Positions 1-64,000 of a DNA stretch of 64,000 bases are shown piece after piece (positions within the stretch are counted from its first letter, which is position 1; each line of letters starts with the position of its first letter). Under the pieces are notes generated by a model. The model saw nothing but the letters and a program-made list of their open reading frames with translations, did no database searches and was not told the origin of the DNA. The stretch is from contig CAWBLU010000003.1 of NCBI GenBank assembly GCA_963789725.1, positions 67,170 to 131,169 of the forward strand, in the 5' to 3' direction. Made by a program: the position numbers and the translations under genes. This stretch comes from an uncultured Chloroflexia bacterium. Lineage in GTDB: Bacteria; Chloroflexota; Limnocylindria; Limnocylindrales; CSP1-4.

Positions 1-1
1 C

Positions 2-172
2 ATCACCGAGGGCAAGGAGGCAGGGCAGGGGGTCGGATACCTGGATGACGGCACGATGATCGTCGTGGAGGGTGGTGCCCGCCTGGTCGGCCACGAGCTG
101 GACGTCCTGGTGACCCGCGTCCTGCAGACCGTGATGGGCCGCATGGTGTTCGCTCAGGCCCAGGGCGAGTGA
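2..172 (+). CDS. 3' fragment of a PIN/TRAM-domain protein (YacL-like); the 5' end lies outside the window
   Basis: The frame-2 translation ends ...GVGYLDDGTMIVVEGGARLVGHELDVLVTRVLQTVMGRMVFAQAQGE*, which looks like a TRAM-type C-terminus. It sits directly upstream of ispD, as yacL does in Bacillus. Its TGA stop overlaps the GTG start of the next gene. Confidence 0.45.
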   Translation: MTEGKEAGQGVGYLDDGTMIVVEGGARLVGHELDVLVTRVLQTVMGRMVFAQAQGE

Positions 173-1554
173 GCGACGAACTCGGCGATCCGGTAGAGGC
201 CGTCGTTGTCGCCGCCGGCTCGAGCCGGCGGATGGGAGGCCGGGACAAGCTCACGGTCGAACTGGAGGGGCGGCCCGTCCTGCGGTGGTCGGTAGAAGCG
301 CTGGCGGCCGCGGGGATCGTGCGGATCGTCATCGCAGCCTCGCCGAACCGCGTTGCCGAGATCGCTGCCGAACGCTGGTTGCCCGAGTCGGTCGTGGCTG
401 TGGTCGCGGGCGGCGAGCGGCGCCAGGAGTCCGTGGCCGCCGGCGTCGCGGCGCTGGCGGCAGCCGACCCGGGTGAACCGCAGCCGGTGACGACTGCGAC
501 CTCAGCCGCGCCCGGCCCCGCTGCCCGAGCGCCGCGGATGCCTGCCCCTACCGGTAAGCACGACCCGGTCATTCTCGTCCACGATGCCGCGCGGCCGCTG
601 GCCAGCCCTGAGCTCATACGGGCGGTGGCCCGGGCGGCGGCGGCTCACGGAGCCGCAATCCCGGTCGTGCCGGTCACGGAGACGCTGAAGCGGCTCGACG
701 GCGACCTGATCGGCGTAACGGTGGACCGCACGGACGTGGTCGCCGCCCAGACGCCCCAGGGACTGCGCCGCAGCCTGCTCGAGGCAGCCTACGCCAGGTA
801 TTCTCCCGACGGCCCGGAAACCTGGACCGACGAAGCGTCGCTGCTCGAGGCTTGTAGAATCCCGGTCCATGCAATCAGCGGCGAAATGACCAACCTCAAA
901 GTGACGGTCCCTGCCGACCTCGAGCGCGCAAGCGCTCTCCTCGCGGGCGGGCTCGTGCCCGGTCGCCAGGCTTCATCGGAGGCCGTGTCTCGGTCTTCCC
1001 ATCTCGCGGCCGTGGGGCGAATCGGGCTCGGCACCGACAACCACCCGTTCGGGTCAGGAGAGCCGTTGGCGCTCGGCGGGATCCGGATCGAAGGAGCGCC
1101 GCGGCTGGCCGGCCATTCGGACGGTGACGTCGCACTCCACGCCGTGGCCGATGCCCTTCTGGGGGCGGCCGGCCTGGGTGACCTCGGCAGGCTCTTCCCC
1201 GCGGATCGCACCACGCCGCGGGGGGTCGACAGCCGCCTGCTGCTGGCAGGCGTCGCCGATAAGGTGCGCGCGGCCGGATGGGTCGCGTCCAACGTGGACG
1301 TCACCATCGTGGCCGCCCGACCGCAGCTGGCGGCGCTTCTGCCCGCGATGGAGGAGGCGATCGCCTCCGCCCTGGGTGTGCAGGCATCGGCCGTCAACGT
1401 CAAGGCTTCAACGGGCAACCTCGGGGGTTCGGAGGGGGCGGGCCGATCCATATCGGCGAGCGCGATTGCGTGGCTCGTGCCTGCGGCGGTGGCCGTCGCT
1501 GGGGACGCGACCCTGGACGCCGGCCCTGCGCCATCCGGGGAGGGGAGCATATGA
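169..1554 (+). CDS. ispDF: Bifunctional 2-C-methyl-D-erythritol 4-phosphate cytidylyltransferase / 2-C-methyl-D-erythritol 2,4-cyclodiphosphate synthase (IspD-IspF fusion)
   Basis: The N-terminal half carries the IspD motif VVAAGSSRRMGG..DKL. The C-terminal half carries the IspF motifs IGLGTDNHPF and HSDGDVALHA. It is one continuous ORF with high in-frame GC3. Confidence 0.9.
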   Translation: MSDELGDPVEAVVVAAGSSRRMGGRDKLTVELEGRPVLRWSVEALAAAGIVRIVIAASPNRVAEIAAERWLPESVVAVVAGGERRQESVAAGVAALAAADPGEPQPVTTATSAAPGPAARAPRMPAPTGKHDPVILVHDAARPLASPELIRAVARAAAAHGAAIPVVPVTETLKRLDGDLIGVTVDRTDVVAAQTPQGLRRSLLEAAYARYSPDGPETWTDEASLLEACRIPVHAISGEMTNLKVTVPADLERASALLAGGLVPGRQASSEAVSRSSHLAAVGRIGLGTDNHPFGSGEPLALGGIRIEGAPRLAGHSDGDVALHAVADALLGAAGLGDLGRLFPADRTTPRGVDSRLLLAGVADKVRAAGWVASNVDVTIVAARPQLAALLPAMEEAIASALGVQASAVNVKASTGNLGGSEGAGRSISASAIAWLVPAAVAVAGDATLDAGPAPSGEGSI

Positions 1555-2948
1555 CGCTGCGCCTGCATGACACCATGGCTGGGGCCGTTCGCGATTTCGT
1601 GCCCCTCGAGCCCGGCCACGTCCGCATATACAGCTGCGGTCCAACGGTGTACGGGCCCGCCCACGTCGGCAACTTCCGATCGTTCATCTTCGCCGACCTG
1701 CTCGTCCGCTATCTGCGCTACAAGGGCCTCCGAGTTACGTGGGTCATGAATGTGACCGACGTGGACGACAAGATCATCCGCGCCTCCAGGACCGAAAGCG
1801 TCTCGATCGGCGAGATCTCGGATCGCTACCTCGCGCTGTTCATGGCGGATATGGCGACTCTGTCGCTGACCGTTCCGGACGTGATGCCGCGCGCCACGGA
1901 CCACATCCCGCAGATGGTCGAGTTGATTCAGAAGCTGCTCGACGGTGGTCACGCCTATCGAACGGACGACGGGTCGATCTTCTTCCGGATTTCCTCCTGG
2001 CCCGACTACGGCCGGCTGGCCCGCATCGACCCTGAGGGGATGCGGGTCGGAGAGCGCGTCGAAGCGGACGAATATGCCAAGGATGACGTCCGCGATTTCG
2101 CCCTGTGGAAAGGCCCCAAGCCGGACGAGCCGAGCTGGGATACCAGCATCGGCCCGGGTCGCCCAGGCTGGCACATCGAATGCTCGGCCATGAGCATGGC
2201 CTACCTAGGGTCCTCCTTCGACATCCACACCGGCGGCGTGGACCTCATCTTCCCGCACCATCAGGACGAGATCGCCCAGAGTGAGGCCGCCACGGGACAG
2301 CCGTTCGTCCACGACTGGATGCATTGCGCCCATCTGCAAATGGGCGGCCAGAAGATGGCCAAATCAACCGGAAATATCGCCCGTGTCGCGGAGACGCTCG
2401 AGGGCGGCGTCTCGGCCCGAGCGCTGCGGCTGGCCCTGATGTCTGCCCACTACCGCACCGCCCTTTCCTTCGGTGACGATTCCCTCCAGGCGGCCGGTTC
2501 GGCGGTCGATCGCCTGGAGGCGCTGATGGCTGCGCTGGCGGTGTACCGCTCGGATGGCCCGGACGACGTATCCTTGCCGTCCGCATTGGTTGGCGCCCGG
2601 ACGGCCTTCGAGGCCGCCCTCGACGACGACCTCAACATCTCTCCCGCACTGGCCGCGGTCTTCGATCTGATCCGCGATCTCAACCGCCGCATCGACGGCC
2701 GAACGCTGTCGACGGCCGACGCAGGCCGGGCAATCGCCTTCATCCGAGATCTCGACCGGGTCCTGGGTATCGCTCCGGCAGCCGATGAAGCCCTCGAACC
2801 GGATCTCCAGAAACTACTGGACGAGCGCGCCGCCGCCCGCGCCAATAAGGAATGGGCGGCATCGGACCGCCTCCGGATCGCCCTTGCCGACCGCGGCGTC
2901 CTGGTAGAAGACACGCGCGACGGCCAACGCTGGCGCCGCGCCGAGTAA
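1551..2948 (+). CDS. cysS: Cysteine--tRNA ligase
   Basis: The class I HIGH region appears as CGPTVYGPAHVGNFRSF, and a KMSKS-like KMAKS motif is present. The ATG at 1551 overlaps the ispDF stop (ATGA). The ORF-track start at 1278 is an upstream in-frame artefact. Confidence 0.9.
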   Translation: MTLRLHDTMAGAVRDFVPLEPGHVRIYSCGPTVYGPAHVGNFRSFIFADLLVRYLRYKGLRVTWVMNVTDVDDKIIRASRTESVSIGEISDRYLALFMADMATLSLTVPDVMPRATDHIPQMVELIQKLLDGGHAYRTDDGSIFFRISSWPDYGRLARIDPEGMRVGERVEADEYAKDDVRDFALWKGPKPDEPSWDTSIGPGRPGWHIECSAMSMAYLGSSFDIHTGGVDLIFPHHQDEIAQSEAATGQPFVHDWMHCAHLQMGGQKMAKSTGNIARVAETLEGGVSARALRLALMSAHYRTALSFGDDSLQAAGSAVDRLEALMAALAVYRSDGPDDVSLPSALVGARTAFEAALDDDLNISPALAAVFDLIRDLNRRIDGRTLSTADAGRAIAFIRDLDRVLGIAPAADEALEPDLQKLLDERAAARANKEWAASDRLRIALADRGVLVEDTRDGQRWRRAE

Positions 2949-2997
2949 GCCCCGGGCCGCGACCTCGCGCGGCCGAAACACACGAACGGACCGCACC

Positions 2998-5490
2998 TTG
3001 CCTGACCATCGACACAAGCCACGGGACGACAACTTCGGCGGGCGCAAGCCCGGCGGCAAGAAGCCCCGTCCCGACGGCCATCGACCTCAGGGCCCCCGAT
3101 CGGACGGGCCGGGCTTCGAGGGCCCTCGGCGGACCGGCGGACCGGCTAGGTTCGAGGGCCGCGGCGGCCCGCCGCGCGAAGGCCCGGGGCCCGGCGGCTT
3201 TCGCCCGGACGGTGGCCGGTTCGAAGCGCCCAGATCGTTCGGGCGGCCGGGTGGATTCCAGGGCGGCGGGGGCCCATCTCGTGAGGGTCAGCGGCCGGGC
3301 GGGCCACCGCCCGAAGGCGGATTCGAGGGGCCCAGGCCGTTCGGCCGGCCGGGCGGCGGCAGGTCGTTCGGACCTCGACCGGCCGGCCCGGGCCCAAGAG
3401 GATCACGCTCCGAGGGTCGGCCCAGTGATTTCGGTTCCGGCGGGCGGTCGGGCGGCTTCACCGGACCCCGCCCGGGCGGCTTCCGGCCGGAAGGCTCTCG
3501 CCCAGACTTCGGACGAGGAGCGCCCGATCGCGAAGGCGGCGCGCCCCATGCCCCGCGCCGCGAGTGGCAGCCCCGCGATGCCTGGACGCCCAGGCCGCCA
3601 CGACCCTACGGCTCCTCGGGCGGTGGTCAGCGCGATCGCTTCGGCGACGAGCCCCGCGATGGCACCGACACCTTCGGCCCGGGCCGCCCGCCCGGCCGCC
3701 CCGCCTCGCGTCCCGGCTTTGGGCCGCGTCATCAGGGCTTGCGGCCTCACGACGAGTCATTCCGCCCGCGCACCGAGGACGGACCCGCCAGCGAGTCTCC
3801 GGACGAGTCTCGACAGCAGCACGGCCCGGAGCGTCGCCCGGGTAGCTTCTCGGGCCAGAGGCGGGGCAGTTTCGGAGGATCGAGGCCCGGTGGATTCTCA
3901 GGACCGCCCCGGAACGGCTTCAGGGGCGGCCGGCCCGGCTTTAGCGAGCGCCCGGGACTCGGGCCCAGGCCCGACTTCCAACCGGGAGCCGGCCCGGAGC
4001 GAGAAGAGCAAGAACGGTTCGGTGGCGCCGAACCAGACGAACAGGTCCTGAGGCCGGACACGGAACAGATCGGACACGCCGGCCAGGATGAATTCGACGC
4101 CGCGCCGGCCGACGAGGGTGGAGCCGAGTCGAGTGCCGCCGGCTCCTCGGCCGCGCCCGAGCTCCGGCCCGCGCCGAGCGGACGACCTACCGGCCCCAGG
4201 CCGCCGAGGCCGTCGCCACGCCCTGATTACCGCGCCCGTTCCGGCGGGTTCGGCGATCGCCGCGGTATCGGGCCGGGCGGTTCCGCCGGGGCGCCCTGGT
4301 CACGACCCTTCGCGGGGCCGCCGCCGGCGGATCTGCTGGGCGAGGACCAGGAACTGGTCGCCGGCCGCCATCCGGTCGAGGAAGCGTTCATCGCCCACCG
4401 CAAGGCCGTTCGATTGCTCGTCGTTCCGCAACGCCGCCTCGCCCTCGAGAAACTGGTTCTCCACGCCACGAACCTGCGCATCCCCATCGTCGAGGTTGAA
4501 GGCGGGACGCTGACGTCGCTGGCCGGGTTCGACGGTCACCAGGGGATCGCCCTGGTCACCGATCGCCGCCAGTTCGCCGGCCTGGACGACATCCTCGCGC
4601 GGGCCATCGAACGCAAGGAGCCGCCGTTCGTCCTCGTCCTTGACTCGCTCGAGGATCCACAGAACTTCGGCTCGCTGCTGCGGACCGCCGAGGCGTCGGG
4701 AGTCCACGGCGTCATCTATCCGGTCCGGCGCCAGGCGCCTCTGTCGGCGGTCGCCGTCAAGGCATCGGCCGGAGCCGTGGAGCATCTCTTGCTGGTGCCG
4801 GTCGAAGACCTGGCCGAAGCGCTTACGGACCTCCATGTGCGGGGCTTGCGAGTGATCGGCTCGGACGCCGACGCCGCGCTGACCGCCAGGCAGGCCGACC
4901 TTCGGGGGCCCGTCGTGGTCGTCGTCGGTAGCGAAGGGCAGGGTCTCGGGCCGGCGGTCAGGCGCCGCTGCGACGCGGTGGTCCGCATTCCGATGCGGGG
5001 CCGCATCACCTCACTCAACGCCGCCGTCGCCGGCTCGATCCTTCTATATGAGGCCTCCAGCCAGCGCGGGGGAGACCGCCCAGTCGTCGGTCCCACGCCC
5101 GGAATGGGCGAAGATGCGGCCCGAATCCGCGGGCTCGCCGGCGACGACGCATCGGAGGCCGCACCCGAGCCCCCCCAGCCCGCTTCGGCCGATGGGGCGC
5201 CCGTCGACACGGAGCCGCCTGTCGAGGTCGCGGGGCCGTCGGATGCGGCCCAGACCATCGTGGCCGGTCTCGCCGTCGTTGCCGACGACCTCGCCAAAGC
5301 CCAGGACCGGATCGCCGCCGAAGCGGCGTTCGCTCCCGCTCCGAGTCGGAAGGCTACGCGCCGCAAGGTCGTTCGAACCGACCCCGTCGACCTCGCGCGT
5401 GGCGAGTCCGACTCGGACGCATCGGCGGCGGACGCTCTTCTGCCCGGTACTCAGGCCGTGGACTCAGACGATACCTCGACGGCCGAATGA
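2998..5490 (+). CDS. rlmB: SpoU/TrmH-family 23S rRNA 2'-O-methyltransferase (RlmB-like) with a ~430 aa RGG/FG-rich low-complexity N-terminal extension and a ~130 aa acidic/Ala-rich C-terminal tail
   Basis: The C-terminal domain (about 4330-5040) has TrmH motifs: LVLDSLEDPQNFGSLLRTAEASGVHGV, VVVGSEGQGL and IPMRGRITSLNAAVAGSIL. The same frame is open back to 2998, with high GC3 throughout the Gly/Arg/Pro-rich repeats. Its position after cysS matches yacO (rlmB) in Bacillus. Confidence 0.75.
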   Translation: MPDHRHKPRDDNFGGRKPGGKKPRPDGHRPQGPRSDGPGFEGPRRTGGPARFEGRGGPPREGPGPGGFRPDGGRFEAPRSFGRPGGFQGGGGPSREGQRPGGPPPEGGFEGPRPFGRPGGGRSFGPRPAGPGPRGSRSEGRPSDFGSGGRSGGFTGPRPGGFRPEGSRPDFGRGAPDREGGAPHAPRREWQPRDAWTPRPPRPYGSSGGGQRDRFGDEPRDGTDTFGPGRPPGRPASRPGFGPRHQGLRPHDESFRPRTEDGPASESPDESRQQHGPERRPGSFSGQRRGSFGGSRPGGFSGPPRNGFRGGRPGFSERPGLGPRPDFQPGAGPEREEQERFGGAEPDEQVLRPDTEQIGHAGQDEFDAAPADEGGAESSAAGSSAAPELRPAPSGRPTGPRPPRPSPRPDYRARSGGFGDRRGIGPGGSAGAPWSRPFAGPPPADLLGEDQELVAGRHPVEEAFIAHRKAVRLLVVPQRRLALEKLVLHATNLRIPIVEVEGGTLTSLAGFDGHQGIALVTDRRQFAGLDDILARAIERKEPPFVLVLDSLEDPQNFGSLLRTAEASGVHGVIYPVRRQAPLSAVAVKASAGAVEHLLLVPVEDLAEALTDLHVRGLRVIGSDADAALTARQADLRGPVVVVVGSEGQGLGPAVRRRCDAVVRIPMRGRITSLNAAVAGSILLYEASSQRGGDRPVVGPTPGMGEDAARIRGLAGDDASEAAPEPPQPASADGAPVDTEPPVEVAGPSDAAQTIVAGLAVVADDLAKAQDRIAAEAAFAPAPSRKATRRKVVRTDPVDLARGESDSDASAADALLPGTQAVDSDDTSTAE
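3100..4320 (+). repeat. Low-complexity coding repeat region (degenerate FGRPGG / RGG / GGFRP units) inside the rlmB ORF
   Basis: The translated sequence shows iterated motifs: GGFRPDGGRFEAPRSFGRPGGFQGGGGP, FEGPRPFGRPGGGRSFGPRP, GGRSGGFTGPRPGGFRPEGSRPDFGRG and SFGGSRPGGFSGPPRNGFRGGRPGF. Confidence 0.6.
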
Positions 5491-5578
5491 CGAAGGGGTT
5501 TCGACCTAGGACTTCGAGCCCTGTCCGATGCGCTCTTTGGCCGTGCGAACTGGCCCGCAAGGGCCCCCGGGGTCTCGC

Positions 5579-5608
5579 TTGACCGGCGAGGGGCCCAGCC
5601 AATATCAT
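5579..5608 (+). promoter_or_regulatory. Candidate sigma-70-type promoter for the tRNA-Thr/Tyr/Thr-tuf transcript
   Basis: A TTGACC -35 element is followed by an 18-nt spacer and a TATCAT -10 element (5603-5608), about 45 nt upstream of the first tRNA. This is pattern-based only. Confidence 0.3.
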
Positions 5609-5652
5609 TCGCGGGCGCCCAAGGGTCTTAGCGTTAGCATGCCTTTGCGCCC

Positions 5653-5728
5653 GCCGACGTAGCTCAATTGGTAGAGCAGCGGTTTTGTAAACCGCCGGTT
5701 CCGGGTTCGAGTCCCGTCGTCGGCTCCA
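5653..5728 (+). tRNA. tRNA-Thr (anticodon UGU)
   Basis: Cloverleaf: acceptor GCCGACG/CGTCGGC, D-arm GCTCAATTGGTAGAGC, anticodon stem GCGGT/ACCGC with loop TTTGTAA, T-loop TTCGAGT. One C-T mismatch in the T-stem. CCA is encoded. Confidence 0.8.
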
Positions 5729-5782
5729 ACTGAAGAAGTCAGCCGTTGTAGGGGAACCCACCGCAGCGGCTGGCAGTCTCGT

Positions 5783-5867
5783 GGGTAGGTTGAGCAGGTG
5801 GTGAGCTCAGCTGACTGTAAATCAGCCGCCTTCGGCTGTAGAGGTTCGATTCCTCTCCTGCCCACCA
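5783..5867 (+). tRNA. tRNA-Tyr (anticodon GUA), class II with a long variable arm
   Basis: Acceptor GGGTAGG/CCTGCCC, anticodon loop CTGTAAA, long variable arm, T-arm AGAGG-TTCGATT-CCTCT. CCA is encoded. Confidence 0.8.
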
Positions 5868-5891
5868 CCTTGGTATCCGACCCGGTCTCGG

Positions 5892-5967
5892 GCCCTCATA
5901 GCTCAGCTGGCAGAGCGCGTCCTTGGTAAGGACGAGGTCATCGGTTCAAGTCCGATTGAGGGCTCCA
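5892..5967 (+). tRNA. tRNA-Thr (anticodon GGU)
   Basis: Acceptor GCCCTCA/TGAGGGC, D-arm GCTCAGCTGGCAGAGC, anticodon stem CGTCC/GGACG with loop TTGGTAA, T-arm ATCGG-TTCAAGT-CCGAT. CCA is encoded. Confidence 0.85.
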
Positions 5968-6006
5968 CACCAGTAGCGGCGTCGGCCGCGCCAGATGGAG
6001 TAGAAC

Positions 6007-7212
<1,206 letters not shown>

Positions 7213-7377
7213 ATGGCCAAAGTCGACGCACGCCCGATCATTCAGCTCGCTTGCACTGAATGCAAGATGCGGACGTACACCACGCGCAAGAACAAGAAGA
7301 ACGATCCCGGCCGACTCGAGCTCCGCAAATACTGCCCTCGTGAACGCCGGCACACTCTGCACCGAGAGGCCAAATAG
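7213..7377 (+). CDS. rpmG: 50S ribosomal protein L33
   Basis: The 54-aa ORF (below the ORF-track size cut-off) reads [54 protein letters not shown], which carries the YTT.KN..LE.KKYC signature of L33. It starts 3 nt after tuf, matching the Thermus tufB-rpmG-secE-nusG arrangement. Confidence 0.8.
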
Positions 7378-7512
7378 AAGAACCACGCCCAGCCTCCGCG
7401 GAGTCCAGACCGAGGCGCCGACGAGCACCGCAGCGAGCGTACTTGAGTACGTGAGCGAGGACCGCAGCCGGCCACGACGGAATGGACCGGCCGAGGCGAA
7501 GGCAACATACGC

Positions 7513-7588
7513 AGGCGCCTAGCTCAATTGGTAGAGCACTGGTCTCCAAAACCAGCGGTTGTGGGTTCGAGTCCCGCGGCGCCTGCCA
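7513..7588 (+). tRNA. tRNA-Trp (anticodon CCA)
   Basis: Acceptor AGGCGCC/GGCGCCT, anticodon stem CTGGT/ACCAG with loop CTCCAAA, T-arm GTGGG-TTCGAGT-CCCGC. CCA is encoded. It lies between rpmG and secE, as in many Gram-positive bacteria. Confidence 0.85.
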
Positions 7589-7622
7589 GATAAATCCAGG
7601 TTCAGATAGCTAGAGAGCAGCC

Positions 7623-7808
7623 GTGTCGCGCATCCAGCGCTTCGTTCAAGACTCATGGCAGGAATTGAAGAAGGTCAACTGGCCCACCCCGCAGCAGGCC
7701 CGTAACCTCACGGTTCTGGTGCTGGTGGTCAGTACCGCCGTTGCCCTCTACATATCCGCCTTCGACTACGTCTTTGGCCTGATGGCCAAAGCCATCAACG
7801 CCGGGTGA
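7623..7808 (+). CDS. secE: Preprotein translocase subunit SecE
   Basis: A 61-aa protein with a single TM helix ([24 protein letters not shown]) and a conserved N-terminus. It sits immediately upstream of nusG. Confidence 0.8.
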
Positions 7809-8395
7809 CTTCAAATATGAAGACGGAGCAGGCTGGCGAGGTCGTTCGGCCGCCCGAGAAGCGCTGGTACGTCATCCATACGTACTCGGGTTACGAGAAC
7901 AAGGTCAAGGCGAACCTCGAGCATCGCATCGAGTCGATGGGCATGGACGACAAGATCTTCCAGGTTCTCGTGCCGATGGAAGACGAGATCGAGATCCGCC
8001 AGGGCCAGCGCCACACGGTGCAGAAGAAGGTCTACCCCGGGTACGTCCTCGTCGAGATGATCCTCGACCCGGACTCGTGGTACGTCGTCCGGAACACCCC
8101 GGGCGTCACGAGCTTCGTCGGTGGCGGGAACATTCCGGGCGTCCGGAGTGAGCCGATCCCGCTGGACGAGGCCGAGGTCAAGCAGATCCTCCGGCAGATG
8201 GGCGTCGAAACCCCCCGCTACCGGGTCGCCTTCACCAAGGGTCAGAACGTTCGGGTCACGGACGGTCCATTTGCCGAGTTCATCGGCACGGTGGACGAAG
8301 TCAACCCGGAGCGCAACAAAGTCAAGGTGCTGGTCAGCATCTTCGGCCGCGAAACCCCGGTCGAGCTGGACTTCCTCCAGGTCGAGAAGCTGTGA
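7805..8395 (+). CDS. nusG: Transcription termination/antitermination factor NusG
   Basis: NGN domain ([14 protein letters not shown]) and KOW domain ([12 protein letters not shown]). The start is either the GTG at 7805 overlapping the secE stop, or the ATG at 7817. Confidence 0.9.
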
Positions 8396-8565
8396 GCCCC
8401 GACCGGCCGGCCCATGCCAGGGCCAGCGACAGCTGGTACGTTGTCGCCGCCGCGCATTCGCTCACGCACGGTAGTGCGCTCGCTCATGTGCTCGGCTCTG
8501 CCTTGGCCTGGACACGTCCGGACCGGCGCTCACCAAATCTGATCTAGAAAGGAACCTCGAGCCCC

Positions 8566-8991
8566 GTGGCCAAGAAGATCCGCATCGTCCTCACCCTCCA
8601 GCTCAACGCTGGCAAGGCCACGCCCGCGCCGCCCGTCGGCACGGCCCTCGGCCCCCATGGAATCAACATCGTCGAGTTCACCAAGTCTTACAACGAGAAG
8701 ACCGCGGACAAGGCCGGCCAGGTGATCCCGGCCCAGATCACGATCTTCGAGGATCGATCGTTCACGTTCATCCTCAAGACCCCGCCGGCTCCGGATCTTC
8801 TTCGGAAGGCGGCCGGGATCACGAAGGGCGCCTCGACCTCCGGTCGCGAGAGCGTCGGCAAGGTGACCCGCGATCAGATCCGCGAGATCGCGACCATCAA
8901 GATGCCGGACCTGAACGCCACTTCGATGGAGGGCGCGATCGCCCAGATCGAAGGCACCGCTCGCAGTATGGGCATCGAGGTCGTGGGCTAA
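8566..8991 (+). CDS. rplK: 50S ribosomal protein L11
   Basis: Carries the L11 signature: ...[17 protein letters not shown]..., plus MPDLNA. Confidence 0.95.
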
Positions 8992-9131
8992 TCGGGCGGG
9001 AGCGCGACTAGCTCGGGAGAAACTGCTCCGGGTCGGAGCGGAACCAATCCTCGCCACGGAGCGAGGCGATAGACCCCGCGAGAAGGGGGAGGCAGAACCG
9101 GGTGACCGGAGGCTGCCGGAAGGAGATCGAG

Positions 9132-9842
9132 ATGCCGGATCACGGCAAGAAGTATCAGGAAGCCGCCAAGCTTGTCGACCACACCAAGCTCTATTCGCCC
9201 GCTGAGGGCGCCGAGCTGGCCAGGAAGACCAGTTACGTCGGCTTCGACGCCAGCGTCGAGGCTCACCTGCGGCTCGGCGTGGATCCTCGCCATGCCGACC
9301 AGATGGTCCGCGGCACGGTTGTCCTTCCTCACGGCACCGGCAAGGTAGTGCGCGTCGTCGTCTTCGCGCAGGGCGAGAAGGCTCTCGAGGCGCTCCGCGC
9401 CGGCGCGGACGAAGTCGGTGCAGACGATCTCGTCAAGAAGATCGAATCCGGCTGGACCGAGTTCGACGTGGCCCTGGCCGCCCCGGACGTCATGGGCATG
9501 GTGGGCAAGCTGGGCCGCATCCTCGGCCGCAAGGGCCTCATGCCGAACCCGAAGTCGGGCACGATCACCTTCGACCTGGAGCGGGCCATCAAGGAAGTCA
9601 AGGCCGGCCGGGTCGAGTTCAAGGTGGACAAGGGCGGCATCATCCACGTTCCGTTCGGCAAGGCCAGCTTCGAGTCGCAGCAGCTCGTCGACAACCTTGC
9701 GACCTTGCTGGACGCGATCAACCGGGCTCGCCCGGCCGGCGCCAAGGGCCAGTACCTGCGGACACTGACCATCACCCCGACCATGGGCCCCGGCATCCGG
9801 ATGGACATCCCGGCCGTGCTGGCCGTCGCCGCCGCCTCTTAG
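9132..9842 (+). CDS. rplA: 50S ribosomal protein L1
   Basis: L1 family. The ATG at 9132 follows a GGAG Shine-Dalgarno sequence. The ORF-track start at 9102 is an upstream artefact. Confidence 0.9.
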
Positions 9843-10354
9843 GACGGCCCACTATATGAGGCTGGAGCGCCGACATGGCGAGCCGGCCGGCGAGGACCGT
9901 CGCGAGGCGTCCGCGCCACGCAATTGAATAAGACGGACCGCCAGAGACAGCATCGGCCCCTCGGGGCTTAATCGTCGGGCGGGAGCGATGACCGGAGTGG
10001 CTCCGCCTCTTCACTCGTCACCGCCTCCCGAAAGCCGGACACGATGCCGAGGCAGGGACCAAGCCTCCATCCGCGTGGGTGGGTGCGCCCCTGTTGGCGA
10101 CGAGCCGTCAGGGGCGTTGTGCTGAGTCGGCTTCGCCGCCTCGGCCCGCGAGAAACCGGCTGGTTTCTCGGGTGGCGGTATCCGCCACCACGTTCCACCC
10201 GCCGCGCGCCGGCTGCGTGCACAACCTAATCAGGAGCTTAGAAGACCGCCGCTCCCCCGAGCTCAAGAGCAGGGCGCCGCCGCCAGCGCAGCTGGCATGA
10301 GGCGTAGCTGCCGTGAGCCGGCCGGGCGTCGGCCATCGACTCCGGGAGGTACCA
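9843..10354 (+). promoter_or_regulatory. Long untranslated leader upstream of rplJ (candidate L10(L12)4 autoregulatory leader)
   Basis: A 510-nt non-coding spacer containing AT-richer islands. It has two adjacent perfect hairpins: cgagaaacc-ggct-ggtttctcg (about 10151-10172) and ggtggcgg-tat-ccgccacc. A third hairpin is cccctg...cagggg. An L10 leader is expected upstream of rplJ from E. coli and Firmicutes. Confidence 0.35.
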
Positions 10355-10879
10355 ATGCCTACCGAGGCCAAGCGCGAGACCATCGCAGAACTGACCGAGG
10401 AAGCTCGGTCCAGCTCGGCCATGATCGTCTCCGAATATCGCGGCCTCAAGGTCTCCGAGCTCGGCGTGATTCGTCGTAACCTGCGCCAGCAGAACGTCAC
10501 GTACCACGTCGTGAAGAACCGGCTGATGAAGATCGCGGCGCGGGACGCCGGGGTTGAAACCCTCGGCATCCTGCTCGAAGGTCCCACCGCAGTCGCCTTC
10601 ATCAAGGGCGATGAGGGCGCCGCCACCAAGGCGGTCCTCGACGCGTTCCGGCCGTTCCGTGTGATCAAGGTCACCGGCGCGATCCTGGGCGGTCAGGTCA
10701 TGAACGCCGACGGCGTCGTGCGTCTCTCGCAGCTCCCCGGACGCGACGTCCTCCGGGCCCAGGTCGCCGGCGCGATCGCCGCGCCGATGGCCACCGTGGC
10801 CGGTCTGTTCGATGCCCCGTTGCGGGATATCGCCGGGCTGGTCCAGGCCCTCGCGGACAAGAGTTCCGCCGCCGCCTGA
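10355..10879 (+). CDS. rplJ: 50S ribosomal protein L10
   Basis: L10 family. The ATG at 10355 follows a GGGAGG Shine-Dalgarno sequence. Confidence 0.9.
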   Translation: MPTEAKRETIAELTEEARSSSAMIVSEYRGLKVSELGVIRRNLRQQNVTYHVVKNRLMKIAARDAGVETLGILLEGPTAVAFIKGDEGAATKAVLDAFRPFRVIKVTGAILGGQVMNADGVVRLSQLPGRDVLRAQVAGAIAAPMATVAGLFDAPLRDIAGLVQALADKSSAAA

Positions 10880-10979
10880 ATCCGACCCACTCCAGGGGTG
10901 GGCCGGGACCGGGGCGCCGTCACTCTGAGACTTATCAATCGAGCCATCGCGGCTCGACCATGAAGGAGTAATCGATCAA

Positions 10980-11372
10980 ATGGCAAAGCTGAGCCAGGAC
11001 CAGTTGCTGGACGCGTTCGCGTCGATGACCGTCGTCGAACTGTCCGACTTCAAGAAGGCGTTCGAGGAGAAGTTCGGCGTCACCGCCGCCGCCCCGGTCG
11101 CCATGATGGCCGCCGCCGGCGCGGCCGCCGCTCCCGCAGCGGCCGTCGAGGCCGAAGAGCAGACCGAGTTCACCGCGGTCCTGGCCGAGATCGGCCCCAA
11201 CAAGATCCCGGTCATCAAGGTCGTTCGCGAGCTCACCGGCCTGGGCCTCAAGGAGGCAAAGGACCTCGTCGACGGCGCGCCGAAGCCGGTCAAGGAAGGC
11301 GTGAACAAGGACGAAGCCAACAAGATCAAGGCCGCCCTTGAAGAGCAGGGCGCAAAGGTCGAGATCAAGTAG
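10980..11372 (+). CDS. rplL: 50S ribosomal protein L7/L12
   Basis: An Ala-rich hinge followed by a conserved C-terminal domain ([28 protein letters not shown]). Confidence 0.95.
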
Positions 11373-11467
11373 TCTCGTCTTTGGTAGAGTTGGGCGGCGC
11401 GAGTCGCCCCACTCGCCGTTTGCGCGGCAATCGGCCTCGCGTCTGGGGGTTCTCTTGACGCGCCCAT

Positions 11468-11495
11468 TTGACAACCGTGCGAAGCGCGGTATCCT
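11468..11495 (+). promoter_or_regulatory. Candidate promoter for rpoBC
   Basis: A perfect TTGACA -35 element (11468-11473), a 16-nt spacer and a TATCCT -10 element. A second TTGACG -35-like element lies 8 nt upstream. An AAGGAG ribosome-binding site sits at 11536-11541, before the rpoB ATG. Confidence 0.3.
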
Positions 11496-11547
11496 ACTCC
11501 TTCTGTGAGTGCGGCCCTTCCCTTTCTCCTCCGTCAAGGAGCGGTTC

Positions 11548-14991
<3,444 letters not shown>

Positions 14992-15095
14992 TCCAGCTAC
15001 GCACTTGACGCGGCGCCTGTGCCCGGCCAGCCAGGCGGCGCCGACCCACGGTCCGAACTACGCCACCGAGCCAGGCAGTGGCGTGGAGGAGAGGA

Positions 15096-19601
<4,506 letters not shown>

Positions 19602-19670
19602 ACCGTCGAGATGCCGTCGACAGCTCGAGAGAGTCGACGGTGGAGCATCCCTCAGGGCCTCCCGCCGGTT

Positions 19671-19699
19671 TGACACCCCAGGGGGCCGCTGATAAACTC
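19671..19699 (+). promoter_or_regulatory. Candidate promoter for the rpsL-rpsG-fusA-tuf-S10 transcript
   Basis: A perfect TTGACA -35 element (19671-19676), a 17-nt spacer and a TAAACT -10 element. It lies about 340 nt upstream of the rpsL GTG. Pattern-based only. Confidence 0.25.
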
Positions 19700-20036
19700 C
19701 GCGCTCGTGGCTTCCTCGAGGCCGCGATAGGCGTGCGCCATTCGCGACACTCGAGTAGCTCATCCGGAAGGCGGAGACCGAACACGAACCGGTTCGAAAC
19801 CGGGGCGTGCGAGGCCCGTCAGGCCATCGAAGCGATTTGCGCTTAGACCAGATCGCCTCCATGTCGCGACCGGTGCCGCAGGGCGGCCCATCGGACGCCG
19901 GAGGCCACCGCGGCGGCGCAGGCTCCCATCGATTGGACTAGCACCGGGGCCCAACCCGCGTGCGGGTCGGTAGTCGATATCGGACCAATAAGACCAAGCC
20001 ATCCAGTAGCCGAAAAGCGAAAGGAGCAGCGTCTCC

Positions 20037-20465
20037 GTGCCGACAATCAGCCAGCTCGTGCGGCATGGCCGCCAGCCGAAGATCAGCAAGATCAAGGCGC
20101 CGGCTATGCGCAAGAACTGGAACAGCCTTCGCCAGCGCCAGGTGTCCATTCCCGGTGCACCTCAGAAGCGCGGCGTCTGCCTGCAGGTGCGCACCATGAC
20201 GCCGAAGAAGCCGAACTCGGCCCTTCGAAAGATCGCTCGCGTTCGCCTCACGAACCAGATGGAAGTGACGGCCTACATTCCCGGGATCGGCCACAACCTC
20301 CAGGAGCACTCTGTTGTGCTGGTGCGCGGCGGTCGCGTGAAGGACCTCCCGTCGGTCAAGTACCACATCATCCGCGGCACCCTCGACGCCGCGGGAGTCA
20401 AGGACCGCAAGCAAGGCCGCTCCAAGTACGGCGCTAAGGCCCCTCAGCAGAAGGGCAAGAAGTAA
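20037..20465 (+). CDS. rpsL: 30S ribosomal protein S12
   Basis: [12 protein letters not shown]... with the conserved KKPNSALRK and [12 protein letters not shown] regions. GTG start after an AAAGGAG ribosome-binding site. It has a ~15-aa internal insertion and a short basic C-terminal extension. Confidence 0.95.
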
Positions 20466-20468
20466 CCG

Positions 20469-20936
20469 ATGCCCCGTCGACACACGATTGCCCGAAAGAC
20501 CAAATACCAGGGCGCTCCGTCCACCCGCCTCGGCAGCCGTTTCGCGACAAAGCTGATGACAGACGGCAAGCGCCATCTATCCGAGCGGATCCTGCGAGAG
20601 GCTCTTGCCCGCGCCGAGGCCCAGGCCCGCCGGCCCGGCATCGAAGTCCTCGAGTCGGCCATGCGCAACGCGACGCCCATCATCGAGGTCAAGCCTCGCC
20701 GCGTCGGTGGCGCCACCTACCAGGTACCGGTCGAGATCCGAGGCGACCGCCGCATGTCGCTCGGCGTCCGCTGGCTCGTCCAGGCCGCCCGCAAGCGCAA
20801 CGGCAAGAGCATGTCGGAGAAGCTGGCCGCAGAGCTCGTCGATGCCATGAACGGCCTCGGCGCCGCGGTCAAGCGTCGTGAAGACACCCACAAGATGGCC
20901 GACGCCAACAAGGCGTTCAGCCACTTCAAGTGGTAA
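20469..20936 (+). CDS. rpsG: 30S ribosomal protein S7
   Basis: S7 family (MPRR..., ATPIIEVKPRRVGGATYQVPVE). Confidence 0.95.
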   Translation: MPRRHTIARKTKYQGAPSTRLGSRFATKLMTDGKRHLSERILREALARAEAQARRPGIEVLESAMRNATPIIEVKPRRVGGATYQVPVEIRGDRRMSLGVRWLVQAARKRNGKSMSEKLAAELVDAMNGLGAAVKRREDTHKMADANKAFSHFKW

Positions 20937-20965
20937 TGCGTCCCAACCAGGAGATATAGACCTTC

Positions 20966-23044
20966 GTGGCACGTCAAGTTCCGCTCGCCAAGACGCGGAA
21001 CATCGGAATCATCGCCCATATCGACGCCGGCAAGACGACCGTCACCGAACGGGTCCTCTTCTATACGAAGAAGATCTACAAGATCGGTGAGGTCCACGAA
21101 GGCGCCGCCACCATGGACTGGATGCCCCAGGAGCAGGAGCGCGGTATCACCATTACCGCGGCTGCTACGACCTGCGCGTGGAACGACCATCGAATCAACA
21201 TCATCGATACGCCCGGGCACGTGGACTTCACGGTTGAGGTCGAGCGAAGCCTCCGCGTGCTCGACGGTGCAGTGGTCGTTTTCGACGGTGTGGCCGGCGT
21301 AGAGCCCCAGTCCGAGACCGTGTGGCGCCAGGCGGACAAATACCGCGTGCCGCGCATCTGCTTCATCAACAAGCTCGACCGCACCGGCGCCGACTTCTGG
21401 CGCTGCGTTGGCATGATCCGCGACCGCCTCGGCGCCCGGCCCGTGCCGATCCAGCTGCCGATCGGGAACGAGGACAAATTCCGTGGCATCGTGGACCTGA
21501 TCTCCATGAAGGCGATCGTCTACAAGGCCGAGGATCTTGGGGCCGAGTCCGAGACGATCGAGATCCCCGCCGACCTTATCGAGGCGGCCACTGCCGAGCG
21601 CGAGAAGATGGTCGAGGTCGTCGCCGAGATGGACGACGAGCTGACTCACAAATACCTCGAAGGCCACACGCTCAGCAACGAGGACATCAAGCGTGGCCTG
21701 CGGCTCGGGACTCTCGAGTACCGCATCGTGCCCGTGCTGGCCGGCTCGGCTCTCAAGAACAAGGGCGTCCAGCCCGTCCTCGATGCCGTCGTGGATTACC
21801 TGCCCTCGCCGCTCGACCGTCCGCCCGTCATCGGCGAGCAGCCGGTCACGCACGAAGAGGTGGTTCGGACCGCCAACGACAGCGAGCCCTTCAGCGCCCT
21901 CGTCTTCAAGATCGCAGCGGACCCGTTCGTCGGCAAGCTTGGCTACTTCCGCGTCTACTCTGGCTCGCTCAAGGCCGGCTCCTACGTCCTGAATGCGACC
22001 AAGGGCAAGAAGGAGCGAATCGGCCGCATCCTTCAGATGCACGCCAATCACCGTGAAGAGATGGACATCGTCTACGCGGGTGACATCGCCGCCGCCGTCG
22101 GGCTCAAAGAGAGCTACACCGGCGACACGCTGAGCGACCCGGATCATCCGATCGTGCTCGAGAACATCGTCTTCCCGGAGCCGGTCATCGAGGTCGCCAT
22201 CGAGCCCAAGACGAAGGCCGACCAGGACAAGCTCGCCATCGCCCTCCAGCGCCTGGCCGAGGAGGACCCCACCTTCCGCGTCCACACCGACGAGGAGAGC
22301 GGCCAGACCCGTATCGCCGGCATGGGCGAGTTGCACCTGGACGTCCTCGTCGATCGGATGGTCCGCGAGTTCAAAGTGGCGGCCAACGTCGGCCGGCCTC
22401 GCGTCTCCTACCGGGAGACAATTCGCCGCTCCGCCGAGGGCAACTACAGGCACGTCAAGCAGACCGGTGGCAAGGGCCAGTACGGCCATGTCGTCATCAA
22501 GGTCGAGCCGAACGAGCCGGGCAAGGGTTACGAGTTCGTCGACAAGATCGTCGGCGGCATCATCCCGCGCGAATACATCAAGCCGATCGACATGGGTATC
22601 CGAGATGCCCTGGATACAGGCCCATACGCCGGGTACCCGATGGTCGACGTCAAGGTGACTCTCTTCGACGGCTCCTTCCACGAGGTCGACTCGAGCGAAA
22701 TGGCGTTCCGGATCGCCGCCTCGATGGCCCTCAAGGAAGCGGCCCACAAGGCTTCTCCGGTGATCCTCGAGCCGCTGATGAAGGTCGAGGTCACCTTGCC
22801 CGAGCAGTTCCTCGGTGACGTCATCGGCGATATCAACGCTCGCCGCGGCCACATCGAGGCAATGGAGTCGCGCGCCTCCACGCAGGTGGTTCGAGCGCGA
22901 GTCCCCCTGGCCGAGATGTTCGGCTACGCAACAGACCTGCGGTCGATGACCCAGGGCCGCGCCAGTTACTCGATGGAGTTGTCGCACTACGCAGAGGTCC
23001 CCGCCAGTCTGGCGGCCGAGCTCGTTCAAAAGTCCCGTGTCTGA
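20966..23044 (+). CDS. fusA: Elongation factor G
   Basis: GTPase domain ([26 protein letters not shown]) plus EF-G domains III-V. 692 aa. Confidence 0.95.
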
Positions 23045-23080
23045 TCAGTCCACCCAGCCCGCAGCAGGAGCGAGGGAGTA

Positions 23081-24286
<1,206 letters not shown>

Positions 24287-24295
24287 GAGTCTGTG

Positions 24296-24604
24296 ATGGC
24301 AAGGCAGCGGATTAGGATCCGCCTCAAGGCTTACGACCACCGACTGCTAGACCAGTCGGCGGCGCAGATCGTGGAGACGGCCCAACGGACCGGCGCAGAC
24401 GTCGTCGGTCCCGTTCCGCTACCGACGCGGATCGAGAAGTTCACCGTCATCCGATCGCCGTTCATCGACAAGGACAGCCGGGAGCAGTTCGAGATCCGCA
24501 CTCACAAGCGGCTCGTCGACATCCTGGAGCCCTCCTCGAAGACGGTCGACGCGCTGATGCGACTCTCGCTCGCTGCGGGCGTCGACATCGAAATCAAGAT
24601 GTGA
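24296..24604 (+). CDS. rpsJ: 30S ribosomal protein S10
   Basis: [15 protein letters not shown]... S10 family. The ORF-track start at 24293 is a GTG one codon upstream. Confidence 0.9.
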
Positions 24605-25224
24605 CGCCAATGACTATCGGATTGATCGGCCGCAAGGTCGGCATGACCCAGATCTTCCAGGCCGATGGAACGATGATCCCCGTGAGCGTCGTGGCCGTCG
24701 AGCCGAATACCGTCACCCGCCTGCGGACTCCCGAGCGCGACGGCTACATGGCCGTCCAGCTGGGGATCGAGGAGTCGGGCAAGCTCACCAAGCCGGAGAT
24801 CGGCCAGCTCAAGGATCTGCCCAAGCTCGCGGTCATTCGCGAGTTCAGACTCGAGGGCGCCGAGGACACGGCCTATACCGTCGGCCAGAAGCTCGACGTC
24901 AGCCTCTTCGCCGCCGGCGACATCGTCAACGTCACGGGCGTGAGCAAAGGCAAGGGCTTCTCCGGGCACATCAAGCGCCACCACTTCAAGCGCGGACCCA
25001 AGACCCACGGTTCCGACCACCACCGCGCCCCCGGCAGCATTGGCCCCGGCACTACGCCGGGTCGTGTCTATAAGGGAATGCGCATGGCCGGGCATATGGG
25101 CGACGCCCGCGCGACCGTCAAGAAGCTGCGGGTCGTCCGCGCGGACGCCGAGCGCAACCTTCTGCTCGTCAAGGGCTCCGTCCCCGGATCTCTCAACGGG
25201 CTGATCCTTGTGAAGAAGGCCTAG
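24601..25224 (+). CDS. rplC: 50S ribosomal protein L3
   Basis: [14 protein letters not shown]... L3 family. The start is either the GTG at 24601 overlapping the rpsJ stop, or the ATG at 24610. Confidence 0.9.
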
Positions 25225-25226
25225 CG

Positions 25227-25853
25227 ATGCCGAAGACGACCCTCTACTCGAGTACGGGCGAGGACATCGGCGAGGTGGAGCTCCCGGAGGAGCTCTTCGC
25301 CGCGCCGATCAACGCCGCCGTCCTCCACCAGGTGGTGATCGCCCAGCTGGCCGGCCGCCATCTGGGTACCCACGACACCAAGAGGCGCGGCGAAGTCGCC
25401 GGCGGTGGCAGGAAGCCATATCGGCAGAAGGGAACCGGCCGCGCCCGCCAGGGCTCGACGCGGTCACCGCAGTTCCGCGGCGGCGGCGTGGTCTTCGGAC
25501 CGCATCCCCGCTCGTACGCGCAGCGCCTGCCCCGCCAGATGAGGCGGCTCGCGCTCGTCGGAGCCCTCACGGCCAAGCTCGACGACGGCGCCATCCGCAT
25601 CGTCGACGCGTTTGGGCTGGAGGGTCCCAAGACCCGGGACCTCGTCGGCGTCATCGACGCCCTCGGCGGGTCCGAGGGTCGTGTGCTGATAGTGGCTCCC
25701 GGCACCGACGATACCCTCATCCTCTCGGCCCGCAACCTGCCGGGCGTCGAAGTCATCCGAGCCGACTCGCTCAACGTGGTCGCCGTTCTCAACGCCGACA
25801 CGGTCCTGATCGAGCAGCCGGCGCTTAGCAAGATGGAAGAGGTGTACGCGTGA
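25227..25853 (+). CDS. rplD: 50S ribosomal protein L4
   Basis: L4 family (KGTGRARQGS). Confidence 0.9.
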   Translation: MPKTTLYSSTGEDIGEVELPEELFAAPINAAVLHQVVIAQLAGRHLGTHDTKRRGEVAGGGRKPYRQKGTGRARQGSTRSPQFRGGGVVFGPHPRSYAQRLPRQMRRLALVGALTAKLDDGAIRIVDAFGLEGPKTRDLVGVIDALGGSEGRVLIVAPGTDDTLILSARNLPGVEVIRADSLNVVAVLNADTVLIEQPALSKMEEVYA

Positions 25854-26152
25854 GCCTCTCCGCCCACGAAATCATCCTCCGGCCCGTCATCAGCGAGAAG
25901 TCGATGGACGAGTCGCAGCGCGGCAAGTACACGTTCGCCGTCCGCGACGACGTCAGCAAGATCCAGATCGAGGCCGCCATCGAGGAGATCTTCAAAGTGA
26001 AGGTCGCCGCGGTGAACGTGCTGACCACCAAGTCAAAGGAAAAGCGAGGCGGGACGCGCCGCAGCCGGGTCGCCGGCCGGACAACCCCGTGGCGCAAGGC
26101 GATCGTGACTCTGGCGCCCGGCCAGAAGATCGAGTTCTTCGAGGCCGTCTGA
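25850..26152 (+). CDS. rplW: 50S ribosomal protein L23
   Basis: L23 family. The GTG start overlaps the rplD stop. Confidence 0.9.
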
Positions 26153-26153
26153 G

Positions 26154-26987
26154 ATGCCGCTGCGTAGCTACAAACCAACCTCGGCTGGCCGCCGGTTCAT
26201 GACCCGCTCGACATTCGAGGAGATCACCACCAAGGAACCCTACAAGCCGCTACTGGAGCCCCAGAAGCGCGGTTCCGGCCGCAACAACCAGGGCCGGATC
26301 GCCGTTCGCCATCGCGGCGGCGGCGAGAAGCGGCACTACCGCATCATCGACTTCAAGCGGGACAAGTTCGGCGTGCCGGCCAAGCTGGCTACGATCGAGT
26401 ACGACCCGAACAGGTCGGCGCGGATCGGCCTGCTCCACTACGCCGACGGCGAGAAGCGCTACATGCTGCTGCCGCACGGCCTCAAGGTTGGTGACGTCGT
26501 CGTTGCCGGCGTCGAGGTCGAGGCGCGGGTCGGGAACGCCCTGCCGCTCTCGAACATCCCGCTCGGCACCACGATCCACAACATCGAGCTCGTCCCGGGC
26601 AAGGGTGGCCAGATCGTCCGCTCCGCGGGCGCCGCGGCCCAGCTGCTCGCCAAAGAGGGCGACTTTGCCGCCGTCCGGCTTCCGTCGGGCGAGGTCAGGC
26701 GGTGCGATCTGCGCTGCATGGCGACCATCGGCCAGGTCTCGAATCTCGACCACGAGAACCAGAGCCTCGGCAAGGCGGGACGTGCGCGGCACATGGGCCA
26801 GCGGCCCGAAGTTCGCGGCGTCGTCATGAACCCGAGGGACCATCCGCACGGCGGTGGCGAAGGCAAGTCGCCCACCGGCATGCCGCCCAAGACGCCGTGG
26901 GGCAAGCCAGCCATGGGCTATCGCACCCGGTTGGGCAAGAAGTCGTCGAGCAGACTCATCATCCGCTCGCGACACGGCAAGCAGTAA
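26154..26987 (+). CDS. rplB: 50S ribosomal protein L2
   Basis: L2 family ([34 protein letters not shown]). Confidence 0.95.
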
Positions 26988-27005
26988 GGCAGAGGAGAGA
27001 GAGGC

Positions 27006-27290
27006 ATGTCGCGTTCGGTCAAGAAGGGACCGTTCGTCGAGTCGCGGCTCCTCGGCCGCGTCCAGACGATGAACAAGCGCAACGAGAAGAAGGTCGTCAA
27101 GACCTGGTCTCGGGCGTCGGTCATATTCCCCGACTTCATCGGTCACACCGTCGCCGTCTACAACGGCAAGAAGCACATCCCGGTCTACGTGACCGAGAAC
27201 ATGGTCGGCCACCGTCTCGGCGAGTTCTCACCGACCCGCACTTTCCGCGGGCACGGGAAGCACACCGAACGCTCGTCCGCACTCAAATAG
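27006..27290 (+). CDS. rpsS: 30S ribosomal protein S19
   Basis: S19 family ([19 protein letters not shown]). Confidence 0.95.
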
Positions 27291-27300
27291 GAGCTAGGAC

Positions 27301-27642
27301 GTGCGAGTTTCAGCAACAGCCAAGTACCTGATGGGCTCCTCGCGAAAGGCCCGCCTCGTCACGAATGCCATCAAGGGCAAGCGGGTCGAGGAAGCGTCCG
27401 CGCTCCTGCGGTTCATGCCGCAGGCGGCCGCGCGCGACGTCGCTCGCGTCCTCAAGAGCGCAACGGCGAACGCTGAGAACAACCACAACCTGTCCGCCGA
27501 GGACCTGGTCGTGGCCGACGCTCAGGCCAATATGGGCCCGGGCGTCCACAAGCGCTGGCAGCCGCGGGCCCAGGGTCGGGCGTTCCCGATCCACAAGCCC
27601 ATGACCCACATCACCATCGTCGTCGAAGACCGGGAGGCCTAG
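27301..27642 (+). CDS. rplV: 50S ribosomal protein L22
   Basis: L22 family. GTG start. Confidence 0.9.
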   Translation: MRVSATAKYLMGSSRKARLVTNAIKGKRVEEASALLRFMPQAAARDVARVLKSATANAENNHNLSAEDLVVADAQANMGPGVHKRWQPRAQGRAFPIHKPMTHITIVVEDREA

Positions 27643-28320
27643 ATGGGTCACAAGGTTCACCCGTACGGCTTCCGGCTGGGTGTCTCGCGCACCTGGACGG
27701 CGAAGTGGTACGCGGACAAGGACTACACGGATCTGCTCAAGGAAGACATTTCGATCCGAACGCTCGTCATCCGCCGGCTTGCCAGCGCGAGCGTCAGCGG
27801 GGTCGAGATCGAGCGTGGCATCAACCATGTGACGGTCACGATCCACACCGCCAAGCCGGGCATCGTCATTGGCAAGGGCGGGGCCAACGTCGAGCTGCTT
27901 CGACAGCAGGTCGGCGCGCTGACCAACCGCAAGGTCAAGCTCGAGGTCAAGGAGATCCGCCAGCCCGAGCTGGACGCGGCTCTCGTGGCCGCCAACATCA
28001 GCCAGCAGCTGGCCCGCCGCATCGCCTTCAAGAAGGCCATGAAGCAGTCCATCCAGCGGACGATGAAGGCCGGCGCCAAGGGCGTGAAGATCGCCGTCGC
28101 GGGCCGTCTCGGAGGCTCCGAGATGGCGCGGCGCGAGTGGGACAAGGAAGGCCGAATCCCGCTCGGAACGCTCCGTGCGGACATCAGCTACGCCCAGGTC
28201 CACGCCCTTACGACCTACGGACGGATCGGCGTGAAGGTCTGGATCTACCGTGGTGAAGTCGCGGCCGAGAAGCCTCGCCAGCCCATTGCCGCCGCCCCCG
28301 TCGTCGGCGGAGGGGTGTAG
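27643..28320 (+). CDS. rpsC: 30S ribosomal protein S3
   Basis: S3 family ([15 protein letters not shown] domain). Confidence 0.95.
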
Positions 28321-28322
28321 CC

Positions 28323-28748
28323 ATGCTGATGCCCCGACGCGTCAAGCACCGCAAGGTCCAGCGAGGCCGTATGTCCGGCATCGCCAAGGGCGGCACCACC
28401 GTGGCTTTCGGCGAATTCGGCCTTGCCACCCTCGAGCCGGCCTGGATCACCAGCCGCCAGATCGAGGCGGCTCGACGCGCCATGACCCGCTCGGTCAAGC
28501 GCGGCGGCAAGATCTGGATCCGCATCTTCCCCGACAAGCCGGCGACCAAGAAGCCGGCCGAAACGCGAATGGGATCCGGCAAGGGCGCCCCCGACCACTG
28601 GGTGGCCGTGGTCAAGCCCGGGCGCATCCTCTTCGAAATGGCCGGCGTTGACCAGGTCGAGGCCATCGAGGCCATGCGCCTCGCCAGCCACAAGCTTCCG
28701 GTCGCTACCAGGGTCATCGTGAAGGAAGGCCTGGCAGATGGACATTGA
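28323..28748 (+). CDS. rplP: 50S ribosomal protein L16
   Basis: L16 family ([11 protein letters not shown]). Confidence 0.95.
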
Positions 28749-28980
28749 TAAGGTTCGAGCCTTGTCCGATGGGGAGCTCGACGAGCAGCTGAAAGAGGCC
28801 AAGCAGGATCTCTGGCAGGCCCGCTTCCAGCTGAACACGCGGCAGCTCAAGGACTACAGCACGATCCCCCAGACCAGACGAACAATCGCGCGGATCCTCA
28901 CCGTCCAGCAGGAGCGCCGTACCGAGCGCTCTCGAACGGGCGGCGAGCTCGTCGGCCGAGCCGAGGAGATCACGCGATGA
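28738..28980 (+). CDS. rpmC: 50S ribosomal protein L29 (with a ~15 aa C-terminal extension)
   Basis: L29 family ([24 protein letters not shown]). It overlaps the rplP 3' end by 11 nt. Confidence 0.85.
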
Positions 28981-29366
28981 CAGGAGCGGCAGTGCAGGGC
29001 AAGCGGAAGACCAAGGTCGGTCGCGTTGTCAGCGACAAGATGGACAAGACGATCGTCGTGTCCGTCGAGCGCATGACGCGGCATCCGCTGTACAAGCGGG
29101 TCATCCGGCAGACCAGCAAATTCAAGGCTCACGACGAAGACAACGAGGCTCGCGTCGGCGACGCCGTCCTGATCGAGGAATCGCGACCGCTCTCGGCCAC
29201 CAAGCGATGGCGGCTGGTGAGCATCGTTTCCCGGGCAGGCGAAGGCGCCACGACCGTCCCGATCGTCGAGGACGAGCAGACAGACGCGGCGATCCACGGT
29301 GCGGCCCACCCGGGCAAGCACGTGGCTCAGGCAGAGGCCGTGGTTGAGCCGGAGTCCGCCCAATGA
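28977..29366 (+). CDS. rpsQ: 30S ribosomal protein S17 (with a ~45 aa C-terminal extension)
   Basis: S17 core ([18 protein letters not shown]...HPLYKRV). An extra C-terminal tail, ...[27 protein letters not shown]..., precedes the overlap with rplN. Confidence 0.85.
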
Positions 29367-29731
29367 TTCAGCAGTACACCCGTCTCAGGGTCGCCGACAA
29401 CACCGGCGCCCGGACGATCCAGTGCATTCGGATCATGGGCCGCTCGCGGAAGACGACCGCCGGCGTCGGCGACGTGATCATCGCCAGCGTCAAGCAGGCG
29501 ATCCCGAACGCGCCCGTGAAGAAGGGCGACGTCGTGCGTGCAGTGGTCGTCCGGACCGCCAAGGAATACGGCCGGCCGGACGGCAGCTACATCCGCTTCG
29601 ACGAGAACGCGGCCGTCCTGATCAACAACCAGGGCAACCCGCGTGGAACGCGCATCTTCGGCCCCGTCGCCCGTGAGCTGCGCGACCGCAACTACATGAA
29701 GATCGTTTCGCTCGCGCCGGAGGTGCTGTGA
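29363..29731 (+). CDS. rplN: 50S ribosomal protein L14
   Basis: [17 protein letters not shown]... L14 family. Confidence 0.95.
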
Positions 29732-30165
29732 TGGCACAGCAGCCAGGGACCGCCTCCAACAAGGTCCCGGAGATCAGGACCGGCGACACCGTCGTCGTGC
29801 TTCACGGCAAGGACGCCGGCAAGCGCGGCAAGGTCGATCGTGTCCTGCGCAATCCCGCGGCCAAAGAGAAGACCAAGGCAGGCTGGCGAACGGTCTCCAG
29901 CCGGCCCCTCTCGGTCGTGATCTCGGGCGTGAACATCGCCAAGCGCCACACCAAGCCGCGCCGGTCGATGTCGCAGAACGAACGCGCCCCGCAGGTCCAG
30001 CAGGGCGGCATCGTCGACAAGCCGATGCCGATCGACGCCAGCAACGTGATGCTCGTCTGCCCGCGCTGCGACCGCGTCACTCGAGTCAAGCACGAGCGCC
30101 TCGGCAGCGGCCAGAGCGTTCGAGTGTGCGGCCATTGCCGCGAGCAGCTGGAGCCAGAGGCATGA
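29728..30165 (+). CDS. rplX: 50S ribosomal protein L24 with a C-terminal C4 zinc ribbon
   Basis: KOW domain ([18 protein letters not shown]), then [10 protein letters not shown]...VCGHC. The Thermus-type L24 has the same CxxC...CxxC ribbon. Confidence 0.9.
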
Positions 30166-30704
30166 GCGGCAGCCTCCAACAGCGATACAAGGACGAGGCC
30201 GTGCCGGCCCTGCAGAAGCAGTTCGGCTATGGCAACGCGATGGACATTCCGCGGCTTTCCAAGATCGTGGTCAACATCGGTCTCGGAGAGGCGCTTACCA
30301 ACCCCAAGGCCGTGGACGCCGCCGTCGGCGACCTCGCCGCGATCACCGGTCAGCACCCGGTGACCACCAAGGCCAAGCGTTCGATCGCGCAGTTCCGGCT
30401 GCGCACCGGCAACACAATCGGCGCTCGCGTAACCCTCCGGGGCGATCGCATGTGGGACTTCCTCGAGCGGCTGACGCGGCTCGCGCTGCCCCGTATCCGC
30501 GACTTCCACGGAGTCCCGGCGAAGTCCTTCGACGGGCGCGGCAACTACTCATTGGGGCTCCGGGAGCAACTCGCGTTCCCGGAGATCGACTACGACAAGG
30601 TGGACCGTCTCCGCGGGCTGGAAATCAGCATCGTGACGACGGCGAAGACCGACGAGGAATCGAAGCGCTTGCTCGAACTCCTCGGCATGCCCTTCGCCGT
30701 CTAG
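30162..30704 (+). CDS. rplE: 50S ribosomal protein L5
   Basis: L5 family. The ATG at 30162 overlaps the rplX stop. The ORF-track start at 30126 is an artefact. Confidence 0.9.
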
Positions 30705-30723
30705 GCGCAGGGAGGGAGAAGCC

Positions 30724-30909
30724 ATGGCCAAGAAGTCGATGATCGCCAAGGCGAAGCGACCGCAGCGGTTCAAGGTTCAGGCCTACCATCGCTGCTTCGT
30801 CTGCGGCCGTCCCCGCGGCTTTATGCGGCGCTTTGGGTTGTGCCGCATTTGCTTCCGCGAGCGGGCGCTGCTGGGCGAGCTGCCCGGCGTCACCAAGTCG
30901 AGCTGGTAG
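30724..30909 (+). CDS. rpsN: 30S ribosomal protein S14, type Z (zinc-binding)
   Basis: A 61-aa protein with CFVCGRP...CRICFRE, i.e. a CxxC...CxxC zinc site. Confidence 0.9.
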
Positions 30910-30916
30910 GTAACCG

Positions 30917-31315
30917 ATGAACGTCTCCGATCCGATTGCGGACATGCTGACTCGCATCCGCAACGCGTCGCGGGCGCGGCACGCGGACGTTGTCGTCCCG
31001 GCCTCGCGGACCAAGCGGGAGATCGCGCGAATCCTTCTTCAGGAAGGCTTCATCGCCGAGGTCCGCGAGGAACACGAAGGCGCCCGCCAGGTGCTTCGCG
31101 TCACGCTCAAATACGTTGATGGCAAGGCCCCGGTTGTCTCGGGCCTGAAGCGCATCAGCAAGCCCGGTTTGCGCGTATATGCGCGCAAGACCGAGATCCC
31201 CCGGGTGCTCGGTGGGCTCGGCCTCGTTATCGTCAGCACCAGCCAGGGCATCATGACCGGCGCGCAGGCTCACAAGGCCCAGCTCGGTGGTGAAGTCCTC
31301 GCGTACGTCTGGTAG
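30917..31315 (+). CDS. rpsH: 30S ribosomal protein S8
   Basis: S8 family ([13 protein letters not shown]). Confidence 0.95.
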
Positions 31316-31322
31316 GCCGACG

Positions 31323-31874
31323 ATGTCACGAATTGGCCGTCTGCCCATCCAGGTTCCGTCCGGTGTCGACGTCTCGATCGTCGGCCGCGACATCACCGTA
31401 AACGGCCCCAAGGGCTCGCTTCATCGCGCACTCCATCCGGACATGCGCGTCACGATGGATGGCGCAACCATCGTCGTCGAGCGACCCAGCGAGGCCAAGC
31501 ACCACAAGCAGCTCCACGGCCTGACCCGAACGCTCGTCGCCAACATGGTGACCGGCGTGACGGCGGGGTACCGGAAGCCGCTCGAGATCACCGGCGTCGG
31601 CTACCGGGCCGCGAAGGTCGGAGAGAAGTTGCAGCTGAACCTCGGCTACAGCCATCCGATCGAGATCGTGCCCCCGGCCGGCATCAGCTTCGAAATCGAG
31701 AACCCGACGCACCTCGCGGTGTCCGGGATCGACAAGGAGCTGGTCGGCCAGGTCGCCGCCCAGGTCCGAGCAACCCGCAAGCCCGAGCCGTACAAGGGCA
31801 AGGGCGTCCACTACCTGGGCGAGACGATCCGTCGCAAGGCCGGCAAGGCCGGCAAGATCGGCGGCAAGAAGTGA
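31323..31874 (+). CDS. rplF: 50S ribosomal protein L6
   Basis: [15 protein letters not shown]... L6 family. The ORF-track start at 31287 is an artefact. Confidence 0.9.
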
Positions 31875-31953
31875 GCCCGACGAGCATGACGAAGCGCCAG
31901 ACGCTTGCGCGGCTGACGCGGCGATTGCCCGCGCAATTGCGGGAGGGAGTTCG

Positions 31954-32316
31954 ATGACGCAGGTCGCCAGCCGCGGGGCCGCGCGCCAGAAGCGGCACGA
32001 GCGGATCAGGCTCCGCCTCTCGGGTTCGTCCGAGCGACCGCGCCTGGCTGTCTTCCGCAGCATCAACAACATCTATGCCCAGGTTATCGACGACACGTCC
32101 GGAAAGACTCTGGCCTCCGCCTCGAGCCTCGAAAAGGAGCTCAGGGCCTCCAGCCAGAAGAAGACCGAAGAAGCGAAGTCGGTCGGTCGCCTGATCGCCG
32201 AGCGCGCCCGGAGCGCGGGGGTCGAGCGGGTCGTCTTCGACCGGGCCGGGTTCCGGTACCACGGGCGGATCAAGTCCCTTGCGGATGCCGCCCGCGAAGC
32301 CGGCCTCGAGTTCTGA
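31954..32316 (+). CDS. rplR: 50S ribosomal protein L18
   Basis: L18 family. The ATG follows a GGGAGGGAG ribosome-binding site. Confidence 0.9.
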
Positions 32317-32335
32317 CGACGAAGGAGCTGTTCAC

Positions 32336-32869
32336 TTGGCCAGGATCGATCCGAACAAGCTGACGCTCGAAGAGCGCGTCGTCCAAATCAACCGAGTTGC
32401 GAAGGTCGTCAAGGGCGGCCGCCGCTTCAGCTTCAGCGCGATCGTCGTCGTCGGCGATGGCAACGGTCACGTCGGTGTCGGCCTCGGCAAGGCCGGCGAA
32501 GTGCCCGAGTCCATCCGCAAGGGCGTCGAGGACGCAAAGAAGAACATCATCCGCATCCCGATGGTCGGGACGACGATCCCTCACGAAGTCCGGATGGACT
32601 TCGGGGCCTCGCGCATCATGCTCAAGCCCGCCTCCCAGGGAACCGGCGTCATCGCCGGCGGTGCGGTTCGCGCCGTCGTCGAGTCGGCCGGCATCCGAGA
32701 CATCCTGGCCAAGGTCTTCGGCTCGAGCAACCCCGTCAATGTGACTCGGGCGACGCTGGAGGCCCTCCGGAGCCTTCGCTCGGCCGAGGACATCAGCGCC
32801 ATGCGGGGAGTCCGCGTCCGATCGGTCGTGGCCGGCCAGCCCGCCGTGGAGGTTGGCAATGGCCGGTAA
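32336..32869 (+). CDS. rpsE: 30S ribosomal protein S5
   Basis: S5 family ([30 protein letters not shown]). The TTG start at 32336 lies 8 nt after a GAAGGAG ribosome-binding site. The ORF-track start at 32279 overlaps rplR and is rejected. Confidence 0.85.
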
Positions 32870-33068
32870 GCTGCGCGTCACTCAGACCAAGAGCACGATC
32901 AGCCACATCGCCCGCAATCGCGGCACGATCAGGGCGCTCGGGCTGAACCGTATCGGCGACACCGTCGAGGTGCCCGACAACGAGGCCACGAGAGGGATGG
33001 TCCGCCAGGTCCGCTTCCTCGTAAAGGTCGAGGAGCTGCCCGAGGGCGGGTCCGAGGAGAAGCGATGA
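32859..33068 (+). CDS. rpmD: 50S ribosomal protein L30
   Basis: [37 protein letters not shown]... L30 family. The ATG lies 7 nt after a GGAGG ribosome-binding site. Confidence 0.85.
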
Positions 33069-33757
33069 AGCTGCACGATCTTCGCCCGGCCGAAGGCAGC
33101 CACCGGGCGCGCACCCGCGTCGGCCGTGGCATCGCCGCCGGCCAGGGCAAGACCGCCGGTCGAGGCACGAAGGGCCAGAAGGCTCGGACGGGCGGCACGA
33201 TCCAGCCGTGGTTCGAGGGTGGACAGACCCCGATCCACATTCGTGTGCCGAAGCTGCGCGGGTTCAAGAACAAGTTCCGCATCGAGTACGAGATCGTGAA
33301 CGTCGGCCGCATCTCGGACCTGGCCGAGACCGGCATTCTCGACCTGCCCGAAGTCGAGGCGACCGCCGCCACGGCCAAGACCGCCAAAGCGGCCAAGCCG
33401 GCTCCGATCACGATCACGCCGGATATCCTGGCCGCGGCCGGGCTCATCAGGACGCTCAACAAGCCGCTCAAGGTCCTGGGTTTCGGCGACGTGACCAGGC
33501 CCCTCTTCATCGTGGCCGACGCGTTCAGCAAGAGCGCGACGACCAAGATCGAAGCGGCGGGTGGAAGCGCCCACGTGCTCGAATTCCCGGTTGCCGGCGA
33601 GTACGAGTCGTTCGGCTCCGCCGACGTCGACGCGCCGAGCGATGAGGAACCGGCTCCGGCCGCTCCCGCGAAGGCGAAGAAGGCCGCGAAGGCCGCACCA
33701 ACCGTAGAGACCCTCCCCCCGACGAGCTCGGCCGAAGAAGCCGGCTCGGAAGCATAG
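33065..33757 (+). CDS. rplO: 50S ribosomal protein L15 (with an Ala/Lys-rich insertion and C-terminal extension, 230 aa)
   Basis: L15 N-terminal signature ([24 protein letters not shown]). A long low-complexity C-terminal region reads ...[17 protein letters not shown].... Confidence 0.85.
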
Positions 33758-33772
33758 AAGGGCGCCTGAGCC

Positions 33773-35098
33773 ATGCTCGAGTCGATGCTGAACGCGTTCC
33801 GCGCGCCGGACATCCGCCGTCGGTTGCTGTTCGTGCTGGCGATTCTCGTGATCTACCGTGCCCTCGCGCACGTGCTGATCCCGGGCATCAACCCGGAACT
33901 GCTGACCTCCAAGACACCGGATAACGGCTTCTTCGGCCTGTTGTCGCTCTTCTCGGGCGGGGACATCCGGCGGATGTCGATCGTTGGGCTCGGGCTGAAC
34001 CCGTACATCAACGCCACCATCATCATGCAGATCCTGCAGTCGACGATCCCGCGGCTGCAGGCCTTGAGCCGCGAAGGCGAGTACGGCCGGAACCAGATAA
34101 CCAAGTACTCGCGCTACCTCTCGGTTCCGCTGGCCGCCCTCCAGGCCTACGGCATCCTTGCCTACGTTCAGGCGACTGAGCTGGGTGCCGGCGGCAGCGG
34201 CATTGCCCCGTACTCCGTGTCCTTCAGCTTCGAGAAGTACGAAAGCCTGAGCATGATCCTGGCCCTGACCGTGGGCTCGGTCCTGCTGATGTGGCTTGGC
34301 GAGTTGATAACCGAGAAGGGTATCGGCAACGGCATCAGCTTCATCATCTTCGCCGGTATTGTTTCCAGGGCGCCGGCCACGGTCGGTTCGTTCCTCGGCA
34401 GTCCGGACTGGCTGGAACTGTTCGCCTTCGCCATGGTGGGCCTGTTGATCGTCTTCGTGATCATCTTCGTCCAGGAGGGCCAGCGCCGGATCCCGATCCA
34501 ATACGCCAACAGGGTTCGCGGCCACCGCATCTACCAGGGCGGGTCCACCTTCCTGCCGTTGCGGGTCAACATGGCCGGCGTCATCCCGATCATCTTCGCC
34601 ATCAGCATTCTGCTGTTCCCGTACCAGATCGCCTCGTATTTCACCGCGTCGTCGGTCGGTTGGGTTCGCGACGTCTCCACCGGGGTCATTTCCTGGCTGA
34701 GCCCCTCGGGCATCTTCTACATGAGCCTGTACTTCCTCTTGACCTTCGCGTTCGCGTTCTTCTATACGTTCATCGTCTTCAAACCGGATGAGACCGCCAA
34801 CAATCTGCGGAAATCCGGCGGCTTCATACCGGGGATCCGACCCGGCCTGCCCACGGAGGAGTACCTCCGCCGTGTGGCTCTCCGGATCACCGTGGCCGGC
34901 GCGATATTCGTCGCCACGGTGGCGGTCCTGCCGTTCCTGATGGGCGCCTTGCCGATGTTCAAGAACCTTGCCAGCGCCGGTGTCGGCGTCCAGCTTGGCG
35001 GCACGAGCATCCTCATCGTCGTCAGCGTCGTCGTCGAGACGATGAAGCAGCTGGAAGCCCAGTTGATGATGCGGAGCTACGAAGGTTTCATCAGGTGA
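33773..35098 (+). CDS. secY: Protein translocase subunit SecY
   Basis: A 10-TM SecY family protein in its canonical position after rplO. Confidence 0.95.
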   Translation: MLESMLNAFRAPDIRRRLLFVLAILVIYRALAHVLIPGINPELLTSKTPDNGFFGLLSLFSGGDIRRMSIVGLGLNPYINATIIMQILQSTIPRLQALSREGEYGRNQITKYSRYLSVPLAALQAYGILAYVQATELGAGGSGIAPYSVSFSFEKYESLSMILALTVGSVLLMWLGELITEKGIGNGISFIIFAGIVSRAPATVGSFLGSPDWLELFAFAMVGLLIVFVIIFVQEGQRRIPIQYANRVRGHRIYQGGSTFLPLRVNMAGVIPIIFAISILLFPYQIASYFTASSVGWVRDVSTGVISWLSPSGIFYMSLYFLLTFAFAFFYTFIVFKPDETANNLRKSGGFIPGIRPGLPTEEYLRRVALRITVAGAIFVATVAVLPFLMGALPMFKNLASAGVGVQLGGTSILIVVSVVVETMKQLEAQLMMRSYEGFIR

Positions 35099-35775
35099 CG
35101 GCCTCGATCGGAAGGGTCGTTGTCCTGCTCGGCGCCCCCGGCGCGGGCAAGGGCACGCAGGCCCAGATTCTCTCCGAGCGGCTGGGCCTGGCCCATGTCG
35201 CCACGGGCGACCTGTTCCGGGCTGCCGTTCGCGACGAGACTCCGCTCGGCGTGACCGCCAAGGGCTTCATGGACCGCGGCGAGCTCGTGCCCGACGCGGT
35301 CACAATCGAGATGCTCCTCGAGCGGCTGGCCAAGCCCGATGCCGCGGCCGGGATCCTGCTCGACGGCTTCCCGCGCAACACCGCCCAGGCCGAGGTTCTG
35401 GACAAGGCCCTCGCTGAAAAGGGCGGCGGCGTTGACGTCGCCCCGTACATCGAAGTCCCCGAAGCCGATCTCGTCGCCCGCCTCGGCGGCCGCTGGATCT
35501 GCCGCGCCCAGGGCCACCCGTACCACGAGCTGACCAAGAAGCCGATCAAGCCCGGCATCTGCGATGTCGACGGGTCGGAGCTCTATCAGCGCGACGACGA
35601 CAAGCCGGCCACGGTCCAGGCCCGCCTGCGCCAGCAGCTCGGAGCCCTCGACACAGTCGTCGACTACTATCGCGGGCACGGCGTCCTTCGGGCCGTCGAC
35701 GGTCGCGGCGCCATAGACAAGGTCAGCGGCGACCTCCTCGCCGCAATCGTCCCGGCCACCGCCGGCAACGAGTAG
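35095..35775 (+). CDS. adk: Adenylate kinase
   Basis: P-loop GAPGAGKGTQ plus a lid domain. The GTG start overlaps the secY stop. Confidence 0.9.
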   Translation: MTASIGRVVVLLGAPGAGKGTQAQILSERLGLAHVATGDLFRAAVRDETPLGVTAKGFMDRGELVPDAVTIEMLLERLAKPDAAAGILLDGFPRNTAQAEVLDKALAEKGGGVDVAPYIEVPEADLVARLGGRWICRAQGHPYHELTKKPIKPGICDVDGSELYQRDDDKPATVQARLRQQLGALDTVVDYYRGHGVLRAVDGRGAIDKVSGDLLAAIVPATAGNE

Positions 35776-35785
35776 GCATCGAAAC

Positions 35786-36535
35786 GTGCTCATCCCCCAC
35801 AGGACCCGTCAGGAGATCGAACTGATGCGACACGCCGGGCGTGTCGTCGCAGACGTTCTCGCCCTGATGGAGGAGGAGCTGAAGCCCGGGGTCACGACGG
35901 CGCACCTCGACGCCATCGCCGAGGCATACATCCGCAAGGCCGGCGCCAGGCCCTCGTTCAAGGGCTACAAGGGCTTCCCGGCGAGCATCTGCGTCTCGAT
36001 CGACGACGAGGTCGTGCACGGCATACCGGGCAGCCGCCTCATCGAAGAGGGCCAGGTCGTTTCCGTCGATGCCGGTGCCATCTGGCAGGGCTACCACGGC
36101 GACGCCGCCCGGACTTTCTATGTCGGCCGGCCGCCCGCGGACGTGGCCCGGCTGATGGAAACGACACGCCTGGCCCTGATGGCGGGTATCGCCGCGGCGG
36201 TGCCGGGTTCGCATGTCGAGGACGTTTCCGGGGCCGTGGAAGACGTGGCCGTGGACGGCCGGTGCGACATCGTCAGGCCGTTCGTCGGCCACGGCATCGG
36301 CACCAAGATGCACGAGGACGTCCAGGTCCCCAACTATCGGACCGGTCGTCTCGGCGCCGCGCTTGACCCGGGCGTGTGCATTGCCATAGAGCCGATGCTT
36401 GCGCTCGGCAGCGCCGACGTCGAGACTCTCGCCGACGGCTGGACGGTCGTAACGACCGACCATTCATTGGCCGCCCACTTCGAGCACACGATCGCTGTGA
36501 CTGAGAATGGGCCTGTCATCTTGACTACGGCATGA
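35786..36535 (+). CDS. map: Type I methionine aminopeptidase
   Basis: Metal ligands of the MAP family appear in context (D...D...H...E...E), with HGIGTKMHED and the EHT motif. Confidence 0.9.
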   Translation: MLIPHRTRQEIELMRHAGRVVADVLALMEEELKPGVTTAHLDAIAEAYIRKAGARPSFKGYKGFPASICVSIDDEVVHGIPGSRLIEEGQVVSVDAGAIWQGYHGDAARTFYVGRPPADVARLMETTRLALMAGIAAAVPGSHVEDVSGAVEDVAVDGRCDIVRPFVGHGIGTKMHEDVQVPNYRTGRLGAALDPGVCIAIEPMLALGSADVETLADGWTVVTTDHSLAAHFEHTIAVTENGPVILTTA

Positions 36536-36601
36536 ACGAGATCGATCCGGGCCGGCTCGTCACCGAGTCGGTCAATCCGGCCGGCCTTGTTGGTGAAGAA
36601 A

Positions 36602-36630
36602 CCGGCTCCTTGCCGGGCACAGGGTTTTTT
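36602..36630 (+). terminator. Candidate hairpin followed by a T6 tract between map and infA
   Basis: The hairpin ccggc-tcctt-gccgg is followed within 8 nt by gggttttttgg. This is the only T6 run seen in the window. Weak and non-canonical spacing. Confidence 0.2.
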
Positions 36631-36700
36631 GGTAACCTGTTCGTTCGTGTGTCGGCCGCGCAGGCCGGCATTCGTGCGAGAAAGGGACGACACACAGAAC

Positions 36701-36919
36701 GTGGCTAAGAAGGACGCGATAGAGGTCGAGGGAACTGTGTTGGAGCCATTGCCCAACACGATGTTCGCCGTCGAACTCGAGAACGGCCACCGCGTTCTGG
36801 CACACATCTCAGGCAAGCTGCGAATGAACTTCATCCGCATCCTGCCCGGAGACCGGGTCAGAGTAGAGCTCTCGCCCTACGACCTGACTCGCGGTCGAAT
36901 AACGTATCGGCTCAAGTAA
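36701..36919 (+). CDS. infA: Translation initiation factor IF-1
   Basis: GTG start giving [72 protein letters not shown]. The ORF-track start at 36587 is an upstream artefact. Confidence 0.9.
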
Positions 36920-36953
36920 CGCCGCCGAAAGCATCGAAACCGTCGAGGATCCC

Positions 36954-37067
36954 TTGAAAGTCAGAGCATCCGTCAAGGCCCGCTGCGACAACTGCAAAGT
37001 AATCCGCCGGCACGGGACCGTGATGGTCATCTGCGCCAATCCCAAGCACAAGCAGCGGCAGGGGTAG
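36954..37067 (+). CDS. rpmJ: 50S ribosomal protein L36
   Basis: A 37-aa ORF below the track size cut-off: (M)[36 protein letters not shown]. The TTG start lies 5 nt after GAGGA. A C-x2-C-x12-C-x4-H zinc motif is present. Confidence 0.8.
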
Positions 37068-37070
37068 GGT

Positions 37071-37448
37071 ATGGCACGTATCGCAGGCATCGACATCCCG
37101 CGTGAAAAACGGGTCGAGATCGCCCTCACCTATATCTACGGGATTGGTCTTCCCACCAGCCAGAAGATCCTCGCCCAGGCGAACGTCAATCCGGACACCC
37201 GCGTCCGCGATCTGACCGAGGAGCAGGTCAACCGGCTGCGAGAGATCATCGACCGACGTCACAAGGTAGAAGGTGACCTTCGCCGCGAGGTCGCTCTCAA
37301 CATCAAGCGGTTGATCGAGATCGGCTCTTACCGGGGCACGCGCCATCGGCGCAACCTCCCGGCCCGGGGCCAGCGAACCAAGACCAACGCACGGCAGCGC
37401 CGCGGACCCAAAAAGACGGTCGGCGTCCGTCGCAAGGCGACGAAGTAA
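37071..37448 (+). CDS. rpsM: 30S ribosomal protein S13
   Basis: [26 protein letters not shown]... S13 family. Confidence 0.95.
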
Positions 37449-37466
37449 GAGGAGCCGGACGCAGGA

Positions 37467-37862
37467 ATGGCCGAACGCAAGCGGGCTACCAAGCAGCGCC
37501 GCCGGGAGAAGAAGAACGTACCCCAGGGGCACGTTCACATCCAGGCGAGCTTCAACAACACGATCATTACGATCACCGATCCCAACGGCAACGTGATCAG
37601 CTGGGGCTCCGCCGGCATCGCCGGTTTCAAGGGCTCCCGGAAGAGCACGCCTTACGCCGCGGCGCAGTCTGCCGACATGGCCGCCAAGAAGGCCATGGAG
37701 CACGGCATGCGCCAGGTCGAGGTCTACGTCAAGGGACCCGGCGCCGGCCGCGAGCAGGCGATCCGCTCGCTCCAGGCCGCCGGCCTCGAGGTGAGCGCCA
37801 TCACCGACGTGACCCCCGTCCCCCACAACGGATGCCGCCCGCCCAAGCGGCGCCGCGTGTAG
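37467..37862 (+). CDS. rpsK: 30S ribosomal protein S11
   Basis: S11 family ([19 protein letters not shown]). Confidence 0.95.
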
Positions 37863-37874
37863 GAGGAGGGACCG

Positions 37875-38501
37875 ATGGCTCGCTATACCGACCCCGTCTG
37901 CCGGCTGTGCCGCCGGGAGGGCGCCAAGCTCTTCCTCAAGGGCACGCGCTGCTACTCCAAGAAGTGCTCTTTCGAGCGCCGCCAGGCGCCCCCCGGACAG
38001 CATGGCGTCCGTCGCCGCAAGGTCGGCGACTACGGCATGCAGCTCCGTGAGAAGCAGAAGATACGTCGCGTCTATTCGGTGCTCGAGCGCCAGTTCCAGG
38101 GCTACTTCGAAGTGGCCAACTCGACACCCGGTGTGACCGGCGAGAACCTCCTGCGCATCCTGGAACTCCGCTTCGACAACATCGTCTATCGCATGGGTTT
38201 CGCGGTGTCTCGGGCGGAAGCACGCCAGATGGTGGGCCACGCCCATTTCGCCGTGAACGGGCGCGTCACCAACATCCCGTCGCTGCAGCTCCGGCCGGGC
38301 GACAAGATCGAGGTCCGCGAGACGCATCGCACCCGCGAACCGTTCAAGGAAGCCGTCGAGGTCATCAAGTCACGCCAGGTGCCGGAATGGCTCAGCGTCG
38401 ACGGTGCGAAACTCGCCGGGTCGGTCCTATCCGCTCCGCGCCGCGACCAGATGCCGCTCGATCTCAACGAGCAGCTCGTGGTCGAGTACTACTCGAGGTA
38501 A
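37875..38501 (+). CDS. rpsD: 30S ribosomal protein S4 (Zn-ribbon type)
   Basis: [16 protein letters not shown]...CYSKKC at the N-terminus, followed by an S4 RNA-binding domain. Confidence 0.95.
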
Positions 38502-38510
38502 CGCAGCCCG

Positions 38511-39521
38511 ATGATCGAACTCGAGAGCCCGCAGATCGCGCCGGTCGAAGAGCTAGGCTCGTACGCCAAGTACGAGGCCAGCCCGCTACCGGCCGGCTAC
38601 GGCGTCACTCTGGGCAACGCCCTTCGACGCGTCCTGCTCTCGTCGCTCGAGGGCGCGGCCGTGACGGCCATCCAGATCCGTGACGTCTACCACGAATTTA
38701 CGAGCATTCCCGGCGTGAAAGAGGACGTGACTCAGATCGTCCTCAACGTCAAGAAGCTCCGCCTCAAGAGCTTTGCGACCCATCCGGTCCAGCTCAAGCT
38801 CATCAAGAGCGGCGCCGGTCTCGTGACAGCCGCCGACATCCAGGAATCGGCCGACGTCGAGGTCATCAACTCGGACCTGCCGATCATGACCCTGGACTCG
38901 GACGACGTGACCATCGAGATGGACCTGACGGTCGAAAAGGGCGTCGGCTACATGGCCGCCGAGCGCTCCGAGTCGAACCCGATCGGCGTCATTCCGGTCG
39001 ACGCGATCTTCACACCGGTCCGCAAGGTCAACTACTCGATCGAGAACACACGCGTCGGCCAGATGACCAACTACGACAAGCTGACCATCGAACTCGAGAC
39101 CGACGGCACGATCTCGCCCGAAGAGGCGCTCGGCCGAGCCGCGGACATCCTGGTTCGCCAGTTCTCGCTGTTCGCCAACATAGGCCTCGTCGCTGCCGGC
39201 ACCGACCGCGTCGCGACGAACGTCCCGCAGCTCCCCCCGAACATGCTCGACATGCCGATCGAGGAGCTGGACCTGCCGATGCGGGCCTACAACTCGTTGA
39301 AGCGCAACAACATCGTCAAGGTTGGCCAGCTGCTCCAGCTATCCGACGACGACCTGCTCCGAATGCGCAACTTCGGCAAGAAGTCGCTCGACGAGATGAA
39401 GGAACGGCTGCGAATGCGTGGCTTCATCCTCCCCGAAAGCGACGATTCGGTCCTCGGCGACGATCTCGACGACGTCGAAGAGGAAGATCAGTTCGACGAT
39501 CTGCCCCCTGAGGAGGCCTGA
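38511..39521 (+). CDS. rpoA: DNA-directed RNA polymerase subunit alpha
   Basis: Alpha N-terminal domain plus a C-terminal domain (helix-hairpin-helix), with an acidic tail. Confidence 0.95.
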   Translation: MIELESPQIAPVEELGSYAKYEASPLPAGYGVTLGNALRRVLLSSLEGAAVTAIQIRDVYHEFTSIPGVKEDVTQIVLNVKKLRLKSFATHPVQLKLIKSGAGLVTAADIQESADVEVINSDLPIMTLDSDDVTIEMDLTVEKGVGYMAAERSESNPIGVIPVDAIFTPVRKVNYSIENTRVGQMTNYDKLTIELETDGTISPEEALGRAADILVRQFSLFANIGLVAAGTDRVATNVPQLPPNMLDMPIEELDLPMRAYNSLKRNNIVKVGQLLQLSDDDLLRMRNFGKKSLDEMKERLRMRGFILPESDDSVLGDDLDDVEEEDQFDDLPPEEA

Positions 39522-39524
39522 GCA

Positions 39525-39878
39525 ATGGCCCATCGAATCGACGGCCGGAAGCTCGGCCGCAAGCAGGGTCCGCGCCTTGCCCTCTACAAGAACCTGACCG
39601 TGTCGGTCCTCCGCTACGAGCGGATCCAGACCACCGAGGCCAAGGCCAAGGAGATCCGGGGTCGCGTCGAGAAGATGATCACGCTGGCCAAGCGAGGCGA
39701 CCTTGCCGCTCGCCGGACGGTGATCGCCGAATTCCCGAATGAACCGCTCGTCGTGACGAAGCTCTTCGATGAGATTGCCCCCAAGTACGCCGATAGGACC
39801 TCCGGCTTCACCCGGATCGTCCACCTCGGCCAGCGTTACGGCGACGCGGCGCCGATCGTTCAGATCGAATTGGTCTGA
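39525..39878 (+). CDS. rplQ: 50S ribosomal protein L17
   Basis: L17 family. Confidence 0.95.
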   Translation: MAHRIDGRKLGRKQGPRLALYKNLTVSVLRYERIQTTEAKAKEIRGRVEKMITLAKRGDLAARRTVIAEFPNEPLVVTKLFDEIAPKYADRTSGFTRIVHLGQRYGDAAPIVQIELV

Positions 39879-40011
39879 TGTCCACTCTGCCGGCCCATGG
39901 CTTCGTTGCCGCCTCCGCGCCCTGGCTCGGGTGCTCGACGGCGCCTCGCCCTGGGCACGTCGGAGCGGACATCAGGTAATCACGGCTAAAGGCGTCCGAG
40001 AGGACACCCCG

Positions 40012-40815
40012 TTGCGCTACCGCGCAACGGTGGAATACGACGGCACGGACTTCGCCGGGTTCCAGGTTCAACCGGGGGCTCGGACGGTCCAGGGAGAACT
40101 CGAAGCCGCGCTGGCCAGGATCTCGGGCGCAAGCCCTGTCAGGGTCGTCGCGGCGGGTCGAACCGATGCCGGGGTCCACGCTGTTGGGCAAGTGATCGCA
40201 TTCACTGACCCGAAGGGCAGGCCGGCGGAGGAACTGGCCAGGGCGCTTGACGCCCTGCTGCCGGAAGACGTGGCAATCCGAGAGGTGCGGCGCGTCCCGA
40301 CCGGGTTCCACCCGCGCTACGCGGCGCGATATCGGGAGTATCGCTACACCGTCTGGAACGGGCCGCGAAGCCCGCTTCGCGAGCGTCTTGCGCTCGGGGT
40401 GCGGGACCCGCTGGATATCGCCGCGATGGAGCGGGCCGGGTCGGTTCTTGTGGGCCGTCACGACTTCAGCGCCTTCGGGGCAGCGCACCTGCAACCGGTG
40501 CGGACCGTGCACTCGGTCCGAGTCCGGAAAACGGGATCGGTCGTGACGATAGACGTCGCCGCGGACGCGTTCCTGCGACAGATGGTGCGAAGGATCGTGG
40601 CCGTCCTCCTGGAGGCCGGTCACGGCAGGACAAACGAAGAGGCAGTCGCCGCGGCGCTCGCGTCGGGGCGGCCGGCTCAGAACGGGGCCGCGGCTCCTGC
40701 GAAGGGCCTCTGCCTCCAGCGCGTCGTCCTTGGGCCGATGAGGGCCAGAACGGCGTCGGCAAGCACGATCGCCAGAACGGAGAACGATGACCGCGAAGAC
40801 TTATACGGTCCGTGA
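40012..40815 (+). CDS. truA: tRNA pseudouridine(38-40) synthase
   Basis: (M)[20 protein letters not shown]...RTDAGVHA is the TruA catalytic motif. A TTG start at 40012 is preferred, preceded by GAGAGGA. The ORF-track start at 39769 would overlap rplQ by 110 nt. Confidence 0.75.
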
Positions 40816-41218
40816 GAGCGAGATCGAGCGACGCTGGTACGTCGTGGACGCGACGGACGAAACGCTCGGCCGTCTTGCGTCGCGCATCGCTCGAGTGCTC
40901 GAAGGCAAGAACAAGCCCCTGTACAGCCCCACGCTCGACAGTGGCGACCACGTCGTTGTCGTCAACGCGGGCAAGATCCACGTTACGTCGAACAAGAAGG
41001 AATCCAAGCTTTACATGCGCCACAGCGGCTACCCGCACGGTCTCAAGGAAGAGACTCTGGGCCACCTGCTGGAGCGCCGACCCGAAGAAGTGATCCGCCG
41101 CGCGGTCAAGGGGATGCTTCCCCACAACCGCCTCGGTGCCCAGCAGATCACCAAGCTAAAGGTTTATGCCAGCGCGGACCACCCGCACCAGGCCCAGCGG
41201 CCCGAGCCGCTCGCCTGA
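40787..41218 (+). CDS. rplM: 50S ribosomal protein L13
   Basis: L13 family (RWYVVDA...LGRLAS). Confidence 0.95.
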
Positions 41219-41226
41219 CGAGGAGC

Positions 41227-41628
41227 GTGATGACCACCCCTGCCTTCTTCTACGGGACCGGTCGCCGCAAGACCGCGGTGGCTCGTGTCCGACTCGTGCC
41301 CGGTTCGGGCGAGATCGTCGTCAACGACCGAAGCCTGGACGCGCACTTCGGCAACGCGATCGATGAGGCCGACGTCCGGATGCCGTTTCGCGTCACCGGG
41401 ACCGAGGGCGCGTACAACGCCCAGATCAAAGTCGAGGGCGGCGGCGTGACCGGCCAAGCCGGCGCCATTCGTCACGGGATCGCCCGGGCCTTGCTCCAGA
41501 TGGACCCCGAGGGTCACCGTCTCCCGCTTCGCCAGGCCGGGCTGCTCAGCCGCGACCCGCGAATGAAGGAGCGCAAGAAGTACGGTCTCAAGCGAGCTCG
41601 CAAGGCGCCGCAGTACACGAAGCGATAG
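41227..41628 (+). CDS. rpsI: 30S ribosomal protein S9
   Basis: S9 family. C-terminus ...[17 protein letters not shown]. Confidence 0.95.
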
Positions 41629-41824
41629 CGACGGTTCCAGTCACTCGACATATACGGCACGCGTCGGCTTCACCCGGCGCGTGCTTTGGTTTTCGCCCGG
41701 GGCCGGCGGCCGCAGGGCTCGCGGTGCTTCGGGGCAACTTGGGCAGCTGGCGTAGGACGATGCGCCCGCGCCGGTCGGCTCACGTACCCGAGACGCCTGC
41801 GGCGCCAGAAGTCATCATGTAGCT

Positions 41825-43384
41825 ATGACGGACGATCTATACGAGCGCTACAAGGAAGCACTCCGGCTCGGGCACGTGGCCGTGCTGCGGGGCACCCTCG
41901 AGGAAGCGCTGACGGCCTACCGGTCCGCGGCCGAAATCGCTCCGTCGCGCGCACTGCCTCACACCAGCCTTGGTGGTGCGTTGCTGCGGCTGGGTCGCCT
42001 GGACGAGGCCCTGATCGAGTACGCCGCGGCGGTCGCCAGGGCCCCGCACGATGAAGGCGCCCTGCTCGGGCAGGCAGAGGCGCTCACCTCGGCAGGCCAG
42101 CGGGCGGAGGCCGCCCGCGTCCTCGATCACGTCTCGGAAATAGAAGAAGCGGCCGGGCGGCTGCCGGAGGCCGCGGATACCCTGAGGCGGGCGCTCGAAC
42201 TGGAAGACTCGCCCGAACGCGCCCGCCGCCAGCGGGGCCTGCGGCGCGAGACCCGCCTCTCGGCCGGCGATCAGGCGGCCGAGCAGCTTCTGGCGAGGGC
42301 CCTGCGCCTCCGCGACGAGCCCGGCGCACGAACACCTGAGGTGCCTCGATCCAAAGCTGCCGGCGCGCCTGTTGCTCGGCCGACCTTCCCGACCATCGTG
42401 CCCGTTGCCGGCCCGCCGGCCGCAAACACGCCCGAGTCTGCGTCGGCGGCCCAACCGGCGGTCAAGACGCCGACCCTCGAGTTGCAGCCCACCGACGTTG
42501 ACAACTGGAGGGTTCCGCCCCTGGAAGTGGCCCCCACGACCGGCGCCGCCGATGCGGTCGTTTCGGCCGTAGCCGGGACTCCGGACGCTGGTTCGCAAGA
42601 CGGTCCGCGTGCCGCCGAATTTGCCCTCTACTCGGCCGACGACGCCTCACCCTCGGTCGATTCCGGAGCCGTCGCGGCCCTCGACTCCACCGCAGCGGGT
42701 CCCGACCCCAAATCCGAGGCCGTTGCGTCGGCCATAGACGCCGAGGTATCGGAAGGCGGGCCGGCCGGCCCGATCGAGGAGCTCGACGCCGCGGCGACGG
42801 CACCTGCCGATAGGCAGGTCGCAGCCCGGCCGGAGGTCGCCGAGCCTTCGCCGGAGGCGGAGGCTACGCCGGTTGCATCCGCGTCGGGAGAGCCGGACCC
42901 GGCGACCGCGCAACCGTCCGAGGCCGGGCTGCCTGGACCGGGCGAACTGGCCGCCGCCGTCGGCGTAATGGCAGGAGCCTTCGATACGGCGGCCCTGCCC
43001 GGACGGGTCGGCGAAAGCGAGCATCAGCCTACCGGGGACGAGCTTCTGGTCGCCGCCGAAGCCGCGGACGCCGCCGGAGATGAAAAGGCGCTCAGGTCGC
43101 TTCTCGTGTGGACCGCAAGGGCATATGCGCGGGAAGGCCTGTTCGAGGCCGGCCTGGACGCGGCGCACCGCCTGCTCCAGCGAGCCCCTGGCGACGTCGA
43201 CGCGCATCTCGTCCTGGTCGAGTTGTATGTGGCTCGCAACTGGAACGGCCTGGCAGCCGAGAAGCTGGCCCTCCTCGGCCGGCTGGCCGATCTCGATGAC
43301 GACGAAGAGACTCGGCAGCGTTTGTGCGCGGTCGCAAGCCGGGTTTTCCCCAAGGACGAACGCCTCGAGGCCATCTGCTCCTAG
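41825..43384 (+). CDS. TPR-repeat protein with a long Ala/Pro/Glu-rich disordered central region (function unknown)
   Basis: N-terminal TPR-like helices (LEEALTAYRSAAEIAP, GRLDEALIEYAAAVARAP, GQRAEAARVLDHV). A C-terminal helical repeat region (ARAYAREGLFEAGLDAAHRLLQRAPGDVDAHLVLVELY). The middle ~250 aa are low complexity. Confidence 0.55.
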   Translation: MTDDLYERYKEALRLGHVAVLRGTLEEALTAYRSAAEIAPSRALPHTSLGGALLRLGRLDEALIEYAAAVARAPHDEGALLGQAEALTSAGQRAEAARVLDHVSEIEEAAGRLPEAADTLRRALELEDSPERARRQRGLRRETRLSAGDQAAEQLLARALRLRDEPGARTPEVPRSKAAGAPVARPTFPTIVPVAGPPAANTPESASAAQPAVKTPTLELQPTDVDNWRVPPLEVAPTTGAADAVVSAVAGTPDAGSQDGPRAAEFALYSADDASPSVDSGAVAALDSTAAGPDPKSEAVASAIDAEVSEGGPAGPIEELDAAATAPADRQVAARPEVAEPSPEAEATPVASASGEPDPATAQPSEAGLPGPGELAAAVGVMAGAFDTAALPGRVGESEHQPTGDELLVAAEAADAAGDEKALRSLLVWTARAYAREGLFEAGLDAAHRLLQRAPGDVDAHLVLVELYVARNWNGLAAEKLALLGRLADLDDDEETRQRLCAVASRVFPKDERLEAICS

Positions 43385-43527
43385 GCCGGCTGAGGCTTGC
43401 GTCGCCGGGCCCGGCCGGTTGGCCCGCAAGGCGTGGGCAACACATGCGCCGGTTTGGACGTCTATTGCCGTCGCCCCACCGGTCGACACGACGGAGGCCC
43501 ACCCGCCCCGGTATACACTTAGGCTAG

Positions 43528-44487
43528 ATGCCCCTGATTCAATCGGCGCTCGACAAGATCAGCCCCAACGTCCTGGCCGATATCGCGATCACGGCACTCC
43601 TGATCTACTGGCTTTTCAGTTTGATCAGGGGGACGCGCGCGGTTCGACTTGTCGTTGGCGTGTGCCTGCTCCTCCTGGTCTACGCCGCCGCCGTCACTTT
43701 CGATCTGCGGCTTCTAAAGGTGATCCTGCAGACGAGTGCATACGTCGGTCTCTTCGCCCTCGTCGTCGTCTTTCAGCCCGAACTCCGGCGGGCGCTGGAT
43801 CGCATCGGCGGCCTCGGTTCCCTGGGCTGGTTGATCTCTCCCGCCGAACAATCCGCGGCAGTACATGTCGCCACCGAAGTCGCGGGCGCGGCCCAGCGGC
43901 TCTCTCACGAGGGCCACGGCGCGCTGGTGGTCATCGAACGGGAGACGGGTCTGCAGGAGATCGCCGAGACCGGGATCATGCTCCACGCCGATGTCTCGGC
44001 CGATCTGCTGGTAACCCTGTTCTCGCCGAAGACGCCGCTCCACGACGGAGCCGTCGTCATCCGAGCGGATCGGATCCTTGCCGCCGGCGCGATCCTGCCT
44101 TCGGCCGAGACCACGATCCCGCTCGAGCGTTTCGGGACCCGTCACAAGGCCGCCCTGGGCATGACCGAGCAGACCGACGCGATTGTGGTGGTCGTGTCGG
44201 AGGAAACAGGCCAGATCAGCCTGGTGGAGCGGGCGCGCATCGTCCGCAACCTCGACGAACCCAAGCTGGCTCGCGCTCTGACGGCGCTCCTGCACCCGCA
44301 AACCGCGACCGGATTCTTCCGCGCCTCGACACCACCACGCCGCGTCGGCCCGAGCGTTCGGAACCTGGCGCGACGGGCCAGATTCGGCGGCCTCGGCCGG
44401 CCCTCCGGTATCAAGCCCAAAGGCCCGGATGCGCCCAGGACGACCACGCCCACGGATAGCTCCGATGGTCAGGAGAAGGCCCTGTGA
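43528..44487 (+). CDS. cdaA: Diadenylate cyclase CdaA (c-di-AMP synthase) with three N-terminal TM helices
   Basis: DAC-domain motifs are present: GALVVIERETGL, LHDGAVVI and GTRHKAALGMTE. N-terminal TM segments are present. Confidence 0.85.
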   Translation: MPLIQSALDKISPNVLADIAITALLIYWLFSLIRGTRAVRLVVGVCLLLLVYAAAVTFDLRLLKVILQTSAYVGLFALVVVFQPELRRALDRIGGLGSLGWLISPAEQSAAVHVATEVAGAAQRLSHEGHGALVVIERETGLQEIAETGIMLHADVSADLLVTLFSPKTPLHDGAVVIRADRILAAGAILPSAETTIPLERFGTRHKAALGMTEQTDAIVVVVSEETGQISLVERARIVRNLDEPKLARALTALLHPQTATGFFRASTPPRRVGPSVRNLARRARFGGLGRPSGIKPKGPDAPRTTTPTDSSDGQEKAL

Positions 44488-45722
44488 GAGTCGTCCGTTT
44501 CTTCCTCGGCAACCTGCCGCTCAAGATCGGTGCGGCGCTGCTGGCCGTGATCCTGTACGTGGCAATGATCGCCCTGCAGAGCACCCAGCAGTGGCCGGGC
44601 ACGATTGCCATCGAGATGGTCAATCAGCCGGCCGCAGCGTCCCTCGTGGATCCGCAATCCATACCACAGGTGAGCGGCATCAGGTACATCGCCCCGGCCG
44701 ACGTGCCGATCTCGCAGTCCATCTTCAGGGCGACCGTGGACCTGGCGGACGTAAAGCCCAGTGAAAGCCAGTCTTCGCTGGTGAAGGTCACGCTCGTGGC
44801 CGAGGATCCGCGCATCCAGATCATCGACTATCAGCCCCAGCAGATCCCGATCCAGCTGGAGCCGATCATTCACAAGAGCGTCGGCGTGGTGGTCAACTAC
44901 GGCCCGGTGCCTTCGGGTCTGCAGCCGGGGACGCCGCTACTGAGCGCCTCCACGGTAGACATCTCGGGAGCCTCGTCGATCGTCAGGAGCGTGGCTTACG
45001 CTCAAGCCGGCGTCCGAATCGATGCCTCCGGCCTGGACGTGAACACTGATGCCGACCTGGTCGCCAAAGACGCCTCCAATGCCACGGTCAACGGGGTCAC
45101 ACTCAATCCCCGGACGGTCCACGTCCAGATGCTCGTCGGCAGCCAGGTCCGCTCCGAGACCGTCCCGGTCAACCCGATCCTGAAAGACAACCCGGCATCC
45201 GGTTACCGCATCACCTCGATCGACGTGACACCGTCTGTCGTCACGGTCAGCGGCCAGGCGGATGCCCTGGCGGCGTTGAAGGGCCAGGTCAACACCAAGG
45301 CCATCTCGATCGCGGGGGCGACTGGAGACGTGTCAGTCAACGTCGCCCTGGACCTGCCCTCCAGCGTGACCGCCGATACGACCGTCCCCATTGCGGTCGT
45401 CGTTCACCTACGTTCGCCCGATTCGACGCTTAGCGTCAGCGCGGCAGTCGTTCCCGTGGGCGCTCGCTCCGACCTCACGTACACTCTTTCTACCCCGAGC
45501 GTCATCGTGACACTGGGCGGGGCCACGGCGGCTCTCAATGCCCTGGACACTTCCACCCTGGTCACGAACGCTCAAGTCGGCGGCCTCGGTGCCGGTTCGT
45601 ACACGGTCATCGTCTCCGTCACGGTGCCACCGGGGATCAAGGTCGTGAACATCACGCCCGCGCAGATCGTCGTGACGGTTACGGCGCCGCCCCCACCGCC
45701 TTCACCGTCACCAGTTCCTTAG
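44484..45722 (+). CDS. cdaR: CdaA regulatory protein CdaR (YbbR-like domain protein)
   Basis: An N-terminal TM anchor followed by repeated beta-rich YbbR-like segments. The GTG start overlaps the cdaA stop. The cdaA-cdaR-glmM order is conserved. Confidence 0.65.
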   Translation: MRVVRFFLGNLPLKIGAALLAVILYVAMIALQSTQQWPGTIAIEMVNQPAAASLVDPQSIPQVSGIRYIAPADVPISQSIFRATVDLADVKPSESQSSLVKVTLVAEDPRIQIIDYQPQQIPIQLEPIIHKSVGVVVNYGPVPSGLQPGTPLLSASTVDISGASSIVRSVAYAQAGVRIDASGLDVNTDADLVAKDASNATVNGVTLNPRTVHVQMLVGSQVRSETVPVNPILKDNPASGYRITSIDVTPSVVTVSGQADALAALKGQVNTKAISIAGATGDVSVNVALDLPSSVTADTTVPIAVVVHLRSPDSTLSVSAAVVPVGARSDLTYTLSTPSVIVTLGGATAALNALDTSTLVTNAQVGGLGAGSYTVIVSVTVPPGIKVVNITPAQIVVTVTAPPPPPSPSPVP

Positions 45723-45731
45723 GAGCGACTC

Positions 45732-47063
45732 TTGCCCCGACTCTTCGGTACGGACGGGATCCGCGGCACCGCCAACGTCGACCTGAAGCCGAATACCGCG
45801 TACGCCCTCGGTCGCGCCACAGCCCATCGACTGGCGGGCCCAGGGCGGCCGATCGTCGTCGGTCAGGACACGCGACGCTCAGGTGACATGTTCGCCGCGG
45901 CCATCGTGGCCGGGGCCACGAGCATGGGCGTGGACGTGCACCTGGTCGGGGTAGTGCCGACGCCGGCCCTGGCCTACATCACCGGTGCCGGGCATTTCGC
46001 CGCCGGGATCATGGTCTCCGCTTCGCACAACCCCGCCGACGACAACGGCCTCAAGGTCCTCGACGAGCACGGCCTGAAGCTCGACGAGGCCGTCGAGGAT
46101 GAACTCGAACAGCTCATCTGGACCGCCGACGAACTGCCGGGAGCTTCGGCCGATGCGCTTGGTCTGGCCATCCAGGATCGCGACCTGTTCAACCTCTACG
46201 TCAACAACAGGGTCCAGTTGGCGTCGACCGTTTCGACGCGCCTCCGCCTGGTCGTCGACTGTGCCAACGGCTCGGGTGGAAAAGCCGCGGCCAAGATCCT
46301 CGAAGCCACGGGCGCAGACGTGAAGATCCTGTTCAACGACCCGGACGGCAACAACATCAACTCGGGCTGCGGAGCAACGGCCCCCGGAGTCCTGGCATGC
46401 GAGGTCGTGGCCCGCGGGGCCGATCTCGGTTTCGCGCTCGACGGGGATGCCGACCGTCTCATCGCCGTGGACGCCGCGGGCTGCGTCGTCGATGGCGACG
46501 CTGTCCTGGGCTTCATGGCGCTGGACCGCCTGGCCCGGAACAAGCTCCAGAACGGCGCCCTCGTGGTATCGATCCTCTCCAACGGCGGACTCCAGAAGGC
46601 CGTCGAGGAGGCGGGTGGGCAGGTCATCCGGACGCCGGTCGGTGACAAGTACATCTTCGAAGGGATGCTGGTCAACGGCGCGGGCCTGGGCGGCGAGAAG
46701 AGTGGCCACGTCATCATCCTCGATCACGCCACCAGCGGCGACGGCATCGTCACGGCGCTCGAAATCCTGGCCGTGATGAGTCGGACCGGGCTCAGCCTGG
46801 CCGATCTGGCAGCCCAGGTGCCGATGCTTCCCCAGCAGCAACGGGCCATCCCGGCTCGACACAAGGACCAGTGGGAAGGCGATCCGGTCATTCGCAAGGC
46901 GATAGTGAAGGCCGAGTCTCGCCTCGGCCCGGGCGGCAGGGTCCTGGTGCGACCATCGGGTACGGAGCCGTCAATCCGGGTCATGGTCGAGGGTCCGGAG
47001 GCGGCCCTCGTGGCGCAACTGGCCGACGAATTGGCTGCTCTCGCCGGGGACCGGCTAAACTAG
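45732..47063 (+). CDS. glmM: Phosphoglucosamine mutase
   Basis: Active-site motif SASHNPADDNGLK and the N-terminal LFGTDGIRG. TTG start. Confidence 0.9.
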   Translation: MPRLFGTDGIRGTANVDLKPNTAYALGRATAHRLAGPGRPIVVGQDTRRSGDMFAAAIVAGATSMGVDVHLVGVVPTPALAYITGAGHFAAGIMVSASHNPADDNGLKVLDEHGLKLDEAVEDELEQLIWTADELPGASADALGLAIQDRDLFNLYVNNRVQLASTVSTRLRLVVDCANGSGGKAAAKILEATGADVKILFNDPDGNNINSGCGATAPGVLACEVVARGADLGFALDGDADRLIAVDAAGCVVDGDAVLGFMALDRLARNKLQNGALVVSILSNGGLQKAVEEAGGQVIRTPVGDKYIFEGMLVNGAGLGGEKSGHVIILDHATSGDGIVTALEILAVMSRTGLSLADLAAQVPMLPQQQRAIPARHKDQWEGDPVIRKAIVKAESRLGPGGRVLVRPSGTEPSIRVMVEGPEAALVAQLADELAALAGDRLN

Positions 47064-47108
47064 CCGCCTTCGTCTGAGGCTATGGTCGTCGCGACCGGGA
47101 GTTGACCT

Positions 47109-48935
47109 ATGTGCGGAATTGTCGGCTATACGGGACCTCGAGACGCTGGGCCGGTCCTGCTCGACGGCCTGCGCCGTCTAGAATATCGTGGCTACGACTC
47201 TGCCGGGATCGCCCTGGTAACCCAGGCCGGCGACCTGTTCGTCGAGAAGCGGGCCGGCAAGGTGGCAGTCCTGACCGACGCGCTCGGCGGCGGCCCTCCC
47301 ACCGCCGGTATTGGCCTGGGCCATACGCGATGGGCCACGCACGGTCGCCCGAGCGATCTCAACGCCCACCCTCACAGCGACTGCAGCGGACGCGTCACTG
47401 TCGTCCACAACGGCATCGTCGAGAACTTCCGCGAGCTTCGCGACGAGCTTGTCGCCGGGGGTCACAAGCTCGAATCGGAGACAGACACCGAGGTCGTCGC
47501 CCACCTCGTGGAAGACGCCTACGCCGGCGATCTCGCCGCGGCCGTGCGAGTGGCCCTGGGCCGGCTTGAAGGCGCCTACGCCCTGGTAGTCATGCATCGC
47601 GACGAGCCCGACCGCCTGGTCGGGGCCAGGCTCAACGCCCCCTTGATCGTCGGCGTGGGCGACGGCGAGAGCTTCCTGGCATCCGACGCGGCGGCGATCG
47701 TGGCGTACACGAAGAGGGTCATCTTCCTCGCGGATGGAGACGTGGCGGACATCAAGCCGGGTTCCGCCGTCGTTACGGATCGATCGGGTGCCATCCAGGA
47801 TCGCCCGATCGACGTCATTCCGTGGTCGGCCGAAGCCGCCGAGAAGGGAGGCTACGCGCACTTCATGCTCAAGGAGATCCACGAGCAGCCCGCCGCCCTG
47901 ACGGCGGCGATGACCGGACGCCTGCGCGGAGAGTCCATCTGCTTTGAGGAGCTGGATGCCGTAGCCGCGCGCCTCGCCGGCATCGATCGAGTCGAAATGA
48001 TCGCCTGCGGCACCGCTTACTATGCCTCGCTGGTTGGCGCCGCGCTCTTCCAGGAGTGGCTGGGTGTCCCGGCCCGCTCGACGGTCGCGTCGGAGTTCCG
48101 GTACAGCCCCCCGCCCATCAACGCCCGCACCCTGGTCGTGGCCGTTACCCAGTCGGGCGAAACCGCCGACACGATCGCGGCCGCCCGCCTGGCCGGTGAT
48201 CGCGGCGCGGTTGTCGTGGCCGTCACGAACACGGTCGGCTCCGCGATAACGCGCGAGGCCCATGCCTCGGTCTTCCTGCAGGCAGGCCCCGAGGTCGCAG
48301 TCGCCGCCACGAAGACCTTCGTCGCCCAGGTCGCGACCGTGGTCATGCTCGCCGCCGACGTGGCCCGCCGCCTCGGCCGCCTGCCGGTCGAGCAGGAGCG
48401 AGGACTCGTTGCCGCCCTGCGCCGGCTGCCCGCGCAGGCCCAGCGAACCATCGAATTGTCGGCCTCGACCGAGGCCATGGCGGAGCGCTACGCGGAAGCG
48501 GCCGGCTTCATGTACATCGGCCGATCCTTCGGCTATCCGGCCGCGCTGGAGGGCGCTCTCAAGATCAAGGAGATCAGCTATCTCCACGCCGAGGGCTACG
48601 CCGCGGGCGAACTGAAGCACGGCCCAATCTCGCTCCTCGACCAGGAAGTGCCGCTCGTTGCCGTGGCCACCCGCTCGGCCGTGTACGAGAAGGTGATCAG
48701 CAACCTCATGGAGGGCAAGGCTCGCGACGCCCGCGTCCTTGCCGTGGCCACCGAAGGCGACGTCCAGATCGAACGGTTGGCCACCGACGTGTGCTGGGTG
48801 CCCGACACGCTCGAGCCGCTGAGCACGATCCTGGCCGTAATTCCGCTGCAGCTCTTCGCTTACTACGTTGCCGTGCGGCGAGGTCGCGATGTGGACCAGC
48901 CGCGCAACCTGGCCAAGTCGGTGACGGTCGAGTAG
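47109..48935 (+). CDS. glmS: Glutamine--fructose-6-phosphate aminotransferase (isomerising)
   Basis: MCGIVGY provides the N-terminal nucleophile Cys, followed by two SIS domains. 608 aa. Confidence 0.95.
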   Translation: MCGIVGYTGPRDAGPVLLDGLRRLEYRGYDSAGIALVTQAGDLFVEKRAGKVAVLTDALGGGPPTAGIGLGHTRWATHGRPSDLNAHPHSDCSGRVTVVHNGIVENFRELRDELVAGGHKLESETDTEVVAHLVEDAYAGDLAAAVRVALGRLEGAYALVVMHRDEPDRLVGARLNAPLIVGVGDGESFLASDAAAIVAYTKRVIFLADGDVADIKPGSAVVTDRSGAIQDRPIDVIPWSAEAAEKGGYAHFMLKEIHEQPAALTAAMTGRLRGESICFEELDAVAARLAGIDRVEMIACGTAYYASLVGAALFQEWLGVPARSTVASEFRYSPPPINARTLVVAVTQSGETADTIAAARLAGDRGAVVVAVTNTVGSAITREAHASVFLQAGPEVAVAATKTFVAQVATVVMLAADVARRLGRLPVEQERGLVAALRRLPAQAQRTIELSASTEAMAERYAEAAGFMYIGRSFGYPAALEGALKIKEISYLHAEGYAAGELKHGPISLLDQEVPLVAVATRSAVYEKVISNLMEGKARDARVLAVATEGDVQIERLATDVCWVPDTLEPLSTILAVIPLQLFAYYVAVRRGRDVDQPRNLAKSVTVE

Positions 48936-49625
48936 ATGGCCGGCCCGTCGCAGCGATCGGACTCGGACGACGACCGCGGCGCACCGGGCGACGGCGCCGC
49001 GGCCGAAGTCGCAGCCGCAGCCGGCTCCGCCGCAGGCCTGGCGGCCGGCGTGCCGGCTCCTCCGCCGGAGACTACCGAGCTCGGGATCGACATCATTCGG
49101 GTCTCGAGAATCAAGGACTCACTGGCCCGTTTCGGCGATCGGTTCACGAATCGCGTCCTGACTCCAACCGAGAGCCGCTACGTCCGCGGCCGTCCGGAGA
49201 CGATGGCCGGCCGCTGGGCCGCGAAGGAGGCAGTCTCGAAGGTGCTCGGACTGGGCGTTCGCGGCATCGGGTGGCGGGACATCGAAATCGAGCGCCTGCC
49301 CACCGGCCAGCCCGCGGTCAAGCTCCACGGCCGGGCGGCCCGGCGGGCCGAGCAACTCGGCATGGGCCGAGTAGCGATCTCCATCAGCCACGAGTCCGAG
49401 TTCGCCGTCGCGATCGCCTACGGCGTCAGGACGGCAGGCGGCCGCTTCCTGTACCCACCCGACATCGAGGAGCGCCTGAGCGAGCGTGAAGCCACTCTGA
49501 TGCGTCGTTTCGAGCGGCTGCGCGGGCTTGCCAGGGATGTCGCGGTCGGCGAAGCTGAGTTTGGCGCTGGAGCAGCGCCACAGAACATCGATCCCGCCGG
49601 CAATGAGGAGGGGACAGATGCCTAG
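48936..49625 (+). CDS. acpS: Holo-[acyl-carrier-protein] synthase with N- and C-terminal low-complexity extensions
   Basis: Core motifs LGIDIIRVSRI, GRWAAKEAVSKVLG, WRDIEI and ISISHE. The ~45-aa N-terminal and ~70-aa C-terminal extensions are unusual. Confidence 0.75.
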   Translation: MAGPSQRSDSDDDRGAPGDGAAAEVAAAAGSAAGLAAGVPAPPPETTELGIDIIRVSRIKDSLARFGDRFTNRVLTPTESRYVRGRPETMAGRWAAKEAVSKVLGLGVRGIGWRDIEIERLPTGQPAVKLHGRAARRAEQLGMGRVAISISHESEFAVAIAYGVRTAGGRFLYPPDIEERLSEREATLMRRFERLRGLARDVAVGEAEFGAGAAPQNIDPAGNEEGTDA

Positions 49626-50634
49626 CCGAGTCCTTCCGGAGCCGATCCTCCTGGACGATGCCGCGGCCGCCGCGCTTCTGCCACCGCGACCAGCCCGCGG
49701 CCACAAGGGCACTTTCGGGAAGCTCCTGGTCATTGCCGGTTCGGTCGACTATGCCGGCGCTGCCTTGCTCGTCTGCACAGCCGCCGGGCGGGCAGGGGCT
49801 GGGCTCGTCACCCTGGCCACGCCGGAATCGCTCCAGCCGCTGTTCGCCGCCAAGGTCGTCGAGGCGACCACGCTCTCGCTGCCCGAAGACGACGTGGAGG
49901 AGGTCGATCCGGAGGAAGCCCTGGCCCGCATCCTCGACCACGACCACGACGCTCTCGTCGTCGGACCGGGCCTCCGTCCGAGCCTATCCATGACCGAACT
50001 GATACGCGGCTTGCTCGGCCCCGATGAGGACGGAGAGCCGGTGCCGGCCGTGCTCGACGCCGAGGCCCTGAGGTCGTTGGCGACGGTGGACGGTTGGGCC
50101 GCCGACGTTGCCGCCCGCTGCGTCCTGACGCCTCACGTCGGGGAGTTCCTGCGGCTTCGGGCCGCGGATGGTGCCGACACCCACGAGCAGGGTGACCTCG
50201 TATTCGACGATGCGCGTCGACTGATCGCGGCTCGTGAAGCGGCCAGAGAGTGGGGCCAGGTAGTCGTCCTCAAGGGCGCCCGCACGGTTATCGCCGATAA
50301 GGACGGCCGCGCTGCGGTCTCTCCTTTCGAGAACCCGGCCCTGGCAAGCGCTGGCACCGGCGACGTGCTTTCGGGAACGATAGGCGCGATGCTGGCCCAG
50401 GGCCTTGGCACGTTCGAGGCCGCCCAGTTGGGCGTCTACCTTCACGCCATGGCGGGCGAGGCCGTCAGGGCCCGCATCGGTGATGCCGGCCTGCTCGCGT
50501 CGGACCTGGCCCCCGAGCTGCCGCTGGCCCGCAAGAGGCTTGCGGCCATGCCCGGCGCCGGCTCAGCCGCGACCGTGGCCGCGGCATCCGGCTCGGGACC
50601 GGCAACCGCCTCGACACGTCGCGCCCGCCGATGA
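49618..50634 (+). CDS. nnrD: ADP-dependent (S)-NAD(P)H-hydrate dehydratase (YjeF C-terminal domain only)
   Basis: Motifs HKGTFGKLLVIAGS, VLKGARTVIAD and ALASAGTGDVLSGTIGAMLAQG. The ATG at 49618 follows GAGGAGGGG. There is no N-terminal epimerase domain. Confidence 0.8.
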   Translation: MPSRVLPEPILLDDAAAAALLPPRPARGHKGTFGKLLVIAGSVDYAGAALLVCTAAGRAGAGLVTLATPESLQPLFAAKVVEATTLSLPEDDVEEVDPEEALARILDHDHDALVVGPGLRPSLSMTELIRGLLGPDEDGEPVPAVLDAEALRSLATVDGWAADVAARCVLTPHVGEFLRLRAADGADTHEQGDLVFDDARRLIAAREAAREWGQVVVLKGARTVIADKDGRAAVSPFENPALASAGTGDVLSGTIGAMLAQGLGTFEAAQLGVYLHAMAGEAVRARIGDAGLLASDLAPELPLARKRLAAMPGAGSAATVAAASGSGPATASTRRARR

Positions 50635-52001
50635 CCGTCGCCGGCGAAGCCGGGCCCCGAGTCACCGCTACCCGCCTGCCGTTGATCGAGGCCGGGCCCG
50701 GGGGCGTTCTCCCGCCTGTGCCAAAGACCGCCTGGCTCGAGATCGACATGGACGCATTGGTGGCTAACGCGCGGCTCCTTGCCGGCCTGCTGCCCCAGGG
50801 CGCTCGGCTCGAGCCGGTCGTCAAAGCCGACGCCTACGGCCATGGTTCCGTGGCCGTGTCGCGACGCCTGGTCGAGGCCGGATTCACCAGCCTGGGCGTT
50901 GCCACATTCGACGAAGCGCTGGAGTTGCGCCAGGCCGGCGTCGACGTTCCGATCCTGATCCTGTTCCCCATCCCGGCTGAGCTCGCTCCCGATGCCCGGC
51001 GGCAGGGCCTGTCGATAACTGCCGGCGACCGAGATCTCCTGGGCCGGACTTTGGCTGCCCTGGCCGCCGCACCCGAGGCAGCGGTTGGAGCCTCAGATGG
51101 GCGGAGCGGGCGGCTGAGCGTGCACCTCGAGGTGGAAACGGGCCTTGGACGCGGCGGCGTCGCGCTTGACGAAGTCGCCCGGGCGGCCGAGGCCATCGAG
51201 GCCAGCCCGCATACGCGTCTGGCCGGCGTGTGGTCCCATCTCCAATCCGCCGGCGATGCCGGCATAACGGCGCTCCAGGACACGCGCTTCGGGTTGGCGT
51301 GGCGGATGCTCGAGGCGGCCGGGGTGACTGTGCCGTCGCGGCACCTTGCCGCCAGCGGCGCGCTGCTCGCAGCCACTTCGGGGACATACGACGTGGCCCG
51401 GGTGGGCATCGCCATCTACGGCTACGTCCCGGACGGCATGGTCACCTCGCCGGAGAGCGGCACGGTGGTGGCGGGGTTGAAGCCGGTCATGTCGTTGCGC
51501 GCCCGGCCGATCCGCGTGGCCTGGCTCGAGGCCGGGACGGGCATCAGCTACGGACCCAGCTTCACCACGACGCGCAGAAGCCTCATCGCCACTCTGCCGC
51601 TCGGATACGCGGACGGTTTTCCTCGAAGCCTTTCCAACAAGGCCCACGTCCTGGTACGCGGAATGCGCGCACCGCAGGTCGGAACGGTCGCCATGGACGC
51701 ACTGATGGTGGATGTTACGGACGTACCGGGTCCCGACGTGACCATTGACGACGAATTCACGCTCATCGGGGAAGAGGGCGGAGAGCGAATTACCGCCACG
51801 GATGTGGCGCGTTGGGGCAACACCATCTCCCACGAGGTCATGGCCGGGATGTCCGGGAGGTTACCCCGGGTGTACTATGCGGCAGCCGAGGCAGTCGGGA
51901 TTCGGGCAATAGCCAGCGACGCGGATCGGGGCTCGGGGGACCGCGCCGATCGCCGGCGGCAGGCATCCGTCGAAGAGCAGCGCCCGTCAGGCATCGAGTG
52001 A
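50631..52001 (+). CDS. alr: Alanine racemase (with a ~55 aa C-terminal extension)
   Basis: The PLP-binding Lys sits in VVKADAYGHG, and the catalytic Tyr region is IAIYGY. The ATG overlaps the nnrD stop. Confidence 0.9.
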   Translation: MTVAGEAGPRVTATRLPLIEAGPGGVLPPVPKTAWLEIDMDALVANARLLAGLLPQGARLEPVVKADAYGHGSVAVSRRLVEAGFTSLGVATFDEALELRQAGVDVPILILFPIPAELAPDARRQGLSITAGDRDLLGRTLAALAAAPEAAVGASDGRSGRLSVHLEVETGLGRGGVALDEVARAAEAIEASPHTRLAGVWSHLQSAGDAGITALQDTRFGLAWRMLEAAGVTVPSRHLAASGALLAATSGTYDVARVGIAIYGYVPDGMVTSPESGTVVAGLKPVMSLRARPIRVAWLEAGTGISYGPSFTTTRRSLIATLPLGYADGFPRSLSNKAHVLVRGMRAPQVGTVAMDALMVDVTDVPGPDVTIDDEFTLIGEEGGERITATDVARWGNTISHEVMAGMSGRLPRVYYAAAEAVGIRAIASDADRGSGDRADRRRQASVEEQRPSGIE

Positions 52002-52035
52002 CCGGTCTACCAGCGTCAGGACGGAGAGCATCGGA

Positions 52036-52326
52036 TTGATCGAGCTACAGGGCCGCTCAGAGGAGCAGCGCGACGATCTAGTGGAGCAGGTTGCCCGAGA
52101 GATCCAGTTGCGCGGCCTGACCGCCCCCGCAGTCCTGTTCTTGCAGGCGAGCCGGCCGTATCGCCCTCTCGGCAGCAGCGCCATGGTCTTCTTCGATCCC
52201 ACGCTGCGTCGGGTCTTCGGGGGCGAATTGCCTGTGGCGACCGAGATCCTCGCCGACGACCTGGGCATCGAGCAGCTCATCGAGCGATTGCAGGATCCGG
52301 ACGAGGAAATCTCCTGGGACGCTTAG
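52036..52326 (+). CDS. Hypothetical small acidic protein (96 aa)
   Basis: TTG start 7 nt after GGAGAG. High in-frame GC3. I recognise no family. It is the first ORF of a 4-gene insertion between alr and tsaE. Confidence 0.45.
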   Translation: MIELQGRSEEQRDDLVEQVAREIQLRGLTAPAVLFLQASRPYRPLGSSAMVFFDPTLRRVFGGELPVATEILADDLGIEQLIERLQDPDEEISWDA

Positions 52327-52396
52327 CGGCACGACGCCTAGAGCGGCACGGCGCTTGAGGGCCACCGGGGACGAGATAGCCGGGTAGCATAGTCGG

Positions 52397-54274
52397 GTGA
52401 GCACCCAGCCCCGAGCCTTTCTGGCCCTCGACTGCGGCTCCTCCACCACCTCCGGAGCGGTCCTGGGGCACGTGGGCGGCCGCTGGCGCCTCATCGCCCA
52501 TGCCTCGGCCCCCGAGCATATCGACGGCGATGCCATCCTCACCCGCCTGCTGACCCAGATCGGGCAGACCGACTCGGGCATGCTGACGGATATGGGCGTT
52601 GCCGGCGCCGACATCCCGATGGCGGTCGCGACGTGGCCCAGACTCGTGGCCAGGACCTCTCCGGAACGCCGGATCGCCGTCCTGGCAGGCTCGCGCCGGC
52701 AGCTGCGACGGCTCGAGTCCGCCGCAATTAGGGCCGGCTGGCTGGTCGTGGGCGGCAGCGCCGATGAAGACGACCCCGTTGCCCTGAGCCGTCTCGCCCT
52801 GTTCCCGGAGACCGCCGCGGTGCTTCTGGGCGCCGATCGCTCGCCCGGCGGTGACGAGAAGCGCCATCTGCCGGAATTGGCCGCGCTCGTGGCCGCCGTG
52901 ACCCGATCTCGGCCCGAGCTGGCCGTCGTGCTGGCCGGTGGAGCGGCGGCCTATGAATCCGTCTTCGCCGCCGTGACCGAACCTTGGGCCGTGCCGTCTG
53001 TGTACGAGCCCGCCGCCACGGCCGTCGTACGCGACGGCGACGACGTCACGACAACGGGCGACAAGGAAGCGGGTCAATCGAAACTCGCGTCGACGATTGC
53101 GGTAGCGAACGCGCAAGAGCCGGCCGCCGATGAGCCTTTCGAAGAGGGCGTGGGCGCGGCGTCAACCACGACCGACGCCGCGGCCCGGGAAGCGGGTTCG
53201 GGCTCGCCAGCCGTCTACCAGCCCGCGGAAGCTCCCGCCGCGCCACACATGCTGCTGGCCCCGGATGCCGAGGCCGGCCACCCGGCCGGATCGTCGCTGC
53301 AGCAGGTGCTCGAGGGGCTCCGAGCCCTGCCGAACGACAGCCGCCTCGGGATCGCGCGGTCGATTGCCTCGCTGGCTTATGTCCTCGACCGATCGATCGA
53401 GGTCGTCGAGATCGGGCTTCAGGGGGGCCTGCGGGCAAGATCGGAGCCTTTCGGCCAGGACCACTACGCGGTCGTTTCTTCGCAGGCGTGCCCGGCCGGA
53501 GCATCGTTTGCCCCGGCCGATCCCTCTGAGGACGTGATCGACGGGGTTCTGTCCTGGTCGACGGCAGTGCTGGACCGTCATCGAGCGATGGACCGACTGA
53601 ACGACGTGCGGCTCATTCCCTGGGGTGAGGCGGACGGCGACGGCGCGGCGTTCCGGCTGGCGGCCGCCAAGGCGGCTGTCGAGCGCCTCGTCGACGTCAC
53701 GCCCGAGATGGCCGATCGGCCTCTGCCCGAGCTGCTCGTCGCCGCCGGTGGCGTCTTCTGCGCCCTGCCGCCGTCCGTTGTGGCTTTGGCCCTGGCCGAT
53801 CTGGTCCGGCGGCCCGGTGTCGCGCATCTCGCCATCGACCAGGCCCGCATCCTGGCGCCGCTCGGCGCGATCGAGGACGAGACCGAGCGGCGGCGCCTCA
53901 TCGCGAATCTGGCCGACGACATCCTGATGCCGCTCGGCAGTCTCATCCTGCCCGCCGGAATCAAGCCGGGCCGCAGCGCCGGCCAGCTCCGGCTCAAGGA
54001 TGCCGTGACGACGTCCGAGATCGAGTTGCATCCCGGAGTGGTCCAGGTCATCGACCTTCCGCCGGGCCGAACCGGCAGGGCCGACCTCGACTTCCGCGAT
54101 GCGGTCCGGCTGCCGGCACGGGCCCGTCACTTCTCGGTCGAAGTCGGGGGCGGGCTGGGGGGCCTGCTGGTGGACCTGCGCGACATCCCGATGCGCATAT
54201 CGGATCGCCCCGACACGCGGAGGGCGGCGCTGGAGGCCTGGCAGCGCGGCATGTGGCCGGAGACGGACGAGTGA
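52397..54274 (+). CDS. Hypothetical protein with ASKHA (actin/Hsp70/sugar-kinase)-like N-terminal motif, 625 aa
   Basis: FLALDCGSSTTSGAVL resembles the phosphate-1 loop (DxGxT/S) of ASKHA ATPases. Later Gly-rich motifs are LAVVLAGGAAAY and LVAAGGVFCALPP. A ~90-aa acidic disordered linker lies in the middle. Confidence 0.5.
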   Translation: MSTQPRAFLALDCGSSTTSGAVLGHVGGRWRLIAHASAPEHIDGDAILTRLLTQIGQTDSGMLTDMGVAGADIPMAVATWPRLVARTSPERRIAVLAGSRRQLRRLESAAIRAGWLVVGGSADEDDPVALSRLALFPETAAVLLGADRSPGGDEKRHLPELAALVAAVTRSRPELAVVLAGGAAAYESVFAAVTEPWAVPSVYEPAATAVVRDGDDVTTTGDKEAGQSKLASTIAVANAQEPAADEPFEEGVGAASTTTDAAAREAGSGSPAVYQPAEAPAAPHMLLAPDAEAGHPAGSSLQQVLEGLRALPNDSRLGIARSIASLAYVLDRSIEVVEIGLQGGLRARSEPFGQDHYAVVSSQACPAGASFAPADPSEDVIDGVLSWSTAVLDRHRAMDRLNDVRLIPWGEADGDGAAFRLAAAKAAVERLVDVTPEMADRPLPELLVAAGGVFCALPPSVVALALADLVRRPGVAHLAIDQARILAPLGAIEDETERRRLIANLADDILMPLGSLILPAGIKPGRSAGQLRLKDAVTTSEIELHPGVVQVIDLPPGRTGRADLDFRDAVRLPARARHFSVEVGGGLGGLLVDLRDIPMRISDRPDTRRAALEAWQRGMWPETDE

Positions 54275-55497
54275 GTGCCACGGACCGGGTCGAGGCTGTC
54301 GGCGCCGCCGCGGACCTGGCTCGCATCGCCGGCCGGCGAGTCCTGGTCTTCTCGCCCGTGATTCGCTACCGGCTGGAGCCCGGCGATCGCGCCCTCGTGG
54401 CTCCCGGCGACGCCGTCGAGCCCGGCGCGCCGATCGCGGAGCGGACTCTCGAGGCCGAATTCGTGGAAGTCGGCCGCATCGCCGGGCCCGACGAAGGCGA
54501 GCAGGCCCGGCGGGAGGGCGCGGCTCCGACGAGCGGGGGCAGTTCCCTGGCTCGCCTCTGGGCCGAAGTCGAGGCCGAGCACGCGGAGCCGCGCGAGGGA
54601 GATCGCCCGCAGATGGCCGCGCGATCCGACCGACGACTCGGCCCCCTGCGCGAGGAGCGCCGCCGCCCGCCGGCCCCGGGCAAGTGGTGGGTTGGCGGCG
54701 GCGAGCGGCGCGATAAGCAATCCGGCGGGAAGGCAGTACTCCGACTCGGCGGGACGCTCCTCTTCGAGGCCAACGGACGTTGGTATGCCGCGGCCGGAGA
54801 CCGCCATGAGATCGTCGAGTCGCCGGTGGCCGGAGTCGTTCGTGAGGCCCGAAACGGCGTCGAGGTGACGATCCAGGTTGCCGGTACCGCCCTGCCGGGC
54901 GCAATAGCGGCCGGCGAGCCCTCTCGAGGGTATCTCGACGTGCCCCGCCTGACCGACGGCGACCTGTGGGCCAGCGCGCTCGACGTCGGCCGCGCCGGCG
55001 CGGTCGTGGTTGCAGGTACGCGCCTGTCGGGCCAGGCGATAAGCCGGGCCAGGGCCATGTCCATCCGCGGCCTCATCGCCGGCTCCGTCGGCGAAGGCGA
55101 GTTGCGCGATCTCGAGGCGTCCAGGCAGAGGCAAAGGGCCAGCCTGGCGCCATCTGTTTCGTTCGGGCTGATCGCCCTCGACGGCCACGGCCGCCGGCCT
55201 CTCGCGACGCCAATCCTGGCCCTTCTGGCCGCGATGGCCGGCCGCGAGGTGGCGATCGTCACCGACCCGCCGCTGGTCGTCTTCGAGGCGGCCGAGGTGC
55301 CGCTGCCGGAGCTCCCGCCGGACTGGGTCCGCGCCCGCAGTGGACCGCACGCCGGCCGGGAAGGCCGCTGGTTGAAGTCGGCCGGGCCGTATCGCTTCCG
55401 CGCCGGCATCCACCTCGAGGGGGCGGTCGTCCGCTTCGTCGACGACACGGACACGACGATCGTGCCGGTGACGGATCTCGAGCGTTTCGTCTTCTAG
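54271..55497 (+). CDS. Hypothetical protein with two lipoyl/HlyD-like barrel-sandwich motifs separated by charged disorder, 409 aa
   Basis: The motifs are ALVAPGDAVEPGAPIAE and SPVAGVVREARNGVEVTIQVAG. The start is either the GTG at 54271 overlapping the upstream stop (GTGA), or the in-frame ATG at 54253. Confidence 0.45.
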   Translation: MSATDRVEAVGAAADLARIAGRRVLVFSPVIRYRLEPGDRALVAPGDAVEPGAPIAERTLEAEFVEVGRIAGPDEGEQARREGAAPTSGGSSLARLWAEVEAEHAEPREGDRPQMAARSDRRLGPLREERRRPPAPGKWWVGGGERRDKQSGGKAVLRLGGTLLFEANGRWYAAAGDRHEIVESPVAGVVREARNGVEVTIQVAGTALPGAIAAGEPSRGYLDVPRLTDGDLWASALDVGRAGAVVVAGTRLSGQAISRARAMSIRGLIAGSVGEGELRDLEASRQRQRASLAPSVSFGLIALDGHGRRPLATPILALLAAMAGREVAIVTDPPLVVFEAAEVPLPELPPDWVRARSGPHAGREGRWLKSAGPYRFRAGIHLEGAVVRFVDDTDTTIVPVTDLERFVF

Positions 55498-55509
55498 GGA
55501 GCCCAGAAC

Positions 55510-56298
55510 TTGGACGCGAATGGAGATGCGCTACCCGCGCCGCCCACACCGATTCGGACCGTGGCCGACCTGGTGACGACGCTGAACGGGCTGACCGACC
55601 GACAGCGGCGCGGCTTCGGCTACTGGGTCGACCCGAAGGCCCTCCTCGTGGGACCGGCCCGGTCCCGGAGATCCTCCCGCGAATTCCGGGCCGCGACCCG
55701 CGCATACGACCGCTTGGGCGACGCGTCGCTCACGCGGGAAGAACGGACCGCGCTGCGTCGGAGAACCGTCGACGAAGCCTGCTGGTACGAAGGCGGTCAG
55801 GTGGTGGGCCGGCTGGCCGATGCCATCCGGCTCGAGGACAGGGATTCGCTGGAGCGCCTCGCGCCGGCGCTGCAGTGGCTCCAGGAGGCCGCTTTGACCG
55901 GGGCCGACGAAGTCCCGATAGCCATTCCAGCGGCCGCGTCCGATGCGTCGGTCGACGGGCCGGTAGGGTTGGCTGCCGCCGTGTCCGCTCCGATCAGCGA
56001 ATTCGAGCGCAGGTTCCGCGGCCCGCTTTGGGGCCTGAAGGGCGCGGCCCTGTTCGGAGTCGTGTGCACCCTGCCGTTCTTCTCGAAGCCGTCGCTGGCC
56101 ACGCCGCTGGCCTCCTTCGGCCCGCCCGCCGCGGCCTTCGTCGTGGGCACAGCGTGGCTGCTGTCGATAATGCGACTCATCCACTGGCTCGGGCTGAAGT
56201 CAGAGTGGTCGCTCGTATTGAAGCGACGAGTCCTGATCGCCGCCTTCCTGGCCGGTCCGGTGGGAGGCCTGGTCGTGGCCCGCATCGTCGCCGGCTGA
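55510..56298 (+). CDS. Hypothetical membrane protein (262 aa, 2-3 C-terminal TM helices)
   Basis: Hydrophobic segments AALFGVVCTLPFF, AAAFVVGTAWLLSIM and VLIAAFLAGPVGGLVVA. It starts 12 nt after the previous ORF. Confidence 0.45.
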   Translation: MDANGDALPAPPTPIRTVADLVTTLNGLTDRQRRGFGYWVDPKALLVGPARSRRSSREFRAATRAYDRLGDASLTREERTALRRRTVDEACWYEGGQVVGRLADAIRLEDRDSLERLAPALQWLQEAALTGADEVPIAIPAAASDASVDGPVGLAAAVSAPISEFERRFRGPLWGLKGAALFGVVCTLPFFSKPSLATPLASFGPPAAAFVVGTAWLLSIMRLIHWLGLKSEWSLVLKRRVLIAAFLAGPVGGLVVARIVAG

Positions 56299-56378
56299 AA
56301 GCGGCCACGTGGCACGACTGTGGTGCCGCAGACGCCGCCGGGGAGCGGTTTGGAGCGCGTTTCTAGTACCCTCGCGGG

Positions 56379-56873
56379 GTGATAGTCGGGCAGGAGACGG
56401 AGCGGATTGTCGTCACTCGTGACGCGGCCTCCACGCGCGCCCTAGCGGCAGCGCTGGCGGCCGCGGCGCGTCCGGGCGATCTCATCAGCCTGGTCGGCGA
56501 CCTCGGGGCCGGCAAGACGCAGTTCGCCAAGGGTTTTGGGGCGGGGCTCGGCATCGCCGACACGATCGTTTCGCCCAGCTTCGTGCTGATGGCCGAGTAC
56601 CGAGGCCGGCTGCCGCTCTTCCACGTAGACCTCTACCGCCTCGCCGACGCGGCCGAGGCGCTGGCGGGCGGCCTCGTCGACGACCGCCAGGCCGAGGGGG
56701 TCACTCTCGTGGAATGGGCCGAACGCCTGGCGGATGCTCTGCCCGCGGCGCGGCTCGACGTGCTGATCGACGGCGCCGGAGACGACCCTCGCACGATAAC
56801 CCTGCGGCCCGGCGACCCCGGCTACGCCCGATATCTGATTGTGGTTCCGGCCACGACCGAGGCCGCGGGATGA
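56379..56873 (+). CDS. tsaE: tRNA threonylcarbamoyladenosine biosynthesis protein TsaE
   Basis: P-loop GDLGAGKT in a YjeE-family context, in the tsaE-tsaB-rimI-tsaD order. Confidence 0.85.
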   Translation: MIVGQETERIVVTRDAASTRALAAALAAAARPGDLISLVGDLGAGKTQFAKGFGAGLGIADTIVSPSFVLMAEYRGRLPLFHVDLYRLADAAEALAGGLVDDRQAEGVTLVEWAERLADALPAARLDVLIDGAGDDPRTITLRPGDPGYARYLIVVPATTEAAG

Positions 56874-57547
56874 GGGCAGGCCCGCTTCTCGCAATCGATA
56901 CGTCGGGGACGAGCGCGCTCGTGGCCCTCGGCCAGGCCGACGGCACCCTCCAAGCCGAGCGTCGCTGGGCTGCCGGTTACCGCCACGGCGAGGAGTTGCT
57001 GACTCGGATCGATGAACTGATGACCGCGGCGGGCGTGACGATGGCCGAACTCGGCGGGATCGTGGTCGGAACCGGACCCGGAGCCTTTACCGGCTTGCGC
57101 GTCGGCCTGGCAACCGCCAAGGCGCTGGCCCACGGCCTCGCTACCCCGATCGCGGGCGTGCCGACATCCGACGCGTTGCTGGAGGCGGCCAGCCTGGCCG
57201 GCGCGATCGAGGGGACGAAAGCCGCGTTGCTGCTGCCGGCCGGGCCTTCCGACAGAGTCGTGGTGTTCGGAGGCCATGCGACGCTGCTTCGGGGCGGAGA
57301 AGAACCCGAACTGGACGAGGCCACGACCCTGGTCGCGGTGGACCTGGCGGGTCGAGCTCCCGGACAGGCGCTCGCAGTCGGGCAGAAGGCCCAGGCCGGG
57401 CTCGCCGCTGCGCTGCTCCGGCTCGGCGCCCGCAGGATCGTCACCGGAGGCGACGATGTCGCACGCTTGGTGCCCGAGTACGTGACCCTGCCGCGGGGCG
57501 TGGCCGTTGCGAAGGGGGAGGTTCGATGGTCGCACGACCACCGGTGA
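56870..57547 (+). CDS. tsaB: tRNA threonylcarbamoyladenosine biosynthesis protein TsaB
   Basis: LLAIDTSGTSALVAL... and GPGAFTGLRVGLATAKALA identify YeaZ/TsaB. The ATG at 56870 overlaps the tsaE stop. The ORF-track start at 56714 is an artefact. Confidence 0.8.
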   Translation: MRAGPLLAIDTSGTSALVALGQADGTLQAERRWAAGYRHGEELLTRIDELMTAAGVTMAELGGIVVGTGPGAFTGLRVGLATAKALAHGLATPIAGVPTSDALLEAASLAGAIEGTKAALLLPAGPSDRVVVFGGHATLLRGGEEPELDEATTLVAVDLAGRAPGQALAVGQKAQAGLAAALLRLGARRIVTGGDDVARLVPEYVTLPRGVAVAKGEVRWSHDHR

Positions 57548-58263
57548 GGATAGTCGTCGAACTGATGAAGGTCGACGATCTCACCGAAGTCCAGGCCATC
57601 GAGCGAGAGAGCTTTACGACGCCCTGGCCTGCCCACGCCTACCGCCAGGAACTCGAAACGAACCGGCTGGCCCACTACATCGTGGCCCGCTGTGGAAATG
57701 CGATCGTTGGCTTCGCCGGCATCTGGCTGCTGGTGGACGAGGCCCATGTCACCACCTTCGCGACGCGACGGTCGTGGCGCCGGCAGGGCATCGGGGAGCG
57801 ACTGCTGCTTGCCCTTTTGGACCTGGCCAGGACCCGAGGGGCTCACGAAGCCACTCTCGAGGTCAGGCCGTCGAACGTACCGGCTCGCAGGCTGTACGAG
57901 AAGTACGGCTTCAAGGTCGTCGGCGTCCGGCCGCGCTACTACAGCGACGACAACGAAGATGCCCTGATCATGACGACCGAGTCGCTGGACGGACGGCACA
58001 TGCGTGACCGGATCGCCCGGTTGCGGGCCGACATCGCGGCCCGGCCGGACATCGAACTCGGGCCGGACGGATTGCCGAAACGACGTGCGCCGGACAGGGG
58101 TGAATCCGCCGGGGCCGAGGGTCCGGCCGCGGTCGACTCCGGCTCGCAGAGCGAGGCCGGGGACGACCGCGCGCCGGGCGGCACGGCGGGGGCCCACGGT
58201 GCTTCCGAGCCAAGCGACCCCCGTGTCATCAGGCCGAGCAGCGTGATGCGGCGGACCCGATGA
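57526..58263 (+). CDS. rimI: Ribosomal-protein-alanine N-acetyltransferase RimI (with a ~90 aa disordered C-terminal extension)
   Basis: GNAT motif RRQGIGERLLLALLDLAR. The ATG follows a GGGGGAGG ribosome-binding site. Confidence 0.8.
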   Translation: MVARPPVRIVVELMKVDDLTEVQAIERESFTTPWPAHAYRQELETNRLAHYIVARCGNAIVGFAGIWLLVDEAHVTTFATRRSWRRQGIGERLLLALLDLARTRGAHEATLEVRPSNVPARRLYEKYGFKVVGVRPRYYSDDNEDALIMTTESLDGRHMRDRIARLRADIAARPDIELGPDGLPKRRAPDRGESAGAEGPAAVDSGSQSEAGDDRAPGGTAGAHGASEPSDPRVIRPSSVMRRTR

Positions 58264-59318
58264 GCGCAGGTCTGATCCTGGCCGTCGAATCGAGTTGCGA
58301 CGAGACTGGAATCGCCGTCGTCGAAGACGGGCGGCGGATCCACTCCAACGTCGTAGCCAGCCAGGTGGCAATGCACGCGGCCTCTGGGGGGATCGTGCCG
58401 GAGGTCGCGGCGCGGGCCCACCTGCGCTGGATCGTGCCGACGCTCGACGAAGCCTGGGAGGCTGCCGGGGTGACGTGGGACGACATCTCCGCGGTCGCCG
58501 TGACCGAGGGCCCGGGGCTCGCAGGCTCGCTGCTCGTCGGGATCAACTTCGCCAAGACGCTGGCATACGTCCACTCCAAGCCGCTCATTCCGGTGAACCA
58601 CCTCGAAGGCCACCTGTACGCGGCCTGGCTGGCGGACGAGACTCGCGAGATCTCCGAGCCCGTCTTCCCGCTCGTGGCCCTGATCGTCTCGGGCGGGCAC
58701 ACCTTCCTGGTCGAGATGCGCGATCACCTTCGATATCGACTCCTCGGCGAGACTGTCGACGACGCGGCCGGGGAGGCGTTCGACAAGGTGGGCCGGCTGC
58801 TCGGCCTGCCGTATCCGGGCGGGCCCGAAATCATGAAGGCGGCCGCCGGAGCGACGAGCCGGGACGTCGTGTTCCCTCGCGCCTGGCTCGGCGACACGTT
58901 CGACTTCAGCTTCAGTGGCCTCAAGACCGCGGCTCGACGCACGATCGCGACCGAGACCGACGGCCACGGGACGTCCATCGGTGAGGCCGCGTTGGCCGCG
59001 GATCGCGTCGCCGAGCTGGCGTACGGCTTTCAGGAATCGGTCATCGACGTGCTCGTGACCAAGACGCTGCGGGCGGCCCGGGCGGCCGGAGCCAGATCGG
59101 TGGTCCTGGGTGGCGGTGTCGCCGCGAACCGGGTGCTGCGCGACCGACTGGCCGCAGGCTCCGCTGCGGCCGGGATACCTCTGGTGGTGCCGCGGCCGTC
59201 GCTCTGCACTGATAACGGCGCGATGATCGGAGCGGCGGCGGCCAGGCGAATGGAGGCAGGCGCCCGGGCCGGACTAGACCTCGACGCCCGGCCCTCGCTG
59301 CCGCTGGCCCGGCGGTGA
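58260..59318 (+). CDS. tsaD: tRNA N6-adenosine threonylcarbamoyltransferase TsaD
   Basis: Kae1/Gcp family (LAVESSCDETGIAVV, metal-binding His pair region). Confidence 0.9.
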   Translation: MSAGLILAVESSCDETGIAVVEDGRRIHSNVVASQVAMHAASGGIVPEVAARAHLRWIVPTLDEAWEAAGVTWDDISAVAVTEGPGLAGSLLVGINFAKTLAYVHSKPLIPVNHLEGHLYAAWLADETREISEPVFPLVALIVSGGHTFLVEMRDHLRYRLLGETVDDAAGEAFDKVGRLLGLPYPGGPEIMKAAAGATSRDVVFPRAWLGDTFDFSFSGLKTAARRTIATETDGHGTSIGEAALAADRVAELAYGFQESVIDVLVTKTLRAARAAGARSVVLGGGVAANRVLRDRLAAGSAAAGIPLVVPRPSLCTDNGAMIGAAAARRMEAGARAGLDLDARPSLPLARR

Positions 59319-60253
59319 GCGAGTCTCCTCCGCCTCGGGGTTCCGCCGGCAAACGAGACGGGCCGCCCCGGCTCGACCCGCTGGCCGTCCGCCGCCAGCT
59401 GCGGGACGAGGGGTTAAGGGCCCGCCATTCGTTATCGCAGAACTTCCTGGCCGATCCGGACGTGCTGCAGGCGATCCTGGATCTGGCCGATCCGGCGCCG
59501 GGCCGGCGGATCCTGGAGGTTGGACCCGGCTTGGGCATCCTGACCGGCGGGCTGATCGAAGGCGGCGCGTCCGTCACCGCCGTCGAGCTCGATCGAAGGC
59601 TGGCCGAGCGATTGACGCGAACGCAGTCAGAGGCGATCGAGGGCGGCCGCCTGACCATCGTTCAGGGCGACGTGCTCGACCAGGAGATTCCCGGGCTGAT
59701 GCGGCCCCCCTACGAGGTGGTGGCAAACGTCCCTTACCACATCACCAGCCCGATCCTGCACCGCTTCCTGGCCGTGCCGCCGCGTCCGGAGCGGCTCGTC
59801 CTGATGCTCCAGCGCGAAGTCGCCGAGCGTATCTCGGCCGCGCCGGGGGAGATGAGCTACCTGTCGGTCTTCGTCCAGTACCACGCCGCGGTCAGAATCG
59901 TCTTCTCCGTCCCACGCGACGCGTTCGAGCCCGCGCCCGAAGTGGCCTCGGCCGTGGTGGAGATCCGGCCGATAGATCCCCGGGGCGAGAATCCGAGGCT
60001 CTCGCGCGACGACGAGGGCGGCCTCTGGCGGGTGGTCCAGGCTGGCTTCCGGGAGCGGCGCAAGAAACTGCACAACGTCCTGTCGCGCCAGCTCCGGCTC
60101 TCGGGCGTGGAAGTAGAAAGGGCTCTCGCGGCAGCCGCGATCGACGGCAACCGCCGGCCTCAGACTCTGGCCGTGGAGGAATGGCTTGCGCTCCGGGTCG
60201 CCCTGGAGCCACTGGGTGACGGCCCTGTCGACGGCCGGGGCGACGGCCGGTGA
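59315..60253 (+). CDS. rsmA: 16S rRNA (adenine1518/1519-N6)-dimethyltransferase
   Basis: GQNFL-like SQNFLADPD, the SAM motif ILEVGPGLGILT, and NVPYHITSPIL (NLPY). Confidence 0.85.
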   Translation: MSESPPPRGSAGKRDGPPRLDPLAVRRQLRDEGLRARHSLSQNFLADPDVLQAILDLADPAPGRRILEVGPGLGILTGGLIEGGASVTAVELDRRLAERLTRTQSEAIEGGRLTIVQGDVLDQEIPGLMRPPYEVVANVPYHITSPILHRFLAVPPRPERLVLMLQREVAERISAAPGEMSYLSVFVQYHAAVRIVFSVPRDAFEPAPEVASAVVEIRPIDPRGENPRLSRDDEGGLWRVVQAGFRERRKKLHNVLSRQLRLSGVEVERALAAAAIDGNRRPQTLAVEEWLALRVALEPLGDGPVDGRGDGR

Positions 60254-61350
60254 CCGCCGAGGACTCGGCCGGCGCGCTTCACGTCGTCCGTTTCGCCCCG
60301 GCCAAGCTCAACCTGACCCTGGCCGTGGTCGGCCGGCGCGAGGACGGCTTTCACGCCCTCCACTCGATCATGGTTCAGCTCTCCCTCGGCGACGCCTTGA
60401 CGGTCTCCGTGCGACGGGGCGACTCGTCCGGCGACTCGTTGCGGGTATCGGGCCTGACGCTTTCGGCCGCGCCCGACAACCTTGTCGTGAGGGCAATCGC
60501 GGCGACCCGGGCCGCCGTCACCTCGACGTGGCCGGGCGCCCCGGCCGACCCGCCGGCACTGGCGGCCCATCTGTCCAAACGCATCCCCGTGGCGGCCGGT
60601 CTGGGCGGCGGCAGCAGCGACGCGGCGGCTGCCATCGACGCCTCGCTGGCGGTGTGGGGCGCGACCATGGACCCTGCGGAGAAGTCGGCCCTGGCCGCCT
60701 CGCTCGGCTCGGACGTGCCCTTCTTCCTGGCCCGAGGAGCCGCTCTGGTCACCGGGCGGGGCGAGGTCGTGGAACCGCTGCCGGACTTCGCCGGCCAGTC
60801 GCCGGCCGTCTTGCTGGTGACGCCGAGACTGCCGGTAGCGACGGCCGCCGTCTTCAAGGCGTACGCCGGCGGCGCGCGCCCGGACGGCGTCTCGCCAGCG
60901 CTGGAGACCTCGGAACGGTTGTCCGGAGAGATGCGGACCGGCCTCGGTCGGGCGGCCCTGCTGAAGCGAGCCCCGGATCTGGCGATGGCCAACGACCTGG
61001 CGACTGCCGCCGCGTCGATAGCTCCCGGGCTTGAGGCCTTTGTGGCCGCCCTCGGGAAGGTGGTCTCGCGGCCGGTCTGCCAGTCCGGCTCGGGGCCGAC
61101 CCTCTGGGCTCTCTACTCCAGCCTGGCCGATGCTCGCAAGGCGGCCCGATATGTTCGCCTGGCGGCTATCAACGGCACGCTCCCACTGGTCGGCGACGGG
61201 GAGCCGTTCGTGGCCGCGACGACTATCGCCGGACGGTCCACGCCGCCGACCATTTCGCTCTCGGACGACACAACGGGTACGATCCGGCCCCGCACCCTTC
61301 ACAATGGATCCGACGCCGGAGAGCGCGGGCCAGAGGATCTGGCCGACTAG
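60250..61350 (+). CDS. ispE: 4-diphosphocytidyl-2-C-methyl-D-erythritol kinase (with a ~50 aa C-terminal extension)
   Basis: GHMP-kinase motif PVAAGLGGGSSDAAAA and the N-terminal AKLNLTL. Confidence 0.85.
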   Translation: MTAEDSAGALHVVRFAPAKLNLTLAVVGRREDGFHALHSIMVQLSLGDALTVSVRRGDSSGDSLRVSGLTLSAAPDNLVVRAIAATRAAVTSTWPGAPADPPALAAHLSKRIPVAAGLGGGSSDAAAAIDASLAVWGATMDPAEKSALAASLGSDVPFFLARGAALVTGRGEVVEPLPDFAGQSPAVLLVTPRLPVATAAVFKAYAGGARPDGVSPALETSERLSGEMRTGLGRAALLKRAPDLAMANDLATAAASIAPGLEAFVAALGKVVSRPVCQSGSGPTLWALYSSLADARKAARYVRLAAINGTLPLVGDGEPFVAATTIAGRSTPPTISLSDDTTGTIRPRTLHNGSDAGERGPEDLAD

Positions 61351-61377
61351 CCGGCCGCACTGAAGGAGACCGTCTCG

Positions 61378-61764
61378 ATGAGTCGCAAGGCAGTCGCGTC
61401 GGCCGGCGCGCCGGCCGCAATCGGTCCATACAGTCAGGCCATCGAGATCGACGGCTTCGTGTTCTGCTCGGGACAGCTCGGGTTCGACCCCGCGACCGGC
61501 CAGCTGCTCGACGGCGTTGAAGCGCAGTCCGAGCGCGCCCTCCTCAACCTCGAGGCGGTCCTCGACGCGGCCGGCCTCACCATGGCCGACGTTGTGAAGA
61601 TCAACATCTTCCTTGCCGATCTGGCCCACTTCGCGCAGGTAAACGCCATCTACGCACGCCACATCGTCCAGCCAGCTCCGGCCCGCAGCACGGTCCAGGT
61701 AGCCGCGCTTCCAGCGGCGGCCCTGATCGAAATCGAGGCCATCGCACGACGGTCCGGCCGGTGA
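61378..61764 (+). CDS. ridA: RidA/YjgF-family reactive-intermediate deaminase
   Basis: APAAIGPYSQAI...PARSTVQVAALP... RidA family. The ATG follows AAGGAGA. Confidence 0.85.
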   Translation: MSRKAVASAGAPAAIGPYSQAIEIDGFVFCSGQLGFDPATGQLLDGVEAQSERALLNLEAVLDAAGLTMADVVKINIFLADLAHFAQVNAIYARHIVQPAPARSTVQVAALPAAALIEIEAIARRSGR

Positions 61765-61777
61765 CCGGTTCCCAGGC

Positions 61778-63244
61778 GTGCTACCGTCGATGACGATGAA
61801 TCAGGCCGCCGGCGTTCTTCCGGTAGTGCTGGCCGCAGGCCTGGGGACGCGAATGAAATCGCGCACCCCGAAGGTCCTGCACGCGTTGTGCGGCCGCCCG
61901 ATGCTCGCCTACGTCCTGGACGCGGCCCACGCGGTAAGCGGCCGGCGGCCGCTCGTCGTCTACTCCCCGGCGACGGCCTCGGTGGCCGAGCGATTCGCCG
62001 GTGAGGCGGATTTCGTGGAGCAGGCCGATCCGCTCGGCACGGCCGATGCCGTCCGGGCCGCGATGGCGGTAGTGCCGCCGGGGATCGCCGAGATCCTGGT
62101 CCTGTCCGGAGACGTGCCGCTGGTCCAGACCGATCTCTTGGCCGATCTGATCGACGTCCGCCGGGCCCGAAACGCGGCTGTGGCCATCGTCTCCGTTCAC
62201 GCCAACCAGCCGGACGGCCTGGGCCGCGTAGTTCGGAGCGAAGACGGTGGCCAGGTGCTCAGGATCATCGAGCAGAACGACGCCACGCCGGAAGAGCTCG
62301 AGATCGAGGAAATCAACGCCGGCGTCTACATGTTCGACGCCGAGTGGCTGGCTCGCCGAATCGGCGACGTCGAGAAGTCACCCGTAACGGGCGAGTTCTA
62401 CCTGCCCGAACTGGTCCTGCTGGCTCACGAAGACCGCCGGCCGGTCGTCTCGCTCGAGGTCGAGGACGACGGCTCACTGGCCGGGGTGAACGACCGGGTC
62501 CAACTCGCGTCGGCGGAGCTGGAACTGAGGCTGGCCATCAACGAGCGCCACATGCTCGCCGGCGTCACGATCGTCGATCCGGCTCGCGCCTACGTCGATT
62601 TCACCGTCGAGCTCGCCCAGGACGTCGTCCTGGAGCCCGGAGTGGTGCTGCGCGGCCAGACTAAGATCGGCGAGGGCACCCGGATAGGCGCGGGCAGCGA
62701 GATCATCGATACGGTCGTCGGGAGCGACTGCGTCGTCTGGGCCAGCGTTCTGGAGCGCTCGGTCGTGGAAGACGAGGTCCAGATCGGGCCTTTCTCACAC
62801 CTTCGCCCGGGAGCCTCGATCGGGCGCGGGGCCAAGCTCGGGAACTTTGCCGAAGTCAAGGCCAGCCGCCTCGAAGCGGGCGTGCAGCAGCACCACTTCA
62901 GCTACATCGGCGACGCGGAAGTCGGCGAGCGCACGAACGTCGGTGCCGGATCCATCACCTGCAACTACGACGGAGTGAGGAAGCACAAGACGAAGATCGG
63001 CAAGGGCGTTTTCCTGGGCTCGGACACGATGCTGGTGGCCCCGGTCGAGCTGGGCGACGGCGCCCGCACCGGGGCCGGGTCCGTCGTGACCAGGGATGTT
63101 CCTGCTGGCATGCTGGCCGTGGGCGTGCCCGCGCGGCTGCGCCAGCCCCGCACATCCGCGGCAGATGCCAAGGCCGCCGACGTCCCCGACGAGGATTCGG
63201 CCGCGCCGCCGTCTGAGGAGGCGATGGGGCCAAGCCCCCGATGA
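61778..63244 (+). CDS. glmU: Bifunctional UDP-N-acetylglucosamine pyrophosphorylase / glucosamine-1-phosphate N-acetyltransferase
   Basis: N-terminal LAAGLGTRMKS nucleotidyltransferase fold plus C-terminal left-handed beta-helix hexapeptide repeats. The start is the GTG at 61778, the ATG at 61790 or the ATG at 61796. Confidence 0.9.
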   Translation: MLPSMTMNQAAGVLPVVLAAGLGTRMKSRTPKVLHALCGRPMLAYVLDAAHAVSGRRPLVVYSPATASVAERFAGEADFVEQADPLGTADAVRAAMAVVPPGIAEILVLSGDVPLVQTDLLADLIDVRRARNAAVAIVSVHANQPDGLGRVVRSEDGGQVLRIIEQNDATPEELEIEEINAGVYMFDAEWLARRIGDVEKSPVTGEFYLPELVLLAHEDRRPVVSLEVEDDGSLAGVNDRVQLASAELELRLAINERHMLAGVTIVDPARAYVDFTVELAQDVVLEPGVVLRGQTKIGEGTRIGAGSEIIDTVVGSDCVVWASVLERSVVEDEVQIGPFSHLRPGASIGRGAKLGNFAEVKASRLEAGVQQHHFSYIGDAEVGERTNVGAGSITCNYDGVRKHKTKIGKGVFLGSDTMLVAPVELGDGARTGAGSVVTRDVPAGMLAVGVPARLRQPRTSAADAKAADVPDEDSAAPPSEEAMGPSPR

Positions 63245-64000
63245 GCGACGTCGTACTGCAACTGCTTGTCGTCCTCATCCTCGTAATGGTCGAGGCGGTA
63301 TTCGTCGCGGCCGAGATCGCCCTCGTCACGCTCCGCCACAGCCGCATCGACCAGATGATCGAGGAGGGTCACCGCAACGCGCGCCGCGTCAAGCGGCTCG
63401 TCGAGGATCCGGCCCGTTTCCTCGCCGTCGCCCAGATCGGAGTCACCTTCGTCGGGTTCCTCGCTTCGGCGTACGCGGCCGTGAACCTCGCGGAACGGCT
63501 GTCGGTCACCCTGGCGGATGTGCCGGTCCTGAAGGACGCAGCCGCGGGCTTGGCTCTGCTGATCATCACCATACTTCTGTCGGCATTCACCATCGTGTTC
63601 GGCGAGTTGGTTCCAAAGACCCTCGCTCTTGCATATCCGGACCGGGTGGCGCTGACCCTGGCCGGTCCGCTCGACCTCGTCGGCCATGTGTTTGGGCCCC
63701 TGGTCAATACCTTGACGTGGCTGACCCGCTTGATCGCCGGCGGTTTCGGTGCCGGAGTCTCCAAACAGGCTCAAATCAACACCGAGGAGCTCAAGCTCAT
63801 CGTGGAACGGGGCGGGGAGACGGGCGTCCTCGAGGCCGAGGAGGAGCAGATGATCAGCGCGGTCATCGAGCTCGGCGAGCGGCGTGTCCACGAAGTCATG
63901 ATCCCGCGCACGGACATGACGGCCCTGCCGGTGACGGCCAGCATAGACGAGGCGATCGACACCTTCATCAACGAGGGCCACAGCCGCGTTCCGGTCTACA
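63241..64000 (+). CDS. DUF21 + CBS domain transporter (CorC/HlyC/CNNM family), 5' portion; the 3' end lies outside the window
   Basis: The translation gives N-terminal TM helices, the FGELVPKTLA motif and the start of a CBS pair (EVMIPRTDM). The ATG overlaps the glmU stop (ATGA). It is not in the ORF track because no stop falls within the window. Confidence 0.8.
   Translation, partial: MSDVVLQLLVVLILVMVEAVFVAAEIALVTLRHSRIDQMIEEGHRNARRVKRLVEDPARFLAVAQIGVTFVGFLASAYAAVNLAERLSVTLADVPVLKDAAAGLALLIITILLSAFTIVFGELVPKTLALAYPDRVALTLAGPLDLVGHVFGPLVNTLTWLTRLIAGGFGAGVSKQAQINTEELKLIVERGGETGVLEAEEEQMISAVIELGERRVHEVMIPRTDMTALPVTASIDEAIDTFINEGHSRVPVY

Follow-up and report, generated by a model that had tools for sequence, protein, structure and literature searches.

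A Limnocylindria RlmB-type rRNA methyltransferase with a long Arg-Pro/Phe-Gly-patterned N-terminal head and an acidic C-terminal tail

The RlmB enzyme of E. coli (YjfH, Gm2251, PDB 1GZ0) consists of a two-domain core devoid of flanking regions, is about 245 amino acids long and functions without any disordered arm. The 1GZ0 entry has 253 amino acids, and all solved SPOUT relatives have 288 or fewer. A 2022 review of SPOUT enzymes lists RlmB with an N-terminal domain of only 81 amino acids, as compared to an N-terminal region of 241 amino acids in the mitochondrial RlmB-type Gm methyltransferase MRM1 (PMC9508554). MRM1/Pet56 is a member of the same SPOUT clade and introduces the same kind of modification; its extension, part of which is a targeting sequence, has not been reported as a Gly/Arg/Pro-rich repeat region. 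Arg-rich, basic disordered appendages that bind RNA non-specifically are known from the C-terminal half of RNase E and from the tails of DEAD-box helicases, and in Caulobacter the RNase E tail drives the formation of RNA-protein bodies; these proteins come from other enzyme families, and their motifs differ. Fibrillarin/Nop1 is, like RlmB, an rRNA ribose 2'-O-methylase, and it has a disordered Gly/Arg/Phe-rich N-terminal head that is a lineage-specific addition missing in the archaeal counterpart. Its fold is Rossmann-type and its action depends on guide RNAs, whereas RlmB is a stand-alone enzyme with a SPOUT knot. This glycine- and arginine-rich (GAR) head comprises about 80 amino acids with RGG/RG repeats. 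It binds rRNA and drives self-association (PMC11599257). Full-text literature searches for a long disordered region on RlmB found nothing, and such a region appears to be undescribed so far.

The gene described here lies in a 64-kb window, meaning the whole stretch of DNA that was analysed, from an uncultured soil bacterium of the class Limnocylindria (Chloroflexota). The open reading frame (2998..5490, + strand; stop codon at 5488-5490) starts with TTG and encodes 830 amino acids that are 100% identical to a protein in public data (P0001, 830 amino acids). Its catalytic unit, amino acids 451-690 (4348..5067, + strand), contains the Pfam domain SpoU_sub_bind (PF08032, amino acids 453-525) followed by the trefoil-knot domain SpoU_methylase (PF00588, amino acids 544-684), and the same 240 residues match positions 2-240 of the 240 positions of the NCBIfam equivalog TIGR00186 with 188 bits at a cutoff of 160.15. 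The nearest solved structure is 1GZ0 (E = 6e-33), the AlphaFold model of the core is confident (pLDDT mostly 70-97) and dN/dS of the catalytic domain is 0.04. In an alignment of 57 sequences N556 and R562 are invariant and E646, S672 and N674 nearly so (at least 90%), residues which we take to be the counterparts of the E. coli catalytic residues in motifs 1, 2 and 3. The catalytic unit is a standard, intact RlmB, sharing equivalog family, two-domain core and SPOUT motif residues with the E. coli enzyme, and the score above the TIGR00186 cutoff together with the two-domain Pfam architecture bears out the initial annotation, so that the protein can be assigned as RlmB, the putative 23S rRNA G2251 2'-O-methyltransferase. 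What sets it apart from the E. coli enzyme are 450 predicted disordered residues before and 140 residues after this core.

The upstream neighbour is cysS (1551..2948, + strand), the stop codon of which is separated by 50 nt from the start of rlmB, and the arrangement ispDF-cysS-rlmB is conserved among relatives. The 50-nt gap is free of genes, and in amino acids 1-450 a search for a remnant of the mini-RNase III MrnC revealed no Pfam family beyond the two SpoU domains (E <= 0.1). The earlier statement that mrnC is missing from the slot between cysS and rlmB is thus correct, there being neither a gene in between nor a detectable RNase III-like domain. A hairpin considered after the cysS stop codon was no better than those of shuffled sequences (z = -1.0).

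Is the long region in front of the catalytic domain translated at all? It could be imagined that the true start lies just before the domain and that the upstream 1.3 kb are an untranslated leader that is free of stop codons by chance. Such an annotation artefact is not absurd in DNA of this composition, as the probability that 450 codons remain without stop by chance, calculated from the local base composition of 76% GC, is about 0.003, a second, neighbouring frame across the head region contains one stop only, and gene callers disagree on the rlmB start among relatives. In addition, GC content by codon position fails to separate the frames (GC1 0.70-0.82, GC2 0.62-0.84, GC3 0.72-0.80), because codons for Gly, Pro and Arg raise the GC content at each of the three positions; GC3 was therefore dropped as a coding test, and the strong third-position GC bias previously put forward as coding evidence does not hold, the three ranges overlapping. 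However, before amino acid 470 in-frame ATG, GTG or TTG codons occur only at amino acids 1 and 248, leaving none at all from amino acid 249 to 470, so that a start near 4300, which had been named as the observation that would speak against a translated head, has no canonical start codon to use. Twenty orthologues share the position of the start codon, which is TTG or GTG; their first 30 residues are conserved as well, and a GGA core sits 7-10 nt 5' of the start codon. In a more distant group of relatives the start of rlmB and the stop of cysS overlap by 4 or 8 nt. These data argue for a start at or near 2998, as originally proposed, with amino acid 248 as the sole later in-frame option before amino acid 470. 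A promoter or start inside the gene and close to the domain was also considered and rejected, since no promoter-like site was found within 2700-5570 and no start codon is available.

The substitution pattern points in the same direction. In DNA alignments with two relatives (L001 and L002), mismatch rates in the head at codon positions 1, 2 and 3 are 0.23/0.22/0.45 and 0.33/0.32/0.53, respectively, and 14 of 18 and 20 of 23 indels are multiples of three; dN/dS of the head is 0.23-0.34. Of 80 Limnocylindria genomes, 77 have no interruption of the frame between the cysS stop and the domain, a stretch of 172-510 codons. Position-3 peak, indel phase and dN/dS are each those of coding DNA, as the initial annotation had assumed on other grounds, and the artefact explanation, already contradicted by these sequence comparisons, is hardly credible. 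An alternative-frame open reading frame at 2852..4051 (399 amino acids) was rejected as a real gene, because the peak of substitutions at position 3 belongs to the frame starting at 2998 and because of its overlap with the cysS end. Comparative data thus show that translation includes, in frame with the domain, the 450 residues before and the 140 residues after it, and that purifying selection on both flanks is moderate.

How is the head built? AlphaFold assigns pLDDT values below 50 and no secondary structure to amino acids 1-440, in agreement with the disorder suggested earlier, and the region has the features of an intrinsically disordered region, namely no predicted structure, low hydrophobic content and a composition that is kept while the sequence drifts, disorder being a prediction. 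In the models both flanks are devoid of fixed structure except for a single predicted helix in the C-terminal tail. Gly (23%), Pro (18%), Arg (15%) and Phe (6%, 28 residues) dominate the composition of the head, which with 40 acidic residues is overall mildly basic (net charge per residue +0.06). Most of the positive charge resides in a basic Gly/Pro/Arg/Phe-rich disordered region at amino acids 1-340 (2998..4017, + strand; net charge +22), which begins with a conserved N-terminal island of the form (M)PDHRHKPxDDxxGGRKPGGKKPRP (amino acids 1-30, 2998..3087, + strand; identity about 0.7) and includes a conserved Trp-containing island (amino acids 181-210, 3538..3627, + strand; APRREWQPRDAWTPRPPRPYG; identity 0.62-0.63, occupancy 0.94-0.96), the motif of which is also seen in the relatives L083 and L085. 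A poorly conserved acidic, Ala-rich linker follows (amino acids 341-395, 4018..4182, + strand; net charge -10). The domain is then adjoined by a basic Pro-rich segment (amino acids 396-450, 4183..4347, + strand; SPRPDYRARSGGFGDRRG...PWSRPFAGPPPADLLGED) with an identity of 0.46-0.77, in which R408, P409, R436 and L446 are nearly invariant in the alignment.

The head had been described as RGG-rich with degenerate repeats. Amino acids 1-450 contain RGG only twice and RG six times and match none of the four di-/tri-RGG and di-/tri-RG patterns (spacers of 0-4 residues), and in the dipeptide statistics RG is even depleted (5 observed versus 14.5 expected, z = -3.1), as is PP, whereas RP is enriched (24 versus 10.9 expected, z = +4.8). 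The RGG label therefore has to be replaced: the head is marked by RP/PRP together with FG/GF, and its Arg and aromatic residues are spaced evenly. Coefficients of variation of the spacing are 0.50 for Arg (0.89 in shuffled sequences) and 0.53 for aromatic residues (0.91 in shuffles, p about 4e-4). The same trend is found across the clade, with median observed/expected ratios of 0.48 for RG and 2.28 for RP and median spacing z scores of -1.3 for aromatics and -2.3 for Arg. FGRPGG and GGFRP each occur twice, DNA tandem repeats are limited to trivial matches of 8-12 nt, and protein autocorrelation yields no clear period (best lags 28 with z = 3.1, and 10 and 20 with z = 1.9), and since a tandem array and a clear period are absent, the 'degenerate repeats' are a loose pattern of motifs rather than an array of repeats. 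With aromatic residues and Arg as evenly placed contacts and a flexible spacer between them, the head has a sticker-and-spacer layout. With GAR domains it shares the richness in Gly and Arg and the predicted disorder, but neither the clustering of RGG/RG nor the over-representation of RG.

The C-terminal tail is acidic and Ala-rich, as had been noted, and extends over 140 residues (amino acids 691-830, 5068..5487, + strand) rich in Ala (22%), Pro and Asp (13%), with a net charge of -14 and dN/dS of 0.31-0.57. The predicted helix spans amino acids 749-776 (5242..5325, + strand), with mean pLDDT of 61-79 for 10-residue blocks in amino acids 751-780. Further downstream a short linear motif of the type [DE][DE]x-LLPG lies in an acidic context (ADALLPG, amino acids 811-817, 5428..5448, + strand). 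Of 120 homologues, 73 carry [DE][DE]xLLPG here and 2 in a control window, and P816 of the motif is nearly invariant in the alignment.

Sequence comparison shows that the class Limnocylindria as a whole shares the architecture of basic head, enzyme and acidic tail. An absence of the extension from all relatives, which would have argued against the original proposal, is not what is seen; it is found in essentially all of them. Its description as unusual remains valid with respect to the RlmBs of E. coli and Bacillus and to the solved SPOUT structures, but not within Limnocylindria, where it is the rule, nor in view of analogues in Firmicutes. Length and sequence of the flanks drift fast, the head varying about three-fold in length; what persists is the composition, the spacing of Arg and a few short islands. 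Searching with the head alone (phmmer/HMMER) yielded nothing at E <= 1e-3, orthologues included, owing to composition correction.

Such drift raises the question whether head and tail, although translated, do anything specific. They could be tolerated low-complexity growth that arose by replication slippage in GC-rich DNA under weak selection. The host genome has 68-70% GC, local GC is 0.71-0.78 and the codons for Gly, Pro, Arg and Ala are GC-rich; frequent indels, the wide range of lengths, the poor identity outside a few islands and the empty search with the head alone would all be consistent with this explanation. Moreover, genome evolution in Limnocylindria was reported to be largely mutation-driven (PMC13212565), which would also favor it. 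Against it speak the dN/dS of the head, which is well away from a value of about 1, the excess of third-position substitutions also in the DNA-based alignment, the absence of DNA tandem repeats, the non-random spacing of Arg and aromatic residues across the clade, the conserved islands and the C-terminal motif. Furthermore, none of the other genes in the window, translation genes, contains a comparable sequence, and low-GC Firmicutes have probably independent extensions that use different codons. Growth without specific function appears unlikely, though it is the most serious of the alternatives.

The Firmicutes proteins deserve a closer look. In these RlmBs the core is preceded by 160-260 amino acids of basic, aromatic-containing low-complexity sequence, examples being WP_243116811.1 of the cultured Heliophilum fasciatum (478 amino acids), HHT77822.1 (Clostridiaceae) and MDD7413943.1 (Eubacteriales), all annotated by NCBI simply as RlmB. 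Their repeat units, such as SEKPYGGR, RGGSFRGSDRGPS and EDRFGDRQE, often form clear tandem repeats and are Lys-rich, the extensions are shorter than the head described here, and an acidic C-terminal tail is lacking, only 2-12 residues following the domain. The Firmicutes extensions, unrelated to the head described here, are probably independent acquisitions; basic extensions on RlmB are a recurring theme.

What could the flanks do? We favor, with a probability of roughly 0.55 and also by analogy with the fibrillarin head, the reading that on an enzyme of early 50S assembly they would serve as a tether or chaperone that binds rRNA non-specifically. The basic head, with its well-mixed Arg-Pro and Phe-Gly contacts within a Gly/Pro spacer, would probably constitute a multivalent RNA-binding arm of low specificity that keeps the enzyme bound to 23S rRNA in its nascent or unfolded state, on which RlmB-type enzymes act at an early stage, and that may in addition aid rRNA folding. 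As for the acidic tail, which bears the LLPG motif, it could temper RNA binding by the head or recruit a partner. It should be noted that the mildly basic charge of the head with its 40 acidic residues, its three-fold length variation, the failure of HMMER to detect homology with the head alone, which is in line with weak constraint, and the arm-free action of E. coli RlmB weigh against a tether.

Alternatively, contacts of the head together with the acidic tail might cause phase separation with rRNA, the protein serving as condensate scaffold that would concentrate the early steps of 50S assembly in a body resembling the nucleolus. Evenly spaced contacts in a Gly/Pro spacer, a long, predicted disordered region and opposite net charges of head and tail would suit such a scaffold, for which the fibrillarin GAR head provides a precedent (PMC11599257). 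However, the case is purely compositional, RG/RGG as the best-validated RNA-condensing pattern is depleted, and Pro-rich chains are stiff and often condense poorly. In addition, RlmB normally is a low-abundance enzyme, making a role as scaffold less likely than a role as client. We consider a scaffold improbable.

A wider reading would be that the class as a whole converged on the solution of fibrillarin, with an Arg/Gly/aromatic head (in an RP/FG instead of an RGG pattern) and an acidic tail bearing a docking motif, the head gathering the enzyme and nascent rRNA in a nucleolus-like condensate or acting as built-in rRNA chaperone. The head of 450 amino acids with RP/PRP and FG and no RGG/RG motif differs from the GAR domain in length and pattern, and the likeness is to be understood as analogy, not homology. 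Convergence of this kind is improbable; if true, the Firmicutes extensions would suggest that RlmB quite generally needs an arm tethering it to RNA, a requirement so far unrecognised.

Bacterial enzymes seldom have long disordered regions, and here such a region makes up three-fifths of a protein, under selection and conserved across a class widespread in soil and freshwater. Limnocylindria RlmB could thus serve as a natural, cloneable test case for the question whether disordered RNA-binding arms or condensates take part in bacterial ribosome assembly, and its Arg-Pro/Phe-Gly pattern as a comparison point for RGG.

Close homologues with an N-terminal extension of only 87-137 amino acids might be taken as evidence for a dispensable head. 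This argument was rejected, because the full frame is open in the DNA of these 'short' database homologues, which are gene-calling artefacts. Truncation at an internal ATG and spurious open reading frames in the neighbouring frame are common in annotations of this gene, and as gene callers often truncate these proteins, lengths given in databases understate the extension.

The rlmB open reading frame (window 2998..5490, plus strand) begins with TTG and has 830 codons, yet the catalytic domain makes up just 240 of the 830 residues. Pfam places SpoU_sub_bind at residues 453-525 and SpoU_methylase at residues 544-684, the NCBIfam RlmB equivalog TIGR00186 covers residues 451-690 and scores 188 bits (cutoff 160), and the top match among solved structures is E. 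coli RlmB (1GZ0). By all criteria that can be tested on the sequence the protein is RlmB. A long head (residues 1-450) precedes this core and a tail (residues 691-830) follows it. A remnant of MrnC in the head was ruled out, as Pfam gives SpoU domains only.

Is the head translated? The initial annotation had appealed to third-position GC bias, an argument that fails in this region, as GC is high at every codon position; a second reading frame beside the head is also nearly free of stops. Comparison of related sequences settles the matter in favor of translation. In two orthologous loci with the same ispDF-cysS-rlmB order as the window (L001 and L002), 14 of 18 and 20 of 23 gaps in the nucleotide alignment, respectively, are multiples of three, the others lying in the intergenic spacer or forming compensating pairs. 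Mismatch rates at codon positions 1/2/3 are 0.23/0.22/0.45 (L001) and 0.33/0.32/0.53 (L002) in the head, 0.07/0.01/0.40 in the domain and 0.25/0.31/0.46 in the tail. Comparison with ten orthologues gives a dN/dS of 0.23-0.34 in the head, about 0.04 in the domain and 0.31-0.57 in the tail, values possibly biased downward by the protein-guided alignment, a bias of which the DNA-based codon-position result is independent. These comparative data exclude an annotation artefact, in which the open frame would not be protein, and they also speak against purely neutral growth, as in another explanation weighed, tolerated GC-driven expansion of low-complexity sequence.

A start at or near 2998, as originally proposed, is borne out by 20 close orthologues, all with TTG or GTG as the start codon at this position and PDHRHKPG after it; a GGA core lies upstream, much as for other genes of the window. 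The only in-frame ATG, GTG or TTG codons before residue 470 are at residues 1 and 248, which leaves none for a protein that would begin immediately upstream of the TrmH domain, the counter-case named in the initial annotation. No promoter-like site was found inside rlmB. The sole promoter-like site of the region (5579-5608) precedes the tRNA-Thr/Tyr/Thr cluster.

Searching proteins by shared words gave 120 homologues, 456-1078 residues long, the named ones from Limnocylindrales or Chloroflexota, with heads and tails that match the window protein in composition. A scan with one genome per species gave 430 relatives, of which the best 80 are all Limnocylindria-type metagenome-assembled genomes (MAGs). 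Among these best 80, 172-510 codons (median 303) separate the cysS stop from the RlmB domain, and in 77 the RlmB frame stays open across 90% or more of this distance, so that the extension is conserved in relatives. The three interrupted loci come from a contig with Ns (L025) and two long-read MAGs (L006 and L059); assembly frameshifts are the likely cause, with pseudogenisation as the alternative. In the more distant group the overlap between the rlmB start and the cysS stop is 4 or 8 nt. Judged from their loci, database homologues whose heads seem short are gene-calling artefacts: in four loci (L083-L086) no interruption breaks the frame between cysS and the domain, which extends back to a conserved TTG/GTG start, and the called start is an internal ATG; in L083 and L084 a spurious 204-aa ORF is also called in another frame (positions 2219-2833 of those loci). 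Since callers pick an internal ATG, database lengths of 456-520 aa for these RlmBs are underestimates. One locus (L008; CAVTDS010000004.1, 1,896,249 bp) is labelled 'Bryobacterales bacterium' and encodes an RlmB domain 94% identical to that of the window; this label is probably mistaken, and the genome is likely that of a close relative of the source. Just outside the Limnocylindria clade, a profile search across 1.8 billion representatives found ordinary RlmBs about 250 aa long. Within the 64-kb window, full of translation genes, no other genuine gene has head-like sequence.

The 450 residues of the head contain 23% G, 18% P, 15% R and 6% F. With an alignment of 57 sequences as input, AlphaFold predicts no secondary structure for residues 1-440 (pLDDT below 50) and models the core with confidence. 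Net charge is +22 for residues 1-340, -10 for residues 341-395 and +4 for residues 396-450. The head had been described as RGG-type, a description that does not hold: RGG occurs just twice, di- or tri-RGG/RG motifs are absent from the head, RG is depleted (5 observed versus 14.5 expected) and RP enriched (24 versus 10.9), and the head falls outside the RGG/GAR definition. PR is enriched too, PP, FP and RR are depleted, and arginine and aromatic residues are spaced far more evenly than in shuffles; the RP excess, RG deficit and even arginine spacing are consistent over 68 homologues. No DNA tandem repeat was found in the head and its protein periodicity is weak. Conserved islands lie at residues 1-30, 181-210 (REWQPRDAWTPRPPRPYG) and 406-450.

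The acidic, alanine-rich tail of the initial annotation is confirmed (140 residues, 22% A, 13% D, 11% P, net charge -14). Near its C-terminus is a conserved motif, [DE][DE]x-LLPG-[GSA]P (residues 811-817, window 5428-5448), present in 73 of 120 homologues, whereas a control window has it in 2 of 120. The motif lies 10-25 residues from the C-terminus, occurs also in the last 60 residues of the homologous proteins P0002-P0088, and looks like a docking motif for a partner. Beyond the catalytic core, AlphaFold predicts secondary structure only in the tail, as a helix of 28 residues (residues 749-776, window 5242-5325; mean pLDDT of 10-residue blocks 61-79 across residues 751-780), in a segment that is usually present and poorly conserved in sequence. 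An intact RlmB core stands between translated, selected and predicted-disordered flanks of opposite net charge.

The profile search also finds RlmBs with basic, aromatic-containing repeat heads of 100-260 residues and quite different sequence; those with a name belong to the Firmicutes, among them the cultured Heliophilum fasciatum. Heads of four such Firmicutes proteins (P0210, P0240, P0245 and P0257) are clear tandem peptide repeats (SEKPYGGR, EDRFGDRQE, RGGSFRGSDRGPS, APRRYGERREDGP) whose sequences bear no relation to that of the Limnocylindria head, and these proteins, unlike the window protein, lack an acidic C-terminal tail. Their basic, aromatic-containing arms look as if they had been added to RlmB independently. 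Fibrillarin is an rRNA 2'-O-methylase whose Gly/Arg-rich head not only binds rRNA but also promotes self-association (PMC11599257). Because of this precedent, the basic RlmB heads in unrelated bacteria and the composition and patterning of the head, we infer that the head is probably a multivalent RNA-binding arm of low specificity. Such an arm would keep RlmB on 23S rRNA that is nascent or unfolded, perhaps also assisting rRNA folding, and the tail would modulate RNA binding by the head or dock a partner through LLPG. A role as condensate scaffold is the rival to such a tether, and the comparative data do not tell the two apart. The organisms are uncultured and function is inferred, and an RlmB construct is easy to test in vitro. 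The RlmB enzyme itself is well known, as are basic disordered arms on RNA enzymes in general. Full-text literature searches turned up no account of RlmB with a disordered extension, a review of SPOUT enzymes gives RlmB an 81-aa N-domain only (PMC9508554), and a recent Limnocylindria genomics paper leaves disordered or low-complexity proteins unmentioned (PMC13212565). Distinctive here are the unusually large size, class-wide conservation, distinct motif pattern and added acidic tail.

The gene order is ispD/ispF fusion, cysS (ending at 2948), rlmB, tRNA-Thr/Tyr/Thr, tuf, tRNA-Trp, nusG and rplK. IspD and ispF form a single fused ORF of 461 aa (169-1554), a fusion also seen in L001, L002 and L083-L085. 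Just past the cysS stop is a GC-rich hairpin (2954-2975) that folds no more stably than shuffled sequence (z = -1.0); in relatives a different stem-loop occupies this site. Directly 3' of rlmB lie tRNA-Thr(TGT), tRNA-Tyr and tRNA-Thr(GGT) (5579-5967), and tRNA-Trp (7513-7588) is between tuf and nusG. Two tuf (EF-Tu) copies, on the same strand and 17 kb apart (6013-7209 and about 23045-24283), share identical stretches of protein sequence, and many short-read contigs of relatives stop about 0.9-1.8 kb past the RlmB domain, for which the duplication may be the reason.

Follow-up and report, generated by a model that had tools for sequence, protein, structure and literature searches.

The window, a 64,000-nucleotide stretch of DNA that was analyzed as a whole, contains a three-gene cassette on its forward strand that consists of a gene for a small acidic protein, a gene for a MutL/GlmL-like protein of the ASKHA (acetate and sugar kinase/Hsp70/actin) ATPase type, and a gene for a 408-residue partner. 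The genes and the segments of their products are as follows.

52036..52326, forward strand: small acidic protein, 96 aa, first gene of the cassette (ORF, tblastn)
52397..54274, forward strand: gene of the MutL/GlmL-like ASKHA protein, GTG start, 625 aa
52397..52975, forward strand: N-terminal half of the ASKHA protein, residues 1-193 (AlphaFold pLDDT ~80, conservation)
52418..52459, forward strand: phosphate-1 loop, residues 8-21, F-L-A-L-D12-C-G14-S-S-T-T-S-G-A (conservation and model)
52976..53248, forward strand: acidic disordered linker, residues 194-284 (pLDDT < 50, hypervariable in alignment A1)
53396..53443, forward strand: candidate phosphate-2 hairpin, residues 334-349, I-E-V-V-E338-I-G340-L-Q-G-G-L-R-A-R-S (model topology, conservation)
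53723..53776, forward strand: candidate adenosine motif, residues 443-460, LPELLVAAG451G452VFCALPPS (model, conservation)
53942..54271, forward strand: C-terminal extension, residues 516-625, past the point where the Pfam MutL profile stops
54271..55497, forward strand: partner protein, 408 aa, identical to annotated P0389
54355..54885, forward strand: sandwich-barrel hybrid motif (SBHM) of the partner, residues 29-205 (profile match, strand pLDDT ~80)
55318..55485, forward strand: KOW/SH3-like barrel of the partner, residues 350-405 (pLDDT 75-86, Foldseek)

The small protein (net charge -10, C-terminus ...EEISWDA) is the most conserved member of the cassette and was found by tblastn in 86 of 88 other loci, with 54-96 % identity and always upstream of the ASKHA gene. 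The partner gene lies directly downstream of the ASKHA gene in 84 of 88 other loci, and its start codon, GTG, shares bases with the stop codon of that gene (GTGA); as read from the sequence, the ASKHA gene is translationally coupled to it. A 262-aa ORF at 55510-56298, considered as a fourth member, was rejected because all the other loci lack it. The cassette is flanked by alr and tsaE in about 90 related loci, as part of the gene run cdaA-cdaR-glmM-glmS-acpS-nnrD-alr-[cassette]-tsaE-tsaB-rimI-tsaD. A one-genome-per-species collection yielded 358 matching stretches, with titles almost all naming Chloroflexota or Limnocylindria. Limnocylindria is a class of Chloroflexota that is abundant in soil and freshwater but uncultured, and the cassette is, judging from this gene order, one of its core housekeeping features.

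The ORF at 52397..54274 (+) proposed in the initial annotation is genuine, with an N-terminus that reads exactly FLALDCGSSTTSGAVLGHVGG and a third-position GC (0.84) at the same level as in neighboring genes. In the public record, the gene is labeled "hypothetical protein" (P0001, 600 aa) and starts at V26, a choice by which the DxG loop is lost; the longer conserved N-terminus is retained in 22 of 27 homologues. In an alignment of 152 family sequences, on which all conservation counts are based, position 12 of the phosphate-1 loop is D in 145 sequences, E in 3, and a gap in 4, while position 14 is G in 147. In the AlphaFold model, the loop sits between strands 7-13 and 17-26 of a first beta-beta-beta unit. 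The DxG phosphate loop proposed from the single sequence is thus borne out by its orthologues, and with this conservation the motif is evidently more than a chance occurrence.

The two Gly-rich segments highlighted at the outset are also present, LAVVLAGGAAAY at residues 175-186 and LVAAGGVFCALPPS at residues 447-460, and only the second plausibly keeps its proposed role. Rather than forming the phosphate-2 site, LAVVLAGG is in the model the last strand (176-181) of a Rossmann-like block in the N-terminal half. In ASKHA proteins, phosphate-2 lies in the second beta-beta-beta unit, which here (residues 335-365; strands 335-339, 344-352, and 356-365) opens with IEVVEIGLQGG. Of the 152 sequences, 86 have E and 40 have D at position 338, and 150 have G at position 340. 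The hairpin at residues 334-340 appears to be the better phosphate-2 candidate. The suggestion that LLVAAGG is the adenosine motif is plausible, given a strand at 446-450 followed by a helix at 459-470, with G451, G452, and P458 conserved in 143, 134, and 146 of the 152 sequences, respectively. D481 is D in all 152. With the phosphate-2 and adenosine positions taken from model topology and not from structural superposition, the predicted sites include three motifs of ASKHA proteins: a phosphate-1 DxG, a phosphate-2 acidic-x-Gly, and an adenosine Gly-Gly.

The AlphaFold model shows two beta-beta-beta units (residues 7-39 and 335-365) and two RNase-H-like lobes, at a modest mean pLDDT of 59.6 that is too weak for reading lobe arrangement or active-site geometry. 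The N-terminal half is built of an RNase-H-like beta-beta-beta-alpha unit and then the Rossmann-like block of four beta-alpha units, and G114, W115, and G181 are invariant in it. All 50 Foldseek matches listed for the PDB are ASKHA proteins (PilM, Hsp70/DnaK, FtsA, ParM, and BcrAD-type activators), 46 of them at E <= 0.001, with a best E of 3e-5, a probability of up to 1.0, and low TM-scores of 0.2-0.45. Against BFVD, the strongest matches were viral Hsp70 homologues. Structure prediction and Foldseek thus point to the ASKHA-like fold proposed initially.

PilM, the top match, and FtsA recur among the matches listed (5eoy, 3wt0, 1e4g), at a TM of only 0.2-0.35, and ParM is found there as well. 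Like PilM and FtsA, which are membrane-associated and bind peptides, the window protein could accordingly be viewed as a membrane-proximal scaffold or cytomotive ASKHA protein that binds a short conserved segment of a partner, either the small protein or membrane proteins, and organizes an envelope-assembly complex. Cell-wall precursor genes (glmM, glmS, alr, and glmU) surround the cassette, which would suit this role. So would the loci of a sister clade, which belongs to the same class (Limnocylindria) and occupies the same locus: four membrane-protein genes (DUF6754 and three multi-TM) with overlapping starts are inserted there between the small and MutL genes, and the ASKHA gene comes after a set of membrane-protein genes in a parallel to PilM and FtsA. 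However, neither the window's clade nor the minimal loci L007 and L090 contain these four genes. PilM and FtsA have nothing that corresponds to the Rossmann-like block or the C-terminal domain, and we found neither a sequence relation to PilM, FtsA, MreB, or ParM nor membership in the PilM or FtsA families. In Pfam, MreB, FtsA, actin, and PilM matched neither the window protein nor 32 relatives, and its homology leads to a family not known to polymerize (see below). The cytomotive role suggested initially thus gains no positive evidence, and we consider a scaffold or cytomotive function unlikely.

Hsp70/DnaK provides another parallel, since many Foldseek matches, viral homologues included, are of this type, and in the window protein an ASKHA nucleotide-binding domain likewise precedes a beta-rich domain that ends in a helix. 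However, there is no HSP70 match in Pfam, the alignment rmsd exceeds 20 Å, and the C-terminal parts are alike in order only. Searches with the C-terminal domain matched no family and no PDB sequence, its fold is of low confidence compared with the substrate-binding beta-sandwich and helical lid of Hsp70, and the protein does not group with Hsp70.

Direct searches placed the protein in no family. Scans of the ASKHA protein and three neighbors matched no family in Pfam or NCBIfam and gave no match in PHROGs or PADLOC, and the small protein was likewise without a family match in all four. Against Pfam, the window protein had no match to any family, PF13941 included, even at E <= 1. Searches of PDB sequences with the single protein, the family profile, or the sister-clade profile returned chance-level matches only (haemoglobin, pilin, and MoaB at E 0.023), and hhalign comparisons of the ASKHA family with TsaD and TsaB from the same loci were not significant (E 0.6-0.8). 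A literature search on Limnocylindria and ASKHA, PF13941, or DUF6754 found nothing specific.

The sister clade provided the link. Its member P0325 matches PF13941, the MutL family, with 115 bits (E 4e-33, profile positions 2-437 of 450), well above the Pfam gathering threshold of 27 bits, of which the window protein falls short; the relatives P0247 and P0239 score 39.7 and 23 bits. P0247 in turn matches the window-clade profile with 112 bits (E 2.8e-27), and hhalign aligned the window clade (A1) with the sister clade (A6) end to end over 512 columns (probability 99.7 %, E 2.5e-25). By hhalign and profile search, the window clade is thus homologous over its full length to MutL-matching proteins. 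Some sister-clade proteins carry the NCBI name "glutamate mutase L," and the phosphate-1 loop of this clade is DIGSAWTK. Taken together, the MutL match of the sister clade, the end-to-end alignment, and the Foldseek matches support the ASKHA reading and the GlmL type specifically. The initial verdict of no recognizable family therefore holds for direct searches and gives way once the sister clade is included, and, among the families then listed for the ASKHA ATPase fold, the GlmL-type chaperone branch is the one that applies. The case shows that a family may be recoverable through intermediate orthologues where direct HMM scans fail.

To our knowledge, few ASKHA ATPases have been studied as little as the GlmL/MutL proteins, which are known only in a presumed role of assisting B12-dependent mutases; direct evidence for GlmL as a chaperone is itself scant. 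Through the sister clade, the window protein is homologous to this family (PF13941; TIGR01319 glmL_fam; NF040745) across the whole ASKHA core, with the same DxGSxxT(K) type of N-terminal loop and an N-terminal lobe with a Rossmann-like block. Unlike GlmL/MutL, it falls below every Pfam and NCBIfam threshold, is longer at the C-terminus by ~110 residues that include an invariant tail, and contains an acidic insertion of 91 aa. Its locus also differs in that a small acidic protein and a dedicated partner of the SBHM/KOW type are encoded there, with no glutamate mutase (glmS/glmE) or ornithine aminomutase genes nearby.

This homology raises the question of whether the protein is a genuine GlmL-type reactivase, whose client would be a B12-dependent mutase, or another radical mutase, with its gene elsewhere in the genome; by hydrolyzing ATP, the protein would open this client and allow a damaged cofactor to be exchanged. 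Such a role is compatible with the description of MutL as a reactivation chaperone (PMC4682846) and with the NCBIfam members "methylaspartate mutase accessory protein GlmL" and "GlmL-related ornithine degradation protein," which are accessories of B12 mutase pathways. The reactivase families DdrA/PduG, which serve diol/glycerol dehydratase, and EutA are placed alongside the MutL family within the actin superfamily (PMC5597319) and would share with the window protein the principle of an ASKHA ATPase serving as a chaperone for another protein. However, neither DdrA/PduG nor EutA has a sequence match to the window protein or appears among the 50 Foldseek matches listed, and a B12 enzyme is missing from the neighborhood. 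Where gene tables were inspected, no B12 mutase gene was found within 6-7 kb on either side of the locus; the neighbors are alr and tsaE rather than the glutamate mutase subunit genes glmS/glmE that accompany GlmL proper, and the cassette has a fixed position within a housekeeping gene run. The cut-off of the GlmL equivalog NF040745 (475 bits) is missed widely, with 42-56 bits for the sister clade and no match for the window protein, and neither the additional C-terminal domain nor a dedicated partner has an equivalent in the ~460-aa GlmL models. By its gene content, the cassette is not a glutamate mutase accessory system, and a reactivase acting on a distant mutase seems improbable.

The MutL profile stops at ~410-424 in sister proteins of 549-558 aa, and the C-terminal extension beyond it (~110 residues) is found in the whole family. 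It comprises a beta-rich domain and an invariant tail, GGLxGLLVDLRDxPxR...RR..L..W, in which G585, G586, G589, D593, and R595 are identical in all 152 sequences. The model places strands at 529-593 and a helix at 605-616, with the tail at low confidence. Searched alone, the extension had no relative in Pfam or among PDB sequences.

In its model, which was built from a shallow alignment, the partner consists of an N-terminal SBHM, an alpha/beta middle domain, and a C-terminal KOW/SH3-like barrel. The SBHM carries a charged insertion of ~65 extra residues (residues ~72-131), and a profile search with the partner family hit the SBHM insert of Thermus RNA polymerase beta' (E 1.6e-4). For the barrel, Foldseek retrieved Spt5 KOW domains (target TM 0.6-0.8, rmsd 1.5-3.4 Å), uL24/eL26, and T. 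maritima NusG, and 4 of 10 partner-family members show a weak KOW match in Pfam. The combination of SBHM and KOW barrel is shared with NusG of Thermotoga/Aquifex and the Thermus RNA polymerase beta' insert; in contrast to NusG, the partner has no NGN domain and a different alpha/beta middle domain, and its matches to NusG-type systems are weak (Foldseek E 4.8e-4, TM 0.14-0.16). Two further assignments were rejected. A PEP-utilizer-type "swivel" for the middle domain (motif RARAMGVRGIVVG) was unsupported by Pfam scans and by a PDB profile search of the domain, and a B12-binding DxHxxG was discarded given the misfit of DGHGRR to the motif and the lack of conservation of its His among relatives (consensus DGx).

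The partner also bears on whether the two genes encode a two-subunit metabolic enzyme (hydantoinase, oxoprolinase, carboxylase-like, or kinase), with the ASKHA protein as the ATP-using subunit and the downstream product as the second subunit. Many ASKHA proteins are kinases, the two genes are tightly coupled in a metabolic neighborhood, and the GlmL family TIGR01319 is said to be similar to the hydantoinase branch of the hydantoinase/oxoprolinase family. Against this, no match to Hydantoinase_A/B or to any kinase family was obtained, a substrate pathway is not obvious from the context, and SBHM and KOW-like modules are typical of protein or nucleic-acid binding and not of catalysis. A metabolic enzyme at this locus would be distinctly unlikely.

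Our preferred reading, held with about as much confidence as doubt, is that the window protein is a strongly diverged ASKHA protein of the GlmL/MutL branch that would most likely serve as an ATP-driven chaperone or assembly module together with its cassette partners. ATP would bind in the cleft between the two lobes. As with Hsp70 and the reactivases of B12 enzymes, nucleotide-driven lobe closure would serve to hold a protein client, remodel it, or let it go, and not to phosphorylate a metabolite. The immediate client or co-factor could be the product of the overlapping downstream gene, for which the invariant C-terminal tail, modeled at low confidence, may be a docking element; gene arrangement is what suggests a physical interaction of the ATPase with the partner or the small protein.

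A bolder version, which we rate as rather unlikely, would make the cassette a class-wide three-gene ATP-driven machine of a kind not described before, in which the tail docks on the KOW-like barrel and which would serve chaperoning or assembly with no connection to B12 enzymes. Such a machine would combine a GlmL-derived ATPase, an SBHM-KOW adaptor, and a small acidic protein, with a DUF6754 membrane complex added in some lineages, and its target might be part of the core machinery of the cell, such as the ribosome, RNA polymerase, or an envelope-synthesis complex. On the family assignment given above, the GlmL/MutL fold has been recruited class-wide into a cassette of three genes that is fixed within a housekeeping run, and has acquired an additional C-terminal domain and other partners. 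This arrangement suggests that current annotation overlooks a function conserved in these cells, and it overturns nothing already known.

The acidic linker between the two halves of the ASKHA protein, regarded initially as atypical, is indeed present (91 residues rich in Ala, Thr, Glu, and Pro, net charge -11) but does not define the family; it represents a subclade-specific insertion, measuring 85-150 residues in the window's subclade and 6-7 in most relatives. Long ATPase linkers co-occur with long partner insertions (Spearman 0.80), a correlation that reflects essentially one clade.

The candidate ATPase gene forms, with the genes of a small protein and of a partner protein, a three-gene cassette, arranged in the window as follows:

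Cassette and flanking genes
49528-50634: nnrD, upstream of alr
50631-52001: alr, between nnrD and the 96-aa ORF
52036-52326: 96-aa ORF, the small protein, between alr and the ATPase gene
52397..54274, + strand: ATPase ORF, GTG start, 625 aa, N-terminus ...AFLALDCGSSTTSGAVLGHVGG
54271-55497: 408-aa ORF, the partner
55510-56298, + strand: 262-aa ORF, between the partner gene and tsaE
further downstream: tsaE, then tsaB

The initial annotation was accurate as far as it went, since the ORF, its N-terminus, both Gly-rich segments and the acidic linker were all found. Window G+C is ~70 %, and the codon-position G+C of the ATPase ORF (0.77/0.54/0.84) resembles that of its neighbors, as does that of its first 25 codons. 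The exact public copy, P0001 (600 aa), begins at V26 (GTG 52472), 25 residues downstream, and consequently lacks the DxG phosphate-1 loop. The longer N-terminus is kept in 22 of 27 aligned homologues; both homologues and codon usage support the start at 52397.

Conservation was counted across 152 distinct aligned sequences. The proposed N-terminal DxG loop holds across these orthologues: 145 sequences have D at position 12 (3 have E and 4 a gap) and 147 keep G14, so the motif is clearly no chance match. All share G114, and 151 share W115; at position 338, 86 sequences have E and 40 have D, 150 have G340, and G451 and G452 are retained in 143 and 134, respectively. D481, D508, G585, G586, G589, D593, and R595 are invariant.

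An AlphaFold2 model built on a 27-sequence alignment reached a modest mean pLDDT of 59.6, with ~80 in the N-terminal half, intermediate values in the C-terminal half and below 50 in the disordered linker; residues 470-521 and 596-625 were poorly modelled. Lobe I comprises a beta-beta-beta-alpha unit (residues 7-58) and, after it, four beta-alpha units that form a Rossmann-like block (82-194). Past the linker, a second beta-beta-beta unit (335-365) precedes helices and the LLVAAGG strand (446-450), which leads into a further helix; a beta-rich region (529-593) and a terminal helix complete the chain. Foldseek returned 46 PDB matches at E <= 0.001, and the 50 matches listed were all ASKHA proteins (PilM, DnaK/Hsp70/BiP, FtsA, ParM, and BcrAD/HgdC-type activators), with probabilities up to 1.0, yet TM-scores of 0.2-0.45. 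Matches in a viral structure library were Hsp70 homologues. Within the limits of model quality, the predicted fold bears out the ASKHA idea, which is right, and the finding is real. The model places LAVVLAGG, previously taken for phosphate-2, as the last strand of the lobe I Rossmann-like block; IEVVE338IG340LQGG, the hairpin that opens lobe II, is the candidate phosphate-2, predicted in the topologically correct position. PilM and FtsA among the matches would suit a membrane-proximal scaffold, a role we regard as unlikely; PMC5597319 counts the lineage to which the protein is assigned below with the non-polymer families in the actin superfamily.

The protein had been described as having no recognizable family, which is true of direct Pfam, NCBIfam, PHROGs, and PADLOC scans; PDB sequences likewise held no relative. 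More than 300 relatives in a large protein collection are all "hypothetical protein" without Pfam domains, the named ones coming from Candidatus Limnocylindrales. A profile searched against 1.8 billion representatives matched 604 clusters (119 below 1e-30), many of them shorter, at 525-580 aa, as the long linker is missing. However, relatives lead to MutL/GlmL. Scanned one by one, 4 of 32 divergent relatives match Pfam MutL (PF13941, threshold 27 bits), P0247 scoring 39.7 bits and P0239 23 bits. A search seeded with P0247 reached a sister clade of Limnocylindria proteins of ~550 aa that bear precomputed PF13941 matches, some named "glutamate mutase L" by NCBI. The sister-clade protein P0325 matches MutL from profile position 2 to 437 out of 450 (115 bits, E 4e-33) and scores only 42-56 bits against NCBIfam GlmL models with cut-offs of 204-475. 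In a profile-profile comparison, the window and sister clades aligned all the way from the DxG loop into the C-terminal tail, a span of 512 columns (probability 99.7 %, E 2.5e-25). The window protein therefore very probably belongs, as a diverged member, to the MutL/GlmL lineage, without being a GlmL equivalog, and is best filed as a variant of that family rather than as a protein without relatives.

In the sister proteins (549-558 aa), the MutL profile stops at around residue 410-424, and the last ~110 residues (window residues 516-625), without Pfam or PDB sequence relatives, are thus an addition common to both clades. The acidic linker (residues 194-284; 91 residues, Ala/Thr/Glu/Pro-rich, net charge -11), described initially as splitting the protein into two halves, spans 85-150 residues only in the window's subclade and 6-7 in most relatives. 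It is thus no defining trait but an insertion that came late to an otherwise contiguous ASKHA protein. The partner of that subclade has a charged insertion that is also longer, by ~65 residues (126 residues separate two motifs, against 49-67). Linker and insertion lengths are correlated (Spearman 0.80), although they essentially record one phylogenetic event.

The partner GTG start at 54271, which agrees with the annotated copy P0389, overlaps the ATPase stop codon as GTGA. Pfam and NCBIfam scans found no family for the partner. A search with its profile matched the sandwich-barrel hybrid motif (SBHM) insert in beta' of Thermus RNA polymerase (E 1.6e-4); matches to the KOW proteins uL24/eL26 were weak. 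AlphaFold gave pLDDT ~80 for the SBHM strands and a C-terminal barrel; the middle alpha/beta domain (residues 205-347), which lacks a PDB sequence relative, was not confident. Foldseek matches of this model include T. maritima NusG (E 4.8e-4) as well as numerous KOW domains (target TM 0.6-0.8, rmsd 1.5-3.4 A). JGI names one partner homologue, P0466, "DNA-binding NarL/FixJ family response regulator" without a supporting Pfam domain; every other is "hypothetical".

Gene tables showed the same arrangement in homologous loci at 64 %, 40 %, 33 %, and 26 % identity. Scanning one genome per species gave 358 matching stretches, titled almost all Chloroflexota or Limnocylindria. By tblastn in 88 other loci, the small protein was found in 86 and the partner in 84, the exceptions mostly being contig ends; identity across loci was highest for the small protein (54-96 %, versus 32-66 % for the ATPase). 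The cassette is class-wide and unannotated, yet made from a known fold. Three layouts occur: alr-ATPase-partner-tsaE (L007, L090); alr-(macro)-small-ATPase-partner (window and most loci); and small-DUF6754-three membrane proteins-ATPase-partner, whose starts overlap, in some sister-clade loci. The wider run reads cdaA-cdaR-glmM-glmS-acpS-nnrD-alr-[cassette]-tsaE-tsaB-rimI-tsaD-ksgA-ispE-ridA-glmU; in such company an ATP-using subunit of a metabolic enzyme is conceivable, though unlikely. Family membership would suit a genuine reactivase of a B12 enzyme whose gene lies far away; no gene table of the loci inspected contains a B12-dependent mutase gene, and we consider this role improbable. We favor, with about even confidence, an ATP-driven chaperone or assembly module: the ATPase would bind and hydrolyze ATP and act on or together with the partner and small protein, its invariant but poorly modelled C-terminal tail possibly serving as a docking segment.

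In the third layout, the membrane genes (L089 2797-6001; L091 3758-7004) encode one DUF6754 protein and three multi-TM proteins without family; none of the four occurs in the window or any other compared locus. In L004 (5089-5628), L089 (2270-2800), and L091 (3195-3761), alr and the small-protein gene are separated by a macro-domain gene, which the window lacks at this place. Three loci in MAGs titled Isosphaeraceae, Saccharimonadales, and Verrucomicrobiia (L032, L058, L069) carry the same gene at 50-53 % identity to the scan query, the first A4 alignment sequence. The Limnocylindria loci show similar identity, which makes misbinning of the three contigs probable. The 262-aa ORF, with gene-like codon-position G+C (0.71/0.56/0.84) and a hydrophobic C-terminal half, has no homologue in the other loci compared and no family match, and so looks like a lineage-specific inserted gene. 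Elsewhere, the window carries tRNA genes:

5653-5967, + strand: tRNA cluster Thr-TGT, Tyr-GTA, Thr-GGT
7513-7588, + strand: tRNA-Trp

From ~6 kb to 40 kb, G+C is lower (~0.65) and AT skew positive; our guess is a ribosomal-protein or translation gene region.
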